A stretch of 63,984 nucleotides of DNA, the filler included, from Reticulomyxa filosa (lineage: Eukaryota > Protista > Foraminifera): NCBI GenBank assembly GCA_000512085.1. It is 20 parts of 20 records of this genome, joined end to end, with 100 filler letters (N's around TTAATTAATTAA, not from the genome) between each part and the next. Parts side by side here need not be neighbours in the genome. Positions count along the whole stretch, not along the records: positions 13,252 to 23,551 come from ASPP01028645.1; 19 more parts are not named here. The stretch is one strand, 5' to 3'. The translations under genes were made by a program, and so were the position numbers. Positions 1-63,984 of this stretch are shown in pieces. Numbering within the stretch: the stretch's first letter is position 1; each line of letters opens with the position of its first letter. The notes under the pieces were generated by a model, which saw only the letters and a list, made by a program, of their open reading frames with translations, was not told where the DNA came from and searched no databases.

Positions 1-259
1 TTTGATTTGATTGAATACAAGCATTGAAAGATTTATTCTATCTTACTTTGTTGTTTAAAAAAATTTAAAAAGCTTTCTTCAACGTTTTTTAAAGAATTTA
101 AAAACATAACAAATGAAAATTGTATTCAAATATCAAAATAAATTGCAAGATATTTCAAGTTTTGTGTTTTTTTCAATACTAATTTTTTCCATTTTTTTTT
201 TTTATGTCTATTTGCTATTATTTTTTGTATAGTATCAAACAGGATAAAGTAAAAAGGAC

Positions 260-692
260 AATAGCGTGCATTATCAAAAGTAACATTTTCTCTAAAGCAA
301 GATATAATCTTTACATCACTTGGGCATGTAAAATAACAAAAACATTATTTTAAACGATAATTTAAGAAATAACAAGTTCAATCCGGTGAGCAATTGATAA
401 TCTGTATCAAACGGTGATTATATAAAACATTTGATTTTTTTGTTTTTCATTGGAAAAAAAGGACAAAAAGACAAAACAAAGTTGATGATAAGTTTGTCAA
501 AATCATTAATCCATCCCAATTTGATGTTTGATATTCGAGTCCAATTTTAGATAATTAAGGAAATCTCTTCTGAACCAATTTACAAACAGTATATAATTAT
601 ACCAGAAGACAAAAAATATCTAAACGAATTAAAATGAAGCTTACCAGGAGTGATTGTGCTGACGTCTTTGTTTTAGTGGGGAGTCGTCATTC
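260..692 (-). pseudogene. Decayed copy of the lineage-expanded WD40 gene family
   Basis: Minus strand 480-560 reads NWTRISNIKLGWINDFDKLII, the motif also at 10840-10920, 15242-15346 and 60770-60850; short first exon (ATGACGACT...CTG|GTAAGC) is frameshifted; downstream WD40 is degenerate. Confidence 0.6.
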
Positions 693-858
693 TCTCTACT
701 TGTTTTGCTTGATACAAGAGAAACAAAGTTATCAATAATCAATAATCTCAAAACTCTTTGTGAAAACGAAAGACATTTTGAGTAACTTTAAACAAAGTAA
801 TTTTTTATATTGTAATGTGATTTTTTGCGAGTGACCCTTTTGAAAAAAACAAAATAGA

Positions 859-973
859 TTCAAATCGTATTTAAAAACGACGCAATTTGTAGATATTTTT
901 CTTTAAAAAAAAAATTAGGTATCAACAGATATTTTGCATTATTTGGATATGAATATTTTTATATTTTCTTTGC
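859..973 (+). repeat. Diverged, 3'-truncated copy of a Tc1-like terminal repeat directly upstream of U2
   Basis: TCAAATCGTATTTAAAAACGACGCAATTTGTAGATATTTTT..AAAATTAGGT..TTTTCTTTGCA aligns with 33007-33134. Confidence 0.65.
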
Positions 974-1197
974 ACATTCTCGGCCTTCAGGCTAAGATCA
1001 AGTGTAGTATCAATTCTTCTCAGCCTGATCTCTGAGATTATTTGTTCATAAACAGTTGATTATGATGATTTTTTTAATCAAAATTCACTGTGATCTACAA
1101 TACAAAAGGGATTGCTCTTTTGTAGATTTACAACTCAAATAAATTTCAATTTGTTTGGATTAGTTGAAGAGGTGATCCTAGTATTACAGCATCTCTA
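974..1197 (+). ncRNA. U2: U2 spliceosomal snRNA
   Basis: TTCTCGGCCTTCAGGCTAAGATCAAGTGTAGTATC matches the conserved U2 5' end; branch-recognition GTAGTA at 1004-1009; stem IIa TCTCAG/CTGAGA; Sm-like GATTTTTTTAA at about 1067-1077; terminal stem AGAGGTG/CATCTCT. Ends approximate. Confidence 0.92.
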
Positions 1198-1602
1198 AGT
1201 ATCGCCAGTGAATTTATAATTCATCACACTAACTGTTTCATCCCAATATCAAACAATATGCTCTAAGAGTTTTACTAAAAAATAGAGTCATGTTTGTTCT
1301 ACTCTAAAAAAATTAGAGTGAAAAGCCCCAAATTGACATTATATTACTTTTGATGGGTATGACAAAAATGTCCACATTCTCCAAATATCATACTAACTTT
1401 TCAATGTTTGAAAGTAACATGAGGAAATGCTATGTTAAAAGATAACCAAATGACAAAGACGACAGTCACAACAATCACACAAAAATATGGACTATATTAT
1501 TCTTTCAATCATTTATTTTTAAAGTATTGAAAACAAAAGAAAGCCAAATATAAAAAGAAAAAAAGAATGTTAGAGTTGACTGAATGGACTTGCTACTTAG
1601 TA

Positions 1603-1711
1603 CAGTAGATTGCAAAAAAAACTGCCATGCCTAAATGGCACTATATGAAGAGAATCGATTTTCCATGGAAAAATAAAGATTTAAACTTAATTTTTTTAAA
1701 AAAATATCTAC
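1603..1711 (+). mobile_element. End of a Tc1/mariner-like element (TIR family), cut by the contig end
   Basis: TA|CAGTAGATTGCAAAAAAAACTG... homologous to 33886-34000. Confidence 0.7.
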
Positions 1712-1811
1712 NNNNNNNNNNNNNNNNNNNNNNNNNNNNNNNNNNNNNNNNNNNNTTAATTAATTAANNNNNNNNNNNNNNNNNNNNNNNNNNNNNNNNN
1801 NNNNNNNNNNN
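1712..1811. other. Artificial contig linker (N-run + TTAATTAATTAA + N-run); recurs 19 times in the window
   Basis: Identical 100-nt spacer with stops in all frames, also starting at about 2985, 6279, 10589, 13152, 23552, 25177, 26573, 27924, 31449, 32870, 34090, 36773, 40277, 41377, 42787, 57482, 59128 and 61828. Confidence 0.98.
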
Positions 1812-2016
1812 CGGCCAGCAGCCAGATCGTCGGCGGAATCTCCTGCTTCTGCAGAACGCTCATCGTCAGAGCACCGAAGGCGACAAGTTCACCAGCCGGC
1901 ACCCAGAGAATACGCGTCACGAGAAACACAAGCAGAATGGACATCGACAACAACGCATAGATGATGCCCGTTGTCAGTCCATCCTGCGCGAGAGACAGCA
2001 GAAACGTCGTATTCAT
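1812..2016 (-). CDS. Bacterial branched-chain amino acid ABC transporter permease (LivH-like), 5' part
   Basis: QDGLTTGIIYALLSMSILLVFLVTRILWVPAGELVAFGAL is a typical LivH N-terminus; lies just downstream of the binding-protein gene; GC-rich. Confidence 0.85.
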
Positions 2017-2067
2017 CTGTACGGCCCGTCCGCGCTTCGGAAACTCAATCCTCTGGGAGTGTCCGGA

Positions 2068-2984
2068 TCACTTCTTGAGGACGAATGCGCCGTTCTTGAC
2101 GACCACGAGTACGCGCGCCCGATCGTCTACGCCGTACCGGTCGGCATCGGTGTATCTGTATATTGCGTGGGTACCCACGACTTCCCGACCCGACACGATC
2201 GAATCCCGAAGGGCTGCACGGAATTCCGGGGTACCAGGCTTCGCCTTCTTCAGCGCGTCCGGCACGGCCGCTTCGAGAATCAGAAGCGCATCCCATGCGT
2301 AGCCGGCGAAGGGGCTAGCGCCGAGCTGGGGGAATCTCGCACCGAAGCGCTTGTTGAATTCGGTGGCGACCTTCTTGATTGGCATGCCGTCCGGAAGGTC
2401 CGAAGCGACGACGATCGGTCCAGTCGGCAGGATCGCACCTTCGAGCGCTTTGCCTCCGGCATTGAGGAACGGCTTCGAAACAGCCCCGTGCGTATGGTAG
2501 ATCTGACCGGTGTATCCTTGGTCCTTCAAAGTGAGATGGGGCAAGGTCGCGGGCGTCGCCGCAGCACCGATGAACACTGCGTCCGGCTTGGCATCTATGA
2601 CCTTGAGGGCCTGTGCGGTCACCGACGTGTCGGTCCGGCTATAGAGCTCCTTCGATACGATCTCGATTCCCGCCGACGCCGCCAACTTCTCGAAGGCGCG
2701 CCAGTTCAGATCGCCCCATCCGTCGTTGAAGCCAATGAAGGCGACGCGTTTGAAGTTTCGCGCCTTCATGTCCTCGACAATGCCGCCGACCATGATCTGC
2801 ACCGACTGAGGCAGATTGATGTGCCAGGCACGTTGATCCTCGGGAATATCGACCGGGACCAATGCAATCTGCAGAGTGGCGCTTTGAGTCGTAGGACCGA
2901 ACATCGCGACGGTTGCCGCAGCGACAGTCGACCCAAGAATGACGTCGACCTTGTCTTCCTCAATGAACTTTCGCGTGTTCTTCA
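2068..2984 (-). CDS. Bacterial ABC transporter substrate-binding protein (LivJ/LivK periplasmic fold), 5'-truncated
   Basis: Frame is open to the contig edge (KNTRKFIEEDKVDVILGS); motifs VAFIGFNDGWG, RTDTSVTAQALK, KPDAVFIG, YHTHG, YAWDA. Confidence 0.9.
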
Positions 2985-3466
2985 NNNNNNNNNNNNNNNN
3001 NNNNNNNNNNNNNNNNNNNNNNNNNNNNTTAATTAATTAANNNNNNNNNNNNNNNNNNNNNNNNNNNNNNNNNNNNNNNNNNNNTCATTCCACTTTTTTT
3101 CTTATTTATTATTCCATCTTTTTTTCTTATCCTTTTTTTTTTCTTCTCCCTTTTTTTTTAATTAGTCTATTTTCTTTTTTTATCATCCTTTTTTTTATCT
3201 TCCTCCTTATTAACTATTATTTCCCCCTTTTGAAAAGATACTTACACTATCTGCCTTTTGCTGCACTGGACATCTATACACATAGACAAAGTTATATTTT
3301 ATAATTTTTTGATTACAACAACAAAATATATTTATAACTTGATAAATTGATCATGTATTCATTTTCATTTTCTTTGTTTCCTATATGAATCACTTTACAA
3401 TTTTTTTTTAGGGATGGGGGCGAACAAATAAAAAAAATAAATATATAAACGTATGTAATTTTTTTT

Positions 3467-3755
3467 CTTTGGTGGGGGAATTCCTATTGCTTCACAAACA
3501 CAACCACATTATAATAAAAGAATATATTTAAATATAAACATACACAAACCTTTCTTCCTCCTTTCGGAGGCAGGGTGGATTTCAACCCCGATTTTTCTTT
3601 TTTTTTTGTGTGGGGCATATACTGTAACAATCTTTGGCGGGAGGGGGAACCTATATGTCAAAATAACACTTAAACACATTAATAAAAAAAAAAATAGAAC
3701 AAACCGTTGTTTCTCCTTTCGGAGACGGAGTGGTTTCTACCCCGTACTTTTTTCT
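3467..3755. repeat. Degenerate ~155-bp tandem duplication, each unit with two GC-rich hairpins followed by a T-run
   Basis: CCTCC-TTTC-GGAGG + CAGGGTGGATTTCAACCCCG (3557-3590) versus TCTCC-TTTC-GGAGA + CGGAGTGGTTTCTACCCCG (3712-3744). Confidence 0.75.
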
Positions 3756-3799
3756 TTGCATCACATGGTATGGTTGTAATTCTATTGTAAACAACACAC

Positions 3800-6278
3800 A
3801 ATATGTAATTATAAGTTAAACACGAACAAAAAACTATAGATTTTACCTTCTCTTTGCGCTTCGTAATCGCAATGTACCGATCGCATTGCATGAACACAGC
3901 CTCAAGTGGCAGTATTACCCATTTATTCTTTGTGGTTGCTCCAATTACTACAACCATTTTGCTCACTTTGTTTCAATCCATTCATTTTACTATACACAAG
4001 CAACAACAAAAATAATTTCTAGTACTACAACAACAATAAAAAAAAGTAAAATAACTTGGCAGCACCACAATAGATAGCCGGCGTTTTGTATTGAGATATC
4101 CACATTGAACTGTTTGTAATTATTATTGGAGAATGCATTCGTATCGTCATTATTACACAAGGATGATTTGAGAATTGTATATATAAATTGTCGGATATGA
4201 TTATGAATGCACTGTGTGGATGTGAAAGAGGTCTAAAATGCGAGCGAGTTTGTGTCCATATCGTGCAGTGTATTGTGTGGGCGACATAAGTGTCTTTGGG
4301 TACAACGCCTTTGGAAAAAGGAGCTATGCTTTGCATAAACGAGTATGGGCATTACGACTGACTTGCAATTCAATTGCTTGTCTTGTGCGTTTTCGCCCAA
4401 TGTCGTCATTTGCGCAACATCGCTTCTTTTGCCTGAAAGGCATGCACTTGCCCATTGGACCATGACAACAAAGTCTCTATTGTCGTTTGTCCATTATCCA
4501 CTTAGCAACGCCACAGAATAACCTCACAAATTTTTGATAGCTGCTTTATCGTATGATCTATTCAAATTTTTTTTGTTATTGTTGTCTGTTTTAAAAAAAA
4601 AAATTAAAAAAAAGAACTTAACATTGCAGTCTTGGACAGCAGTTGCAAAATATCAATTAAAATTTTGCATGTCGACAATAAGTGTTCGTGGTTTACGTTG
4701 GACATTGTGCAAATATGAAAGTGGATATTCATTTTATTTGATATCAAGACGTTGATACATCATACTTGTTGCAACGACTTATAATATTTGTGGTTGAGTT
4801 CACCATTCGTGCCAACGTGGTTCATATAAAATTTCATTGCAGATAATATCTCCAATCCTACACTCGCTCCAGGCCGTTTGCACAATTCGCACACTTTATT
4901 CGACAATAGCATGCTTGTAATCACCTCTACGTTACAATTCTCCATTTGTTACTATTTTTGTTTTTTTTAAAAAATCCATTTTCAATAAAATTAATCATAC
5001 ATACAATCCATCCTCCATCCCCTTGATATACGTAAATCTCACTTTTTTTTTTGCATAGACATTTTTTTTTTCAATTGATCTTTCTATCAGTTATCTACCT
5101 GTACGTTAATATTTTGAATGCCGATTTATATGGCATTTTCATGGCCAATAAATTCTCCTTGGTTGCATTTTGTCGATCATAGATTTTGCTTTGGAGAAGA
5201 CGTATACTTTCGTTTTCTGATTGCATCTGCTCCTTGTTGAAAATTTTCCACTGCCAATACAATTGTCATGTCGTTGTAAACTTTTGAGCATTGCGAATAT
5301 GTACACCTTTTCGATTTCCACACATTGTTGAAATAGTGGTTGAGCAACTTATTCCATGACATTATTAATATAATCATATTGTGGTGATTATTTAAATGTG
5401 TTTGCCTGTTCGTTGTGTTCCAGCTTGAAGTTTTTAGATTCACGTTTGACACCACGAATGCATTCAATACATGCAGTGTTATCAATACCAACGAGAATTT
5501 CATGCTGCTGTTGCAATTCCAAGAGGTTTCCACTCAACATTTTTTCTTCAGTTTGCCCCTCTCTTACTGGGCACTCAAAACAGGAGGACGCCAAGATAAT
5601 AAAGCAACTTTAAGAGAAAAGCAAATAAAGTTTGTGGCAACGAATATATTTGAATGGATGTTAAACGGTTTATAGAAATGCCGAATTTATTGGGAAAATG
5701 AAATTTGTTGTATTTTGCTTTATTCACAATGGCTAGTGAAAAAAAAAGGTCTTTTTCCCATTTAAATATTCTTTTCACCTAAATCATAATCTCCATCAAA
5801 AAACCAAAAAAAAATTAAGTGAAAAAAGCATAACTAGCTAAACTCAATAAAAGTAAGAACAAGTGTTCTGAGCCTCTGGCCATGCAAGAATGCTCAATGA
5901 TCATCCCTTCATATATCATATAATCAAATTTATAACGCATATCATAAACAACATCACATGAACAGACTCTTACACAATGTAGTTCTTTTTTTAATCTTGA
6001 AATCTAAGTTCATTTCAAAATACATTGCAATTAACTTAAATTTGTTATGATTGCACAATCATTTGTACAATGATAGCAATACAATGAAATTTGTAATATT
6101 TTGGTTCATTGCTGACAACAATAACACACAAAAAGATTGATGTAATTGTTATCAATATGTTATTAAGTCTTTGTATTGACTATTGTTTGTGCATTGTCAA
6201 CAATTGAAACTAGAATCCATTTTAAATGAAATGGATTTATGGCAGTCATTACAATAATGTTGATTTCTCCTTTTACAC
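3800..6278 (-). pseudogene. Run of short, decayed, intron-free Cys-rich ORFs of unknown origin
   Basis: ORF fragments 4760-4945 (CELCKRP), 5139-5594 (CFEC, CIEC) and a CNDC motif near 6245, interrupted by stops and frameshifts. Confidence 0.3.
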
Positions 6279-6378
6279 NNNNNNNNNNNNNNNNNNNNNN
6301 NNNNNNNNNNNNNNNNNNNNNNTTAATTAATTAANNNNNNNNNNNNNNNNNNNNNNNNNNNNNNNNNNNNNNNNNNNN

Positions 6379-6409
<31 letters not shown>

Positions 6410-9002
6410 TGATCTGGAATGGCAATGGCTTGAATATCATTTAGACAGTGTGTTGCACAAATATCAAACGATAGAACGGCAGATAACACAATTCAAGTTT
6501 CATCAAATGAGGATGGACAAGCTGGAGCGTGAGTCGTTGCACAGGGCGGCCCACGCGAAGTTGTTGAGTGTGCGACGTCTTCAGCACGAAATCCACGAAG
6601 GGATGATGCGATTGTTGAAGGAGTTTCACATGGCCGACGAGTTGATCACGAGCAACGAGGACGTGCACATGTTGAAGCAGGAGATGCTATCGCAAATACT
6701 GACGAGTTATTTCTTGAGTGGGGTGGGAGACCTCTATGCTCTCGATTTCCTCCGATATGACCCCGACGCTATCCGCTCGGTGCAGCGCAACTACGAACAC
6801 TTGATCCGATGCACGTTGACATTATCTCCGTCGTCACAGCAAAAGGAGTGTCACTCGTCGTATCCGCAATTGGCATTGCTGTTGTTGGATATTTTGGCAT
6901 GGAAGTATCCGGACATGTTGTTCTCACAAACGTGTCAGCAGCTGTTGCAAAGCGTATTGCAAGAGTTGGAATGGTTTGGACTCGGACATAAACGTCATCG
7001 TCTGGACCTCTTGTTCCAATGTCTTGCTCACTGTCAACATCATTGTCCCCATATCTTTGACAAACCTAGCGTCTTGTCTCACGTCCTATCGACGGCTTAC
7101 GTGGCAGGCGATACACAGGGATTGGAACTGTTCGAGTGGTTGATGCAATGGAAATCGCAACTGAACAAAGAGGCCGTTGATATTACAAATGTGGCATTTC
7201 TGTCAGGGACCGCCGATTCCAATTCATTGCTGCAACACTGGATCGGTATACTCGACTCTCTTCATCCGTCCAAGTCTGCAACACATTCGTTTCCGTCGCT
7301 CTCTTTGTCGAACTTTTCCTTGCCGTTGTGCGATGCAGACTATCGGTCTTCGCTGTTCGTCTTGCTCAAGTTCTTTGATAACCATTGCTGCGATCATAGG
7401 AGGTCCTTTCGCTCGGATGTCGAGTTGGCTTGTTGTACCATCCAAGATATCACGCGCTTGTTTCAACATCAACAACAACAACAACAAAGATCATCAATGT
7501 CATTGTCCGATCTTCATTATATTCACGACAAAGATGTCATTACTGCAATCAACTTTTTGTTAAAACGGATTGTATTTCGTGCCAATGTCAATGCAATGTC
7601 AATGTCAATGTCAATGCAATGTCAATGCCAATGTCAATATCAATACCAATGATACTAACGATGCAGATGCACTTGCGTTTAATCACATTCGAACATTGAT
7701 CGATACGGTGGTCACTTGTACCAAGGACGTCGGAATCACCATGAAATGGGACTACGACATGTTGGTCCACTGCGTTTCCTATTGCAACGCCAATGAACAC
7801 GAAAGCGATGCACTCAACAGTCATTGGGAGTATTGGCACTCGTTTTTCTTTGACAACGATATGGCTATATGTTCCGACATTGTTCCCAGAACATGCTTAT
7901 GTCTTCCATTGTCCCCATACGTTGCCATTGTGGAAGGTTTTGGTTTGTCACAGCACTCTTTTCTCTTACAATTGCAATCGCAATCGCAATCCCAATCCCA
8001 ATCTCAATCTCAACCTCAATCACAATCACAATCTCAGTTGCAGTTGTCATCCTTGTGTCGTGTGTATCAAAATCGCATGTCACGCCTTTCTCCAATAGTT
8101 GTGCCAAACCACGGCAAAGGCACAATGAAGCATATCTGCCACACCGTGTCCAAGACCGAGCAATGGAAGGCCGACGACACGGTGAACCCATACGATCTGT
8201 TGCTTGATGGCGTGTTGTGTGGGACTAGTCGAGCGCAACTGGACTACTACCTCGATAGATGGATGGAGCAGCATTCGATGGAACGCATTCAAGACAGTGT
8301 TTTGGACATATTGCAAAGGCGCCTGGCTCAGTCATCAGACGTCGACAGCATCGTCCAAAGCTATGTGAACGCTTGCACATTTGCGGCAGATCGCGTGTTT
8401 ACCAAAGACTGGGTTGAGACAGTATGTCGAGAGCTGCACGCTCGAAACGCTTGCGACGCATTGCTGGCGCTGTTCGAATGCAAAGGAATACATCTGCGTT
8501 TCCCCTCGTTGTCCTCGTACTTGCTCATGACACTGCTATACAATCACCGGCTGTCGCAGGCCAAGTATTGGATCAATCGTCTTATCACTTGCTATCCGCA
8601 GTGGATTAGCAATGGTGAGGAAGTCTCTTGGCCGTTTCTTCACAAACTACCCACGGCTTCGCTGACGTCGTCTTCGCGGACAGCGCGCTTGCGAGCTCGA
8701 ATGCAGCTGCAATTGACCGACTATCTCCATAGACATAAACACCATGGCTGCGTTCGTATCCGGTACAGTTCATCCATATCCTCGATCACTGTGTCACACA
8801 AGACGAACTTCGACATGTCCTTCGCAACACCGACTTTTTCCTGCCTCTTCACACTTATCGCACGCACGTCGAGTGCATCACGCAGCTGTTCGTCGCACTC
8901 ATGTCCAAAAATGCCCTCGCACATGTCACCGTTCTGTTGGATTGGTACATTTTCAAGTTGTATCCATCCCTTCGGAACAACAATAACAATAATAACAATA
9001 AC

Positions 9003-9047
<45 letters not shown>

Positions 9048-9623
9048 GTTGCTACAGATGACAGGTTATCGTCAATGCAAGCAATAATCTTAAATGCAGT
9101 CTCTTCGGTATGGATACCTTTAACTTACTTTCTCAGCAATCATCGACAGTATGCCTCCGTGCTGACGCTCTGGCAATTCTTTCTCCCGAAAAAGGACCTT
9201 CGCGTGACCAATTCGATATTGGAACTCGTTCTGCGACGGGACATACACAACAGTGATACGTTTGAGTGCGTGCGCCAAAGCTCCGTTTATCCCTGCGAGT
9301 CCTTTGCGACGGACCCCTGTCCGGCAATGGTCAGTCTCATGGCTTGGAGCTTGGAGAGAATGAACAAACACGTCATTGTGTGTGACAGTTTTGTTGAGGA
9401 GGCGTTGATGCTTCAGTTTTATCTCTTGTTTGACAAGTTTCATCAAGAGGTCTCTGACAATTGCGTCTGTCGCTTTGATCAATTCGATGTTCGCTTTGCT
9501 CAGTATTTCATGCGAAATCTTCAACTGGGCCTGTTGCCACAGTATCCACACTTGTGTCAGTATTTTGTTCAGCTATTCAAATTATATTTCCCTAGTGCCT
9601 CCAAACATTTGACATTATTTTGA
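6379..9623 (+). CDS. Large intron-free hypothetical helical protein with poly-N, poly-Q, (QS)n and (NV)n tracts, 5'-truncated
   Basis: ORFs 6450-7652, 7570-9087 and 8901-9623 join after restoring single C's in the (CAATGY)n tract at about 7590-7620 and at AAACAC(C)CATGG at about 8740. Confidence 0.7.
8977..9047 (+). repeat. (AAT/AAC)n coding microsatellite (poly-Asn)
   Basis: Seen directly; similar tracts at 6379-6410 and 58216-58290. Confidence 0.95.
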
Positions 9624-10249
9624 ATCCTATGTTACTTATACTTTCGAGAGACAACTCCTCGTTTTTTCATGCAATTATTAACACATAAACAATCAAACCA
9701 AATTTTATATTTTTTTTATTTTTTTTTTTTTATGTGTTTTATGTTGCGACATCTTGTATTTCCAGTCGACCTAAACGAGGTGTTTTTTTTTCCCCAATAA
9801 ATTTTGTTTTTTTTTAATAATAATGTAGACGAATCTCGACTTTCGCGCTTTTGATCGCTGACATTTTTTTTTTTTTTAAGTTCGTAGTTGGGATTTAAAA
9901 AAGGACATTGTTTCGGCACCCACAATCAATAGGTGCAATTTTAAAAAAAAATCGACTTGGTGCATTAAACAACAGTCATAAAGTTGTGAAAACTTTTTTC
10001 GGTTCTCCAAAACAAGTGGTAACCCCCTTTCGTACGTTCCTGAAAAGAAAGCCAGAGTTTTTCAGAATTGCATTTCATTAATGGCTCTAAATAATAAAAC
10101 AGCCAGGGTTTTTGGAAAACTAACAGGTCCTGGCGACAGTGGATGCAAATATAAAATTCCGAAGAAATTTCGAGGTATAAACGACGGCGCTTTTATACCT
10201 AACGAAAGAAACAGACCATGTGCCACACCGTCCTCCTTTTGCGGCCACA

Positions 10250-10531
10250 ATGAGTCGTCAAGACATAATACGCATTTTTGTGACAACATTGTTGGACGCG
10301 TTGGTGCGATATGAGAACAACCCGAACTTACGTAACTACATATTGTGGACGACAGAGCAGTGTTTGACAGCCCCGCAAGGAGGGGACGGAAGTCACATAG
10401 GAATAATCTATAATCTCGACGTTCTCACGACACTGATTGGCGAGTGGTTGCAAGTGTGCAAATGGCACAACTACGATCACTATGCACTGTTGCTCTTGAT
10501 GTTGCGCATCATTGACATGGCATTCGCACAA
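10250..10531 (+). CDS. First exon of a hypothetical alpha-helical protein
   Basis: MSRQDIIRIFVTTLLDALVRYE...MAFAQ followed by GTAGTT donor and T/A runs. Confidence 0.55.
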
Positions 10532-10688
10532 GTAGTTCTTTTGTTGTATTTCACAAAAAAAAAAAAAAAAAAAACTTTTTCGAATTGANNNNNNNNNNNN
10601 NNNNNNNNNNNNNNNNNNNNNNNNNNNNNNNNTTAATTAATTAANNNNNNNNNNNNNNNNNNNNNNNNNNNNNNNNNNNNNNNNNNNN

Positions 10689-11060
10689 TTTGACGATGAT
10701 TATGATAATGATATGATGAAAATTTCACACCACTAACATAACTTGAATGTCCATTGAATGATTGAATTTGTTTGTTATTATCAACATCCCATACACGAAC
10801 TGTTTTATCATCTGATCCAGAACAAATAAATTGACAATCAACAAGTCTATCAAAATCTTTAATCCATCCTAATTTAATTTTTAATATTCGAATCCAATGA
10901 TGAATAATTATTTGGGTCTCTTCTTCTTTTGACTGTTTTAATTACATACGACCAACGATAAACAAAAGAAAGAATAAAAACTTAAAGACAAATTGGACTC
11001 AACTTTGATTGATAAGTTTAAGTTCATTCTTGTAACTTTTTTTAGTTTTCTCTTGAGATA
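10689..11060 (-). CDS. WD40 family gene, 5' part with in-frame internal deletion, cut by the contig edge
   Basis: SKEEETQIIIHHWIRILKIKLGWIKDFDRLV-DCQFICSGSDDKTVRVWDVDNNKQIQSFNGH; paralogous to 59597-60980. Confidence 0.7.
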
Positions 11061-11149
11061 ATCTTTGATGATTAAAAAAATGCTTGGACTTTTTTTATAA
11101 AAGGAAAAACTGAACTAAGAAATATTCTGAAATGAAAAAAAAAAAGATT

Positions 11150-11505
11150 GTTACATTTTGTAAAATATTTATGATTATTCATTTTATATTAATAATTCAA
11201 TTTTCATATTTGATTGAAAATAGCTGTTAGATTTTACATATTTGTCATCCTTACAAAATAATTTGTTTATGATCAACTTTGTAAAGGATATGAAAATTTT
11301 GATTGCAATCAGATGGGAATGTGAGTGAATGTATAATTATACATAAAAAAACAACTAAAGTCTCAAATGAATTCTTACTTCCAATGATTATTAGTCACAT
11401 AGCTGGTATCATTTGTATCCCATTGTGGAATATGTAATGCATTGAAAATCTTTGACCATTGATTTTCAACATCTTCTTTATTATCAAAAACATTGATAAG
11501 GAGCA
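11150..11505 (-). pseudogene. NACHT-family NTPase fragment
   Basis: LINVFDNKEDVENQWSKIFNALHIPQWDTNDT matches QWSKIINELHIPQWNIDDT in 13252-13904; degenerate beyond that. Confidence 0.65.
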
Positions 11506-11908
11506 AACAATTTTAAAAATTGAAAAATTTTTAAATGCTAACTCTAAAGTTACAAAATAATAGTAGCAGTTAAATTGTACTTAAATATTTTAAAATATCG
11601 CGATAAAAAATGTTAACTTATTAAGATTGATTGCATATCCCTTCAAGCAAGCATTTAAAAATATGAAATAGTGTTCCTAGTGAAAAATTGAACAATACCA
11701 ACAAAAATAAGTCAAAGTAGATTGATTTGGTTATTAGGTTAATCGAGTAAAGATAAAGATTGGTTGCAAAATTGAGCAATCCGAAGACATTAGTACACAA
11801 GAAATGAAATTGCAATTGTTTTGTTTTCTTTTGTATAAAACATGTTTTGTTTGGTTTTGGATAACAAAGTTTTTTTTGTTCTTGGCATTATCACTGTATG
11901 CTTGTGCA

Positions 11909-13130
11909 ATGGCAGAAGATCCAGGAAAAATAGAAATAAAAAAGTTTTTACAAGTCCTGAGACCAAAGTATGTGGACATAGTTTTAGAACAGTTGTTCAA
12001 CGTTTTAGAATGTGACGACATGGAAAGCGTAGCTGTCATATCGGCCGAAAAATGGAGGAGCGTATTCAAAGAAGCAGAAGTAGCCGAAGGTCAACAAGCA
12101 AAACTATTAAACGCTTTGAACGAGTGGCGTAAAAACAAAGACATGAAACCATTTGACGTCGAGACCTATATCAAAGGAGAGGCCGCAAAACCACAGTTAA
12201 ATACAAAAAATGTCCAAGATCAAAAAAATAAGAAAGAGCCAGTCGAAGAAAAAAGCAGCTCCATTCAAGGCAATGCCAACAATGAACAAAATGTTACCAT
12301 TGAAAAAAAAGTAGAGTATGGAAAAGTCACAAATGTTAATTCAGTATCAAAAACCATTACCCTTAGCCTGAAGGTAAGACTGACAACACTAAACATTATT
12401 TTTTACTTGTGCAAATATGGAAGAGGGAAGAGAAAAGTGGCATCTTTTTTTTTTTTTTTGATTTGTTGTTAAAATACCTTTACAGAACAATCAAAATGTA
12501 ATGTTACCACTAGAAGAAAAACGATGGGGACATTTGATGCAAGATGACGAAATTCAATACACGTATACGTTGGATCAGAACGCAAACTTGGTGATGGAAA
12601 ATATTGAGTGGCCCGTGTATCAAGAACTGATTGTGTCTACTAATGGAATGCTTTTTGTATTGATGCAACCCCACTCTGAAGCAAAAGAAGTTATCTTATT
12701 TATTTTTTTTTTAAGGTAGTTGATGTTACGTAAACAGTTTTTTTTTTTGTTGCACTGGAATTTTTTTTTTTTTTTATTACGTCTCCATTGGTATATTGGT
12801 GGTGTGAAGACGAGGGTGATATTTCGAAGCGATATTGTGTCAGGAGTAACTAAATTGCGTGAAGGAGACAAATTGTCTTTTCGGCTTCGATTTGAAAAGC
12901 AAAAATGGGTACCTGCAGATGTGAGACGGATACAAAAAGCTGCCATGTTCACATAATACATATACGTATATGTGCACATGATACTTTAATGATTTTTGAT
13001 TACGATACAAACTTCCTTGTTTTGTGTTTGAACAGCTGTCAAATCAGAGATATTCCAGTGTCTTTGGAAATTGAAAAAATAGCAAGCAATTACTGTGATA
13101 TCAGAAAGTGGCTCGAAAATCCATCTCAAG
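11909..13130 (+). CDS. Multi-exon protein with an N-terminal SAM-like helical domain and OB/cold-shock-like domains, 3'-truncated
   Basis: Exon 1 11909-12373, intron GTAAG..TACAG, exon 2 from 12486; RVIFRSDIVSGVTKLREGDKLSFRL..ADVRR resembles a cold-shock domain. Confidence 0.55.
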
Positions 13131-13251
13131 GTATAAAGTTTTTTTTTTTTTNNNNNNNNNNNNNNNNNNNNNNNNNNNNNNNNNNNNNNNNNNNNTTAAT
13201 TAATTAANNNNNNNNNNNNNNNNNNNNNNNNNNNNNNNNNNNNNNNNNNNN

Positions 13252-13904
13252 TTATTCACAGTACAATGTTGTAACCATTGTTTTAAATCAGGTTTCTTAT
13301 TTAATTCATTTGCAATTTCATCAAATCCATCTAATACTAATAATCCATTTTGTGAATATACAATATTTGTATCATCTATATTCCATTGAGGAATATGTAA
13401 TTCATTTATTATTTTTGACCATTGCATTTTAATTATATCATTATTTTTATTCCTAGTTTTATCAAAAATATTGAAAATTTTTCTCAAAGGAATATGTAAT
13501 AACCATTCAAATCGATCATTCCACATTTGATTTGTTGCCCATAAATATGTAATCCTTTGAGTTAATACACTTTTTCCACTTCCAGCTTCTCCATAAATAC
13601 TAATGTGATGCGTTTCCAATCCATTTTCTTCTATTTTCCAAATATCTTGCAATTCTCTTATTTTTTGATCATCATCATTTATTAATGAATAATTCAGTTT
13701 ATTTGGCCATTTTTCATCATCTTCTTTTTTTTCGTTATCACTCCATTTATTTGGGATATTCACTTTTTCTTCTTGAAATTGTTGGCTCACAAAGGCTAAT
13801 CGAACGTAGCAAGTATCAACAGACTGCTGAGGGTCGTCAAATAATGGAACTAATTTGTCTTGAGTTTTGTAATAGTCTTTTAATTTTTGTTTTGTAACTT
13901 CCAT
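13252..13904 (-). CDS. NACHT (STAND) NTPase, 3'-truncated; may have an additional upstream exon
   Basis: Walker A GEAGSGKS, Walker B LLVLDGFDE, YLWA..W..RFEWLLHIPLRKI; an A-run+CAG acceptor sits in frame at about 13941. Confidence 0.9.
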
Positions 13905-14278
13905 TGTTTCATTAATTAATTTTTTCTCAGATGACGGGGAACTGTTTTTTTTTTGGAGTTGTTTTTAAACGGTCAGAAGCCTTAGGTAAGTTCTGATCGA
14001 TGAGCAATGAAAACAAGAATTTGATCTAATTCATTAACTTTTTACAACACCAAGGAAAAATTTATTTGAAATGAAGTGTTTGGCAGTGAAAAACAATAAA
14101 TCCTAGAATATGTAAAATGTGCATTAAATATTATTGATTAGCACAAAAATAAATAAGCAAAGTCTAAATTGCTGAATTTTCATTGCCACAAAGCAAGCAA
14201 AACATTATATTCAAAAAGTACTTTTTTTCTTCAATTGTTTACATTGTTTAAAATACACACACAAATATCGTTGCTATT

Positions 14279-16550
14279 TTATAACAATCCCCATAGTCGA
14301 ATTGTACCAACTTTAGAAGCTGATACAATTATATTACCATTTAATGAAACATCTAATCCTGTTATTTCACTAAAATGTCCTTCCAATTTCTGTATTTCCA
14401 TTCCTAAGTATACATCCCACAATCGAATTGTCATATCATTTGAACATGATACAATAGTTTGATTATCGGAAAATAATCGCAAATCTGTTATCAAATCAAA
14501 ATGGCCACCTAATTGTCTTACTTGTATTCCTGACATAGCTTCCCACATTCGAATTGTCCTATCACTTGAACATGATACAATACATGAATCATCTGTAGAA
14601 AATCCTACTTTGAGCACATCACCTGAATGTCCTTTGAGTTTTCTAATTCTTTTGCCTGACATTATATCCCAAATTGCAATTGTTTTATCATTTGATGCTG
14701 ATACTATTTGTTGGCCATCGTGTGAAATTTCGACATCATTGACATGATCTGAATGTCCTCTTAAATGTTGCATCTCTTGTCCAGATCTCGCATCCCATAT
14801 TCTTATTGTTTGATCATTTGATCCTGATACAATAATATTTCCATTTGGCGAAAATTGAGCACTGTTTACCACATTTGTATGTCCTTCGAATTTTATTATT
14901 TCTGTGCCTAATTTTAGATCCCATAACCGAATAGTCTTATCTTTGGAACACGATAAAATGAAATTTCCATCCCATGAAAATTTTGCATTAGTGACAGATT
15001 CTAAATGACCTTTCAGTAGGTGTATTTCTCTTCTCGTCTCAACGTCTAATACTCGAATGTTGCTATCATCTAAAGTTGTAACAATCTTTGTACTGTCAGG
15101 TGAAAATTTTACGTTATTTACATTATCTGAATATCCTTGGATCACTTTTATTGGTTTGAAATATTTCATCTTTTTTTTTTTTTTTTAATAGATATTAATA
15201 TTTAATATTCAAAAACAACCAACAAATGAATATGGATATACCAGGACATAGTGTAAGATGATAATATTAAAATCATCAATCCATCCTATCTTGCCAGACA
15301 GTGAATGCATCCAATGTTCAATTATCATTTCAATTTCTTTAGTTTTCTTTTTTTTATATCAATACTTTTTAACAAAAAAAAAAAATTAAATATCGACAAT
15401 TAACTTTTAATTTCTTGATATCTAAATCATATTGCATCTCTCCTAATTCACTTTTAATCTGCTTAATATCATTTATTTCTTCCTCCTTCTTTCTTTTTTC
15501 GTATTCCTCTTTCTCTATTTTTTCTTCTTCTTCAATCGTCTCTTGCTCTTCCATGTTTGTCCCTTTGCTTTTTATCCACTCTTCAATTCTAGTTTTCATA
15601 TGTGTTGCTAATACACGACCTTCACTTGTCCCTCCTATAATATGTACATACTTATTGTCTTCACTCAATATTGTATTACAATCGGCTAATTCAATTGGTA
15701 GAGTATACTCAAGTTTTATCCATTTATTCTCTGTTACTGAATATTTATGTATTTCATTTGAACCGCCATGCTCAAAGTCTCGACGTCCACCAAAAAAAAA
15801 AATAAAATCGTCAATGTGAATAAATCCATATGAAAATGAATCTTTAATACTTGTGCAAACTCTCATTTTCTGAAATTTAAATGTACTATTTGTTTCATCG
15901 TAATTTATTAATAACCCTGTCTTTTTGTAAAATAATATCTGTTCATTTTTTGATTTTGCTACAAAACAATGATGACTTATTGAATCACTATCATTCATTG
16001 GCAAGGTATTAAAATTTATATATTGAAACGTATCTAAATTATACACATCAATATCTTTTGGGTAATATGTAATAAACAATAAATTATTATTACTTCCACC
16101 AATCACAGCACGCGCTCCAAGATAACTGCCTTTACTGCTTCTAATGTACACTCGTTCATTTTTATTATCAAAGATAGGCATCCATTCATTTTTCTCTGTT
16201 TCATTATTTTCATTGTACCAAACACTTTTATATTTCATCTTTAATGTATGGTCACGTGATCCAAAAGATAACAAAGTAATATCATTTGCATTGCTGTCAA
16301 TAAGCTTCACTACACAATGTCCACGTAATTCAATATCGACTGGATAAGAACAGATGTATTTATATTCATTTTTAAGCATATGATATGAATAGCAATCTCT
16401 TTCAAAAAGACCTCCACAGATGAGAATTTCATGTTTGTACACTTTACATTGACTACATCGAAGCGAAATTGGTAAAGAGGCCAAAGATTCAAATCGAGTT
16501 GTCATGTCTATGTTTGTGCTTTCTTTTGCTGTCATGTCAGTTGTAGCCAT
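14279..16550 (-). CDS. Kelch propeller - charged coiled coil - linker domain - 7x WD40 protein (3 exons, 713 aa)
   Basis: Exons 16550-15405, 15346-15242 and 15169-14279 join in phase 0 through GT..AG introns; Kelch GG motifs; GH..WD repeats. Confidence 0.85.
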
Positions 16551-16824
16551 TTAAAAAAGATATACTAATATATATTGTGATTAATTGCTAGACTATTTTC
16601 AGAGTTTTTTTGAAAAAAGTGACCAAAAAAAAAGGAGAGAAGATCTGATGAATTATGGAGGAAGTTGTTTTTGTTCTAGTCCAGTATTTTGTATAATCAT
16701 GAAAATAATATATCACACGCCAATAATTGAGTCTAGGTTTTGTTAGCAGTACAACGTGGATAATAAAAGTTCTTTCAAAAAAGTTCAAATACTTGTTAAT
16801 ATTTGTTCCACATTTTCCTGTAAT

Positions 16825-19800
16825 ATGTCAACTACAACAACTCCCTTTGAAATTTTGCCCCCTTTACCTCTTCCACTTACTCATTGTCAATGTGTCTCTT
16901 ATAAACAAGAAGTTCTCATTTGTGGAGGCTGGAAAGTGCGAAAATGCTATTCCTATCATACAATTAAAAATCAATATAAATTTATTTGTTCTTATCCAAA
17001 AGATGTCACTTTGATTGGGCATAGTGTGGTAAAACTTGTAAACAATGGCAATGATAGTAATTTAATTACACTACTATCTTTTGGTGGACAAGACGCAAAT
17101 AAAAAGAAATGTACATTAATAATGCGTTATACGAGCGTTTGGGATGATGAAAATACAAAAACTTTGAATAAATGGATTCCTTTCACTGATAATAATAATA
17201 ATCCAATTCATATTGGAAATGATGAAGATAATTACCAAGGCTTACGTGCAATAATTGGTGGAAGCAAAAATCACTTATTGTTTATTACCTATCCTCCAAA
17301 AAATATTGATGTATTTAATTTGAATACATTTCAATGTATCAATCGCAGTACTTTGCCAACAAATGATTACATATGGTATCACTGCTTTGTATCTAAATCA
17401 GAAAATCGATTAAATAAAAAAAACAATGAAATGTTATTATTTTGTAAAGCAACTGGATTATCAATTGAATACAATGAAAAAAACAAGAAATTTAATTTTC
17501 GTAAGTTATCTGTTTGTAATGATATTGCGCCATTTTATCGATACATATATATATGCAGTAATGATTCAATTTGGTTTTTTGGTGGATGGAATGACTGTAT
17601 TGGTATTAAAGCAATTATTTCAAATGTAATATATAGATATTCGATAAATGAAAATAAATGGATAAAAATTGAACAAATTTTGCCCATAGCATTAAGTGAT
17701 TGTACTGGAATATTGAACGAAGATAAAACATATCTACATATTTTAGGCGGAGAAAATGAAAAATCTGATGTAGTATCAATACATATGAAAACAAAAGTAA
17801 AAGGATGGATAAATAAAAAAGAAACAAAATGTAAAGTACAATCTCCATTGGTGTTATTAGCAGAAGCAATACAACGTGAACAATACCAACATCTGAAATG
17901 TGCAAAACAAGATCTGAATTTGTTACAAAATCTACTTGAACAAACATTTGGATATCAAGTGTTTAATACCTATGATCCTCAATATCCAATAACTGAATCA
18001 CGTCCTTTGAATAAATTAAAGAAATTGATTGTGAATTATTCCAATGATAATAATAAAAACGTCCATGATGGATTGATATTTGTGTGGTATGAACATACTG
18101 AATCTAAAAGTAATAAAGGTGCAAACAAATCCAAGATTTTCAAAGACATCCAAGATCTTTTTATAAAATCCGACTACTTTATAAATAAACCAAAAATATT
18201 CCTAAAAATTGCGTACATTAAAAAAGATGGAGCCAATTCCACTAAAAATAAAACGTGGTGTAATTATGATGCAAAGGCGTTTACGATTTTTGTAAACATT
18301 CCACTGAAATCTATGACCAATATTTCAGAAGGAAGCCATTTTACAAAATTGTTTTGTCAAGCCTTTGAAAAGGACACAAAACAAAGTTTGGATGTTATAA
18401 TTAAACAAGTAACAAATACTGTGTTTAGCCAAGAAGTAGGAAAAAAAGACGTGTCAAATACTCTGACTAATCATTCTGATATTTATTTGATTCCAAAATC
18501 ATGTCGTGATAATGATGACAATAAACAAGAAATGCCATTAAGACCTGACAATAGCAATGGTATTATACAAACATTAGATCTTAAGAAACATTGGAACAAA
18601 CATTGGAGAGAAGCAAATTTAGAAGCCGCAAAAAGAGTTGGAGAAATGATTGAAAAAAATGAACAAGGATTGATTGTTGTGGTCACCAATTCTTTTGAAT
18701 GGTCGACCACATCGAGTTTAAATTTAATTAAGTATAACGAAAGTGCCTTTTCATCATTGAAATGGTTAATAAAAAAAAATGATACTGATGATATTGAGAA
18801 AAAGTTATTTGTTATTTATTGGTTATATGTTATTAAAGGCAAATTCATAACATTACAAAATGTAAATATTGATGGAAATGTGTATGCTGTCAATTGTAAA
18901 ATTCAATGCAATGGAAATGTTAACATCACAACACAATTATTTGTAACAAATGATACTATTGTTCATCAACAATTAAAACAACAAATATTACCAATTCAAT
19001 GGAATAAACAATTACATTATGATATTCCATTGCAACTGGAAGATCTTGAGCATAAAGGAGAACAATGCTTAAACAATCGTTTGTATGACGAATCTATTGT
19101 CCATTGGCAAAATTACTTACAAATTTGTATTGATACGTTTGGACTTGATCATCCTTTTGTAGTTTATTCCAACAGTAGGATCGCCGATTGTTATTATGAA
19201 AAAAATGACTTTAATAAAACAATTTATCATTATAAAATAGTATTAAAAATCGCAATAAAATTATTTGGAGCCAATCACAAAAATATCGTCCAGTATCACT
19301 ATAATTTTGCCCATGCTTATTATTGTAAAGGAGATTATTTCAAAGCAGTTGAACATTACAAAAAATCATTGGGAATTATATCAGAGAATATTGAACGTAA
19401 TTGTGACTATGAGAAAGCTGATTTGTGTAAGCGTTTAGGTAATTCATATCATTATGGAGGAAATTATGATAAAGCAATTGAACATTTTGAACAATTTTTA
19501 AAAATTGTACCTGATATTGTTGCAACGAATCAGAATGATGGAGAGGACATGATAGAATTGTATAACAATTTGGGTAACTCTTATCGTTATAAAGGAAATT
19601 ATAATAAAGCAATTGCGTGTTATGAAATGGAATTAAACAATAAATTAAAAAGATATGATGTCAATCATATTGATGTTGCTTGGTCATATAACAATATAGC
19701 TAACTCATATTATAATAAAGGAGAGAATGATAAAGCCATTGAATACTATGAAAAAACGTTGCAAATCAGATTGCAGATCTTTGGAGAAAATCACGCTGAC

Positions 19801-21873
19801 GTTGCTTGTGCATATAATAGTTTAGGTAATTCATATTACAGCAATGACGAATTTGAAAAAGCAATTGAATATTGTGATAGAGCATTAAACATTCGATTGA
19901 ATATATTTGAAGAAAATAATGTCGACGTTGCTTGGTCATACAATGATTTAGGAAATTGTCATTATAGTAAAAAAGATTTCCACAGAGCAATTGAGTGTCA
20001 TGAAAACGCGCTAAAAATACGATTGAATATTTTTGGATTTGATCACGCTGATGTTGGATGGTCATACCACAACGTAGCTAATGCTTATTATCTTATGGGA
20101 GAATTCGACAAAGTGATTGAACAGCAAAAAAAATCATTAGAAATTAGATTAAAAATTTGTGGGGAGAAAGATGCTAATGTTGCTTGGTCATATAATAGCT
20201 TGGGTAATGCGTATTACAATAAAGGTCAATTTGATACAGCCATTGAATTGTATGAAAAACAACTAAAGATTCGATTAGATATATTTGGAATAAATAGCTC
20301 TGATGTCGCTTGGGCATACAACAATTTAGGAAATTCTTATTTTCGAAAAAAGCAATATGATAAATCCGTTGAATATCATGAAAAGGCATTACAAATTAGA
20401 TTAAATCTTTTTGAAGAAGATAATATAGATGTAGCAAATTCCTACAAACATTTAGGAAACTCTTATTGTGAAAAAGGTGAATATGAAAAAGCTGTTGAAC
20501 ATTACGAAAAAGAGTTGAAAATCAAGTATCGTATTTTTGGAGAAAGTCATGCTGACGCTATGTCGTCATGCAACAATTTGGGTGTTGCATATTATAAAAA
20601 TGGAGAATATGACAAAGCAATTGAATGTCATGAAAGACAATTAAAAATCAGATTAGATGCACTTGGAATAAATCATGCAGATGTTGCTTGTACATACAAT
20701 AATTTGGGATGTGCCTATTATGACAAAGGAATATATGATAAAGCTACTGAATGCCACATCAAAGCATTGAATATTAGATTGAGTATATTTGAAAATTGCA
20801 ATCTTGATATTATTGGTTCATACAAAAATTTAGCTAATTCCTATTGTAAGCAACAATGTTATGATAAAGCCATTGAATGTTATGAAAAAGAATTAAAAAG
20901 TAGAATAGCTGTATTTGGAATAAACAATCCTGATATTGCTTGGTCATATCATAATTTAGGCTATACGTATTATCATAAAGATCAGTTCGACGATGCGATT
21001 GAGTGCTATAAAAAATCATTGGATGTTAAATTGCATAATTTTGGAGAAAAGAGTTTAGATGTTATTGATTCATACAACTGTTTGGCAGCTTCTTACTTCT
21101 ACAAAAAATGTTATGGCAAGGCCATTGAATACTATGAAAAGGAATTGAAAGGAAGATTAGATCTTTTTGGAGAAGATAATTCTGATGTTGCTCACGCATA
21201 TTTTAGTTTAGGAGCTACTTTTCATAATAAAAGACAGTATAATAAAGCAATTAAATATCATAACAAAGCATTACACATTCGATTAAAAATATTTGAAGCT
21301 AATCATTGTGATATTGCTGATTCCTATGAAAATTTAGGAACTTCTTATAATTGCAAAAAAAAATTTGATAAATCCATTCAATGTCATGAAAATGCATTAA
21401 AAATTAGACGGAAACTTTTCCAGGCAAATCATCCTGATGCGTCTTGGTCATATAGCAATTTAGGATGTGCGTATTACAATAAAGAAGTTTATGACAAAGC
21501 AGTTGAATATCATACCGAAGCATTAAATATTCGATTACATGCTTTTGGGATAAATAATGCTGATGTCGCTTGCTCGTATTTCAATTTAGCAGAATCTCAC
21601 AGCAAACAAGGACATCTCGATATAGCTATTGAAAATTTTGAAAAGTCATTAGAGATAAGAAAAAAATTATTCACAAAGACCAACAGGCTAGTTGGTCAAT
21701 CTTATTTGAGTTTGGGATTACTACTTGAAGAAAAAGAACAAAATGAAATCGCGATCAAAAATTTAGAAAAAGCATGGGCAATATATAGTACTACAGCAGG
21801 AGAATGGAATCCAGAAGTATTCCGGATCAAAGAAAAAGTGAGAGAATTGAATATGGCTATTTCTACACATTAA
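16825..21873 (+). CDS. Kelch - caspase-like (peptidase C14 fold, catalytic Cys absent) - long 42-aa TPR array protein
   Basis: Uninterrupted ORF; Kelch about 16830-17810; DGLIFVWYEH and KPKIFLKIAY at 18067-18216; about 20 repeats of DVAxSYxNLGxxYxxKGxYDKAIExxEKxLxIRLxxFG. Confidence 0.88.
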   Translation: MSTTTTPFEILPPLPLPLTHCQCVSYKQEVLICGGWKVRKCYSYHTIKNQYKFICSYPKDVTLIGHSVVKLVNNGNDSNLITLLSFGGQDANKKKCTLIMRYTSVWDDENTKTLNKWIPFTDNNNNPIHIGNDEDNYQGLRAIIGGSKNHLLFITYPPKNIDVFNLNTFQCINRSTLPTNDYIWYHCFVSKSENRLNKKNNEMLLFCKATGLSIEYNEKNKKFNFRKLSVCNDIAPFYRYIYICSNDSIWFFGGWNDCIGIKAIISNVIYRYSINENKWIKIEQILPIALSDCTGILNEDKTYLHILGGENEKSDVVSIHMKTKVKGWINKKETKCKVQSPLVLLAEAIQREQYQHLKCAKQDLNLLQNLLEQTFGYQVFNTYDPQYPITESRPLNKLKKLIVNYSNDNNKNVHDGLIFVWYEHTESKSNKGANKSKIFKDIQDLFIKSDYFINKPKIFLKIAYIKKDGANSTKNKTWCNYDAKAFTIFVNIPLKSMTNISEGSHFTKLFCQAFEKDTKQSLDVIIKQVTNTVFSQEVGKKDVSNTLTNHSDIYLIPKSCRDNDDNKQEMPLRPDNSNGIIQTLDLKKHWNKHWREANLEAAKRVGEMIEKNEQGLIVVVTNSFEWSTTSSLNLIKYNESAFSSLKWLIKKNDTDDIEKKLFVIYWLYVIKGKFITLQNVNIDGNVYAVNCKIQCNGNVNITTQLFVTNDTIVHQQLKQQILPIQWNKQLHYDIPLQLEDLEHKGEQCLNNRLYDESIVHWQNYLQICIDTFGLDHPFVVYSNSRIADCYYEKNDFNKTIYHYKIVLKIAIKLFGANHKNIVQYHYNFAHAYYCKGDYFKAVEHYKKSLGIISENIERNCDYEKADLCKRLGNSYHYGGNYDKAIEHFEQFLKIVPDIVATNQNDGEDMIELYNNLGNSYRYKGNYNKAIACYEMELNNKLKRYDVNHIDVAWSYNNIANSYYNKGENDKAIEYYEKTLQIRLQIFGENHADVACAYNSLGNSYYSNDEFEKAIEYCDRALNIRLNIFEENNVDVAWSYNDLGNCHYSKKDFHRAIECHENALKIRLNIFGFDHADVGWSYHNVANAYYLMGEFDKVIEQQKKSLEIRLKICGEKDANVAWSYNSLGNAYYNKGQFDTAIELYEKQLKIRLDIFGINSSDVAWAYNNLGNSYFRKKQYDKSVEYHEKALQIRLNLFEEDNIDVANSYKHLGNSYCEKGEYEKAVEHYEKELKIKYRIFGESHADAMSSCNNLGVAYYKNGEYDKAIECHERQLKIRLDALGINHADVACTYNNLGCAYYDKGIYDKATECHIKALNIRLSIFENCNLDIIGSYKNLANSYCKQQCYDKAIECYEKELKSRIAVFGINNPDIAWSYHNLGYTYYHKDQFDDAIECYKKSLDVKLHNFGEKSLDVIDSYNCLAASYFYKKCYGKAIEYYEKELKGRLDLFGEDNSDVAHAYFSLGATFHNKRQYNKAIKYHNKALHIRLKIFEANHCDIADSYENLGTSYNCKKKFDKSIQCHENALKIRRKLFQANHPDASWSYSNLGCAYYNKEVYDKAVEYHTEALNIRLHAFGINNADVACSYFNLAESHSKQGHLDIAIENFEKSLEIRKKLFTKTNRLVGQSYLSLGLLLEEKEQNEIAIKNLEKAWAIYSTTAGEWNPEVFRIKEKVRELNMAISTH

Positions 21874-22182
21874 AAGAGAGTTTTTTTGCTTGTCACAAAA
21901 TGTTTTACTAGGAATGAAATTGTCAGTTTGTCTTTGTTGAGAAGGAATAAACATAACATAATAATGAAATTTATGCTATTTGAATGTGCAAAACAAACAA
22001 AAATCGGATTTCCATATTTTTTTACAATCCCACAACTACCTAAAAAAACGTATGAACCCTTGCAATTTTATTATTTTTATGATACAACACATAAAAATAT
22101 TTCATTTTTATCGAAAGATAATTTTATTATCTTTATACAGCTTTTAATAAGTGATCAGGTGAATTTTAAATATTTCCATTTA

Positions 22183-23551
22183 CACTAGGTCAAAAGCGTT
22201 TCAATATTGTGTTATTTTTGATAATAATGAAATAAAAGCAAAAGATGAAACTTTTGGCTAATGAAATGTATATTTTTGTGAACTTCAGTTTATCTCTTTT
22301 TTAATTGTCTAATCAGAAACAATATCTTCTTATATTTTTCATTTTTATAATCATTTAAAACTCATTTGAACACCTTTGACCGAAAATACACTAAAAACCA
22401 TTTTCAAAAAAAATTTAAGTGCGACCATATTGTATAGCATTTAGCTTTTCAAACCTTGACACTGTCAACTATGCTACTAATTAATTTTTGACAGAATTCT
22501 GCTGTAATTTTTTCATTTTTCTCGAACAATTTTCCATATGTTTTCAACAGAAGTTGTCAACTTTAAATGATTTTTGATTCGCATATCAAGTTCATTCAAC
22601 AAATTCTACATTGGATTCATATCAGTATATTGTGCAAGCAACTAAAAAATATGAATTTCATTTTCTTTTGTCCATTCTTTAGTTGAATTAGATTTATGTT
22701 TTGGATCGTTGTCATGTTGAAAGATTAAATCAGACTTTGATATGTATAACAATTCAAAGTTTGCATCAATTCGTCGACTAGGATATTTTGGTATAATGAA
22801 AAATTCAAATACCTTCTATTTTGCACAGAAAATCAACTCCTTGCTATGACATACAGCTCCAAACCATGATAGATCCACAACTATGCTTTGTTGTAGGTTG
22901 CACATTTTTGTATTTAAGTGCCTACCTGATTCTTTTACAACAGTACTTACGATTGCGTGTACTAAAAACATTGAATTTAGTATAATCAGACCACAATACT
23001 TTCTTTGTTTTTCAATATACATTTTAATAATTAGCGATTTAGAACCCTTTTACATATTGAAACAGATACTCTGATAAATGTATTGTCTTCTTGCAATAAT
23101 ATCGACTTAATCCAACGCACCAATTTACTTCATTTCTTACATCGACTTTCGGTGGAAGTCCATTTTTTGTTTTTGGAAAATTTTCATTGCATCGAATATA
23201 AAGTCTTTGTTTAATTCGGCTTATGGTGACAATGCTTATATCTACCTCTCGCTTGATTTGTCTATAAGAGAACCATTGCTTTAATAAAAGTTGCACTATC
23301 TTTACACTTTCTATGCTAATTCATTTTATTACAGCAGCAATAAAGATTTTTCAAAAAAAAATTAAACTTTTTTCTTCACAACAACTCACAGAAAATTTAC
23401 ATTAAGAAATTTTTTTTTTCAAAAAGTTTTTAAAAAGTACTCACAACGGTTAAAAGTGTTCAAATAAGTTTTGAATGATTATAAAAATGAAAAAATATAA
23501 GAATGATATTGTTTCTGATTAGACAATTGAAAAAGAGATAAACTGAGGTTC
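22183..23551 (-). mobile_element. Tc1/mariner DNA transposon with decayed transposase
   Basis: Inverted repeats 22280-22382 / 23447-23551; probable left end TA|CACTAGGTCAAAAG; minus-strand HTH (SYRQIKREVDISIVTISRI), GSIMVWSC, FQHDNDPKH, TDMNPM* with stops and frameshifts. Confidence 0.9.
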
Positions 23552-23880
23552 NNNNNNNNNNNNNNNNNNNNNNNNNNNNNNNNNNNNNNNNNNNNTTAAT
23601 TAATTAANNNNNNNNNNNNNNNNNNNNNNNNNNNNNNNNNNNNNNNNNNNNAATCGAACTCTTCTTATGATGTCTAAAATGAAAAATAATTGGATCCCAA
23701 CTTTTGTATGTTTATTTCCGTATTTTATTAATGTGGAATCACTTAAAAAAAATTGAAATTGCACGAACGAAATATTTTCCTTATAGAAATATGTCAAAAA
23801 TGACAGAAAAAAATGGAAATCAAAAATGATAAAAACATTATAATTGATCATAAATACAAAAAAAAGAGTTAGAAGATAGG

Positions 23881-24046
23881 GGAGAGAAACTTCTATCAGT
23901 TTTTAGGCCGAAAGAAATTATCTCTCTTAATAAATTGCTTTTTTTACAAAAAGACTTAGATCGCATTCGAGGAGGCCAATCCACGGTAACCTTTAGTAAA
24001 AGGCGAAAGATTAGTTCGATATGAATTAACCTCTGCAATCAAGACT
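23881..24046 (-). ncRNA. U5: U5 spliceosomal snRNA
   Basis: Minus strand AATCTTTC-GCCTTTTAC-TAAAGGTT-ACCG-TGGA contains the invariant loop I (23996-24004) and the CCG internal loop; long stem I; Sm-like AATTTATTAAG; 3' hairpin. Confidence 0.93.
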
Positions 24047-24306
24047 GAAGAAAAATGGAAATAAATAAATGAAGGGAAAAAAATAATCCCTGAATATAAT
24101 GCACTGTTTTTCTGTTCCACTTATATTCTGCACTTCTGGCACAATTCTTGTGATTATTGCTGATTTAAAAAACATTTTAAAAATTTTGTGCACACAAACA
24201 CAAAATTAAACTGACAAAATACATCCAACTGTTACAAATTTAGTTTATGGATTTGGTGCCGTTGTTTCTAAAACTAAAAAAGGGTATTATTTTTTAAAAA
24301 AATATA

Positions 24307-25165
24307 ATGTCCCAACCGAAATATATGGAAACACTCAAAAACACAGTGAAGGGATATCTTCCCGTGTTAACTCATGATCCAGAAGAAGATGAATTGGGAG
24401 CTTTGGAATTGGGGACAGTAAACACACAACTGCAAGAACCTTCGATGTTAACCGGATGCTTTGACTTAACCTATAAACAGAAGATAGCTGGTTTTGCAAT
24501 GTCAGCTGGGGCAGGTGTCATGTTTTTAGGTCTGGTAGGTTGCCAACTTTTTTATTGCTTTTGTTCGTCTCTCGCATATTGTTAGCATTGGAACATCGAC
24601 GTTTGTGTTGTGCAACGTTTGCAAATTATGTCTAGAGTTTGTTTTTTTCGACGGGGATTTTGATGGGCACAATGACTAAATTTGCGACATGTTACCTCTT
24701 GGGCAACCTTTTCCTTCTGGCGAGGTGTGTGTTAACCCGATTGGCGTACATGCAAACATGTGCATATTATTTGTTGCATATATGTATATATCTGTATTTA
24801 CATGTATATGTACATATATGATATAGCACCACCTTTTTGGTAGGAATTACCGATCAATTTAAACATATGTTTGAGAGGAAAAGATTACATTTAACGCTGA
24901 TATACCTTGGAACGTTAATAATTGCAATCATTTTGACTGTCAAAGTTTTGATTTGTTAATTTGTTTTGCACTTGTCTTATTTCATTTTATGGAAGAGGGA
25001 TAATTTGTGTTACAGCAACAATCGGCGTTTGTCTTGCTACCAGTTATTATTATTCAGTTCGTTGTCATGGCTTTGTACATTGTCAGTTATTTACCTGGAG
25101 GAGTTAGTGTTATCAATTATTGTGGATCATCTGCTGGCAGGTTGCTTTGGAGATTTGGATCGTAA
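24307..25165 (+). CDS. SFT2: SFT2/Got1-family four-TM vesicle transport protein (4 exons)
   Basis: LTYKQKIAGF, KFATCYLLGNLF, FLVG..QFKHMFERKRL, IIQF..YIVSYLPGG after splicing. Confidence 0.88.
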
Positions 25166-25299
25166 ACATTGTTTTTNNNNNNNNNNNNNNNNNNNNNNNN
25201 NNNNNNNNNNNNNNNNNNNNTTAATTAATTAANNNNNNNNNNNNNNNNNNNNNNNNNNNNNNNNNNNNNNNNNNNNTGTGTTATTTGACAAATGGGATT

Positions 25300-26520
25300 C
25301 TGACTATAAAGTGCCAATTATGTATGTCAAAAATCCTAAGATCATTTAATGATATAATGTTCCAGAGATATTTGATTAAATGTTTGCAAATAATGCTCGC
25401 AGGAAAGCACTGTAATTGCAACCAGATTTGATTCCACAACATAGGTCAGTAGCATTCCTGCTACCTACCTCAAGGTGATGCCTCAATTACAATCATTTTT
25501 CAACAACTTTTCTAAATTTTTGTTTATTGTTTTTACAAACTACTTATAAAAGTGTAAACGTTTATCCAGTAAACCAGAAAAAATCCTCACAATTTGCTAC
25601 TAAAATTTTCGTTATAAACACAAAAAGTTCATATTTTAGGGGTGGCTAATTTTTTTTTGCAGCAACTGTACTTCTTAGAATGAGGTGCTTTTTAACTAGA
25701 AAGACCTGAGTTTGTGTATGTAGAGATTGCAAAAAGTATTGCAAGCTGAGGGTAAAGCGATAGAGTAGTCTAATACTTGACACGCCCCCACTGCAGCCCA
25801 TCTATAAAAAAAAATTCAATCATGTAATGATCCGATATATTTGTATTCATGCACCTCCTATCGATGCAAAACAATCTTTTCAAATGATTGCGTAAGTATT
25901 GTTTGTGATATTTGTGTTATTCATTTCATTTCCTTCATTTGCCCAATGTTGATTCCATTTTTCAGTGAAAAATGGAATCAATACAGGAAAATTCAGTAAT
26001 TGAGCTGTCCGGCCTGGTCTTCTAAACAAATCATGTTTGTCAAATTCTGCGTCTTTCTTCGCCAATGCTTCTGCTCGTTCGTTTCCAGGTATTCCAGAAT
26101 GCCCTTTGATTCAATAAATCTCAGTAACGTCATTTTCTAGTTCTTTCATTGACATGGTGTCTTTACTTTTGCGAAATTTCTTGACTAAACTCGTTTCAAA
26201 ATCTCTAATCTCGCTTTTCCAAAACTCTTTCAAAAACACTAAGGTGTCGAAGTATCTTGCAACTTTAAACGTTTTCGCCTTCAAAATACAACTTTTTGAT
26301 AAAAATTAATATCGATGATGAAGTAGTTGAAATGAATTTATTTTTGTTAATAAGCATCGGGGTTTGCTTCAATCTATGATCAAATGTTTTTCTTAATGCC
26401 ATTTATTAAATATTGCAATTTGCATCAGTTGAACACTTAGAGTTATACTTGGATCTATTTCAACTGTCGTTACTCCAGCATCGGCTTCATTGATACATCA
26501 ACGATACAATACCGACATAA
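25300..26520 (-). mobile_element. Decayed non-LTR retrotransposon, RNase H region and 3' part
   Basis: Y*IKGHSGIPGNERAEALAK at about 26060-26120 matches the LINE RNase H motif WVxGHxGIxGNExADxLAK; many stops. Confidence 0.75.
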
Positions 26521-26672
26521 TTCAAATAAATCTTTGGTCTTAATTCATTTTAAAAAAAAAAAAAAAAAAAAANNNNNNNNNNNNNNNNNNNNNNNNNNNN
26601 NNNNNNNNNNNNNNNNTTAATTAATTAANNNNNNNNNNNNNNNNNNNNNNNNNNNNNNNNNNNNNNNNNNNN

Positions 26673-27300
26673 GTATTGAATTTTCACCATTTAATAGTAG
26701 TCGATATTTGTGTTCTAGATCATGTGATAAAAAAAATTTGCCTATATGATGTTGAAACATTCAAAATACTACATGTTTTCAATGGACATGACGATATTGT
26801 TCGATGTATGTATATTTCACATTACAAAGAATAACAATGATAATAAAAATATTAATATTAGTATGATTAATTGTAATATTTATACAATTTGTATGTCCAT
26901 TAAATACAATTAATTGTTTAGTTATTCAAATACCTAATATTCAAAGAATTATCATATGATCCAGAACAAACTAGATTGCAAGTGTAAAATACAGAAATAA
27001 GTTAGTGATTAATTGTAGTGCAAATATGTTATTATCTGGATCAGGATATAGAAACACTAGTTTTTGGACATTCCAACAAATTCAAATATTTAAGTGATAT
27101 ATATGCAATGTAAGTATTGTTAAATATACAATATTTGTATTAAATAATACTTAAGTTACTGGTATCCAAATGTGAACACTCTTATCAGAAGACAATACAA
27201 CTCGGTTTTGTGACATTCGGTCAAATAAGAATGAAAGATATTTGATCAAATGAGATAAATATGAAGACATTATGTACAAAATTTTTACAATTAAAAAAGA
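26673..27300 (+). pseudogene. WD40 family pseudogene
   Basis: IEFSPFNSSRYLCSRSCDKK..YDVET..HVFNGHDDIVRC, paralogous to 59857-60678, with many disruptions. Confidence 0.8.
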
Positions 27301-28023
27301 AAAATATTGCGACAATGTTGATTATTTTTCGTCTAATAACTAACAAAGATTCCTTTAATTCATTTTTCAAGAAAAAATTTGCCATAAATGCAATGAACAA
27401 AATGAAGGCAAATAAGTGTTATGAAAATGGATTGTCGATTTATACTCAAAATAAGATAAAAATATCAAAAAAGGTCAAATCAAAATTCAAAAATTTGTAA
27501 TTATTATTGTCTTTTTTAGCGAGAAATAAGATATTATTTCAGTTAAAAAAAGAGCAAGTCTTCACAAAAGGAACAAATTAATCAAAAGAAAATAAACATA
27601 TTTTAAAATTTTCTCAAACTCACACAAAGATAATAACAAGTAATAAAATATTTTAAGTTTTTATTATTATTAAAATATCAAAAAAAAAAATCAAATCTAG
27701 TGTTGCAATGCTAGATCAATAACAATTTTTGCTTTTCGCTGTAGATAGTCAAGGGGGATTAAATATTCATAAACTGAACAACTTAATAATATTGCAATTG
27801 CTTTTAAAGTGTTGAATTATCATAAAATATTGATTTAATATCTGACATTTCTTATATATGATATTTTCAACTAGTACAAAAAATTTTTTTAGTAGTTTGT
27901 TTTCTTTGAATATTGTCTTTATANNNNNNNNNNNNNNNNNNNNNNNNNNNNNNNNNNNNNNNNNNNNTTAATTAATTAANNNNNNNNNNNNNNNNNNNNN
28001 NNNNNNNNNNNNNNNNNNNNNNN

Positions 28024-29321
28024 ATATATAGACGGACATTTGGAAGGAAGTAACAAAAGCAACAAGCAACAACACGGAAGACAAAAAAGTAGTGGAATTG
28101 TTACAAAACACACGATTCAAAGACTTTCGAGACTTAATTGTTGTTTGCACAGATTTATTGGTTTACTTCAAGGACGTTTCTTTTTCTCGCACTTTTTACC
28201 CCCTATTGCAGCACTACATCAAAGTTTTACTTGTCTTGATTTTCTTCTGTCACATAATGTTTATTGTGATCTCCTTCACTATACTTCCCCCCCCTTTTTT
28301 TTTTTTTTTAAAAAAAAATATTGTAAATCCACAGACAACTCTCGATGCTCTTTTGAAAACGACAACTTGGGGGGATGCTCCAACCGCAAATGCGCACTCG
28401 TTGCACCATTTGTATGTCCAATGTCTCCGCGATAATCCCACGCTGTGTGCTCAGGTGTGTCCATCTGTTCATCTTCATTCATTTATTTATTTATTTTATT
28501 TTATTTTTTTTACATCCAAAACAGTTCTTTTTGTTTAAAAAAGTTTTGCGAAGAAGGATTGGCTGAAACAAAGCGACATGATATTTTCCAACAAGCTTTC
28601 GCAAGGTACTTTTTTATTTGTGTTTTCAAAACAAACATACACATATATATATATGTATATGTATATATATATATGTGTATGTTAATGGACATTCCAAAAG
28701 ATTCCTCGAAAATCCATATTTAATGGTCGACCTCGTCTCTGCATTGTGCAGTTCGAAAAGCTGTTGCGACAAATGCTTTGTCACTTTCAGTCAAATGAGA
28801 GTTTGTGTTTGTAGTGTTTGTGAGATGCTAGGTGCGAAATGGGAAACACAAGAATTGAGATATATGCATATGTGTGTGTATGTGTATGTGTATGTGTCTC
28901 TGACACAATAGAAACTGCCCATTCCAGTGAAGAAGCTGGCATGGACAAGCGAGCTGAAGCAAGGAGAAGAGTACGACTTGAAGGTGGAAATAATAGTGGA
29001 AGAGGTGCTGCTGATCCCAGAATACTCCAGCTTTGTCATCGGCGGATGCAATGAAATGCCGGTGGCAGCCAATGATCAGTCGCACACGCAAAGGCCGATC
29101 ATTGCGTGGTTCGATGTGAAATGGAACGGCTGGGTATGGCTCGTCGGAGTCTTGCATTGCATCGTCAACGACGCAAATGGCACCTTGCGAAGCAATCCAT
29201 CCCTGCATTTCATGTGTCCTTCTTCCAATTTCGATCAAGGTTCCTCATTCGTGTCTTTGCTCCAATTGCTTGTCCTTTGTCTAAGGTCTTTTATCTCAAA
29301 AAAAAAAAAAAAAAAAAGGAT

Positions 29322-29364
<43 letters not shown>

Positions 29365-30539
29365 ATATGTTATGTATTTATTTGTGTGAAATAAGGAACG
29401 GGACAAATACGTATTACGAGATTGCAGAATCCATCGATGACGTGATGGCATTCGAGCATATGAAGGACGTGCACTCCAGAAAGAGATGGACGAAAACACA
29501 CGTGCCATTTCGTACGTCGTTGCCGCAACTCGCGTTCCAAATTTTGAAGTACACCTGGACCAGCAATTTGTCCTGGCTCGTTCCGCAACGCTCAACACAC
29601 GCTCCTGTCGTCCCTTTGGAGACGAAAAAGTTGAGTTGTTACATGTTGCAAATTGACTTGTTTGAATTTTCATCTCTTTATTTTTTTATTTCTTTTATTT
29701 CTTTATTTGTTTGTTTGTTTGTGGTTTATTATTCAAATTGGACCAGACAAGCGCTGAAGCAACTAATGTTAGCACTGGACTTGGTGGAACTGGTAGCCAA
29801 GCACGACCCTCTGAACTTTTGCGTAAAGTTGCACGAATTGGAATCGGACTCTTCGCTGCTGGGAACAGGAGATCTTCGAGGCCATCCGTCGTCGTCCTCC
29901 TCCTCCTTTTCGCTTGTTCATGGCAACAACAAAAGAGCAAACGACTTGACGAAGAACTATTTGCTTCGCATGTTCGAACTCGTATTGACGCATTTGCAAC
30001 AAGCGCATCCGCGGGCAGAGGCGACGTATCCCCATTGGAGTGCCTTACCAATGCCAAATCTGTTTCGGTCCAATCCAGCACTCGACACGACGCTGCTGAT
30101 GGAGGCCTCGTCGTCGCCCGCGTCGCAATTGATACTACCGTCGCCGCAGCGAAACGGGTCTATGTCCTTACTGTCTCCAACTTCGCAACAACGACATCAA
30201 CATCAACAGCCACAAGGACAGCCACAACGACAGACACATGGACAAGCGTCAATGCAAATGCGATCACTGACCAAGTCAGCTGTCAATGACGGAGGAATAC
30301 ATGCGATGGCGGAAGAGAAACAATGGAGTGCTATTCAGGCCCAAGTCAAGTCGTTTCAGTATTTGTCGCAATCGTTTGAACACATTGTCCGCATCATCAC
30401 CACGCTATTCCAACATAGGGAACTCTGGCACAATGCCACTTGGAAAGTCGACTTGCGCGACTATTTGCTGTTTTTCCTGCGATCCCTGCCGTCCCTACGC
30501 GGATTGGAGACCTTTGTCACTGGCAATTTGACCATGTAC

Positions 30540-30570
<31 letters not shown>

Positions 30571-31400
30571 ATACATACATATACATATATATATACATTT
30601 ATGTTATATGTGTGTGCAAAATAAATAGAAAGACTAGTTTCACTTTGTACGAGTCGGTTGTTCAATGTCTGTCGTGCATTGCAGCATCACCTCATTCGTA
30701 TTTTTCAACTTGTTACAATGACGAAGGAGTGAAAGAGTAGTTATGTATTCACTTGTGTTTTATTTGCTACTTGATTACCTGACACTCTTGTGTCCATGCG
30801 TATGTGTGTGTGTGTGTGTGTGTGTGTATATACATATATATATATGTGGATGCACAGTTATTTCGATTTGCTGAAAGGGCAAATTGTAAGACATACCCGG
30901 AACATATTGGACGTGATTCTGGAGCCAATCGTGTACGTATCCGATGCGATGAAGGAACTGCGACTGCGAATGCAAAAGAAAGAGCTGGCAACATTTCGAC
31001 GCATTTTAAGCGTCTCATTGGATTGCGTGCGTTGGCTTGTGAAGCTGTTGGGAGTGGACGTGACGACTGCCGACGGCATGTCATTGGCGAATATCGTGTT
31101 CTCTCACTACGATCAGTTGTGGGACCAACACCCGTATTCGCAACGGAAAACGTTTGTGAAAAAGAATTTGGCAGAGCAATGCGCCAAAATTGCCGCCGAC
31201 CCCTTGATTTATACCCGAGCGCCGTTCCTGCATGCCATCGAAATTTTGACGTGGTCGTTCCATCTGGCTCATCGCAAGCACATTCAATCGACGTGGGTGC
31301 CGTTCTCAAAGTCAAGCATTGCCAGCTGTTGGTCAACAATGTCACGCGTTGGATTCAGGACCTTGACGTGAACACCCTTTCCAAGACCAAGGCCAAAATG
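28024..31400 (+). CDS. Internal part of a large multi-exon alpha-solenoid protein, Nup188-like
   Basis: About 8 exons with GT..AG introns; LLIPEYSSFVIG..IIAWFDVKWNGWVWLVGVL recalls the Nup188 SH3-like insert (IP..T.G..W..Y..W); family call is tentative. Confidence 0.45.
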
Positions 31401-31548
31401 GTTTGTTTGTTTTTTTTTTTTTTTTTTTTTTTTTATTTTTTTTTTTTTNNNNNNNNNNNNNNNNNNNNNNNNNNNNNNNNNNNNNNNNNNNNTTAATTAA
31501 TTAANNNNNNNNNNNNNNNNNNNNNNNNNNNNNNNNNNNNNNNNNNNN

Positions 31549-31910
31549 AGTGATCGGCCCAGCGTAAGCGGGAGAGCGCTGCCGAGATTTTGATTGATGA
31601 GAACGAACGCATGAAGATTACCTCGGGAGCCATCGCGGAAGTTCCCTCAAAAGTGGTGCCAAAGATTGATCGCTCCTCGGGATCACTTGAGAATGTCGAG
31701 ATTGAGCTACGCGCTTCCGATATCGATAATTCCGAATCAGGCTGGGCGGCAGTTGTACCCAGTGTATCTTCAAAGCGTGTTCGATTGGAGATCGCTCCAG
31801 GAATTAACCCGGTCGACGTATTTGGCCAAAAATCTCTAGTCGGGGATATCGAGATGGACTTCGTCCAATCATCCACTGGGAAACTGACACTACGAGCGTA
31901 TCGAACCTAA
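31549..31910 (+). CDS. Bacterial hypothetical protein, C-terminal part
   Basis: ELRASDIDNSESGWAAVVPSVSSKRVRL; intron-free and followed by a terminator. Confidence 0.6.
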
Positions 31911-31937
31911 TCCGAATTCGAAAATAGAGTGACACAC

Positions 31938-31967
31938 AAAGCCGCCCTCACCCAGGGCGGACTTTTT
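31938..31967 (+). terminator. Rho-independent terminator
   Basis: AAAG-CCGCCCT-CACCC-AGGGCGG-ACTTTTT immediately after the stop codon. Confidence 0.8.
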
Positions 31968-32140
31968 GTGCCCGGTTGCAAAATAGCTGCAGCCCAGAGA
32001 GCGCAGCGAGTGTAGGGGTAACGCCCTGGTAAAAATCTCCGGTAGTATGAGCGCATCAAATCCATGCGCTCCCTCGGAGAAAACTTGATGCCAAAAAATC
32101 GCCCCGCGGTCAACGCGGTGCGTGTGGCTGGAGGTGTCCG

Positions 32141-32690
32141 GTGAGCGACAAGAATTTTCTGTCGATCGCCGGAGAGCCGAAAGTGGGCTACCGTGCTTTG
32201 GGCGATCTCGAGAGCCCCGATTTGAGCTACTCCGACACGCTCAAGTTTCAGACGCGCACGAAGGCTTCGTCACGCTGGGCAAGCTAGTGGGGGGCGCGGA
32301 GGACTGCGTCGACATCAACAATCGCTGCCAGAATCTCACGATTGTGGCGGAAGCGTTTTCCCCGAGAGGGAAGTTCGTCGCGACGATTAAGGGGGCTCGC
32401 GCAATATCCTTCTCAATGGCTGGTTGGTCGGGCATGGCGCCGAGGTCGACATCGATCTCGGCAATATCTCCGATCAGTCGTCCGAGGTAACCAAGGACGT
32501 GTCGTTGTGCCTGGTTACCCGCGATGGCTCGCCGATCAAGGTGCGGGTGTGGAATGCGGAGACACCAACGCTCTACAATCAAGATTCGCAGCGCTACGAA
32601 TTCGTTTTCCCGAGCCAGCTGCCGCTCTGGGCCCGCCGGGCTCTCTACTTCGCCTATACGGCCCTCAAGAAAGTGAAGGTGGTGAAGTGA
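32141..32690 (+). CDS. Bacterial or phage small beta-helix-like hypothetical protein (two apparent frameshifts)
   Basis: GGAGGT RBS at 32130-32135, GTG start; MSDKNFLSIAGE.. / GAEDCVDINNRCQNLTI..TIKG / SRNILLNGWLVGHGAEVDIDLGN stitched across three frames. Confidence 0.55.
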
Positions 32691-32869
32691 AGGTGAAGAT
32701 GCCTCTGCATCACATCGCAGGCTTCGGCGTCGCCGAACGCCGGGGCGATGTGGTCATCGTGCCCGTGATGCTCTCGTCCGGCGATCATGTCGCGCTGGCC
32801 GCCACTCCTGCGGTGTGGGCCAGCCTGCGCATCGCAACTTACGACGCCTCCATCCCTGTCCTCGGCCGC
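32687..32869 (+). CDS. Bacterial or phage hypothetical protein, 5' part
   Basis: GTGA overlap with the upstream stop; MKVKMPLHHIAGFGVAERRGDVVIVPV. Confidence 0.5.
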
Positions 32870-32969
32870 NNNNNNNNNNNNNNNNNNNNNNNNNNNNNNN
32901 NNNNNNNNNNNNNTTAATTAATTAANNNNNNNNNNNNNNNNNNNNNNNNNNNNNNNNNNNNNNNNNNNN

Positions 32970-33142
32970 TTGATTTCATCCAACAAAAAAAAAAGTTATT
33001 AAAAAATCAATATCATATTTAAAAACTACAAGACTTGTAGATATTTTTAAAAAAAAATTAGGTCTAAATGTCGATTTTTCATTGAGAAAATCAATCATCA
33101 TAAGATATGTTTTAGGCGTTCAGTTTTCTTTGCAACCTACTG
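32970..33142 (-). mobile_element. Tc1/mariner-like terminal repeat (left copy)
   Basis: Reverse complement of 33886-34067; ends ..TTGCAACCTACTG|TA. Confidence 0.8.
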
Positions 33143-33144
33143 TA

Positions 33145-33883
33145 CTAGCAATTATTTCAATTTCTTTTTGTTTTGATGCTTAGATATTTTTAGAATTTTT
33201 CGATGTATTGACTATTCGCTGCTATTCCTTTTGCCGATATTAACTGTCCCAAAAATATTTTCTCTTTCTGCATGAATTCACATTTTTCCAATGCTAATTT
33301 CATGCTGTTGTCTGTAAAACGATGTAATAATATAATTAAATTTGTATATGTTGTTGATATGTTTTCGTTGAAGATATTTACATTGACGATTTATTGATTA
33401 TATATCATAAATCTCAAAATATTGATACCATAATACGTTGTAATGTTGCAGATGCGTTTGATAAATCAAATCCCATAGATTTCATTCTTATGACCCGTTT
33501 AGAGTGATAAATACTGTTTTATGTCGGTCTATCTCGCATATTGGGCCACGTAGATATACTGACTTGATATCTAAATTGGAAAATATTTTTGACAATTTTT
33601 TCATTAAATCATTTATATTTAGTAGCGGCCACTCGTCACGTATGGTCGTTTGGTCCAATTTTCGATATCTATGCGCATGCGTAATTTACCTCCTTTTTTC
33701 TTAACTAACACTACTGGAGCCGCAAATTGAGAAAGCTGTTGCTTATTTTCCTGCTAGCTCTAATTTTTTTACCTGCTTCTTCACTTCATCTTAATGTTCG
33801 TAGTTTCGAGTGTATGGTTTATTTTTTATTGGTGAAGTGCCAAGTTTCAACTCGATTTTCATTTCTGCATCTCTAAGTTTTAC
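33145..33883 (-). pseudogene. Ty3/Gypsy reverse transcriptase relic
   Basis: SQFAAPVV.VKKKGGKLRMRID, FSNLDIKS..DRHKTVFIT, MGFDLSNASATLQRIM, KLALEKCEF..IFLGQLISAKGI, with stops and frameshifts. Confidence 0.88.
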
Positions 33884-33885
33884 TA

Positions 33886-34067
33886 CAGTAGGTTGCAAAG
33901 AAAACTGAACGCCTAAAACGATATCCTATGATGATAATTGATTTTCTCCATGAAAAATCAACATTTAGACTTAATTTTTTTTATTTTAAAAAAAATATCT
34001 ACAAATCTTGTAGTTTTTAAATATGAAATTGGTTTTTTAATAACATTTTTTTTGTTGGATGAAATCA
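33886..34067 (+). mobile_element. Tc1/mariner-like terminal repeat (right copy)
   Basis: TA|CAGTAGGTTGCAAAGAAAACTGAACG; about 180 bp inverted match to 32970-33142. Confidence 0.8.
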
Positions 34068-34331
34068 CAATTCTTTCAAATAATTTTATNNNNNNNNNNN
34101 NNNNNNNNNNNNNNNNNNNNNNNNNNNNNNNNNTTAATTAATTAANNNNNNNNNNNNNNNNNNNNNNNNNNNNNNNNNNNNNNNNNNNNTTCTTTTTCAA
34201 ATTAACGTATACGTATTTGTAAATGAGACTTTTTTTTTTTTTTTTTTTTTTAAAAATTAGATGTATATACACATATGTACATATACGTACATATATATAT
34301 ATATATATACATATATGTTTATGCAAAATAG

Positions 34332-35144
34332 TCCCTAAATGGGGTGTCTATTGGTTTTTAATCTTGGATATAATCGCAAGCATAACAAGCTTGTACTTGT
34401 TTGTGAAACCTCTGTACGATATTAATCAACGCATGGTCGAAAGCGACTTTGAAACACAGATTAGTCAACAAAGCAGTGAATTGCATTCACCATCCCCTTC
34501 GCTGCGTAGCAGTAGTGTCAATAACAATGACCTCAAAATGTCATTCATTATCACAAAATTTGTCATTCTCTTCTCCAGTTATCTTTCGACATTGCTCGCC
34601 CTTTGTTCTCTCCTCTTTTTTTTTTCCCCGCTATCTCTATCTCCACCTCTTCCTTCAAATATGGTTTTTTTTTTATAACGGGATTAAAAAAAAAAAGATT
34701 GCGTTGTTGCCACTATCGTCTCGACGGTTCTCTTTGCACTGACTAAAGCACCCGTCTTTTTGCAATTTGATTGCCTCGTTCATAGTTTTGTTTATATACG
34801 TATTAGATTTATGCATGCATACTTTTTTTTTTTTTTTTTTGGATTTTGGTTCCTCGTTATTTCTGATGTTCCCCCTTCCCCCCCCCCCCTTTTTGTTGGA
34901 TGGAATAGGCTTGTGTTTGATGCTGATGACCAGTTGGTACGGCACGCTTTTTGAGCGACTCTGTTGTACTTGTTTGAGATGCGCGGGCTCAAACAACTTC
35001 CGCGAATATTTGACAAATAAGGTCTCCAATGGCACAATTGGCAGTCCGGGTAAACTCGATCAACACTTGACCGTACAAAATCCTAGCCAACAACCAACTC
35101 ATAGCACTTTACGTGCAAGCTATGACACCAACGAGCAATTGTAA
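34332..35144 (+). CDS. Multi-pass membrane protein (GPCR-like TM5-TM7 and tail), 3' exons
   Basis: LDIIASITSLYLFVKPL, long loop, IITKFVILF, FDCLVHS, LMTSWY..LCCTC. Confidence 0.55.
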
Positions 35145-35744
35145 TCATCCCATTGTTCCCAGTTTGCTTTTGCAATGAAACATTGCCTTTTCTTCCCGAT
35201 ATGACAGAGTCTCTTTGCCAACGCTTATTTTCTCTCCCCAAATAGCCATTGTTTGGATTTGTAGATTGATCAAAAGGAATATGTAGCGTTACATGTTTGT
35301 ATTCTGTTCTCTCTAATATTTTGTATAGTATAAAATGGTGTTTTTTTTTTACTAGCTTTTTTTCCCTCTATTTTGTAATCTCTGACAACTTCTATGTTTT
35401 CTCCATAGCGAAGCTGCAATCTTTACAAAAACTTTTTTTAATTTTCCTTCATTTATTGGAGTTCTGCCCAAAGTGTTAAGAAAGGAAAATTTTGAGAGCC
35501 TAAACAAAAAAAAAAAAAAAATGTTTAACTTCAGCAAGTTTCTTGCTAAACAAAAAAAAAAAAGTTGTTGTTCCCATTGACATTCCAGAAATTTGTTTCT
35601 TGTTTTTAGTAACCAATGAAAAAAAAAAACCCAAATTAATTTGAAACCTATGTACACAGTACGTAATGTGGAGTGAGTGATTGGTTTTCTTCTCATCCAC
35701 AATTTTTTATTCACATCAAAGACACAACTAAATGCTAGTTGCGA

Positions 35745-36772
35745 TCATGGATTTTTTTGTGCAGGAGGATGAGGAGACATTTCGGCCGCATCAAACGCCG
35801 GAGGAATTGGAGACACTGCAGCGGAAATGGCTCTGCCTTTGCGGGTCAATGCTTGAAATTCCTTTTTTTTTTTTTTTTTTGAAAAGGGATATTTGTATAT
35901 GTACAAATAAAATAAAACGAATCAAATAAGGGGGGAACAAAAAAAAAAAAAAAAAGAAGAACTTGAGACGCCATGAAACGTTCCAAAGAATGAAATAGCA
36001 GTTGTGAGACCTCTTTGGCGGCTTCATCAAATCGAATCATGCATCGATCTGGCGATGGTTCTCTGGCCAAGTCTCCGCCGTCGAATCTCCATTTCAACAA
36101 CGTTTGCGATCTCGGCAGAAGATTGACATGCAACTCGGCGTGCGTGGGAATGTACAGCTCATAGAGCAGCTCCATACGATCGTACGTGTCGCTATATGCT
36201 TTCAAAATTTTCGAGTCTCCCGGGATGGCATGCGAAGGAAAGGACATGCGCCACCCCCGAACTTTGTTCAATGGCGGCACCTGTGTCACGATCGACTCTT
36301 TAAAGTGCATCAAGTCCACTAAAAATAGCAAATTTTCTAAACTTTGTTCCCACAATAGCCATTTATAAAAGCCTATTATTATTATTATTTGATTTTTTTT
36401 TTTTTTTTTTTTTTTTTTGAAAAAGAAAAAGAGTCGAAAATGAAGTCAATCCAAAAATAGAGTAAACAATATACACATTTACATATATGTGTATATACCC
36501 TTCATATACTCCGTCCGATTTAATATCCTCAGCAACTCAGGTGTCATAAACTCGACGTCTCGATAAGCGTCGTCTTCTTGATTTTTTTCCAAATGTAGCA
36601 ACACCTGTTGTTCGTTTATTTCTTCTTCTTCCTCTTCTTCGTGTTGGATTTCCTCTTGCAGTTGCTCGGAAGTTACGTGATGATGTGCAATGTTGTGTTG
36701 TTCTTCTGTGTTCAGAGGCCCTCCATTCGTTGTTACACCTCCATTTACTATTAGTATATCGTCGTCGTCGTC
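35745..36772 (-). CDS. RGS-domain protein, 3' exons
   Basis: FYKWLLWEQSLENLLFLVDLMHFK, LYELYIPTHAELHVNL, FDEAAKEVSQLL..SLERF. Confidence 0.85.
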
Positions 36773-36877
36773 NNNNNNNNNNNNNNNNNNNNNNNNNNNN
36801 NNNNNNNNNNNNNNNNTTAATTAATTAANNNNNNNNNNNNNNNNNNNNNNNNNNNNNNNNNNNNNNNNNNNNAAAAA

Positions 36878-36915
<38 letters not shown>

Positions 36916-36940
36916 ATATACATATATGCAAATATACACA

Positions 36941-38138
36941 CCGTGACACAATTGATCAGACATTTGTCTCATCAACAAATCAAATCCAAACGATTGTGAC
37001 AATACTTCTTCCAAAGAAAATTCGGACTTTTGTTGGGTTTTGAGTACTTCGTCGGTGTGCCATTTGTTCAGTTCATTGATATCCGGTGTCGAATCCACTT
37101 CAAAGCCCAATAAATTGCGCTTTTTTAAGGTGGACACCACCCAACTGCTCATGACATACATATTTACAAACAAGAAAAATGCGAGACAATGCGACACCAA
37201 TACATAGAATACATAGAGCATAATTTGGCGACTGCTGCCGTTGCTATCATTACTATCCAATCCTTCCACCGACAAAATGATCAGTATCGTGCTGATTTGC
37301 AACACCACGCATACGAATATACGTTGTATTTCTTCGCGAATGAAATAAGGGTCTTCCGATTTTGGAATATTCACTGCCAACAGAAACACTGCCAGCCAAG
37401 GAATGAGTTGACACAGCCCATAGAAAAACAATGCCACCAGTCGAAGCCATACCCATGTCGTTTTCGGCAGCAGCGACGTGGGTATGGACAACAACGTCGA
37501 TATTATGACCAGTCCCAGCACTCGCACTCCAACATATTTTACATTGCCATATGTCCTTTCATTTTGTAAAAACATATTCTTTGGGATTTTGTCATCGATC
37601 AGTTCATACCATTTGCATTGCTCACGAGCTTGAGTTATCTTCACGTCCCAGTATGCAAGGAACTAGATCGTTTTTGTTTTTTTTTCCAAATTATATGTTG
37701 TTGCTTAAGTAATCAACACGGAAACAAAAAGAGCAAAAGAGAGATGAGAGGAGGAGAAAAAAAAAAAATGCACTATGCGCAGTTGTTTTTTTTTATATGC
37801 TGGTATGGGCCTCTTCGAAATATAATCCTTACCACACGAAGTACTAATGAATATATCCACGACAATCCTGTAAATGTTTGGAGTACATGGAAAACCACTC
37901 CCGTTGCTGGAGACAACTGAAAAAATTTGTGCGTTATCGGGATCAAATACGCCAAAATTAGTGCAGAGCCGCATACCAACGTCAGGTATACCAATGGGTA
38001 TGTGCGCCGCTTGTTCAAAACTAACGAGTTCTGATTTTTTTTTATTTCCCAGATAAAATAAATGCAGCCACCAACATAACTCAAGAAGATTAAAACAGTC
38101 AATCCATACAGAATAATCAACACAATATTTGCGCCCAT
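36941..38138 (-). CDS. 7TM-RGS-like protein, 3'-truncated
   Basis: About seven hydrophobic segments, DPYFIREE motif, then SLEEVLSQSFGFDLLMRQM (RGS helices 1-3). Confidence 0.7.
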
Positions 38139-38625
38139 GCCTTGACGATCAGAAGAAAATAAGAGGGGAGAATAAAGCCACTGCTTCTTTTTTTGTCGTT
38201 TCCAAAACTCTTTCTGTGGCAGAGGCGGAACACAAGAGAAAATCTCTGAATTATTAAGATTTTTCATTTGGAAACAGAGAGCACATGAGTAAAAGAAAAC
38301 AATGTTTCTTGGCATTGTTTTTAACATTTATAACACTAACATTGCGATCAATCAATAGATTTAGTTAAGATTGCTCATTCTTTTGTTGAAAATGGATTAT
38401 AACCCAACAGAAGACCGCTCATCAACATTGACCTGAACATGGAAATGTATCGTTAAATTTTTTTGGAGGAAAAAAAATATTAATGAAACTAATAACAACA
38501 AGTGGAAGAGATTCCCTTATGATTTTGTCGTCAACTCTTGACAACAAAGCTCTTTGAACAATACATTCAAATTTGCACAGAAAAAAAAAAATTATAGTTG
38601 ATTCGGCACATTGCTGTTGTATCAA

Positions 38626-40208
38626 TTAATCGGTATCATTATGTTCCGCTTCATTTCCAGCATCGGAATTATCTTTTCCGTTATTAGAGTTTTTTTCATT
38701 AGGACTTTGAGGAAGAGATTGTGTGTGAATATCATTTTTTGAATCGTCATGTTTGCGTTTTTTGGGGCCAAAACCAACCTCCAACATTTTAGCTAAGAAA
38801 CGTCTCCGATACATGGTTGGTTCCATACATGACAATCCTTCTCCGTCGTCACAGCACAAATAAACTTTATAAAAACGCTCAAATCTTTTAAAGTTGTTCC
38901 AGTCTTGCAAAATGTCAATTATTCCAATACAATAAAATCCTGGGCCTTCAATCAGCTCTGCTTTCATTGTGCTTTTATGATCTTGAACTATGCGCATGTC
39001 TTCATTTCCTTGGAGCAAAGCATCTGCCCGTTTCTTTGTGTCTTTTCCTTTGGCTGTCCAATTGTTGGAAAGGGGTAGAACAAGTGTACATGTGCAAAAG
39101 ATGTTATCAAAATTTAAGGAAAAGAAAGAACAAAGGCAAGTAAGAAAACATAAAAAAAATTGCACACCAGCAGTTTTGACTTGACGAAATGTTTGTTCAT
39201 CTTCAAGATCGTCAGAGGGAAGTCTTGTCAGCGGTGTCCCCAAATCCTTCAGTTTGAGATCACTACTTTTTAGCATTGGAGCCAAAGCGGGGTGCAACCC
39301 GTCTGCCGACATACCTGATTGGGTGACCGATATAGTTTTGATTGGTTGCGGCGTTAATGATTTCACATCCAATTTCAATCGACTTGCGGTTTGCAATTTG
39401 GGGGCTTGATACCCTTGATTTCGATTGGTATGGACGGAATCTTTGAATTTGATTTCGCGTAGACAAGCCACATGTCTTGTTTTGTTCATCAAACACAACA
39501 AAACAAAGAACATACCGTAGAGAGGTGCAAATACCCAATCGCTGGAATAAATGTGTGAAGAATCAAGTCCAACATTATATATTCCCAACATCAAAGAGTA
39601 ATCCATCACCTGAGAACGCTCTAAAAACTTGGTGTCTGCTTTCAGTTGTTTCCACACCTTGATTGATATATCTTCAGGTAGCAACACATTCTTGTGGAAG
39701 TCACGATCTTTCATCACTTTCTAGTCGCATTGTCCCATCCCCGCCCCCAGCCATCACGACAAATTTATTTAAAAATACAAAACAAGGGGTGGGAAATAAA
39801 TTGTTTGGGTTTAGTTCAACTCCAATTTCAGTATGGTGGCGGGTGACTCTGCGAACGAATGAACCTTTTAGGTCGTAACGTTCATGCGGGGTATAGCCCG
39901 GAACAAATATATTGTTCATGACCACAAAGTATAGTTTTGTCCCATAGATATGTATACAGTGTAACCTGGTCGCAATCAAAACAAAACAAATTTATTTATT
40001 TATTTTTTTTTACGCGATATGCTTTTTGGTTGTGTCAGACAATGATGATATCGACTTACCCAAAATATTTGTTGATCAAAGAGGATTGATAGGTCTTGAG
40101 ATGTTCTACATAAGATGGTAACATTCGCACCAAGGTCGGTGCTTCATCGAATTCTCGCAGGGATTTGATAAAGTATTTGGAATCTGGTGTTAAGAAAAAG
40201 AATGCCCT
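38626..40208 (-). CDS. Phosphatidylinositol-phosphate kinase (PIP5K family), 5'-truncated, multi-exon
   Basis: FFFLTPDSKYFIKS, VVMNNIF, YDLKGS, KDRDF, MDYSLMLG, IGIIDILQ. Confidence 0.93.
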
Positions 40209-40227
40209 ACATGTGAGACAAGTTGTC

Positions 40228-40259
<32 letters not shown>

Positions 40260-40376
40260 AATTTTTTTTTTTTTTTNNNNNNNNNNNNNNNNNNNNNNNN
40301 NNNNNNNNNNNNNNNNNNNNTTAATTAATTAANNNNNNNNNNNNNNNNNNNNNNNNNNNNNNNNNNNNNNNNNNNN

Positions 40377-41376
40377 CTCATTCTCATTCCACGGAGAAAA
40401 CGAAAGAAACAGAACAGATTCTATGGTACCGCCATTACATTGAATTGGAAATACTGAAGGAGATCATGTTGGACTGTATAAAAGAAAAGTGCAGTATTCC
40501 CGAATTATTAACAATCACTGTGGCCGAATGGCAGACAGAAAATAAGATCAACGCAGCCAATTTAAGAGGGGGGGATATCGACGACAAGGAAGACGAAAAA
40601 AAAGACGCAACGCTTTCAAGGGAAAACAACACATTCGAAAGCAAATGGCCGGAAATCGACGCCTTGCGTGGTTTGATCGAAAAGTTTCACAACACTCCTG
40701 TCGATAGCAACACTCGTGTGATTGAGGCTATTTCTGACGATGTTCGAGCACTTGAAATGAAACAGAAAATACAATTTTATCAAAGTGAAGGAGTCAATGA
40801 TATTCCAATTCTTGGCACGCTTTCACAATATAAAAAACCCAAAGTTTTGCGAATCTACGTTCATGTACCCAATACCGGCTCTAACAACGCGCAGCCCATC
40901 AAACAAATTTTTCTGCAATTTAATTCAATCTCCACTGGTAGTTTTTATTTTTGTTTATACGATTGACATATACGTATACGTGTATGTGGTGTGTATGTAT
41001 GTATATGTGCATATTCAAATGCCCTTATTATTGTTATGACAATCATTTTTGTTTTATTTGATTGTATGAACACAAACCAGTACGATATAAGCTACATCCA
41101 TTGGCAGATGATAGCGCTTCATTGTATTGGAGCGATTTTCGGGTGAACAATGACACGAAGTTGCATGTGCGCGTCTTCGGCAATCAGTCCATGGTTCTCC
41201 TTAAAGGGGATATCCCCGGACATGCGAGTGCCTGGTTCTTGAAGGAGTCGTCATTTTGGCAGGACGTGAAAGACGTGGTACTCACTTCATCACGAAACAG
41301 TTCTCCAAGTCGATTGATATTGGAACATTTGACAAATTCAATTGACGACATTGAGTCATCTCGGTTGGCAAAGGAG
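40377..41376 (+). CDS. Internal fragment of a hypothetical protein
   Basis: ORFs 40445-40966 and 41062-41424 separated by a GT..AG intron containing an RY tract. Confidence 0.55.
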
Positions 41377-41489
41377 NNNNNNNNNNNNNNNNNNNNNNNN
41401 NNNNNNNNNNNNNNNNNNNNTTAATTAATTAANNNNNNNNNNNNNNNNNNNNNNNNNNNNNNNNNNNNNNNNNNNNAAAAAAAAAAAGT

Positions 41490-41840
41490 GCCTGGTGAAA
41501 TTAGTGGGACACCCAATTCATATCTTTTTTGATTGAATTTTTTACACTCTGAGTCCACGAAGTCGTCGTCTGGTAATGGCTCGTCCATCAACTTTTCTTC
41601 CCATGGCACTGTTTGCACAAAATTGTCTAGTGTTCGTTGTTTAGCTCCGCTTTTTGTTTGTTCGGACATTGTTTCACTGTCATTGTTCTTGTCAACGCTG
41701 ACTCGTTTTGCTTCTACCTCAGAGGGCGTTGTTGGTTGGTTAAATGATGCATTCGGTTTATATGGATCTTTCTCAAATATAGCATAGTAGTCTTCAGGAT
41801 CAAGTTTATCGATATTAATGTTTGAAGAACCCGTTTCCAT
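41490..41840 (-). CDS. First exon of a hypothetical protein
   Basis: METGSSNINIDKLDPEDYY..QRTLDNF.., followed by T-rich intron-like sequence. Confidence 0.45.
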
Positions 41841-42213
41841 ATGAAAGTTGTTCTTGTTGTCTTCCTTTTTTTTCTTTCTCTCACTATTCCCTTCGAGGAA
41901 CAAGCACTTCAGTAAAGTATTCAAAGATGATGATCGCACTCAAACATATTTTGATTGATTAGAATTACTCCATGTTACTTCTAAATATTCAAAAAAAAGT
42001 GACTCTGATAAAATTTTCACTGTTAGAGCTAAAATTAATTGTTTATCTTCTGCCTTTGCTTTCATATATCAATGAAAGCCGTTGTAAACACACCTCCACA
42101 GTGTTTTTTTTTCCAGCATTATTGTAATCAGTCAAATAATGTGTATTTATCGTGTCCGTTAGAAACAAGGGAAGGAAGCGTCCTTAAGACGAACGGCCAA
42201 CCCGTCAATCATC

Positions 42214-42652
42214 ATGCCCAACAGAATTTGTTTATTTGTACCACTTTTCATAATTTTTTTTCAAAATTGGGTGGTCTTATTGGGTGCTTTTGAGTTGCCA
42301 ATTTCATGTCTGCCTCCGTCAGTGTTAATGTCGATATTTTCCAGGAACACAACTGCGCCAACTTCAAGCCCAACATATGCCCCAAGCACACCTCCTCCGA
42401 AAACACAAAGCCCAACGATGGTCCCAACAACAACGATGACACCAACAATGACACCAACAATGACCCCAACAGCCTACACGCCTTGGCAGGTGATGTGCTG
42501 TAGGGATATCCAATTCGATTTCCAATGTCATCGCAATTACCAAAATGCAGTGTGTCAATGGAACATGGACGGCGAAATATTTGCACTTGATTTTAGTTAT
42601 TGTGGTTTGAATGGTACAATTCCAACTGAATTGCAATACTTTCAAAGCTTGG
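42214..42652 (+). CDS. Secreted or surface LRR protein with a Pro/Thr mucin-like stalk, first exon
   Basis: Signal peptide; PTMT repeats; IFALDFSYCGLNGTIPTELQYFQSL plant-type LRR; GTATG donor. Confidence 0.75.
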
Positions 42653-42886
42653 GTATGTATATGAGTGTGTGTGGCGTGCATACATATATGCATATGTGTA
42701 TGCATGGATATGTACATATTTACATATACATATGTTTATATAAAAAAAAAAAAAGGGGAACATTAAAAAAAAAAAAAAAAAAAAAANNNNNNNNNNNNNN
42801 NNNNNNNNNNNNNNNNNNNNNNNNNNNNNNTTAATTAATTAANNNNNNNNNNNNNNNNNNNNNNNNNNNNNNNNNNNNNNNNNNNN

Positions 42887-43259
42887 GTGAGTTGCGATCT
42901 TGCGTGACGGTGGAAACACTTGGCTGACGGTGCAAATTTTTTGCGGTTGCTGCAATGTCGATCGCTTGTTGGGCCAAAAAAAGCCAGGTTTCTCTAAGCT
43001 CTTTGTCCACTTTGATGTACTCGCGAAGCATGGATTGAAGATCGGGAAGATTGGCTTGCTCGCGTTTCTCGCTTGTCTCATGTTGTGGTAAGAAATGCTT
43101 GTCGATACAATAGACGATTCCTGGAAGCTTGTGCAAAACAATCACGTGCTCGTCTTTGTCTCTGTTTAATTCGTTGTCGTTTTTTGTTGGAATTGGCCAA
43201 AAAAACAACACTGTTGTATTACACTTTCTCTCGGAAACTGACAGCACAACCACAGTCAA
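42887..43259 (-). CDS. Hypothetical protein, 5' part
   Basis: Open ORF divergent from the LMBR1-domain gene; start uncertain. Confidence 0.35.
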
Positions 43260-43472
43260 GAATGGCTGATTAGAAAAAAGCTATAACTTTCACTTCTCTC
43301 AATGTATATACTAAAGAAAAACGATTAAAAATACTTATTCTTTTGTCGTTTTTCTTGATGCTAAAACCAAAGAATAAAACAATAAAACACTCGTACGTTT
43401 TGGACTTTTGAGTAGCGGTTTGCCTTAGGTTTTTCAGTTGATTTCTGGTTATTTGGAACAATTTCCATCCTC

Positions 43473-46047
43473 ATGGTGAGTATACCAGCCTTAATCTATG
43501 TAACCTTAAGTGTAGTGGCTTTAGTAATTTTTGTCACTTGGCTGGTTAGGTATTTTGCTCATTCCTCAGTAACGTGGGATGTACGAGCCGTAGTGTGGAT
43601 ATCGTGGGTACTAAGCACGATTATCGTCTGCGTTTTGCCGTTGGATCTGAGATCAGGAGAAGTGGACACAGCAGCACTATATCCATTTTATGGATTTTTA
43701 TATTGGATATGTTTCATACTGACATGGTTTATTATACCAATTTTGCAAGGGTTAGTAGAAAAGGTCCATTCAAAAAAATAATAATGAACGACATCATTAT
43801 ATAAATAGGTACAAAATTTCAGGGAGTTTTACCCGTCGAGGAAAGTTGATGGATTCGTTGCGAATGAATCTAATTTTTTACGGAATTGTTAAGTATTATA
43901 AAGAGTAATATTATTGTGCAACCTGGCATGTTTCAAATCGTACAAAAAAAAGATAGTCAACAGTGGCAATGGCGATTGGATTCTTCTATTTGTTGTTTAC
44001 AACCCATTTGAGTGCCGCTCGTGTGATAGCATTAGCCCAATCCTTGGGTAATTTGTGGGGTTTGTCGCTGGCGATATTGACAGTGGGCTATGGATTAGTG
44101 GAAATCCCCCGTTTGCTTTGGTACCGATCGAATCACAAAAAACGAACCCAATACTTGATGTGGAGATTGGCACAGCTGCAAAGCGAAAAAGATGAAGCGC
44201 ATGACCGCGTGGACGAATACGTATATTTATTCCGTTATTTTGAAAAGAAGTTTCAACACAAACACACATTTCTTCAAAGTCAAATCGCAATCGTCAAAGA
44301 TACGCTGATACACCATCAATTATATGAAAAAGAGATTGTCAGTCCAGATATTACTCAGACTAAGATTAAAGAGGATATTGACAAAGGAGAGATTAGCGAA
44401 AAGCTTCTTGGTATTTTTTTTGGTGATGTATATATGGACCATCCAATAACTAGCACTTATAAAAAAAAAAAAAAATAGCCAAAATTCATACCGAGCTAAA
44501 AATCTGGATATTTGAATTAGAACGGAGTGAATCGTGGTGGTACAAAACAGCTCATGACGTATTAATATTGGAATTGTCATTGAAACAAAAACAGAGTCTG
44601 AAACGTCAGTCACTGACCAACTCGACTTCAACAAAAAAACAATGGAAACGAGACACCTCCTCTTCTTTTCATAGGATAAACAGCTCCGATGCCAATGGAA
44701 ACCATTCGCTGCATAAATCGAAAGATCATCGTTCATTGGACAATGACAAAAAATTCAAACTCGGAAGAGCGACAAAAGAAAAAGTTCGAAGCGAGGAAGA
44801 AAATGATGACGAAGATGAAGATGATGACAATCATGTCACTAATGATAGCAATCCCCAAAATCGGAAAGATGAAGCGGAAGAGAGTCAATTGGAGTTACAT
44901 TTGAATGCGACCCATCAGCCCTCTTTTGATGAAATTCGACAACTGAATGCCACTGCTAAAATGTATTGGTATGCACACATTTATGTTGTCCCCGTTCTCC
45001 AAAAAGTCTTTGCTATTGCCTTTGGAATATTATCTCTTGTTTTCATTTGGTCCGAAATTGCTTTGGCATTTAATATTCACTGGTCTATCTTTGCAATTGT
45101 GGCGAATGAGTTCGACGTACATACACTATATTTTTATACAATCTATGTATACATTATTACCATGTGCATATATGTATATATGAAATATTTTCTATTGAAT
45201 AACTCATTGAACAATTCTATTGATATAGCAATGGCGTTGGAATATTAACACTTGGAACAGTATCCTTTGCTTATGCTAGTACTTGTTCACTATTTTCATT
45301 GTGGCAATTGCGTTTAGGAAAACTATATCATATGCATGCGCATCAATTGACAGATGACAGCTCCCTGTTATCTAATGCTACCTTTTGCACGAGACTTATG
45401 TTTCCTTTGGGATTCAATTTTATCTTAATCAGTGATGCCACTCAACGCTCTTCTTACTCAAAGTTGTTCGCGCAAATGGAACAACTGCCATTGCTAGGGA
45501 ATCCTGTCAATACCTTCCTGCCGCTTCTCATTTGTTTGTTTTGTCTGGCGACCTGGCTCAACTTATACGCAAAATTATTAAAGTACCTCAGAATTTCTAG
45601 ATTTGAATTTGCTGATCCTAATAGTTTATTTTATTTCTATTTTTATTTTTTTTGAGTTGATCACAAAACCATTATCCAACTAAAACTATTATGCAACAAA
45701 AGAGTCACAAGAAGTAGCTGATCAGATTGCTACCGGTCAAATGTTAATGCGCAATTTTAAACGAACTCTGAAATCAGACAACGCTTTAAGGGAACAGTTT
45801 GAACAACAGTTCAATCAATGGACATCACATTCTATCAAATCGACTTCCCCTCACGACATCACACGCTTGATGACCGATCAAATTCGTCAAAAACGACGCG
45901 AAAATAGGCAGGGCATTCTTTCAAACGACTCGCTCAAAAATAATGGTTTGTATTATTTAGTTATGCATTTTGTGTTGTATTGATTGTAAGTGTTTATGAC
46001 ATATAGAAAAAGATACATTGGAATTAGAGAGAATTAGCACCAAGTAA
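43473..46047 (+). CDS. LMBR1-domain membrane protein (LMBRD2-like), multi-exon
   Basis: VLPLDL, YWICFILTWFIIPILQ, NLWGL..GYGLVEIPR.LW, HQLTDDSSLLSNA...RL..PLGFNF. Confidence 0.9.
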
Positions 46048-46627
46048 AATAATCCAATGTTATAATAATGAGGTAGAAAGGTCTCAATTTTGATCAGCTT
46101 GACCTTCTAAACGGATTGTTGGTTGTCATATCGGAGTGTAATTATCCAAACATTCCTCTCTTTTCTTCGAGATTCTAAATAGTTTTTGCTTTAACAATTT
46201 GGAAATATAAAAACCAAAACTTGAGAATGTGACACTGAGGTTATCACTTCAATATCAATTTTCTCAAATTTTGTGCTTTATTTTTGTCTCGTCACTCTGC
46301 CATGAATTTTCGAAAATTAATGTAATTTTTCTTCTTTCGTGCATTTTGTAAAAATTCTTACGCTAAGCTTAAAGACCGATTTTAACAATTGAAAATTTAC
46401 CAAAATTACAAAAGGGGAGGAGCAGCTAAGAATTAACCACGTGTTGTGGACTGCAAATTTGCTATTGGGTGACTCGGAAAAAGAATGAAACAAGTACTTG
46501 AATATTAATTTGCCACAAACCGTCAATAAAAACAAGAAACTTTAGATGACGACTCAGGGCTCTAAAAGATGAACAAAAGACAACAAAAATAAGGACAGAG
46601 CACCATGATCTGAAAAATCTGCTTTGT

Positions 46628-47861
46628 TTAATTATCGAAATATTTCATACAATGATTCAAGTCCTTGTCAGGAATAAAGACATAAGGTTCATGTCTTAAA
46701 GGAAAATTAATAGTGGCGAAAGTGGTTTCATCACGAGGAGGTTGGTTAATACGACCGATGTCATTATCATCGTTGTTAACAATACCAAAGAACTCATCAG
46801 TATGCAGTCTATCACTTTTACCAGGTTCAGTCTCATCAAACCTTAACTTCATTTGTAAATTAATAGAGTAATCTGTTTCAATACTCAAACGGATCAAATT
46901 TTCCTTTGTTACATTGTAATAGCCTTCATACACACGACAGTCCTTCCGTGAAGTGGTGGCCCCTTATTGACAGATATGAATGAAGATTAAAATAGTCCAA
47001 CAAACAAAACATATTGTTTTTCTGGAACAGCTGAAAAAATAAAATAAAAAACAATTGCAAGCACTATACTCGGAAGTGGTCGATACACTCGAAGCGGGAA
47101 AAAGCATTCGAAATCTTTGAACTTAGTAGGATCACATTTTGTTAATGCATAGCGAACTAACTTGTGAGGGGCTATCGTTGTAGAGATATCATTGGCATCA
47201 CGTCCATTTGTGTTGTTATCGCCCTTCGGATGTTCAGAGTAATTCTTTTTTTTAGAGCTTTTTTTTTTTCTTCTTTTTGCTGTTTTTGTTTGTTCGTTTG
47301 TGCGTTTGTCATAACATTATCTTGATTCCTCATTGTTTCTTGCTTTGCTGGCAAAAAGCGAAGGTATCGATAGTACTCGATTTTGGTGTATGGACAAATC
47401 CTCAAATTCTTATTTTCATCACTTGGCAATGCTGCTTCTGCTTCCACATAATACACTACATGACAGATGTACATTCCTCAAACTATTTCAAATGTTTTTT
47501 TTTTTCTTTTACTTTCTTTTTTTTTTTTGTAGCTAAGTTTTTTTGTTTGTACCCGAATCTTTTTATTGTGAACGTAATATTTGAAATATGAATGATTGTA
47601 GCTCTTGTTCAAAGTCTGACGAGGGACTTTGTTTGGAAAACATTGTAAACAATGCCATTTCCACAATCCATTGTCCAATGCAGTTTCACTCCATTGTTTG
47701 CAGATTACTCGACAGGACGCCACTTCAGCCGGATACAGCCACTGTGCAACTTGGAATATTATATCATCCGTTGACAAGATCAGAGCTATGAAATTCACGT
47801 TAGGATTTTCCGAATATTTTGTTAATGGTAAGATATGTCGCTTTTCTCCTCCTGCTGACAT
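46628..47861 (-). CDS. F-box protein, multi-exon
   Basis: LSTDDIIFQVAQWL..AEVASCRVICKQWSETALDNGLWKWHC. Confidence 0.75.
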
Positions 47862-48068
47862 TATGTTACCAGAACGTGTAATTGTAAGGGAACGAAAAGG
47901 CACTTTACAAAAATATCAGTTCTGGTGGCTATTTTTAGAACAAAAATTAAAATTTATTGTTTTTTATGAGATATTTTTGCAAACATAGGTTACCAAACTA
48001 GCTTTCGCTTGTTTTGTTCAAAACGTGAAAAAGTTAGAAGTCTCACCTTGCATGTTAAAAAAAACATA

Positions 48069-49701
48069 ATGGATGAAAGCATAAGTGATTCCGCACAAAA
48101 TGAAAAAAAAAAAAATAGTAATCGATGGAAGAGCTTCGCTGTAGTAAGTGGTGCTGTAACAATTATAGGACTTAGTGTCGGACTGTATTATTACTTGGCA
48201 AAAGACAAAAAAGACGATGAAGATAGTGCAAATGATGGATTTAATGACCAACAATTCCATACAAACAAAAATTTGCTGACCGTCGAACAATTCGGTCCTA
48301 TACTAGATACCACCAAAAGTATATTCGCAAACCGCAACGAAAACAAACACACGACTATGACGGCTACGCTCCCGACGATTCAGAGCCAACAGAGGAAAAT
48401 TCTGACACTCCTATCAGAAACCTCGAGCGCAGCATGGTAAGTTTGCTTAGAAACGAGAGAAAAAAGTACATCGAATTTTCAATGTCCTTTTTGTTAAAAC
48501 AATTTTGTATTTGTTTAAAAAAAATGGCATTTGTTTGTTTTTTCAATGCAACTCGTTCTGATAGAGCTGGCAACAAAAGGACTTCAGAAAGGACAGCCAT
48601 AAACGAAAGTTTAAAAATATTTTTTTTTTTCAAATAAAAAGTGTGTGATATCAATCATTTAATTCTCAATTGTTATGACAAAAAAAAAAACAATGAAAAT
48701 ATATCGCCTATCGTTTACATAAATATACGAACAAAAAAAGAAATGTATATAAAAAGCGACGGCCATCTATTGCATCACTTTCAGGAGGAAACGTAAAAAG
48801 CACGAATCAAAAGACTCTATTTGACCATGTAAGAGCGGAGATGTGGCCAATCAGCCCGAAAAGTGCACCTATGCAAGAGCCAAGTGTGCAGCAACAGTAC
48901 TATCCTGATGTGTATACGTCCCAGTACGACGACACAACCACAATGATGCTCAGCCCTAACAATAGTCAAGGCTACGTACAGGTTTGTGGAGCTCTACGAA
49001 TAGATAAATTGATGGGATCAAATATAATCTATTTAAAAACAAAAAAATTGAAATACATACAAAAGTCTTCGTTTGATCCCCGTACTGTTAAGAGTCACCC
49101 TTTGAATCCAATGCCGATGTATTCTACCTATGGCTTCAATCCAACTCCGGCGACGCAGGGCCCGATATTAGTATTCACCTCGCACGTACCGGCGGTTGGA
49201 ATGCTAGGCTCTGCCGGCAATCCAAACTTGCATTCACTTCCAATCAATGTTATGAATCGGCCCGATCACTCTCAGCCGCCGTTAAGAAACTTGGTGAGAG
49301 AAGGGTCTGTGTCCAACTGGACGATGAATGACCTCGAACGGAACATCAAAGATATAGAGACACATCGACGTACTTTACACGACCAACAAATTCATTACAG
49401 CGACAGCGCGGCTGAAAGTGAACCCTCAATGGACTTCACCGAGGCCAACGACATCTCACACTCCATGCCCTCCAAAAAACTCAAGCACAATTCAAATCTT
49501 GAGTTTTCTGTCATCGTCGAAGAAGACCAGACCTCTGATACCGATGTTAAAAACTTAAATGTCAAACAAAACACTTCCGATCATGACGAAAATATTAAAG
49601 ACTCAAACGTCAAACAAAACACTTCCGATCACAATGGAAAATCTGCTTCTCCAACTCGCAATAATCCCAGTACTGACCAAGTTAGTAGCTCCAACAGTTA
49701 A
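48069..49701 (+). CDS. Hypothetical protein with an N-terminal TM anchor and disordered tail (3 exons)
   Basis: TM FAVVSGAVTIIGLSVGLYYYL; introns start at about 48437 and 48982; 48-bp tandem duplication at 49546-49641. Confidence 0.6.
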
Positions 49702-50287
49702 TTCAGAGTCACTAAATGTCGTTTTTCTGGCACTCGTAAATATAACACACACAAATAATTTAATGAGATAGCTTCAATAAGGACTTAAGCAATGTTTCCT
49801 CGATTGCCTATCGTTCTTTTTTTTGTAAAACATTCAACGAGGTTATTGTTTACTCACTTTTATACACAGATAACATTCTTATATTATTTTGAGCTGATAC
49901 ACTGCTTTTTTTTTAACGTTGCCAATGCACACTATACACAAAAAAAAAGGCTTTTGCTGTGTTCGCCTTTAAAATTATGTTTGCCTCCAAACAAAAAGAA
50001 GATTATTTATTTTAAGTTTTATCCAAAAAAAAAAAGGTCTTGCAACGGCAACGGTTTTAACTTTGAATATTGAATAAACTTGATGAATACCCACAAAGCA
50101 ACAAATCCCAAAAATTAAAATAAAGAGTATTTGTCTTGAATCAACTTTAATATGAAAAGTGAAAACAAAAATATTGATTTTAGAGAAAGAAAAAGGATGT
50201 GGAGGATATATCATTATTTTCTTTCAATATTTACCCTCTTCATAACTTTTAATATTTTGAATTTGGCCTTGTGCACTGTTTGTGACC

Positions 50288-53200
50288 ATGGCATTTGAAA
50301 TGAATGAAGAAGACAAACTCTATGATGAGGTTAGCTAAAAATGAAGTTGTTTTGTTGTTTGGCGTTAACACGGACACGAATTGCAATTTGTCATCGCAAA
50401 AAAAAAAAACAAAAGTTTGGGAACTACATCGGACCAAGCCTGGGAGACACGATGCAGGTAGATGGCGACAGTGAAGTAGAAGACAACGAGGCAGAGAGTG
50501 ACTGGGACAATTTGGTGTCACCCGCGCAATCGAAAGAGAGCAGAACACCGACACAGTTGCAGGACCAAGACGACATGAAAAAAGCGGTGGTCCAAGTCAA
50601 CGACGAGACAAAACAAGTGTCGACAAAACAAGGAGAAACATGGGGAAGTGTGGTGCTTCACGAAGACAAGGAATACTACGAAACAGCTCAGGAAAGATAT
50701 CCCGGTGTTGAGACAGTAGTACACGAAGAAGACACACAACCATTGGAGCAGCCCATCATTGCTCCCATCAAACACAAATGCTTTCAACTGATTGAAACGT
50801 CTCTCCCAAAGACAACATTCAGTTACAAATTTTTGGCAGGATTGATGGACATGCCTGCATTGATTCGTAACGTGGCTTTGGTCGGGTATGTTTTTTTTTT
50901 TGTACACAAACACACCAAAAAAAAAAAAAAACCAACGCAAAATCGCATGCTTGTAGTTGTTTGAAGATTTGTGGCATTTTGAAAATAAGACATATACAAT
51001 TGTGTTGTGTGTTTGGATTTCATTTCCAAAAAAAAAATAAAAAATAAAAATGCGACAACAAGTATAGACATCTTCACCATGGGAAAACCTCGTTTATGGA
51101 TTTGCTGGTGAAAGAGACACATGCGAAGGAGTGGCGAATGGACAAAGAAATCCGGTACACGGATATTCGCAGGGACGAACAATCTCGTGGGCTGTCGATA
51201 AAATGCGCGCCAATGTCATTAGTGTTGGGAGATTTGAGAGACAAGCACTACTTGCTGAATATAATGGACACGCCGGGACACGTAAACTTTAGTGACGAGT
51301 TGAGTGCAGCGCTGCGTCTTTGTGACGGCATCGTATTGGTGGTGGACTGTGCGGAGGGTGTGTTGATGAATACAAAGCGATGCATCGAGCAAGCAGCAAT
51401 GGCAAAAATGCCAGTTGTGTTGGTATTGAATAAGGTGGATCGATTGATAATCGAATTGAAACTTCCGGCGAGAGACTGTTATTTGAAATTGGTACACACA
51501 ATCGCCGAAGTAAACAATATACTGTCGATGAATCAAATGGGCACAGTTTCGCCCACTCGTGGCAACGTTGTGTTCAGCAGTGCTTTGTTCCAATGGTCCT
51601 TTACACTGCCATCGTTTACACAAATGTACAAAGCACGAATGCCTCGCAACAGCAAGATGATATTCGACAGCGATGCCTTTTGTCAAAAACTTTGGGGGGA
51701 CTACTACATGCACACCGATAAGAGGATCCGAAACAAACCGGAAACAGACAAGTCGAAACGCACTTTTGTGCAATTTGTGCTGGAGCCGTTGTATAAGATT
51801 TATGCACATGTGTTGGGAAATGACAGCAACCAATTGGGGCCTCTTTTGTCCGAACTCGGCATCAAACTTCGACAACGAGAACTGAAGTTCGATCCCAAGC
51901 CCTTGCTCACGGTCATTTTGTCACGCTTCTTTTCTCACTCGCGAGGGTTCACACAGGCGGTGATTGATCAAATCCCCTCTCCTGTCGAAGGTAATGCGCA
52001 CAAAGTGACAACCAATTACACGGGCGATTTGAGCACGGAGCTCGGAGAAGGCATGCTCCGCTGCGACCCCAAAGCGCCACTCATGATCAATGTGACCAAA
52101 ATGTTTCCGAGACCTGACGCCAGCGCCTTTGATGCCTTTGGGCGTGTCTTTAGTGGGACGGTCCGCGTTGGTGACAAAGTACGAGTGCTTCGTGAAGGCT
52201 ACACGTGCGAGGATAAGGAAGACATGTCGGAGTTGATAGTCGAAAAGATATGGGTTTATCAAGGTCGATATCGGGTGGAGATCAATCGTGTCACTGCTGG
52301 CAATTGGGCTTTGTTTGGAGGGATTGGCAGTGGCATTTCGAAAACAGCAACAGTCGCGCATTGCGATGAAAAAAGTTTGCTCGCGAGCATATTTTCACCT
52401 TTGAAATTCAACACCATTTCCGTTGTCAAGGTCGCCATCGAGCCGATCAAGCCGAGTGAGTTGCCAAAAATGACACATGGTCTGCGATGCGTGAATCAAT
52501 CGTATCCACTTTGCACCACCAAAGTGGAAGAGTCTGGAGAGCATGTCATCATTGGCACAGGAGAACTGTATATGGACTGCGTGCTGCACGATCTGAGGGA
52601 AATGTTTAGTGAGATCGAAGTAAAGGTTGCAGATCCCGTGGTATCGTTTTGCGAAACCGTGGAAGAAATGAGCTCCATGCAGTGCTTTGCACTTACTCAA
52701 AATAAAAAAAACAGACTGACAATGGTATGCGAACCATTGGACAAAACGATTTGTCGTGCCATCGAATCCAACCAAGTAAATATTGACATGCCGCCCAAAC
52801 AAATTGGACAATTTTTTGAAACTAATTTTGGGTGGGACGAATTAGCAGGTAGACATATATGGGCCTTTGGTCCGGATAAAAATGGACCCAATATTCTGCA
52901 AGATGATACCTTACCTGGCGAAGTCGACAAAAACGCTCTCAACAGCATTCGTCGGGGCTTAATCCAGGGCTTTCAATGGGGTACTCGCGAAGGGCCACTT
53001 TGTGATGAACCCATGCGTGGATGCAAATTCAAACTCGTTCATTGTGTCATGGCTGACAATGTGATTGATCGCATTGGTGGACAAATCATTCCAACCACAC
53101 GTCGAGTACTGTACTCTTCGTTTATGTTGGCTTCTCCCAAATTAATGGAACCAATATTCTTTGTCGAAATGATGTGTCCTCCTGATTGCGTGAAGGCCGT

Positions 53201-53569
53201 CGAAGATGTCGTCAATCATCGCAGAGGTCGTCTTTTGAAAGAAATGCCCAAACCGGGTACTCCTTTTGTTGTTTTAAATGCGAAATTCCTGCCATTGATT
53301 CATTTGGATTTGAAACGGATTTGAGAAGTCATACTCACGGACAGGCCTTTGGCTTGCAGGTATTCAGTCGTTGGGAATTCGTTCCAGGGGATCCAATGGA
53401 TGAGACAATTCAATTGACTCCGCTGGAACCTCAACCAACTCAAGCTTTGGCAAGAGAATTCATGGTTAAAACGAGGAAGCGAAAAGGCTTAACTGAATCT
53501 GTTACTTATCACAAATTCTTTGATGACGAAATGTATCATGCTTTTGCGCAGTTTTATGACGAAACTTAA
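50288..53569 (+). CDS. EFTUD2: U5 snRNP 116-kDa GTPase Snu114
   Basis: LYDE|[53 protein letters not shown]; one missing A at about 53277 (probable homopolymer error). Confidence 0.97.
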
Positions 53570-54282
53570 AGAATTTTGATCCATTATTTACTTTATCAAA
53601 TAAAGTCTACTTGAAGATAGCTGAAGAGGGAAAAACAAATACGCTTTCGTGCCATGAACAATTTTATTTGTTAGCATTTCGATCCTTTCTTGTACCCTTT
53701 TTTCAACAAAGATATCCATTCTTTTATACCAAGGATGTTCGATCTTCCTTGAAGTATTTTTAATAAACCATTTTTCGACTGACTCTAATCTTTGATCACT
53801 GATGTAAACATCTAAGTCGAATCTGCTTTAAATTGCAGCCTTATAATAATGACTGCATTGGTTTTTCACGTTAAATTATTCATTTTTTTTCCCTTGGTTT
53901 TCACAAAAGGATTAAAGACAACTCCAACACACAAACAAATCTAAAAAGCAAGTTGAGTCATGTCTAATATGGAAACGTACAAAAGAATAAAACTTCCTTT
54001 TGTTTGTTACAAATTTTTAGTGTTTACAGTAGTATTTATCCCTCGTACAGTCAAACAAAATCAAGTTTTAATAAAAATGTTGTCCTTGTGACCATATTGA
54101 TGGATCCAATTATATAATCCCAAATAGGAACTTCCTAAAAAGTTGTGGCTTCTTTCACAAAAGATCAGGTTTTAAGGATAAATACGTAACAAACCAAAGT
54201 TTTTTTGCAGCCCAAAGTACCAAGAGTTTTTTATTTTTTTGCATTTTATACTGTATTGGATCGTATTGCTGGAAAAGAAAAT

Positions 54283-55425
54283 ATGACAGAGCCAAAGATC
54301 ACAGACAGTTTATTGCGATCGAACCCATCGTCCAGAGAAGTGGAAGAAACAACGCCTTCTCATCAAAAGTTGGCAAGTGTAATTAAATTAACAAAACTTG
54401 TCGTCCCTTTTTTTTGTTTGATAGTGATTTTTTCGCTCTTCGCCTTAATTATTGGGCTTATTGTTTCCAGCTTACAAAGTTCATTGATTGTAGAAGTATT
54501 GATATGTGGATTTGCTGGTGGTTTGTTTGGTGCATGGGGAGTCTTCAAATGGGGGACTATTCAAGAGGAAATTGACCGACTTAAAGGCGAAAACCAAAAA
54601 TACGAAGGTATACAAACAAAGACAATACAAATAGTGATGATACTTGGGTGATATTTACGTTTTGTGTGAATATCTTGTAACATAAAATTTGGATAAGAAA
54701 GAATTTTTTCTCTCCTGAACCTAACTTCCCCCTTTTTTTTAAAAAAAGGCGAATTGATCCAATTGAGAGCAACAAAAGACCAACTTTCTGGAGAAGTGGC
54801 ACAAGTGCAATCGAGTGTAGATAATTTGAAAGGATCTGTAGACGAACTCAACGAACAATTGGGTGCTTTTGACGAATTAAGACAAGGACTTGAACAAATT
54901 GCTGGCACTAACGAGGTTATGTCTGTTTCAAAAAAGCACAAAAAAAAGTATTGAATAAGTAAACTACAACTTTTTATTGTCAATATCATAATTATTTCGT
55001 TCCCTGACAGGACATCGCGAGTGTGTTAGACAACACCACAAAAATCTTTCGAGATATGCGAACACTTGCGCTAGCAAATGAAAAGGCATCAATTTTGGCT
55101 ATTTACTATGAAGTTGCATTTCGAGATGATGAACCTGGTAATTGATTATTTCCACCCTTTGTTTTTTTCGTATTATTTTAATGAGTTGACTTAATTGGCT
55201 TTTCTTCAAAAAAACGTGACAGGTTTATCCAAACAAGAATATGAACGTTTCAAAGGACGCTTGTCTAAAAAACAGCGAGAAATGTTTGAGAGAATTGGCA
55301 GCTTCGAAAATTTGGCAGGTGGAGATAAGGTATTAGATTTGGTCGAATTTCAGGAAGTACTTGAAAAATTCTTGGCTGAAGTCGATGCAGAATTAGTGCA
55401 ATCAGGCTTCGAAGAGAATAAATAA
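54283..55425 (+). CDS. Two-TM hairpin + coiled-coil + EF-hand-like protein (4 exons)
   Basis: Bilobed hydrophobic segment; heptads LSGEVAQVQSSVDNLKGSVDELNEQL; degenerate EF loops DDEPGLSKQEY and GGDKVLDLVEF. Confidence 0.7.
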
Positions 55426-56173
55426 TTTTTCCATCATATTGAGGGGAAAGAGAATAAAACCCACAGCAATCAAATTTTTCCCTCTGTGAATTATTATCTT
55501 TTTTTTTGGTGTCCGTGGTTCTGTGGTTTCTTTGCAACTGTTTGCTTTTTCCCATTTGTTTGTAAGAGCCACCAAACAAGTGATTACATTTTACTCATTA
55601 ATAAACCACTGTTTATTTTGTCAACAATATTAATAAATATCACTTGCTCTCAATGCGAGCGACATCTCCGCAATTTGTTAATTTCCATTTAAAGATTCAA
55701 ATAATGGAGTGCTAAATGCTAATTACTATCTAATAATGCGTAGTGTGGCCGATATGTTTTTGTTAATGCAGTCACTCATTTTCTTCGGCCAATTTTCAGA
55801 ATACTTTATTTTGACAATCGCAATTTTACTTACATTATTCGAATTGTAATAAATAAATGTGTGTGAAGAAGATTGTTTGCTTTGTTTGCAAAAGAAAATT
55901 AAACACACAATTACATTAAGATTAACACAAAATAAAGAGTCGATAAAGATCCTAAAAAAAGGTGAAAATAGCAAATCGATCCAAATCGTTGGACATGCAG
56001 AGTTGTCGAAGATTCCAATATGGAGGAAAAAGATAGATCAAAAAAAGCGCAGCCAAGCAACGCAGAACAGTAGTCCAGAAAAAAAAAGGAGTTTCTACTA
56101 CATTAGAATTCTTAAAAACAAAAATTCTGTCGAAAAAATTATTAAATTTTTGAAACAATTATGAAAGATTTAA

Positions 56174-56304
56174 TAAAAAACCAGAATTATATTTAAAAAC
56201 TACACAGTTTGTACATATTTAAAAAAAGAATAGGTCTGAATGTTGTTTTCATGAAGAAAATCAATCATCTTTATAAAGTGTCAACTTTCTTTTGCATTTT
56301 GCTG
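56174..56304 (-). mobile_element. Diverged copy of the Tc1-like terminal repeat
   Basis: TATTTAAAAACTACAC..TAGGTCTGAATG..GAAAATCAATCATC..GCTG|TA. Confidence 0.65.
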
Positions 56305-56309
56305 TATAA

Positions 56310-57481
56310 GTCAGAGTGATAGACGAACTCAAATGGTTCAGCGATCGCGCCCCGATGCAGCAGCAACTAAGAGCATCAATAGGCTAGAAACAGAAAAAAG
56401 AAATTTTATTGGCCAAAACAGATCACAACAAAATGAAAGAAAAACATAAACATAATTACAATCAGTTCACAAAAACACAAACAAATTAAAAAGAAGAAGC
56501 AAAGCTGTCAAGGAACAAAGTTCGTTGTTGCAACTAGAATGTAAATTTAAACTGTTTCATTCAACTTAAACTTTTTGAACATATTTCAGGTTCCAATTGC
56601 AAAATTTGAAATTTTGTAAGAATTTTAACAAAGCTTTCAAACATGTTAGAAGTAAATAAATCTTTCGCTAATGGTATGCATGGTGAAATTGGTATTAACA
56701 TGATTAATGTCAGAAATCGCAATTATTCACAAAAAATCAATGTTATTTCTATCAAAACGGATAAATATTTGAATGAAAAGAGATTGCATTCGAGAATATG
56801 TGGGAGGTAAACAAGAAAGTGAGAAGGCAAATCTTAGGTGATGCAAATTGATCACTTTGACCAAAGCAAAATAACTTAATTCAGAGACTTCGGTAATTAA
56901 GTTCATTAGTTCAAAAAAATTACAAAGTATATTTTCTGGACAATATTCATTAACACAACAAAATCAATAACTTGTTGATAACTTCAACAATTTGCAAGTT
57001 GCAAAAAAAATTAAAAGGCCAAGGTGTAGTATCGAAAAACATACTTGGCTGAACAAGAGATAATGCATAGTGAAATGTAATTATTCGAATATTTCACTTC
57101 ACGAGAAAATCAAAGAGATATTAGAATGATATGGATGTCAAATTCAAGACATTAGAGACTCAATAAAATGCAAATGGTAAGAGCATTAATGTTGAAATCT
57201 AAAGATGTTGTCAAAATACTGCAAGACAAGGAACTTCAGATCGGATATTCAATAGTGAAAGTGAATTTTTCGATGAAGAATGATGACTAAAAACATATTA
57301 ATATTTCTGGAATATAGCTTTTGCACTGGGAGGGCGTGAAGGTGTCAGACTACTCCTTGCGTCGTCATTCACTCATCACTGTTTTTAGCCCTTTCATCAT
57401 CCACAAAGTGCAAATAAAAGCAAGTTGAAAAAGCACATGGTCCAAAATAGGACATGGCGCTAAATAAAACAAAAGAAAAAT
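56310..57481 (+). pseudogene. Heavily decayed retroelement-like sequence
   Basis: 57322-57360 (TGCACTGGGAGGGCGTGAAGGTGTCAGACTACTC) resembles the reverse complement of 25763-25795 in the RNase H relic. Confidence 0.35.
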
Positions 57482-57954
57482 NNNNNNNNNNNNNNNNNNN
57501 NNNNNNNNNNNNNNNNNNNNNNNNNTTAATTAATTAANNNNNNNNNNNNNNNNNNNNNNNNNNNNNNNNNNNNNNNNNNNNTCATTAGTGCTACTACGCG
57601 TTTCATTAAATTGTTTTTTTTTTTGCGGTTGCGATTTTTGAGCTGTTTGTCCATACATGACCAACCACGTGGCTGCCACCCTCTTGTTTTTTGTTTGCTT
57701 GTCTTTTTTTTAAGCTTATTTTACTTTTATTTTGTTATGTGTTGATTTCATTTGATTCAAATGATTTGTTTCTTCCTTCTTGCTCTAATCATGTTGTCTT
57801 TTTTTTTTTTTTTTCCTATATCTTTTTTAATTTTTCGGACTTTGAAATGATATTACGTGTGTATACGTACAATTGAAGAGGGAGACATATATCAGAGATG
57901 TTGTTATATTAACAATGTATTATAATTAAAAAAAAAAAAAAAAGGGACAAATAT

Positions 57955-58580
57955 TTGAAGTTTACGAATTCGTGGATTCACAAGTATTACCGCGGAGACG
58001 AAGATGACGTCGTGGGTTTGAGTGGATGGCACAAGCCATTGTGTGAGGAGATGTTCTACCGTCTGTATGACAACAGCTGTGGAGACACAAGTTTGGTGGA
58101 AGCACTGCAATTGTGGTGTTTTGCGCACGTATACCAATTTGGCAATAAGCGAATTGGATTGAAGTATGAGAGACGCTTGCAATTGGAGATACTGACACCA
58201 ATTCAAAAAGTGGATAATAATAACAATAATAATAATAATAATAATAATGGAAGTACTCCTCGTGCAAGTAACAATAACAGTAACAATAACCGACCGCTTC
58301 GATCAATATTAAAAAAGCCACTTTTAGTAGCGCAAGAGGGAGACAAGCTAGTGACCATAATGCCAAGGAAAAAAATAAAAAATTGGGTGAAATGGGCCGA
58401 CAATGAAAACAAGCCCAACTTCGTTCAGGTGCAAACTATTCCTAAAATTGGGACTTTGAAACTTTGTCGAGATGCCAAAGAGTCCAAGCCATTGTATACC
58501 GAGGTGGACATGTTACGATATGCTTTTTATTTGCGTCAAAAAGCAAGTTTTGAAGCATTGCATACATAATACATATATAC

Positions 58581-58617
<37 letters not shown>

Positions 58618-59127
58618 TATGTATTTATGCATAAGTGCATGTACAAAGAATGCAATATTTTAATATTTTATAAAAAAAAAAAAAAAAAGAATTGCAAAGA
58701 AATGCGTCGAAGCGAAGAAAAATACTTGACGGAACAAATGAATTACTTGAAAATAATGGATGAAAAAAAAAAAAAAATCCAAGACAACGGCGCCCTGAAA
58801 AAAGGGACTTTGGGTGGCAATAGCTCGTCAAGTGCAAAGATCTCACCTCATTCGGCCGGCAACTCGCAACAACGACGTGATGAAGACGCCAAGGATGATT
58901 GTGACGATATCCAAATCGATGAAGAATTCGAAAATGAATTGCAAGAGTTTGGGTATACGTTCAAGCAAAGACGCAAACGCGACAAGAAGGATGAAGAGTC
59001 CGAAGAAGTTGAGGTGGAGGAAGTCGACGAAGAGGAGTTGGAAGAAATCGGAGAGGAAAGAGAAGAAGAAGGAGATGGGGAGGAGGTGGAAGAGGAAGAG
59101 GAAGAAGAAGAAGAAGAAGAAGAAGAA
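57955..59127 (+). CDS. Hypothetical protein with SILK and RVxF-like motifs, poly-N and an acidic tract (partial)
   Basis: RSILKKP, KNWVKWAD, poly-E; intron with (TA)n and an A-run before the acceptor. Confidence 0.6.
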
Positions 59128-59596
59128 NNNNNNNNNNNNNNNNNNNNNNNNNNNNNNNNNNNNNNNNNNNNTTAATTAATTAANNNNNNNNNNNNNNNNN
59201 NNNNNNNNNNNNNNNNNNNNNNNNNNNAGTAACAACAATAATGTGGAGTAGATAAATTGGTCCCTTTTTTTATTAAATCATATGTAATCAAAAAAATCTT
59301 TAAAACTCTAAAAAAAGGGTACTAAAATCATACTTCAAGTTGATCAGACAAACAATGAATTTGTTGATCTTTCATTGCAACATTTGGAATGAAATATTTT
59401 CATTATTGTTTTATTTGATTTTGGAATCAAGGAAATACTTCCTTTTGTAATAAATTAATTTTTTTTTTATGATTGGGGGAAATGTATCTTGTTTTTTGTC
59501 CTTTTTTCTATTAGTATTGATATTTTTTGGTGGAATTGATGGAAAGTAGCAAAAAAAAATTTCTTAAATTCACTCAAGAGGAATCAATCAACAACA

Positions 59597-60980
59597 CTAT
59601 CCCCAAATATGAATAAGACCACCCAATGAACCATAACATAAATTAATATCACAACCAATATTACGATTGTCTGTACTTTTCTTTTTCTTCGTTTTCAATG
59701 GGATAAATTTAAGAGCTCTAATTCCAGCATCTTTTTTATCTCCTTTAATTAAATATAATTCCTTTTTACTTGATCGAATATCCCAAAAACGAATTATGTT
59801 ATCAGTTGATCCAGAACATATTACATTTGAATTATCGCCAATTTCGATATTATTTACTACAAATGGTGAATATTCAACTGAATACACATGACTTTGATGT
59901 TTGGTGAATACCTGAATTTGTTTACCAGAACGAATATCCCACAAACGAACACTTTTATCCCCTGACCCAGATAATATTGTATTTGCCCATTAATCATTCC
60001 TAGTTCATTTGATCCATACCTTATACACCATACTGAATATATATGTCCTTTTAATGTAATCAATATTTTTGTTGTTTCAATATCCCATATTCGAATTGTA
60101 TTATCACACGATCCAGAGCAAATTGTATATCCATTTCCACCAATCACACCAATACTATTGCTATTGTTGTTATTGCTTTGCATTGGTGAAATATCTACAC
60201 ATTCAACACCATACTCATGTCCATTGAAAACATGTAATGATTTGGATGTTTCAATATCCCATAAACAAACAGTGTTATCATCAGATCCAGAACACAAATA
60301 TCTACCACCATTAAATGATGAAAATTCAATTCCATTAACACCACCAGTATGTCCATTGTACATTTGCATTTGTTGGCTATTTTTGAAATCCCAAAAACGA
60401 ATAGTTTTGTCACGTGATGCAGAACAAATGACAGTACGACGATTGTTATGATAATGATATTGTGAAAATTTTACACAATACACATATTCTGAATGTTCAT
60501 TGAACGATTTAATTTGTTTGCCATCATTTACATCCCATAAACGAACTGTTTTATCATCTGATCCAGAGCAAATGGATTGACAACCATTGAATGTCGAATA
60601 GTCAATACTATTCACCCAATCTGTGTGTCCAATAAATGTCTTGATTAATTTAGATGACGAACTAAATGTGTCAAGCATGAAGAAGGTAGTTGCCTGTATA
60701 ATAAATATATTGATTAAGTTTAAATTTTTTTGTTTTCATTTGAAAGAAAAACATAACATAATCGACAACTAGCTTGTCAAAATTATTGATCCATCCTAAT
60801 TTAATATTTGATATTCGAATCCAATGCTGAATGATGATTTGAATATCTTCTTCTTTGAACTGTTTTAATCACAAAACCGCGTCAAACAAAAATCAAAAAC
60901 AATTAACTTTTTGAAAGATTGAAATGAGATTACCAACGCTTGTTGCATTGAACTCCTTTTGCTTCTCTATTGAGATCTTC
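59597..60980 (-). CDS. WD40-repeat protein of the expanded family
   Basis: Seven GH..WD repeats; exon with IIIQHWIRISNIKLGWINNFDKLV; one frameshift in a G-run at about 59985; start not resolved. Confidence 0.85.
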
Positions 60981-61927
60981 TCAGATGATATAAGAAAAAA
61001 AATGCTTTTTTTTTTTTCTCAAGTTCAATGAAGGGGCTGTCAAAAATACTTTGATGATACAACTTAACAGTGTCTGTGGGATTTTTATAATGAGTTTTTT
61101 AAGGTATTTATTTAAATGAGAAAGTTGAATTGATGTTCCCTATTTCAACATATAATATTAAAAATAATGTTAGTGTTAGAAGTGAGTGATTTGAAATAAC
61201 AAAAGAAAAAAGATTAAAACTTTTTTACTCGAAGAATGTTACAACAAAGACCGATTTTATCTCTACTAATAAATTGAAACATTACAAAACTTTCAAGGAA
61301 TAGTACTGATTGAAGTAGCTTGTCTACAATTAAATTTGAAACAAATACTCTTTTATTTCTTTATTTTTTGCAAAAGTGATTGGAATATATTATGTTAATT
61401 ATCAAAAAAATTTACTTATTTAATCATTCAAAATTTTTGTTAAAAACGAACTTTTAATTGTAAAAACTTAAGACTAAAAATCACATTATCGTTTTTGCTT
61501 CTACTCTTGTCACTCCTACTCCCACTTCCTCTTTCCTTATCCTTTTTTTTTTCTTCTTGACTTTGAATTCGACTTGGACTTGCGCTTTGATATTGCTTTC
61601 GATTGCAATCGTGACTTGGACTTGGACTTCTGGTGGTGATATTAACGTGTTTGATTTCAATGAACTGTTGTCTGAATTAAGGGCACTGGAAAAAAAGAGT
61701 TTTATTTGTGGTTAGAGGTAGCAGAAATTTTTCATGACCAATTTGTAGAAAAGTAAAGCAGTAACGAGAAATTATCGAATTATATCTTCGACATTTGACA
61801 TATTTTCTAGAGTGATGACCATTTTTANNNNNNNNNNNNNNNNNNNNNNNNNNNNNNNNNNNNNNNNNNNNTTAATTAATTAANNNNNNNNNNNNNNNNN
61901 NNNNNNNNNNNNNNNNNNNNNNNNNNN

Positions 61928-63137
61928 ATCGTTTCAATTCTCAGGTTATCACTTGTAATTGGCCTATTGACGCAGACAAATTAATGAAATTAGGAGAAGA
62001 TTTGTTGGACGTACTACATTTTGATAAAGCGATTGAGTTATTTCGTTTTGCACTTTGTGTTAGATTGCAAATGTTATGTGGCTCTGATGTCGATATTGCT
62101 GAGTCTTATGGTTGGTTAGGCAGAGCGTATGATGACAAAGGAGAATATGACAAAGCCATAGCACATTTCGAAGAAGCATTGAATATTTGGACTAATATAT
62201 TGGGGTCAGCAGCTCATCCTGATATTGCTACTTTATACAGCACTTTGGGAGATGTTTATAAAAAAAAAAGAGAGCACGAAAAGGCAATTGAGTATTATAA
62301 CAAAGCTTTGAACATTAAAAATGCCGAACCTGAACATGATAAACTTAATATCGCTTGCTTAAGGAACGATTTGGGAAGCGTTCATAACATCTGTGGAGAA
62401 CACGAATTAGCACTACAAAATCATAAACTATCCTTTGAAAGTAGATCTGCGATATTAGGACATAACCATCCGGATGTTGCGACTTCACACGATTATTTGG
62501 GATCAGTGCATCAGATTACAAAGGATTATGATAAAGCGATTGAATGCTATAACAAATCTTTGGAAATTCGATTAGATAAATTAGGGCGCAATCATCTGGA
62601 TGTTGGTAATTCATACAATAGTTTGGGCAGTGTTTATGACGACAAACAAGAATACGATAAAGCAATTGAAAATTATAAAGAAGCTTTAAAAATTAATTTG
62701 GAAAAGTTAGGACTTGAGCATCCTGATGTTGCTGCTTCATATAACAATTTAGGAGTTGTGTATAACAACAAAGGAGAATATCAAGAGTCAATTACATATT
62801 TTAATACATCATTGGAATTTGGAATACTTTGGAGCCTGATCATCCTAATGCTGCTTTTTCATACAACAATTTGGCATTAGTTTATTGTAATAAACAAGAA
62901 TATGATAAAGCAATGGAAATTGGAAAGAAGTCATTGAAATTGAGATTAAAGAAATTGGATCCTGATCATCCAGATGTTGGTGTTTCGTATGAAATTTTGG
63001 GAGATATCTTCCTTAAAAGTGGAAAAAAAGCGGAAGCAAAGAAGTGCTATGAAAAGGTACATTCAATTTTTACTTCAAAATTGGATCGGGATTGTCAAGA
63101 CATAAAAGAAGTAAATGCAAAATTGAAAAATTTGTAA
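61928..63137 (+). CDS. 42-aa TPR repeat protein, 5'-truncated, frameshift at about 62820
   Basis: HPDVAxSYNNLGxVYxxKxEYDKAIExYxKxLxI repeats continue across the two ORFs. Confidence 0.88.
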
Positions 63138-63984
63138 GTATGTTGAATATTGTCAGACTTTTTTTTTTTTTTGTAATATATTTTACAATGTTTTGATTTT
63201 TTTTTTTTTTTGTTGCTATTGTTTGATAACTAAGTATGAACACCTAAATATGACCACTTTTCTTTGGAAAAAGATTTCCGAAATGTTTGAAGAAACTTGT
63301 CATATTTTTTTATCCTTTTAATCGTTTTAGTTTTTCTCTCCAAATTTTTGAATAATGCTCTGAAGCAAAAACATTACATTTTACGCACAATGCGTATTAT
63401 GGTTGAACGTATAATCAAAAAAATAAAAACTGAAATAAGTGCATTCTGTTTTTCATATCCTTGATATTGGAATCACACTACACCAATTTTTTTTTGGAGT
63501 ACTTTTTTGGGGATAAGATTTTTTTGTTTTTGGATAGAGAGTAGATTTGCATTTACTTTTTTTCTCTATTCCATTTTGATTCCTTTGCCCCAAAAAAAAA
63601 AGAAATTTTGCTTGCAATATCAGTTTTGAGATCGTTTGAATTAATTTCAATTGCATTACATTTATATAATGCAGTTTTAAAAGACAAAGTTTTTGCCTTT
63701 CAAAAACATCTATCATCTTAAGTAATTTTTATTGGTATATCAAGTAGTTGACATTCTCCCAAATTGACAAACTCCAAAAAAAAAATGGAGTATTTAATAG
63801 CAAAGTTATCTATAATGAAGATGAAGATTAGTACTTGTTCATACGATATCTTGTCAATGAACAATCCTGCTTATCCATTCTTTTCTTTGGACAATTTTGC
63901 TTATTCTAAATGTTTTTGCATATTCCTTCAAAGAATTATGAATAAGCAATGTTTATTGAATGTATTGGAATGCAGAAATCCGAT

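Follow-up and report, generated by a model that had tools for sequence, protein, structure and literature searches.

Gene content of the contig

The window analyzed is a stretch of 63,984 nucleotides from Reticulomyxa filosa, and the piece of it examined here is the whole of contig ASPP01028645.1, which is about 10 kb long and carries three genes. An earlier note on this DNA had described the contig as a candidate NLR-like immune cluster in a protist, with two genes diverging from a 274-bp spacer (16551-16824) and a NACHT gene following the WD40 gene on the same strand within about 375 bp. The host is indeed a protist and the coordinates of the spacer between the two diverging open reading frames are right; the NACHT gene begins at an ATG 374 bp past the stop codon of the WD40 gene. 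Features of the three genes are as follows (positions along the window).

13252-13904, minus strand: first 217 codons (5' portion) of a gene for a NACHT STAND NTPase, with its ATG at 13904, truncated by the contig end
13317-13343, minus strand: Walker B motif LLVLDGFDE of the NACHT gene, intact
13569-13592, minus strand: Walker A motif GEAGSGKS of the NACHT gene, intact
14279-15169, minus strand: exon 3 of the Kelch-WD40 gene, comprising the WD40 array (seven regular repeats of 42 aa) and the stop codon
15170-15241, minus strand: intron of 72 nt (GTATAT..AG) on one side of the mini-exon
15242-15346, minus strand: mini-exon of 35 aa (KTKEIEMIIEHWMHSLSGKIGWIDDFNIIILHYVL), linking the Kelch/coiled-coil exon to the WD40 exon
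15347-15404, minus strand: intron of 58 nt (GT..AG) on the other side of the mini-exon
15405-16550, minus strand: exon 1 of the Kelch-WD40 gene, a Kelch-type propeller domain (about aa 17-340) and then a Glu/Lys-rich coiled-coil tail
16551-16824, no strand: spacer between the diverging genes, presumed to be a shared promoter region
16825-17874, plus strand: Kelch-type N-terminal domain of the 1682-aa gene, aa 1-350
17875-18504, plus strand: pseudocaspase domain, aa 351-560
18070-18102, plus strand: position of the caspase His in the pseudocaspase (WYEHTE), His retained
18187-18222, plus strand: position of the catalytic Cys in the pseudocaspase (KPKIFLKIAYIK), Tyr instead of Cys
18547-19005, plus strand: "mid2" domain (aa 575-727), made up of a long helix and a small core that is rich in strands and holds the invariant motif IDGN.Y
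19006-21873, plus strand: TPR array, about 20 KLC-type repeats of 42 aa, and then the stop codon

The minus-strand reading frame opens with an ATG at 16550 and has another at 16535; the plus-strand frame opens with an ATG at 16825. A GTG start at 16756 was rejected, as it arises from the bacterial start-codon list alone. We read the sequence of the spacer and did not identify a conserved element in it. A dead transposon lies at the end of the contig; Pfam searches with pieces of the decayed transposase returned nothing useful. PADLOC found no defense-system match for the NACHT and Kelch parts.

The Kelch-WD40 gene

This gene consists of three exons encoding, in order, a Kelch domain, a coiled coil, a linker and seven WD40 repeats. 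A single intron of 235 nt between the Kelch and WD40 parts was considered and rejected; the model preferred has two introns that flank a conserved mini-exon. The predicted boundaries of the mini-exon are in frame, its motif W..L....GWI[DN]DF occurs at the equivalent position in the paralogs at four other loci (L003, L004, L010 and L011), and the flanking introns are compatible with the mean R. filosa intron of 87 nt; the annotated product of 710 aa covers the same region. The WD40 array was recognized by Pfam in seven stretches (E = 1.8e-69), and the seven repeats, each exactly 42 aa in length, have a mean pairwise identity of 43% in protein and 60% in nucleotides.

The Kelch-pseudocaspase-TPR gene

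The diverging gene is a single exon with an uninterrupted open reading frame of 5,046 nt, encoding a 1682-aa protein in which a Kelch domain is followed by a caspase-fold domain with Tyr in place of the catalytic Cys, a domain of helix and strands, and the TPR repeats. The pseudocaspase had been proposed from the sequence alone, and both an AlphaFold model and a family profile now support it. Pfam gave only a marginal match for this domain (E = 0.003). The AF2 model (pLDDT 78) has the caspase/hemoglobinase fold: its best Foldseek match is the protease-like domain of c-FLIP (E = 3.9e-4), and VIA scored it closer to animal caspases (Z 11.3-12.3) than to metacaspases (Z 8.4-10.7), the top match being Spodoptera pro-caspase-1 (Z 12.3, rmsd 3.6 over 178 residues). 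A caspase-only profile of 40 members (A3) matched Dronc (7e-7) and caspase-3 (8e-6) in PDB and provided a residue alignment; a PDB search with a profile built from the entire central module (A1) yielded no caspase. In the alignment the Cys of the caspase-3 QACRG motif falls on the Tyr of KIAYIK, and the catalytic His-Cys dyad is therefore absent. The position of the catalytic His is occupied by His in this copy, and by Tyr in the family consensus and in most paralogs. R. filosa also encodes an active caspase paralog, with a GHG / TCHG dyad, to which the pseudocaspase aligns with 97% probability in hhalign.

The mid2 domain, which also occurs in proteins without a pseudocaspase, was modeled with a pLDDT above 90 in its core. 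Pfam searches of 41 members gave no family match apart from TPR in some of them, and Foldseek and VIA searches against PDB matched only the three TPR helices at the end of the domain. The TPR array itself is recognized unambiguously (TPR_12, 8e-163; TPR_10, 2e-122); it has a periodicity of 126 nt in the DNA and a mean identity between repeats of 41% in protein. The two diverging genes thus end in unlike repeat arrays, seven WD40 repeats versus about 20 TPRs, as the earlier note had it.

The Kelch heads

Homologous Kelch domains at the N-termini of both diverging genes, another feature read from the sequence at the outset, are evident in the alignment of the two heads (50% identity over 358 aa, E = 8e-108); as DNA they form inverted repeats of 72-75% identity. 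Both carry the Kelch motif, with Kelch_6 scores of 28.7 bits in the Kelch-WD40 gene and 27.4 bits in its neighbor against a gathering cutoff of 25.3. A profile of 50 family members matched Kelch propellers only in PDB (best E = 5.7e-9), mainly over the last two blades. In the phylogeny the head of the 1682-aa gene forms a clade with two proteins of the same full architecture (P0001 and P0002; local SH-like support 99%), and the two heads of the contig fall in different clades, which excludes a recent inverted duplication as their origin.

The PDB propellers matched by the Kelch profile include the substrate adaptors KLHDC10, KLHL20, KLHL12 and KEAP1, and the TPRs are closest to those of kinesin light chain. 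The R. filosa genome is reportedly notable for gene amplification, of kinesins for example. These features would suit ordinary scaffolds with a role in the foraminifer's very active cytoskeletal transport or in ubiquitin-type substrate recognition and no link to immunity or cell death, next to which the NACHT gene would lie by chance. We consider this unlikely: Pfam detected no BTB, F-box or other ligase-linking domain in either Kelch gene, a caspase fold paralogous to an active caspase is fused into the protein, and NACHT genes occur repeatedly in the vicinity of these families (see below).

The NACHT gene

The NACHT domain was identified by Pfam with 47.2 bits against a cutoff of 26.7 (E = 2.9e-12), and among the three genes only this one encodes a STAND NTPase domain. 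The gene is annotated as partial (RFI_32389). It has no separate N-terminal effector domain, the region preceding NACHT being only about 100 aa long. Longer relatives give an indication of what follows the NACHT domain: all five that were examined bear their own arm of HEAT/ARM-like repeats (830-1677 aa after NACHT), one of them in an uninterrupted open reading frame of 1797 aa, and the NACHT domain of a full-length relative matches NLRP3 (E = 1.3e-6) and NOD2, among others, in PDB. Because all five possess such an arm, the gene probably encodes a complete STAND protein and no part of a split one, and nothing calls for WD40 or TPR proteins as its sensors. No NTPase was detected by Pfam in the two Kelch genes, nor did the pattern G....GK[ST] occur in 12 Kelch/pseudocaspase paralogs. 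The proposal of a split system, with the NTPase on one protein and its repeat sensors on others, is not supported by these observations.

The assembly of R. filosa is very fragmented (N50 3.6 kb, 30% repeats), and a locus of this kind, with a dead transposon at the contig end, might consist of pseudogenes or, the draft genome being highly repetitive, of chimeras produced by the assembly. This is highly improbable here: the 5,046-nt frame runs without interruption, the WD40 and Kelch exons are intact with a conserved in-frame splice structure, and both Walker motifs of the NACHT gene are preserved.

Gene amplification and genomic neighborhoods

The Kelch, pseudocaspase and NACHT families are massively amplified and nearly restricted to R. 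filosa. Nine of ten distant matches to the central module that were checked came from this organism. Protein identity to the nearest paralogs is about 40-60%, a distance at which synonymous sites would be saturated for dN/dS. The earlier note had reckoned with the possibility that the genes are neighbors merely because three highly amplified families are involved; the amplification is real, with at least 237 Kelch paralogs, 127 clusters of the central module at 50% identity, and at least 39 NACHT relatives, these being short fragments.

Across 11 further contigs, 13 of the 32 neighbors other than the focal genes belong to these families, which points to gene islands. The enrichment is significant (P < 0.001) unless the families make up more than about 15% of all genes, with the reservation that the contigs are interdependent (loci L002 and L003 resemble duplicated blocks). 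Each of the six NACHT loci seen has a WD40 or Kelch gene directly beside its NACHT gene; at L001, L009 and L012 a Kelch gene adjoins a NACHT-HEAT gene, and L012 unites a full NACHT-HEAT gene with a neighboring Kelch gene and active caspase. Orientation follows no rule, being tandem, convergent or divergent at other paralogous loci, and in the closest paralogs (L002 and L003) a WD40 gene is found upstream in tandem; the head-to-head arrangement is thus not conserved. The idea of a cluster holds in part: the families recur as neighbors far above a plausible background, but without a fixed order or orientation.

Recurrence of this kind could mean that the families work as a coupled NLR-like unit in cell death or allorecognition, in which the Kelch head would act as an adaptor between NACHT-HEAT NTPases on one side and caspase, pseudocaspase-TPR and WD40 proteins on the other, and the pseudocaspase-TPR protein would serve as a decoy or regulator. 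The strong enrichment is consistent with this, and the Kelch head is found fused to, or beside, WD40 repeats, pseudocaspase-TPR and active caspase, and adjoins NACHT-HEAT genes; the arrangement at L012 in particular could reflect real functional coupling beyond duplication dynamics. The NACHT proteins, which lack an effector domain at the N-terminus, could need partners, and R. filosa is a fusing syncytium, in which non-self recognition is plausible. However, order and orientation vary, the longer NACHT relatives bear repeat arms of their own, a homotypic adaptor role is not known for Kelch propellers, and most Kelch-family members examined have no NACHT gene nearby (as at L010 and L011). We regard such coupling as possible but doubtful.

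Proposed interpretation

On balance we think it probable that the three neighbors are separate intact genes of lineage-specific, massively amplified families, and that the contig is one of many mixed islands. In this interpretation the Kelch-WD40 product would be a double-propeller protein without an NTPase, in which a Kelch head, a coiled coil and the conserved linker of the mini-exon precede a seven-bladed WD40 propeller. Its neighbor would be a scaffold, also without an NTPase, composed of a Kelch head, a dead caspase (Cys to Tyr), a small domain and a long solenoid of KLC-type TPRs, and the third gene would be the beginning of a NACHT-HEAT/ARM STAND NTPase complete in itself. We take the WD40 and TPR arrays to be putative binding surfaces. 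The pseudocaspase may partner or regulate active caspase paralogs without itself being catalytic, by analogy with c-FLIP and caspase-8, and the NACHT protein would be expected to oligomerize upon NTP binding. Together the families may constitute one broad repertoire for cell death or non-self recognition, the genes of which could have become clustered through birth-and-death duplication.

The recurrent adjacency hints at an NLR-like network for cell death or self-recognition, and an immune function of the cluster is a matter of inference. A more specific proposal, which we consider rather unlikely as it stands, is a lineage-specific network resembling an apoptosome or inflammasome. In this proposal, effector-less NACHT-HEAT NTPases would be joined, through the Kelch head as coupler, to a large family of Kelch-headed proteins, some with an active caspase, others with a WD40 propeller or with a TPR sensor and a pseudocaspase resembling c-FLIP; the mixed islands would be its genomic trace, and its role could lie in plasmodial fusion (allorecognition) or in defense against pathogens.

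Comparison with known systems

Fungal NLR-like STAND proteins include the NACHT-WD40 proteins of the HET-E / NWD type and NB-ARC-TPR proteins. The parts list of the earlier note is right. Regular 42-aa WD40 repeats and KLC-type TPRs (TPR_12/TPR_10) are repeat types found on STAND NTPases and occur both in the fungal proteins and in R. filosa. The foraminifer likewise has a NACHT NTPase, as a neighboring gene, and shows big lineage-specific expansions and modular N-termini in a syncytial, fusing organism. In contrast to the fungal proteins, its WD40 and TPR arrays are carried by proteins without any NTPase, its NACHT family has HEAT/ARM repeats, and a Kelch propeller, not one of the usual fungal effector domains, forms the N-terminal module.

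The pseudocaspase shares with c-FLIP (CFLAR) and animal caspases (C14A) the caspase fold, as the Foldseek match and Z scores of about 12 indicate, and with c-FLIP the loss of the catalytic Cys alongside an active paralog in the same genome. It differs from them in lacking a death-effector or CARD prodomain and in its position between a Kelch propeller and a TPR solenoid; a Tyr stands in for the Cys, and in most paralogs a Tyr takes the place of the His too. The NACHT gene resembles animal NLRs such as NLRP3 and NOD2 in the matches of its full-length relative and in the intact Walker motifs of the copy in the window, but it has no PYD or CARD N-terminus, and the C-terminal arm of its relatives is HEAT/ARM-like, with a weak ankyrin signal, instead of LRR.

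Plants possess head-to-head NLR pairs such as RGA4/RGA5 and RRS1/RPS4, and the two Kelch genes are similar to these in being paralogs that diverge from a short shared spacer. The suggested parallel with sensor-helper pairs goes no further: NB-ARC or NACHT is absent from both partners, so neither is an NLR, the layout varies among loci, and the two Kelch heads are not sister copies.

Good descriptions of NLR-like immunity and caspase-based cell death exist for animals, plants, fungi and bacteria, but hardly any for Rhizaria. In the foraminifer studied here, the NACHT family is expanded and bears an unusual HEAT/ARM arm, a family of over 100 pseudoenzymes derived from caspases is fused to TPR solenoids, and Kelch heads, present on hundreds of proteins, recombine with modules of the WD40, TPR and caspase types; the genes of all these families lie clustered in the genome. 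If these families do cooperate, they would represent an independent invention of STAND-plus-caspase signaling in a syncytial protist and would offer a testable model for the recruitment of pseudocaspases and repeat sensors. We found no mention of NACHT or NLR genes in Reticulomyxa in the literature searched; its caspase-like proteins have already been noted (Klim et al. 2018, PMC5982838).

Organization of the locus

The locus occupies contig ASPP01028645.1 of assembly GCA_000512085.1 (10,300 bp, complete; positions 13252-23551 of the window), as found by exact look-up of the 1682-aa product of gene B. Its DNA has a G+C content of 25-33%, and every named homolog of its genes belongs to Reticulomyxa filosa, a freshwater foraminifer with a highly fragmented assembly (101.9 Mb, N50 3.6 kb, 39,965 genes, mean intron of 87 nt, 30% repeats; PMC13746701).

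The arrangement described in the earlier note is confirmed, with the mini-exon reported below as the single refinement. Gene A (Kelch-WD40; ATG at 16550, minus strand) and gene B (Kelch-pseudocaspase-mid2-TPR; ATG at 16825, plus strand) diverge across a 274-bp spacer, and gene C, a NACHT gene on the same strand as gene A, starts 374 bp past the WD40 stop. The N-terminal domains of genes A and B are homologous (50% identity over 358 residues, E 8e-108) and both reach the Pfam threshold for Kelch_6; among solved structures, a 50-member profile of these heads matched Kelch propellers and nothing else (best E 5.7e-9). The two genes end in different repeat arrays: seven exact 42-residue WD40 repeats in gene A and, in gene B, approximately 20 TPR repeats of the KLC type, each 42 residues long.

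In the standard code, the Kelch ORF of gene A stops at 15369 and the WD40 ORF starts at 15169. The short frame between them encodes KTKEIEMIIEHWMHSLSGKIGWIDDFNIIILHYVL, a mini-exon motif that recurs at the matching place in the paralogous loci L003, L004, L010 and L011. The conservation of this mini-exon provides comparative evidence that Kelch and WD40 are probably encoded by one gene. The exons, searched one by one, have in-frame GT..AG borders and are separated by introns of 58 and 72 nt; this three-exon model agrees with the annotated 710-aa product.

Predicted exons of gene A
16550-15405, minus strand, first exon
15346-15242, minus strand, second exon
15169-14279, minus strand, third exon

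The annotation gives most members of the Kelch family as stand-alone models. At L011:7396-9802, a 430-aa Kelch model (P0197) is trailed by the conserved linker exon and then by a WD40 gene of 304 aa that was called on its own, so some stand-alone models are probably truncated; of the R. filosa models named "Kelch motif family protein", many with a length of approximately 350-430 aa may represent a first exon cut off from the rest. Some annotated Kelch-WD40 paralogs also carry long stretches upstream of the Kelch head (P0005:1-723, P0006:1-323, P0008:1-517 and P0010:1-379), in which Pfam found no match and which could be further domains or merged gene models.

Beyond these genes, positions 22280-23551 hold a remnant of a Tc1/mariner-like DNA transposon, whose minus-strand transposase reading contains at least 15 stops. 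Motifs VLWSD.TKFN, GSIMVW and DNDPKH were spotted by eye; Pfam gave no match on pieces of the broken transposase. The outer repeat coincides exactly with the contig end, so the assembly probably broke there.

Terminal inverted repeats of the remnant (approximately 100 nt; 96% and 92% complementary)
22280-22382
23447-23551

The NACHT gene and its relatives

Gene C has intact Walker A and Walker B motifs and runs past the contig end. All five longer relatives examined (on contigs L006, L007, L008, L009 and L012) continue past the NACHT region into 830-1677 residues of HEAT/ARM-like repeats encoded on the same strand, and the best solved relatives of the L012 NACHT domain are NLRP3 and NOD2. The stretch ahead of the P-loop in the NACHT proteins is only approximately 100-130 residues long and contains no recognizable effector domain. 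Judging from these relatives, gene C most likely encodes a NACHT-HEAT STAND protein that is complete in itself; the repeat arm that they carry disfavors gene C as the NTPase partner in a split receptor. The earlier note had proposed such a split NLR, with head-to-head genes resembling plant sensor-helper pairs. This reading is unsupported, since neither gene A nor gene B encodes an NTPase, the NACHT proteins carry a repeat arm of their own, and orientation varies among paralogous loci. The L012 NACHT-HEAT gene is one unbroken 1797-aa ORF. It is highly improbable that genes A, B and C are artefacts or pseudogenes.

A pseudocaspase in gene B

Pfam Peptidase_C14 matches the gene B domain marginally (E 0.003, under the cutoff). 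Residues 351-790 were modeled with AlphaFold from 43 paralogs (mean pLDDT 78), and both Foldseek and VIA-align matched the model to caspases. The top Foldseek match was the protease-like domain of c-FLIP (E 3.9e-4), and VIA-align placed animal caspases at Z 11.3-12.3, compared with metacaspases at 8.4-10.7 and MALT1 at 9.1-10.0. Likewise, a profile made from 40 copies of the domain matched Dronc (7e-7) and caspase-3 (8e-6), aligning KPKIFIKI.Y over GKPKLFIIQACRG, with Tyr at the position of the catalytic Cys, and WCGYG over LLSHG. The gene B copy retains His (WYEHTE) and has Tyr at the Cys position (KIAYIK), hence the nucleophile is lost, and we propose a regulatory role like that of c-FLIP. 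The caspase on L012 is related to this family (hhalign probability 97%) and has both catalytic residues (GHG, TCHG). R. filosa caspase-like proteins are known to group with animal caspases (Klim et al. 2018, PMC5982838).

After the pseudocaspase lies mid2 (aa 575-727), a segment approximately 150 residues long in which the motif IDGN.Y is invariant; its core is predicted at pLDDT above 90, and it is found in some proteins without the pseudocaspase. Pfam has no family for it, and PDB searches gave no informative match, their lists being filled by the neighboring TPR helices.

The component types noted earlier (NACHT, caspase or pseudocaspase, STAND-type WD40 and TPR) are those of cell-death and non-self-recognition systems in other organisms; what is unsupported is the split sensor-helper arrangement. 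That the proteins are generic scaffolds with no link to immunity is rather unlikely. A literature search found no paper on NACHT or NLR genes in Reticulomyxa.

Amplified families

Relatives of the Kelch head number at least 237 (210-668 aa), in addition to longer fusions; the best 120 are all from R. filosa, at 40-52% identity. The pseudocaspase/mid2 module forms 127 clusters at 50% identity, and for the NACHT fragment R. filosa has at least 39 relatives that are short or partial. Nine of ten distant pseudocaspase/mid2 matches examined were from R. filosa. The tenth, P0161, an environmental 706-aa protein on a 2.2-kb JGI/IMG metagenome contig (E 1.3e-6), is the sole non-Reticulomyxa relative among the ten and may come from another foraminifer.

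In a tree of 131 Kelch heads, that of gene B groups with P0001 and P0002, proteins of the same full architecture, with 99% local SH-like support, and that of gene A lies in a separate 43-member clade. Placement in different clades excludes a recent inverted duplication as the origin of the head-to-head pair. C-terminal partners of Kelch heads have been swapped repeatedly (13 changes on the tree).

Neighborhoods of related loci

We mapped 11 further contigs (approximately 135 kb) by tblastn with the domains of the studied locus as queries. On L002 and L003, which carry the closest paralogs of gene B, a WD40 gene lies directly upstream in tandem rather than head-to-head, and no NACHT gene is present on these contigs.

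Gene content of other mapped loci
L004: pseudocaspase-TPR gene, WD40 gene and Kelch-WD40 gene
L005: two TPR-family genes
L010: TPR gene and two tandem Kelch genes
L011: Kelch-WD40 gene convergent with a second Kelch gene
L012, 9301-10518: Kelch-head ORF, with an active-type caspase 62 bp further on (intact His/Cys dyad; Peptidase_C14 1.3e-16)
L012, 13024-18414, minus strand: complete NACHT-HEAT ORF, convergent with the Kelch ORF and caspase (span 9301-18414)

All six NACHT loci, including the studied one (L001), have an immediate WD40 or Kelch-head neighbor, in tandem (L001, L006, L008), divergent (L009) or convergent (L007, L012) orientation. With the studied locus excluded, these families account for 13 of the 32 non-focal genes (binomial p < 0.001 unless the families exceed approximately 15% of all genes, and < 0.05 up to 25%), on contigs that were picked via family members and include some evidently duplicated blocks, and with an assumed background share of WD40 genes. 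The data support co-clustered, co-amplified families restricted to R. filosa. A genuinely coupled system of Kelch adaptors and NACHT-HEAT proteins is possible, if doubtful; we lean somewhat toward the genes being autonomous members of a mixed island of families, in which the pseudocaspase would be regulatory in the manner of c-FLIP.

Two additional neighbor families recur across loci. A 722-aa ORF at L012:2-2167 is 45-53% identical to three adjoining ORFs at L005:11085-13289; Pfam gave no match for this family, and ESM Atlas gave a weak LRR lead (score 0.79). The N-terminal part of the L010 TPR gene (L010:1759-2271) shares 33% identity over 158 aa with the ORF at L003:7486-8217, which adjoins a Kelch-pseudocaspase-TPR gene, and this common segment is a further putative shuffled module.
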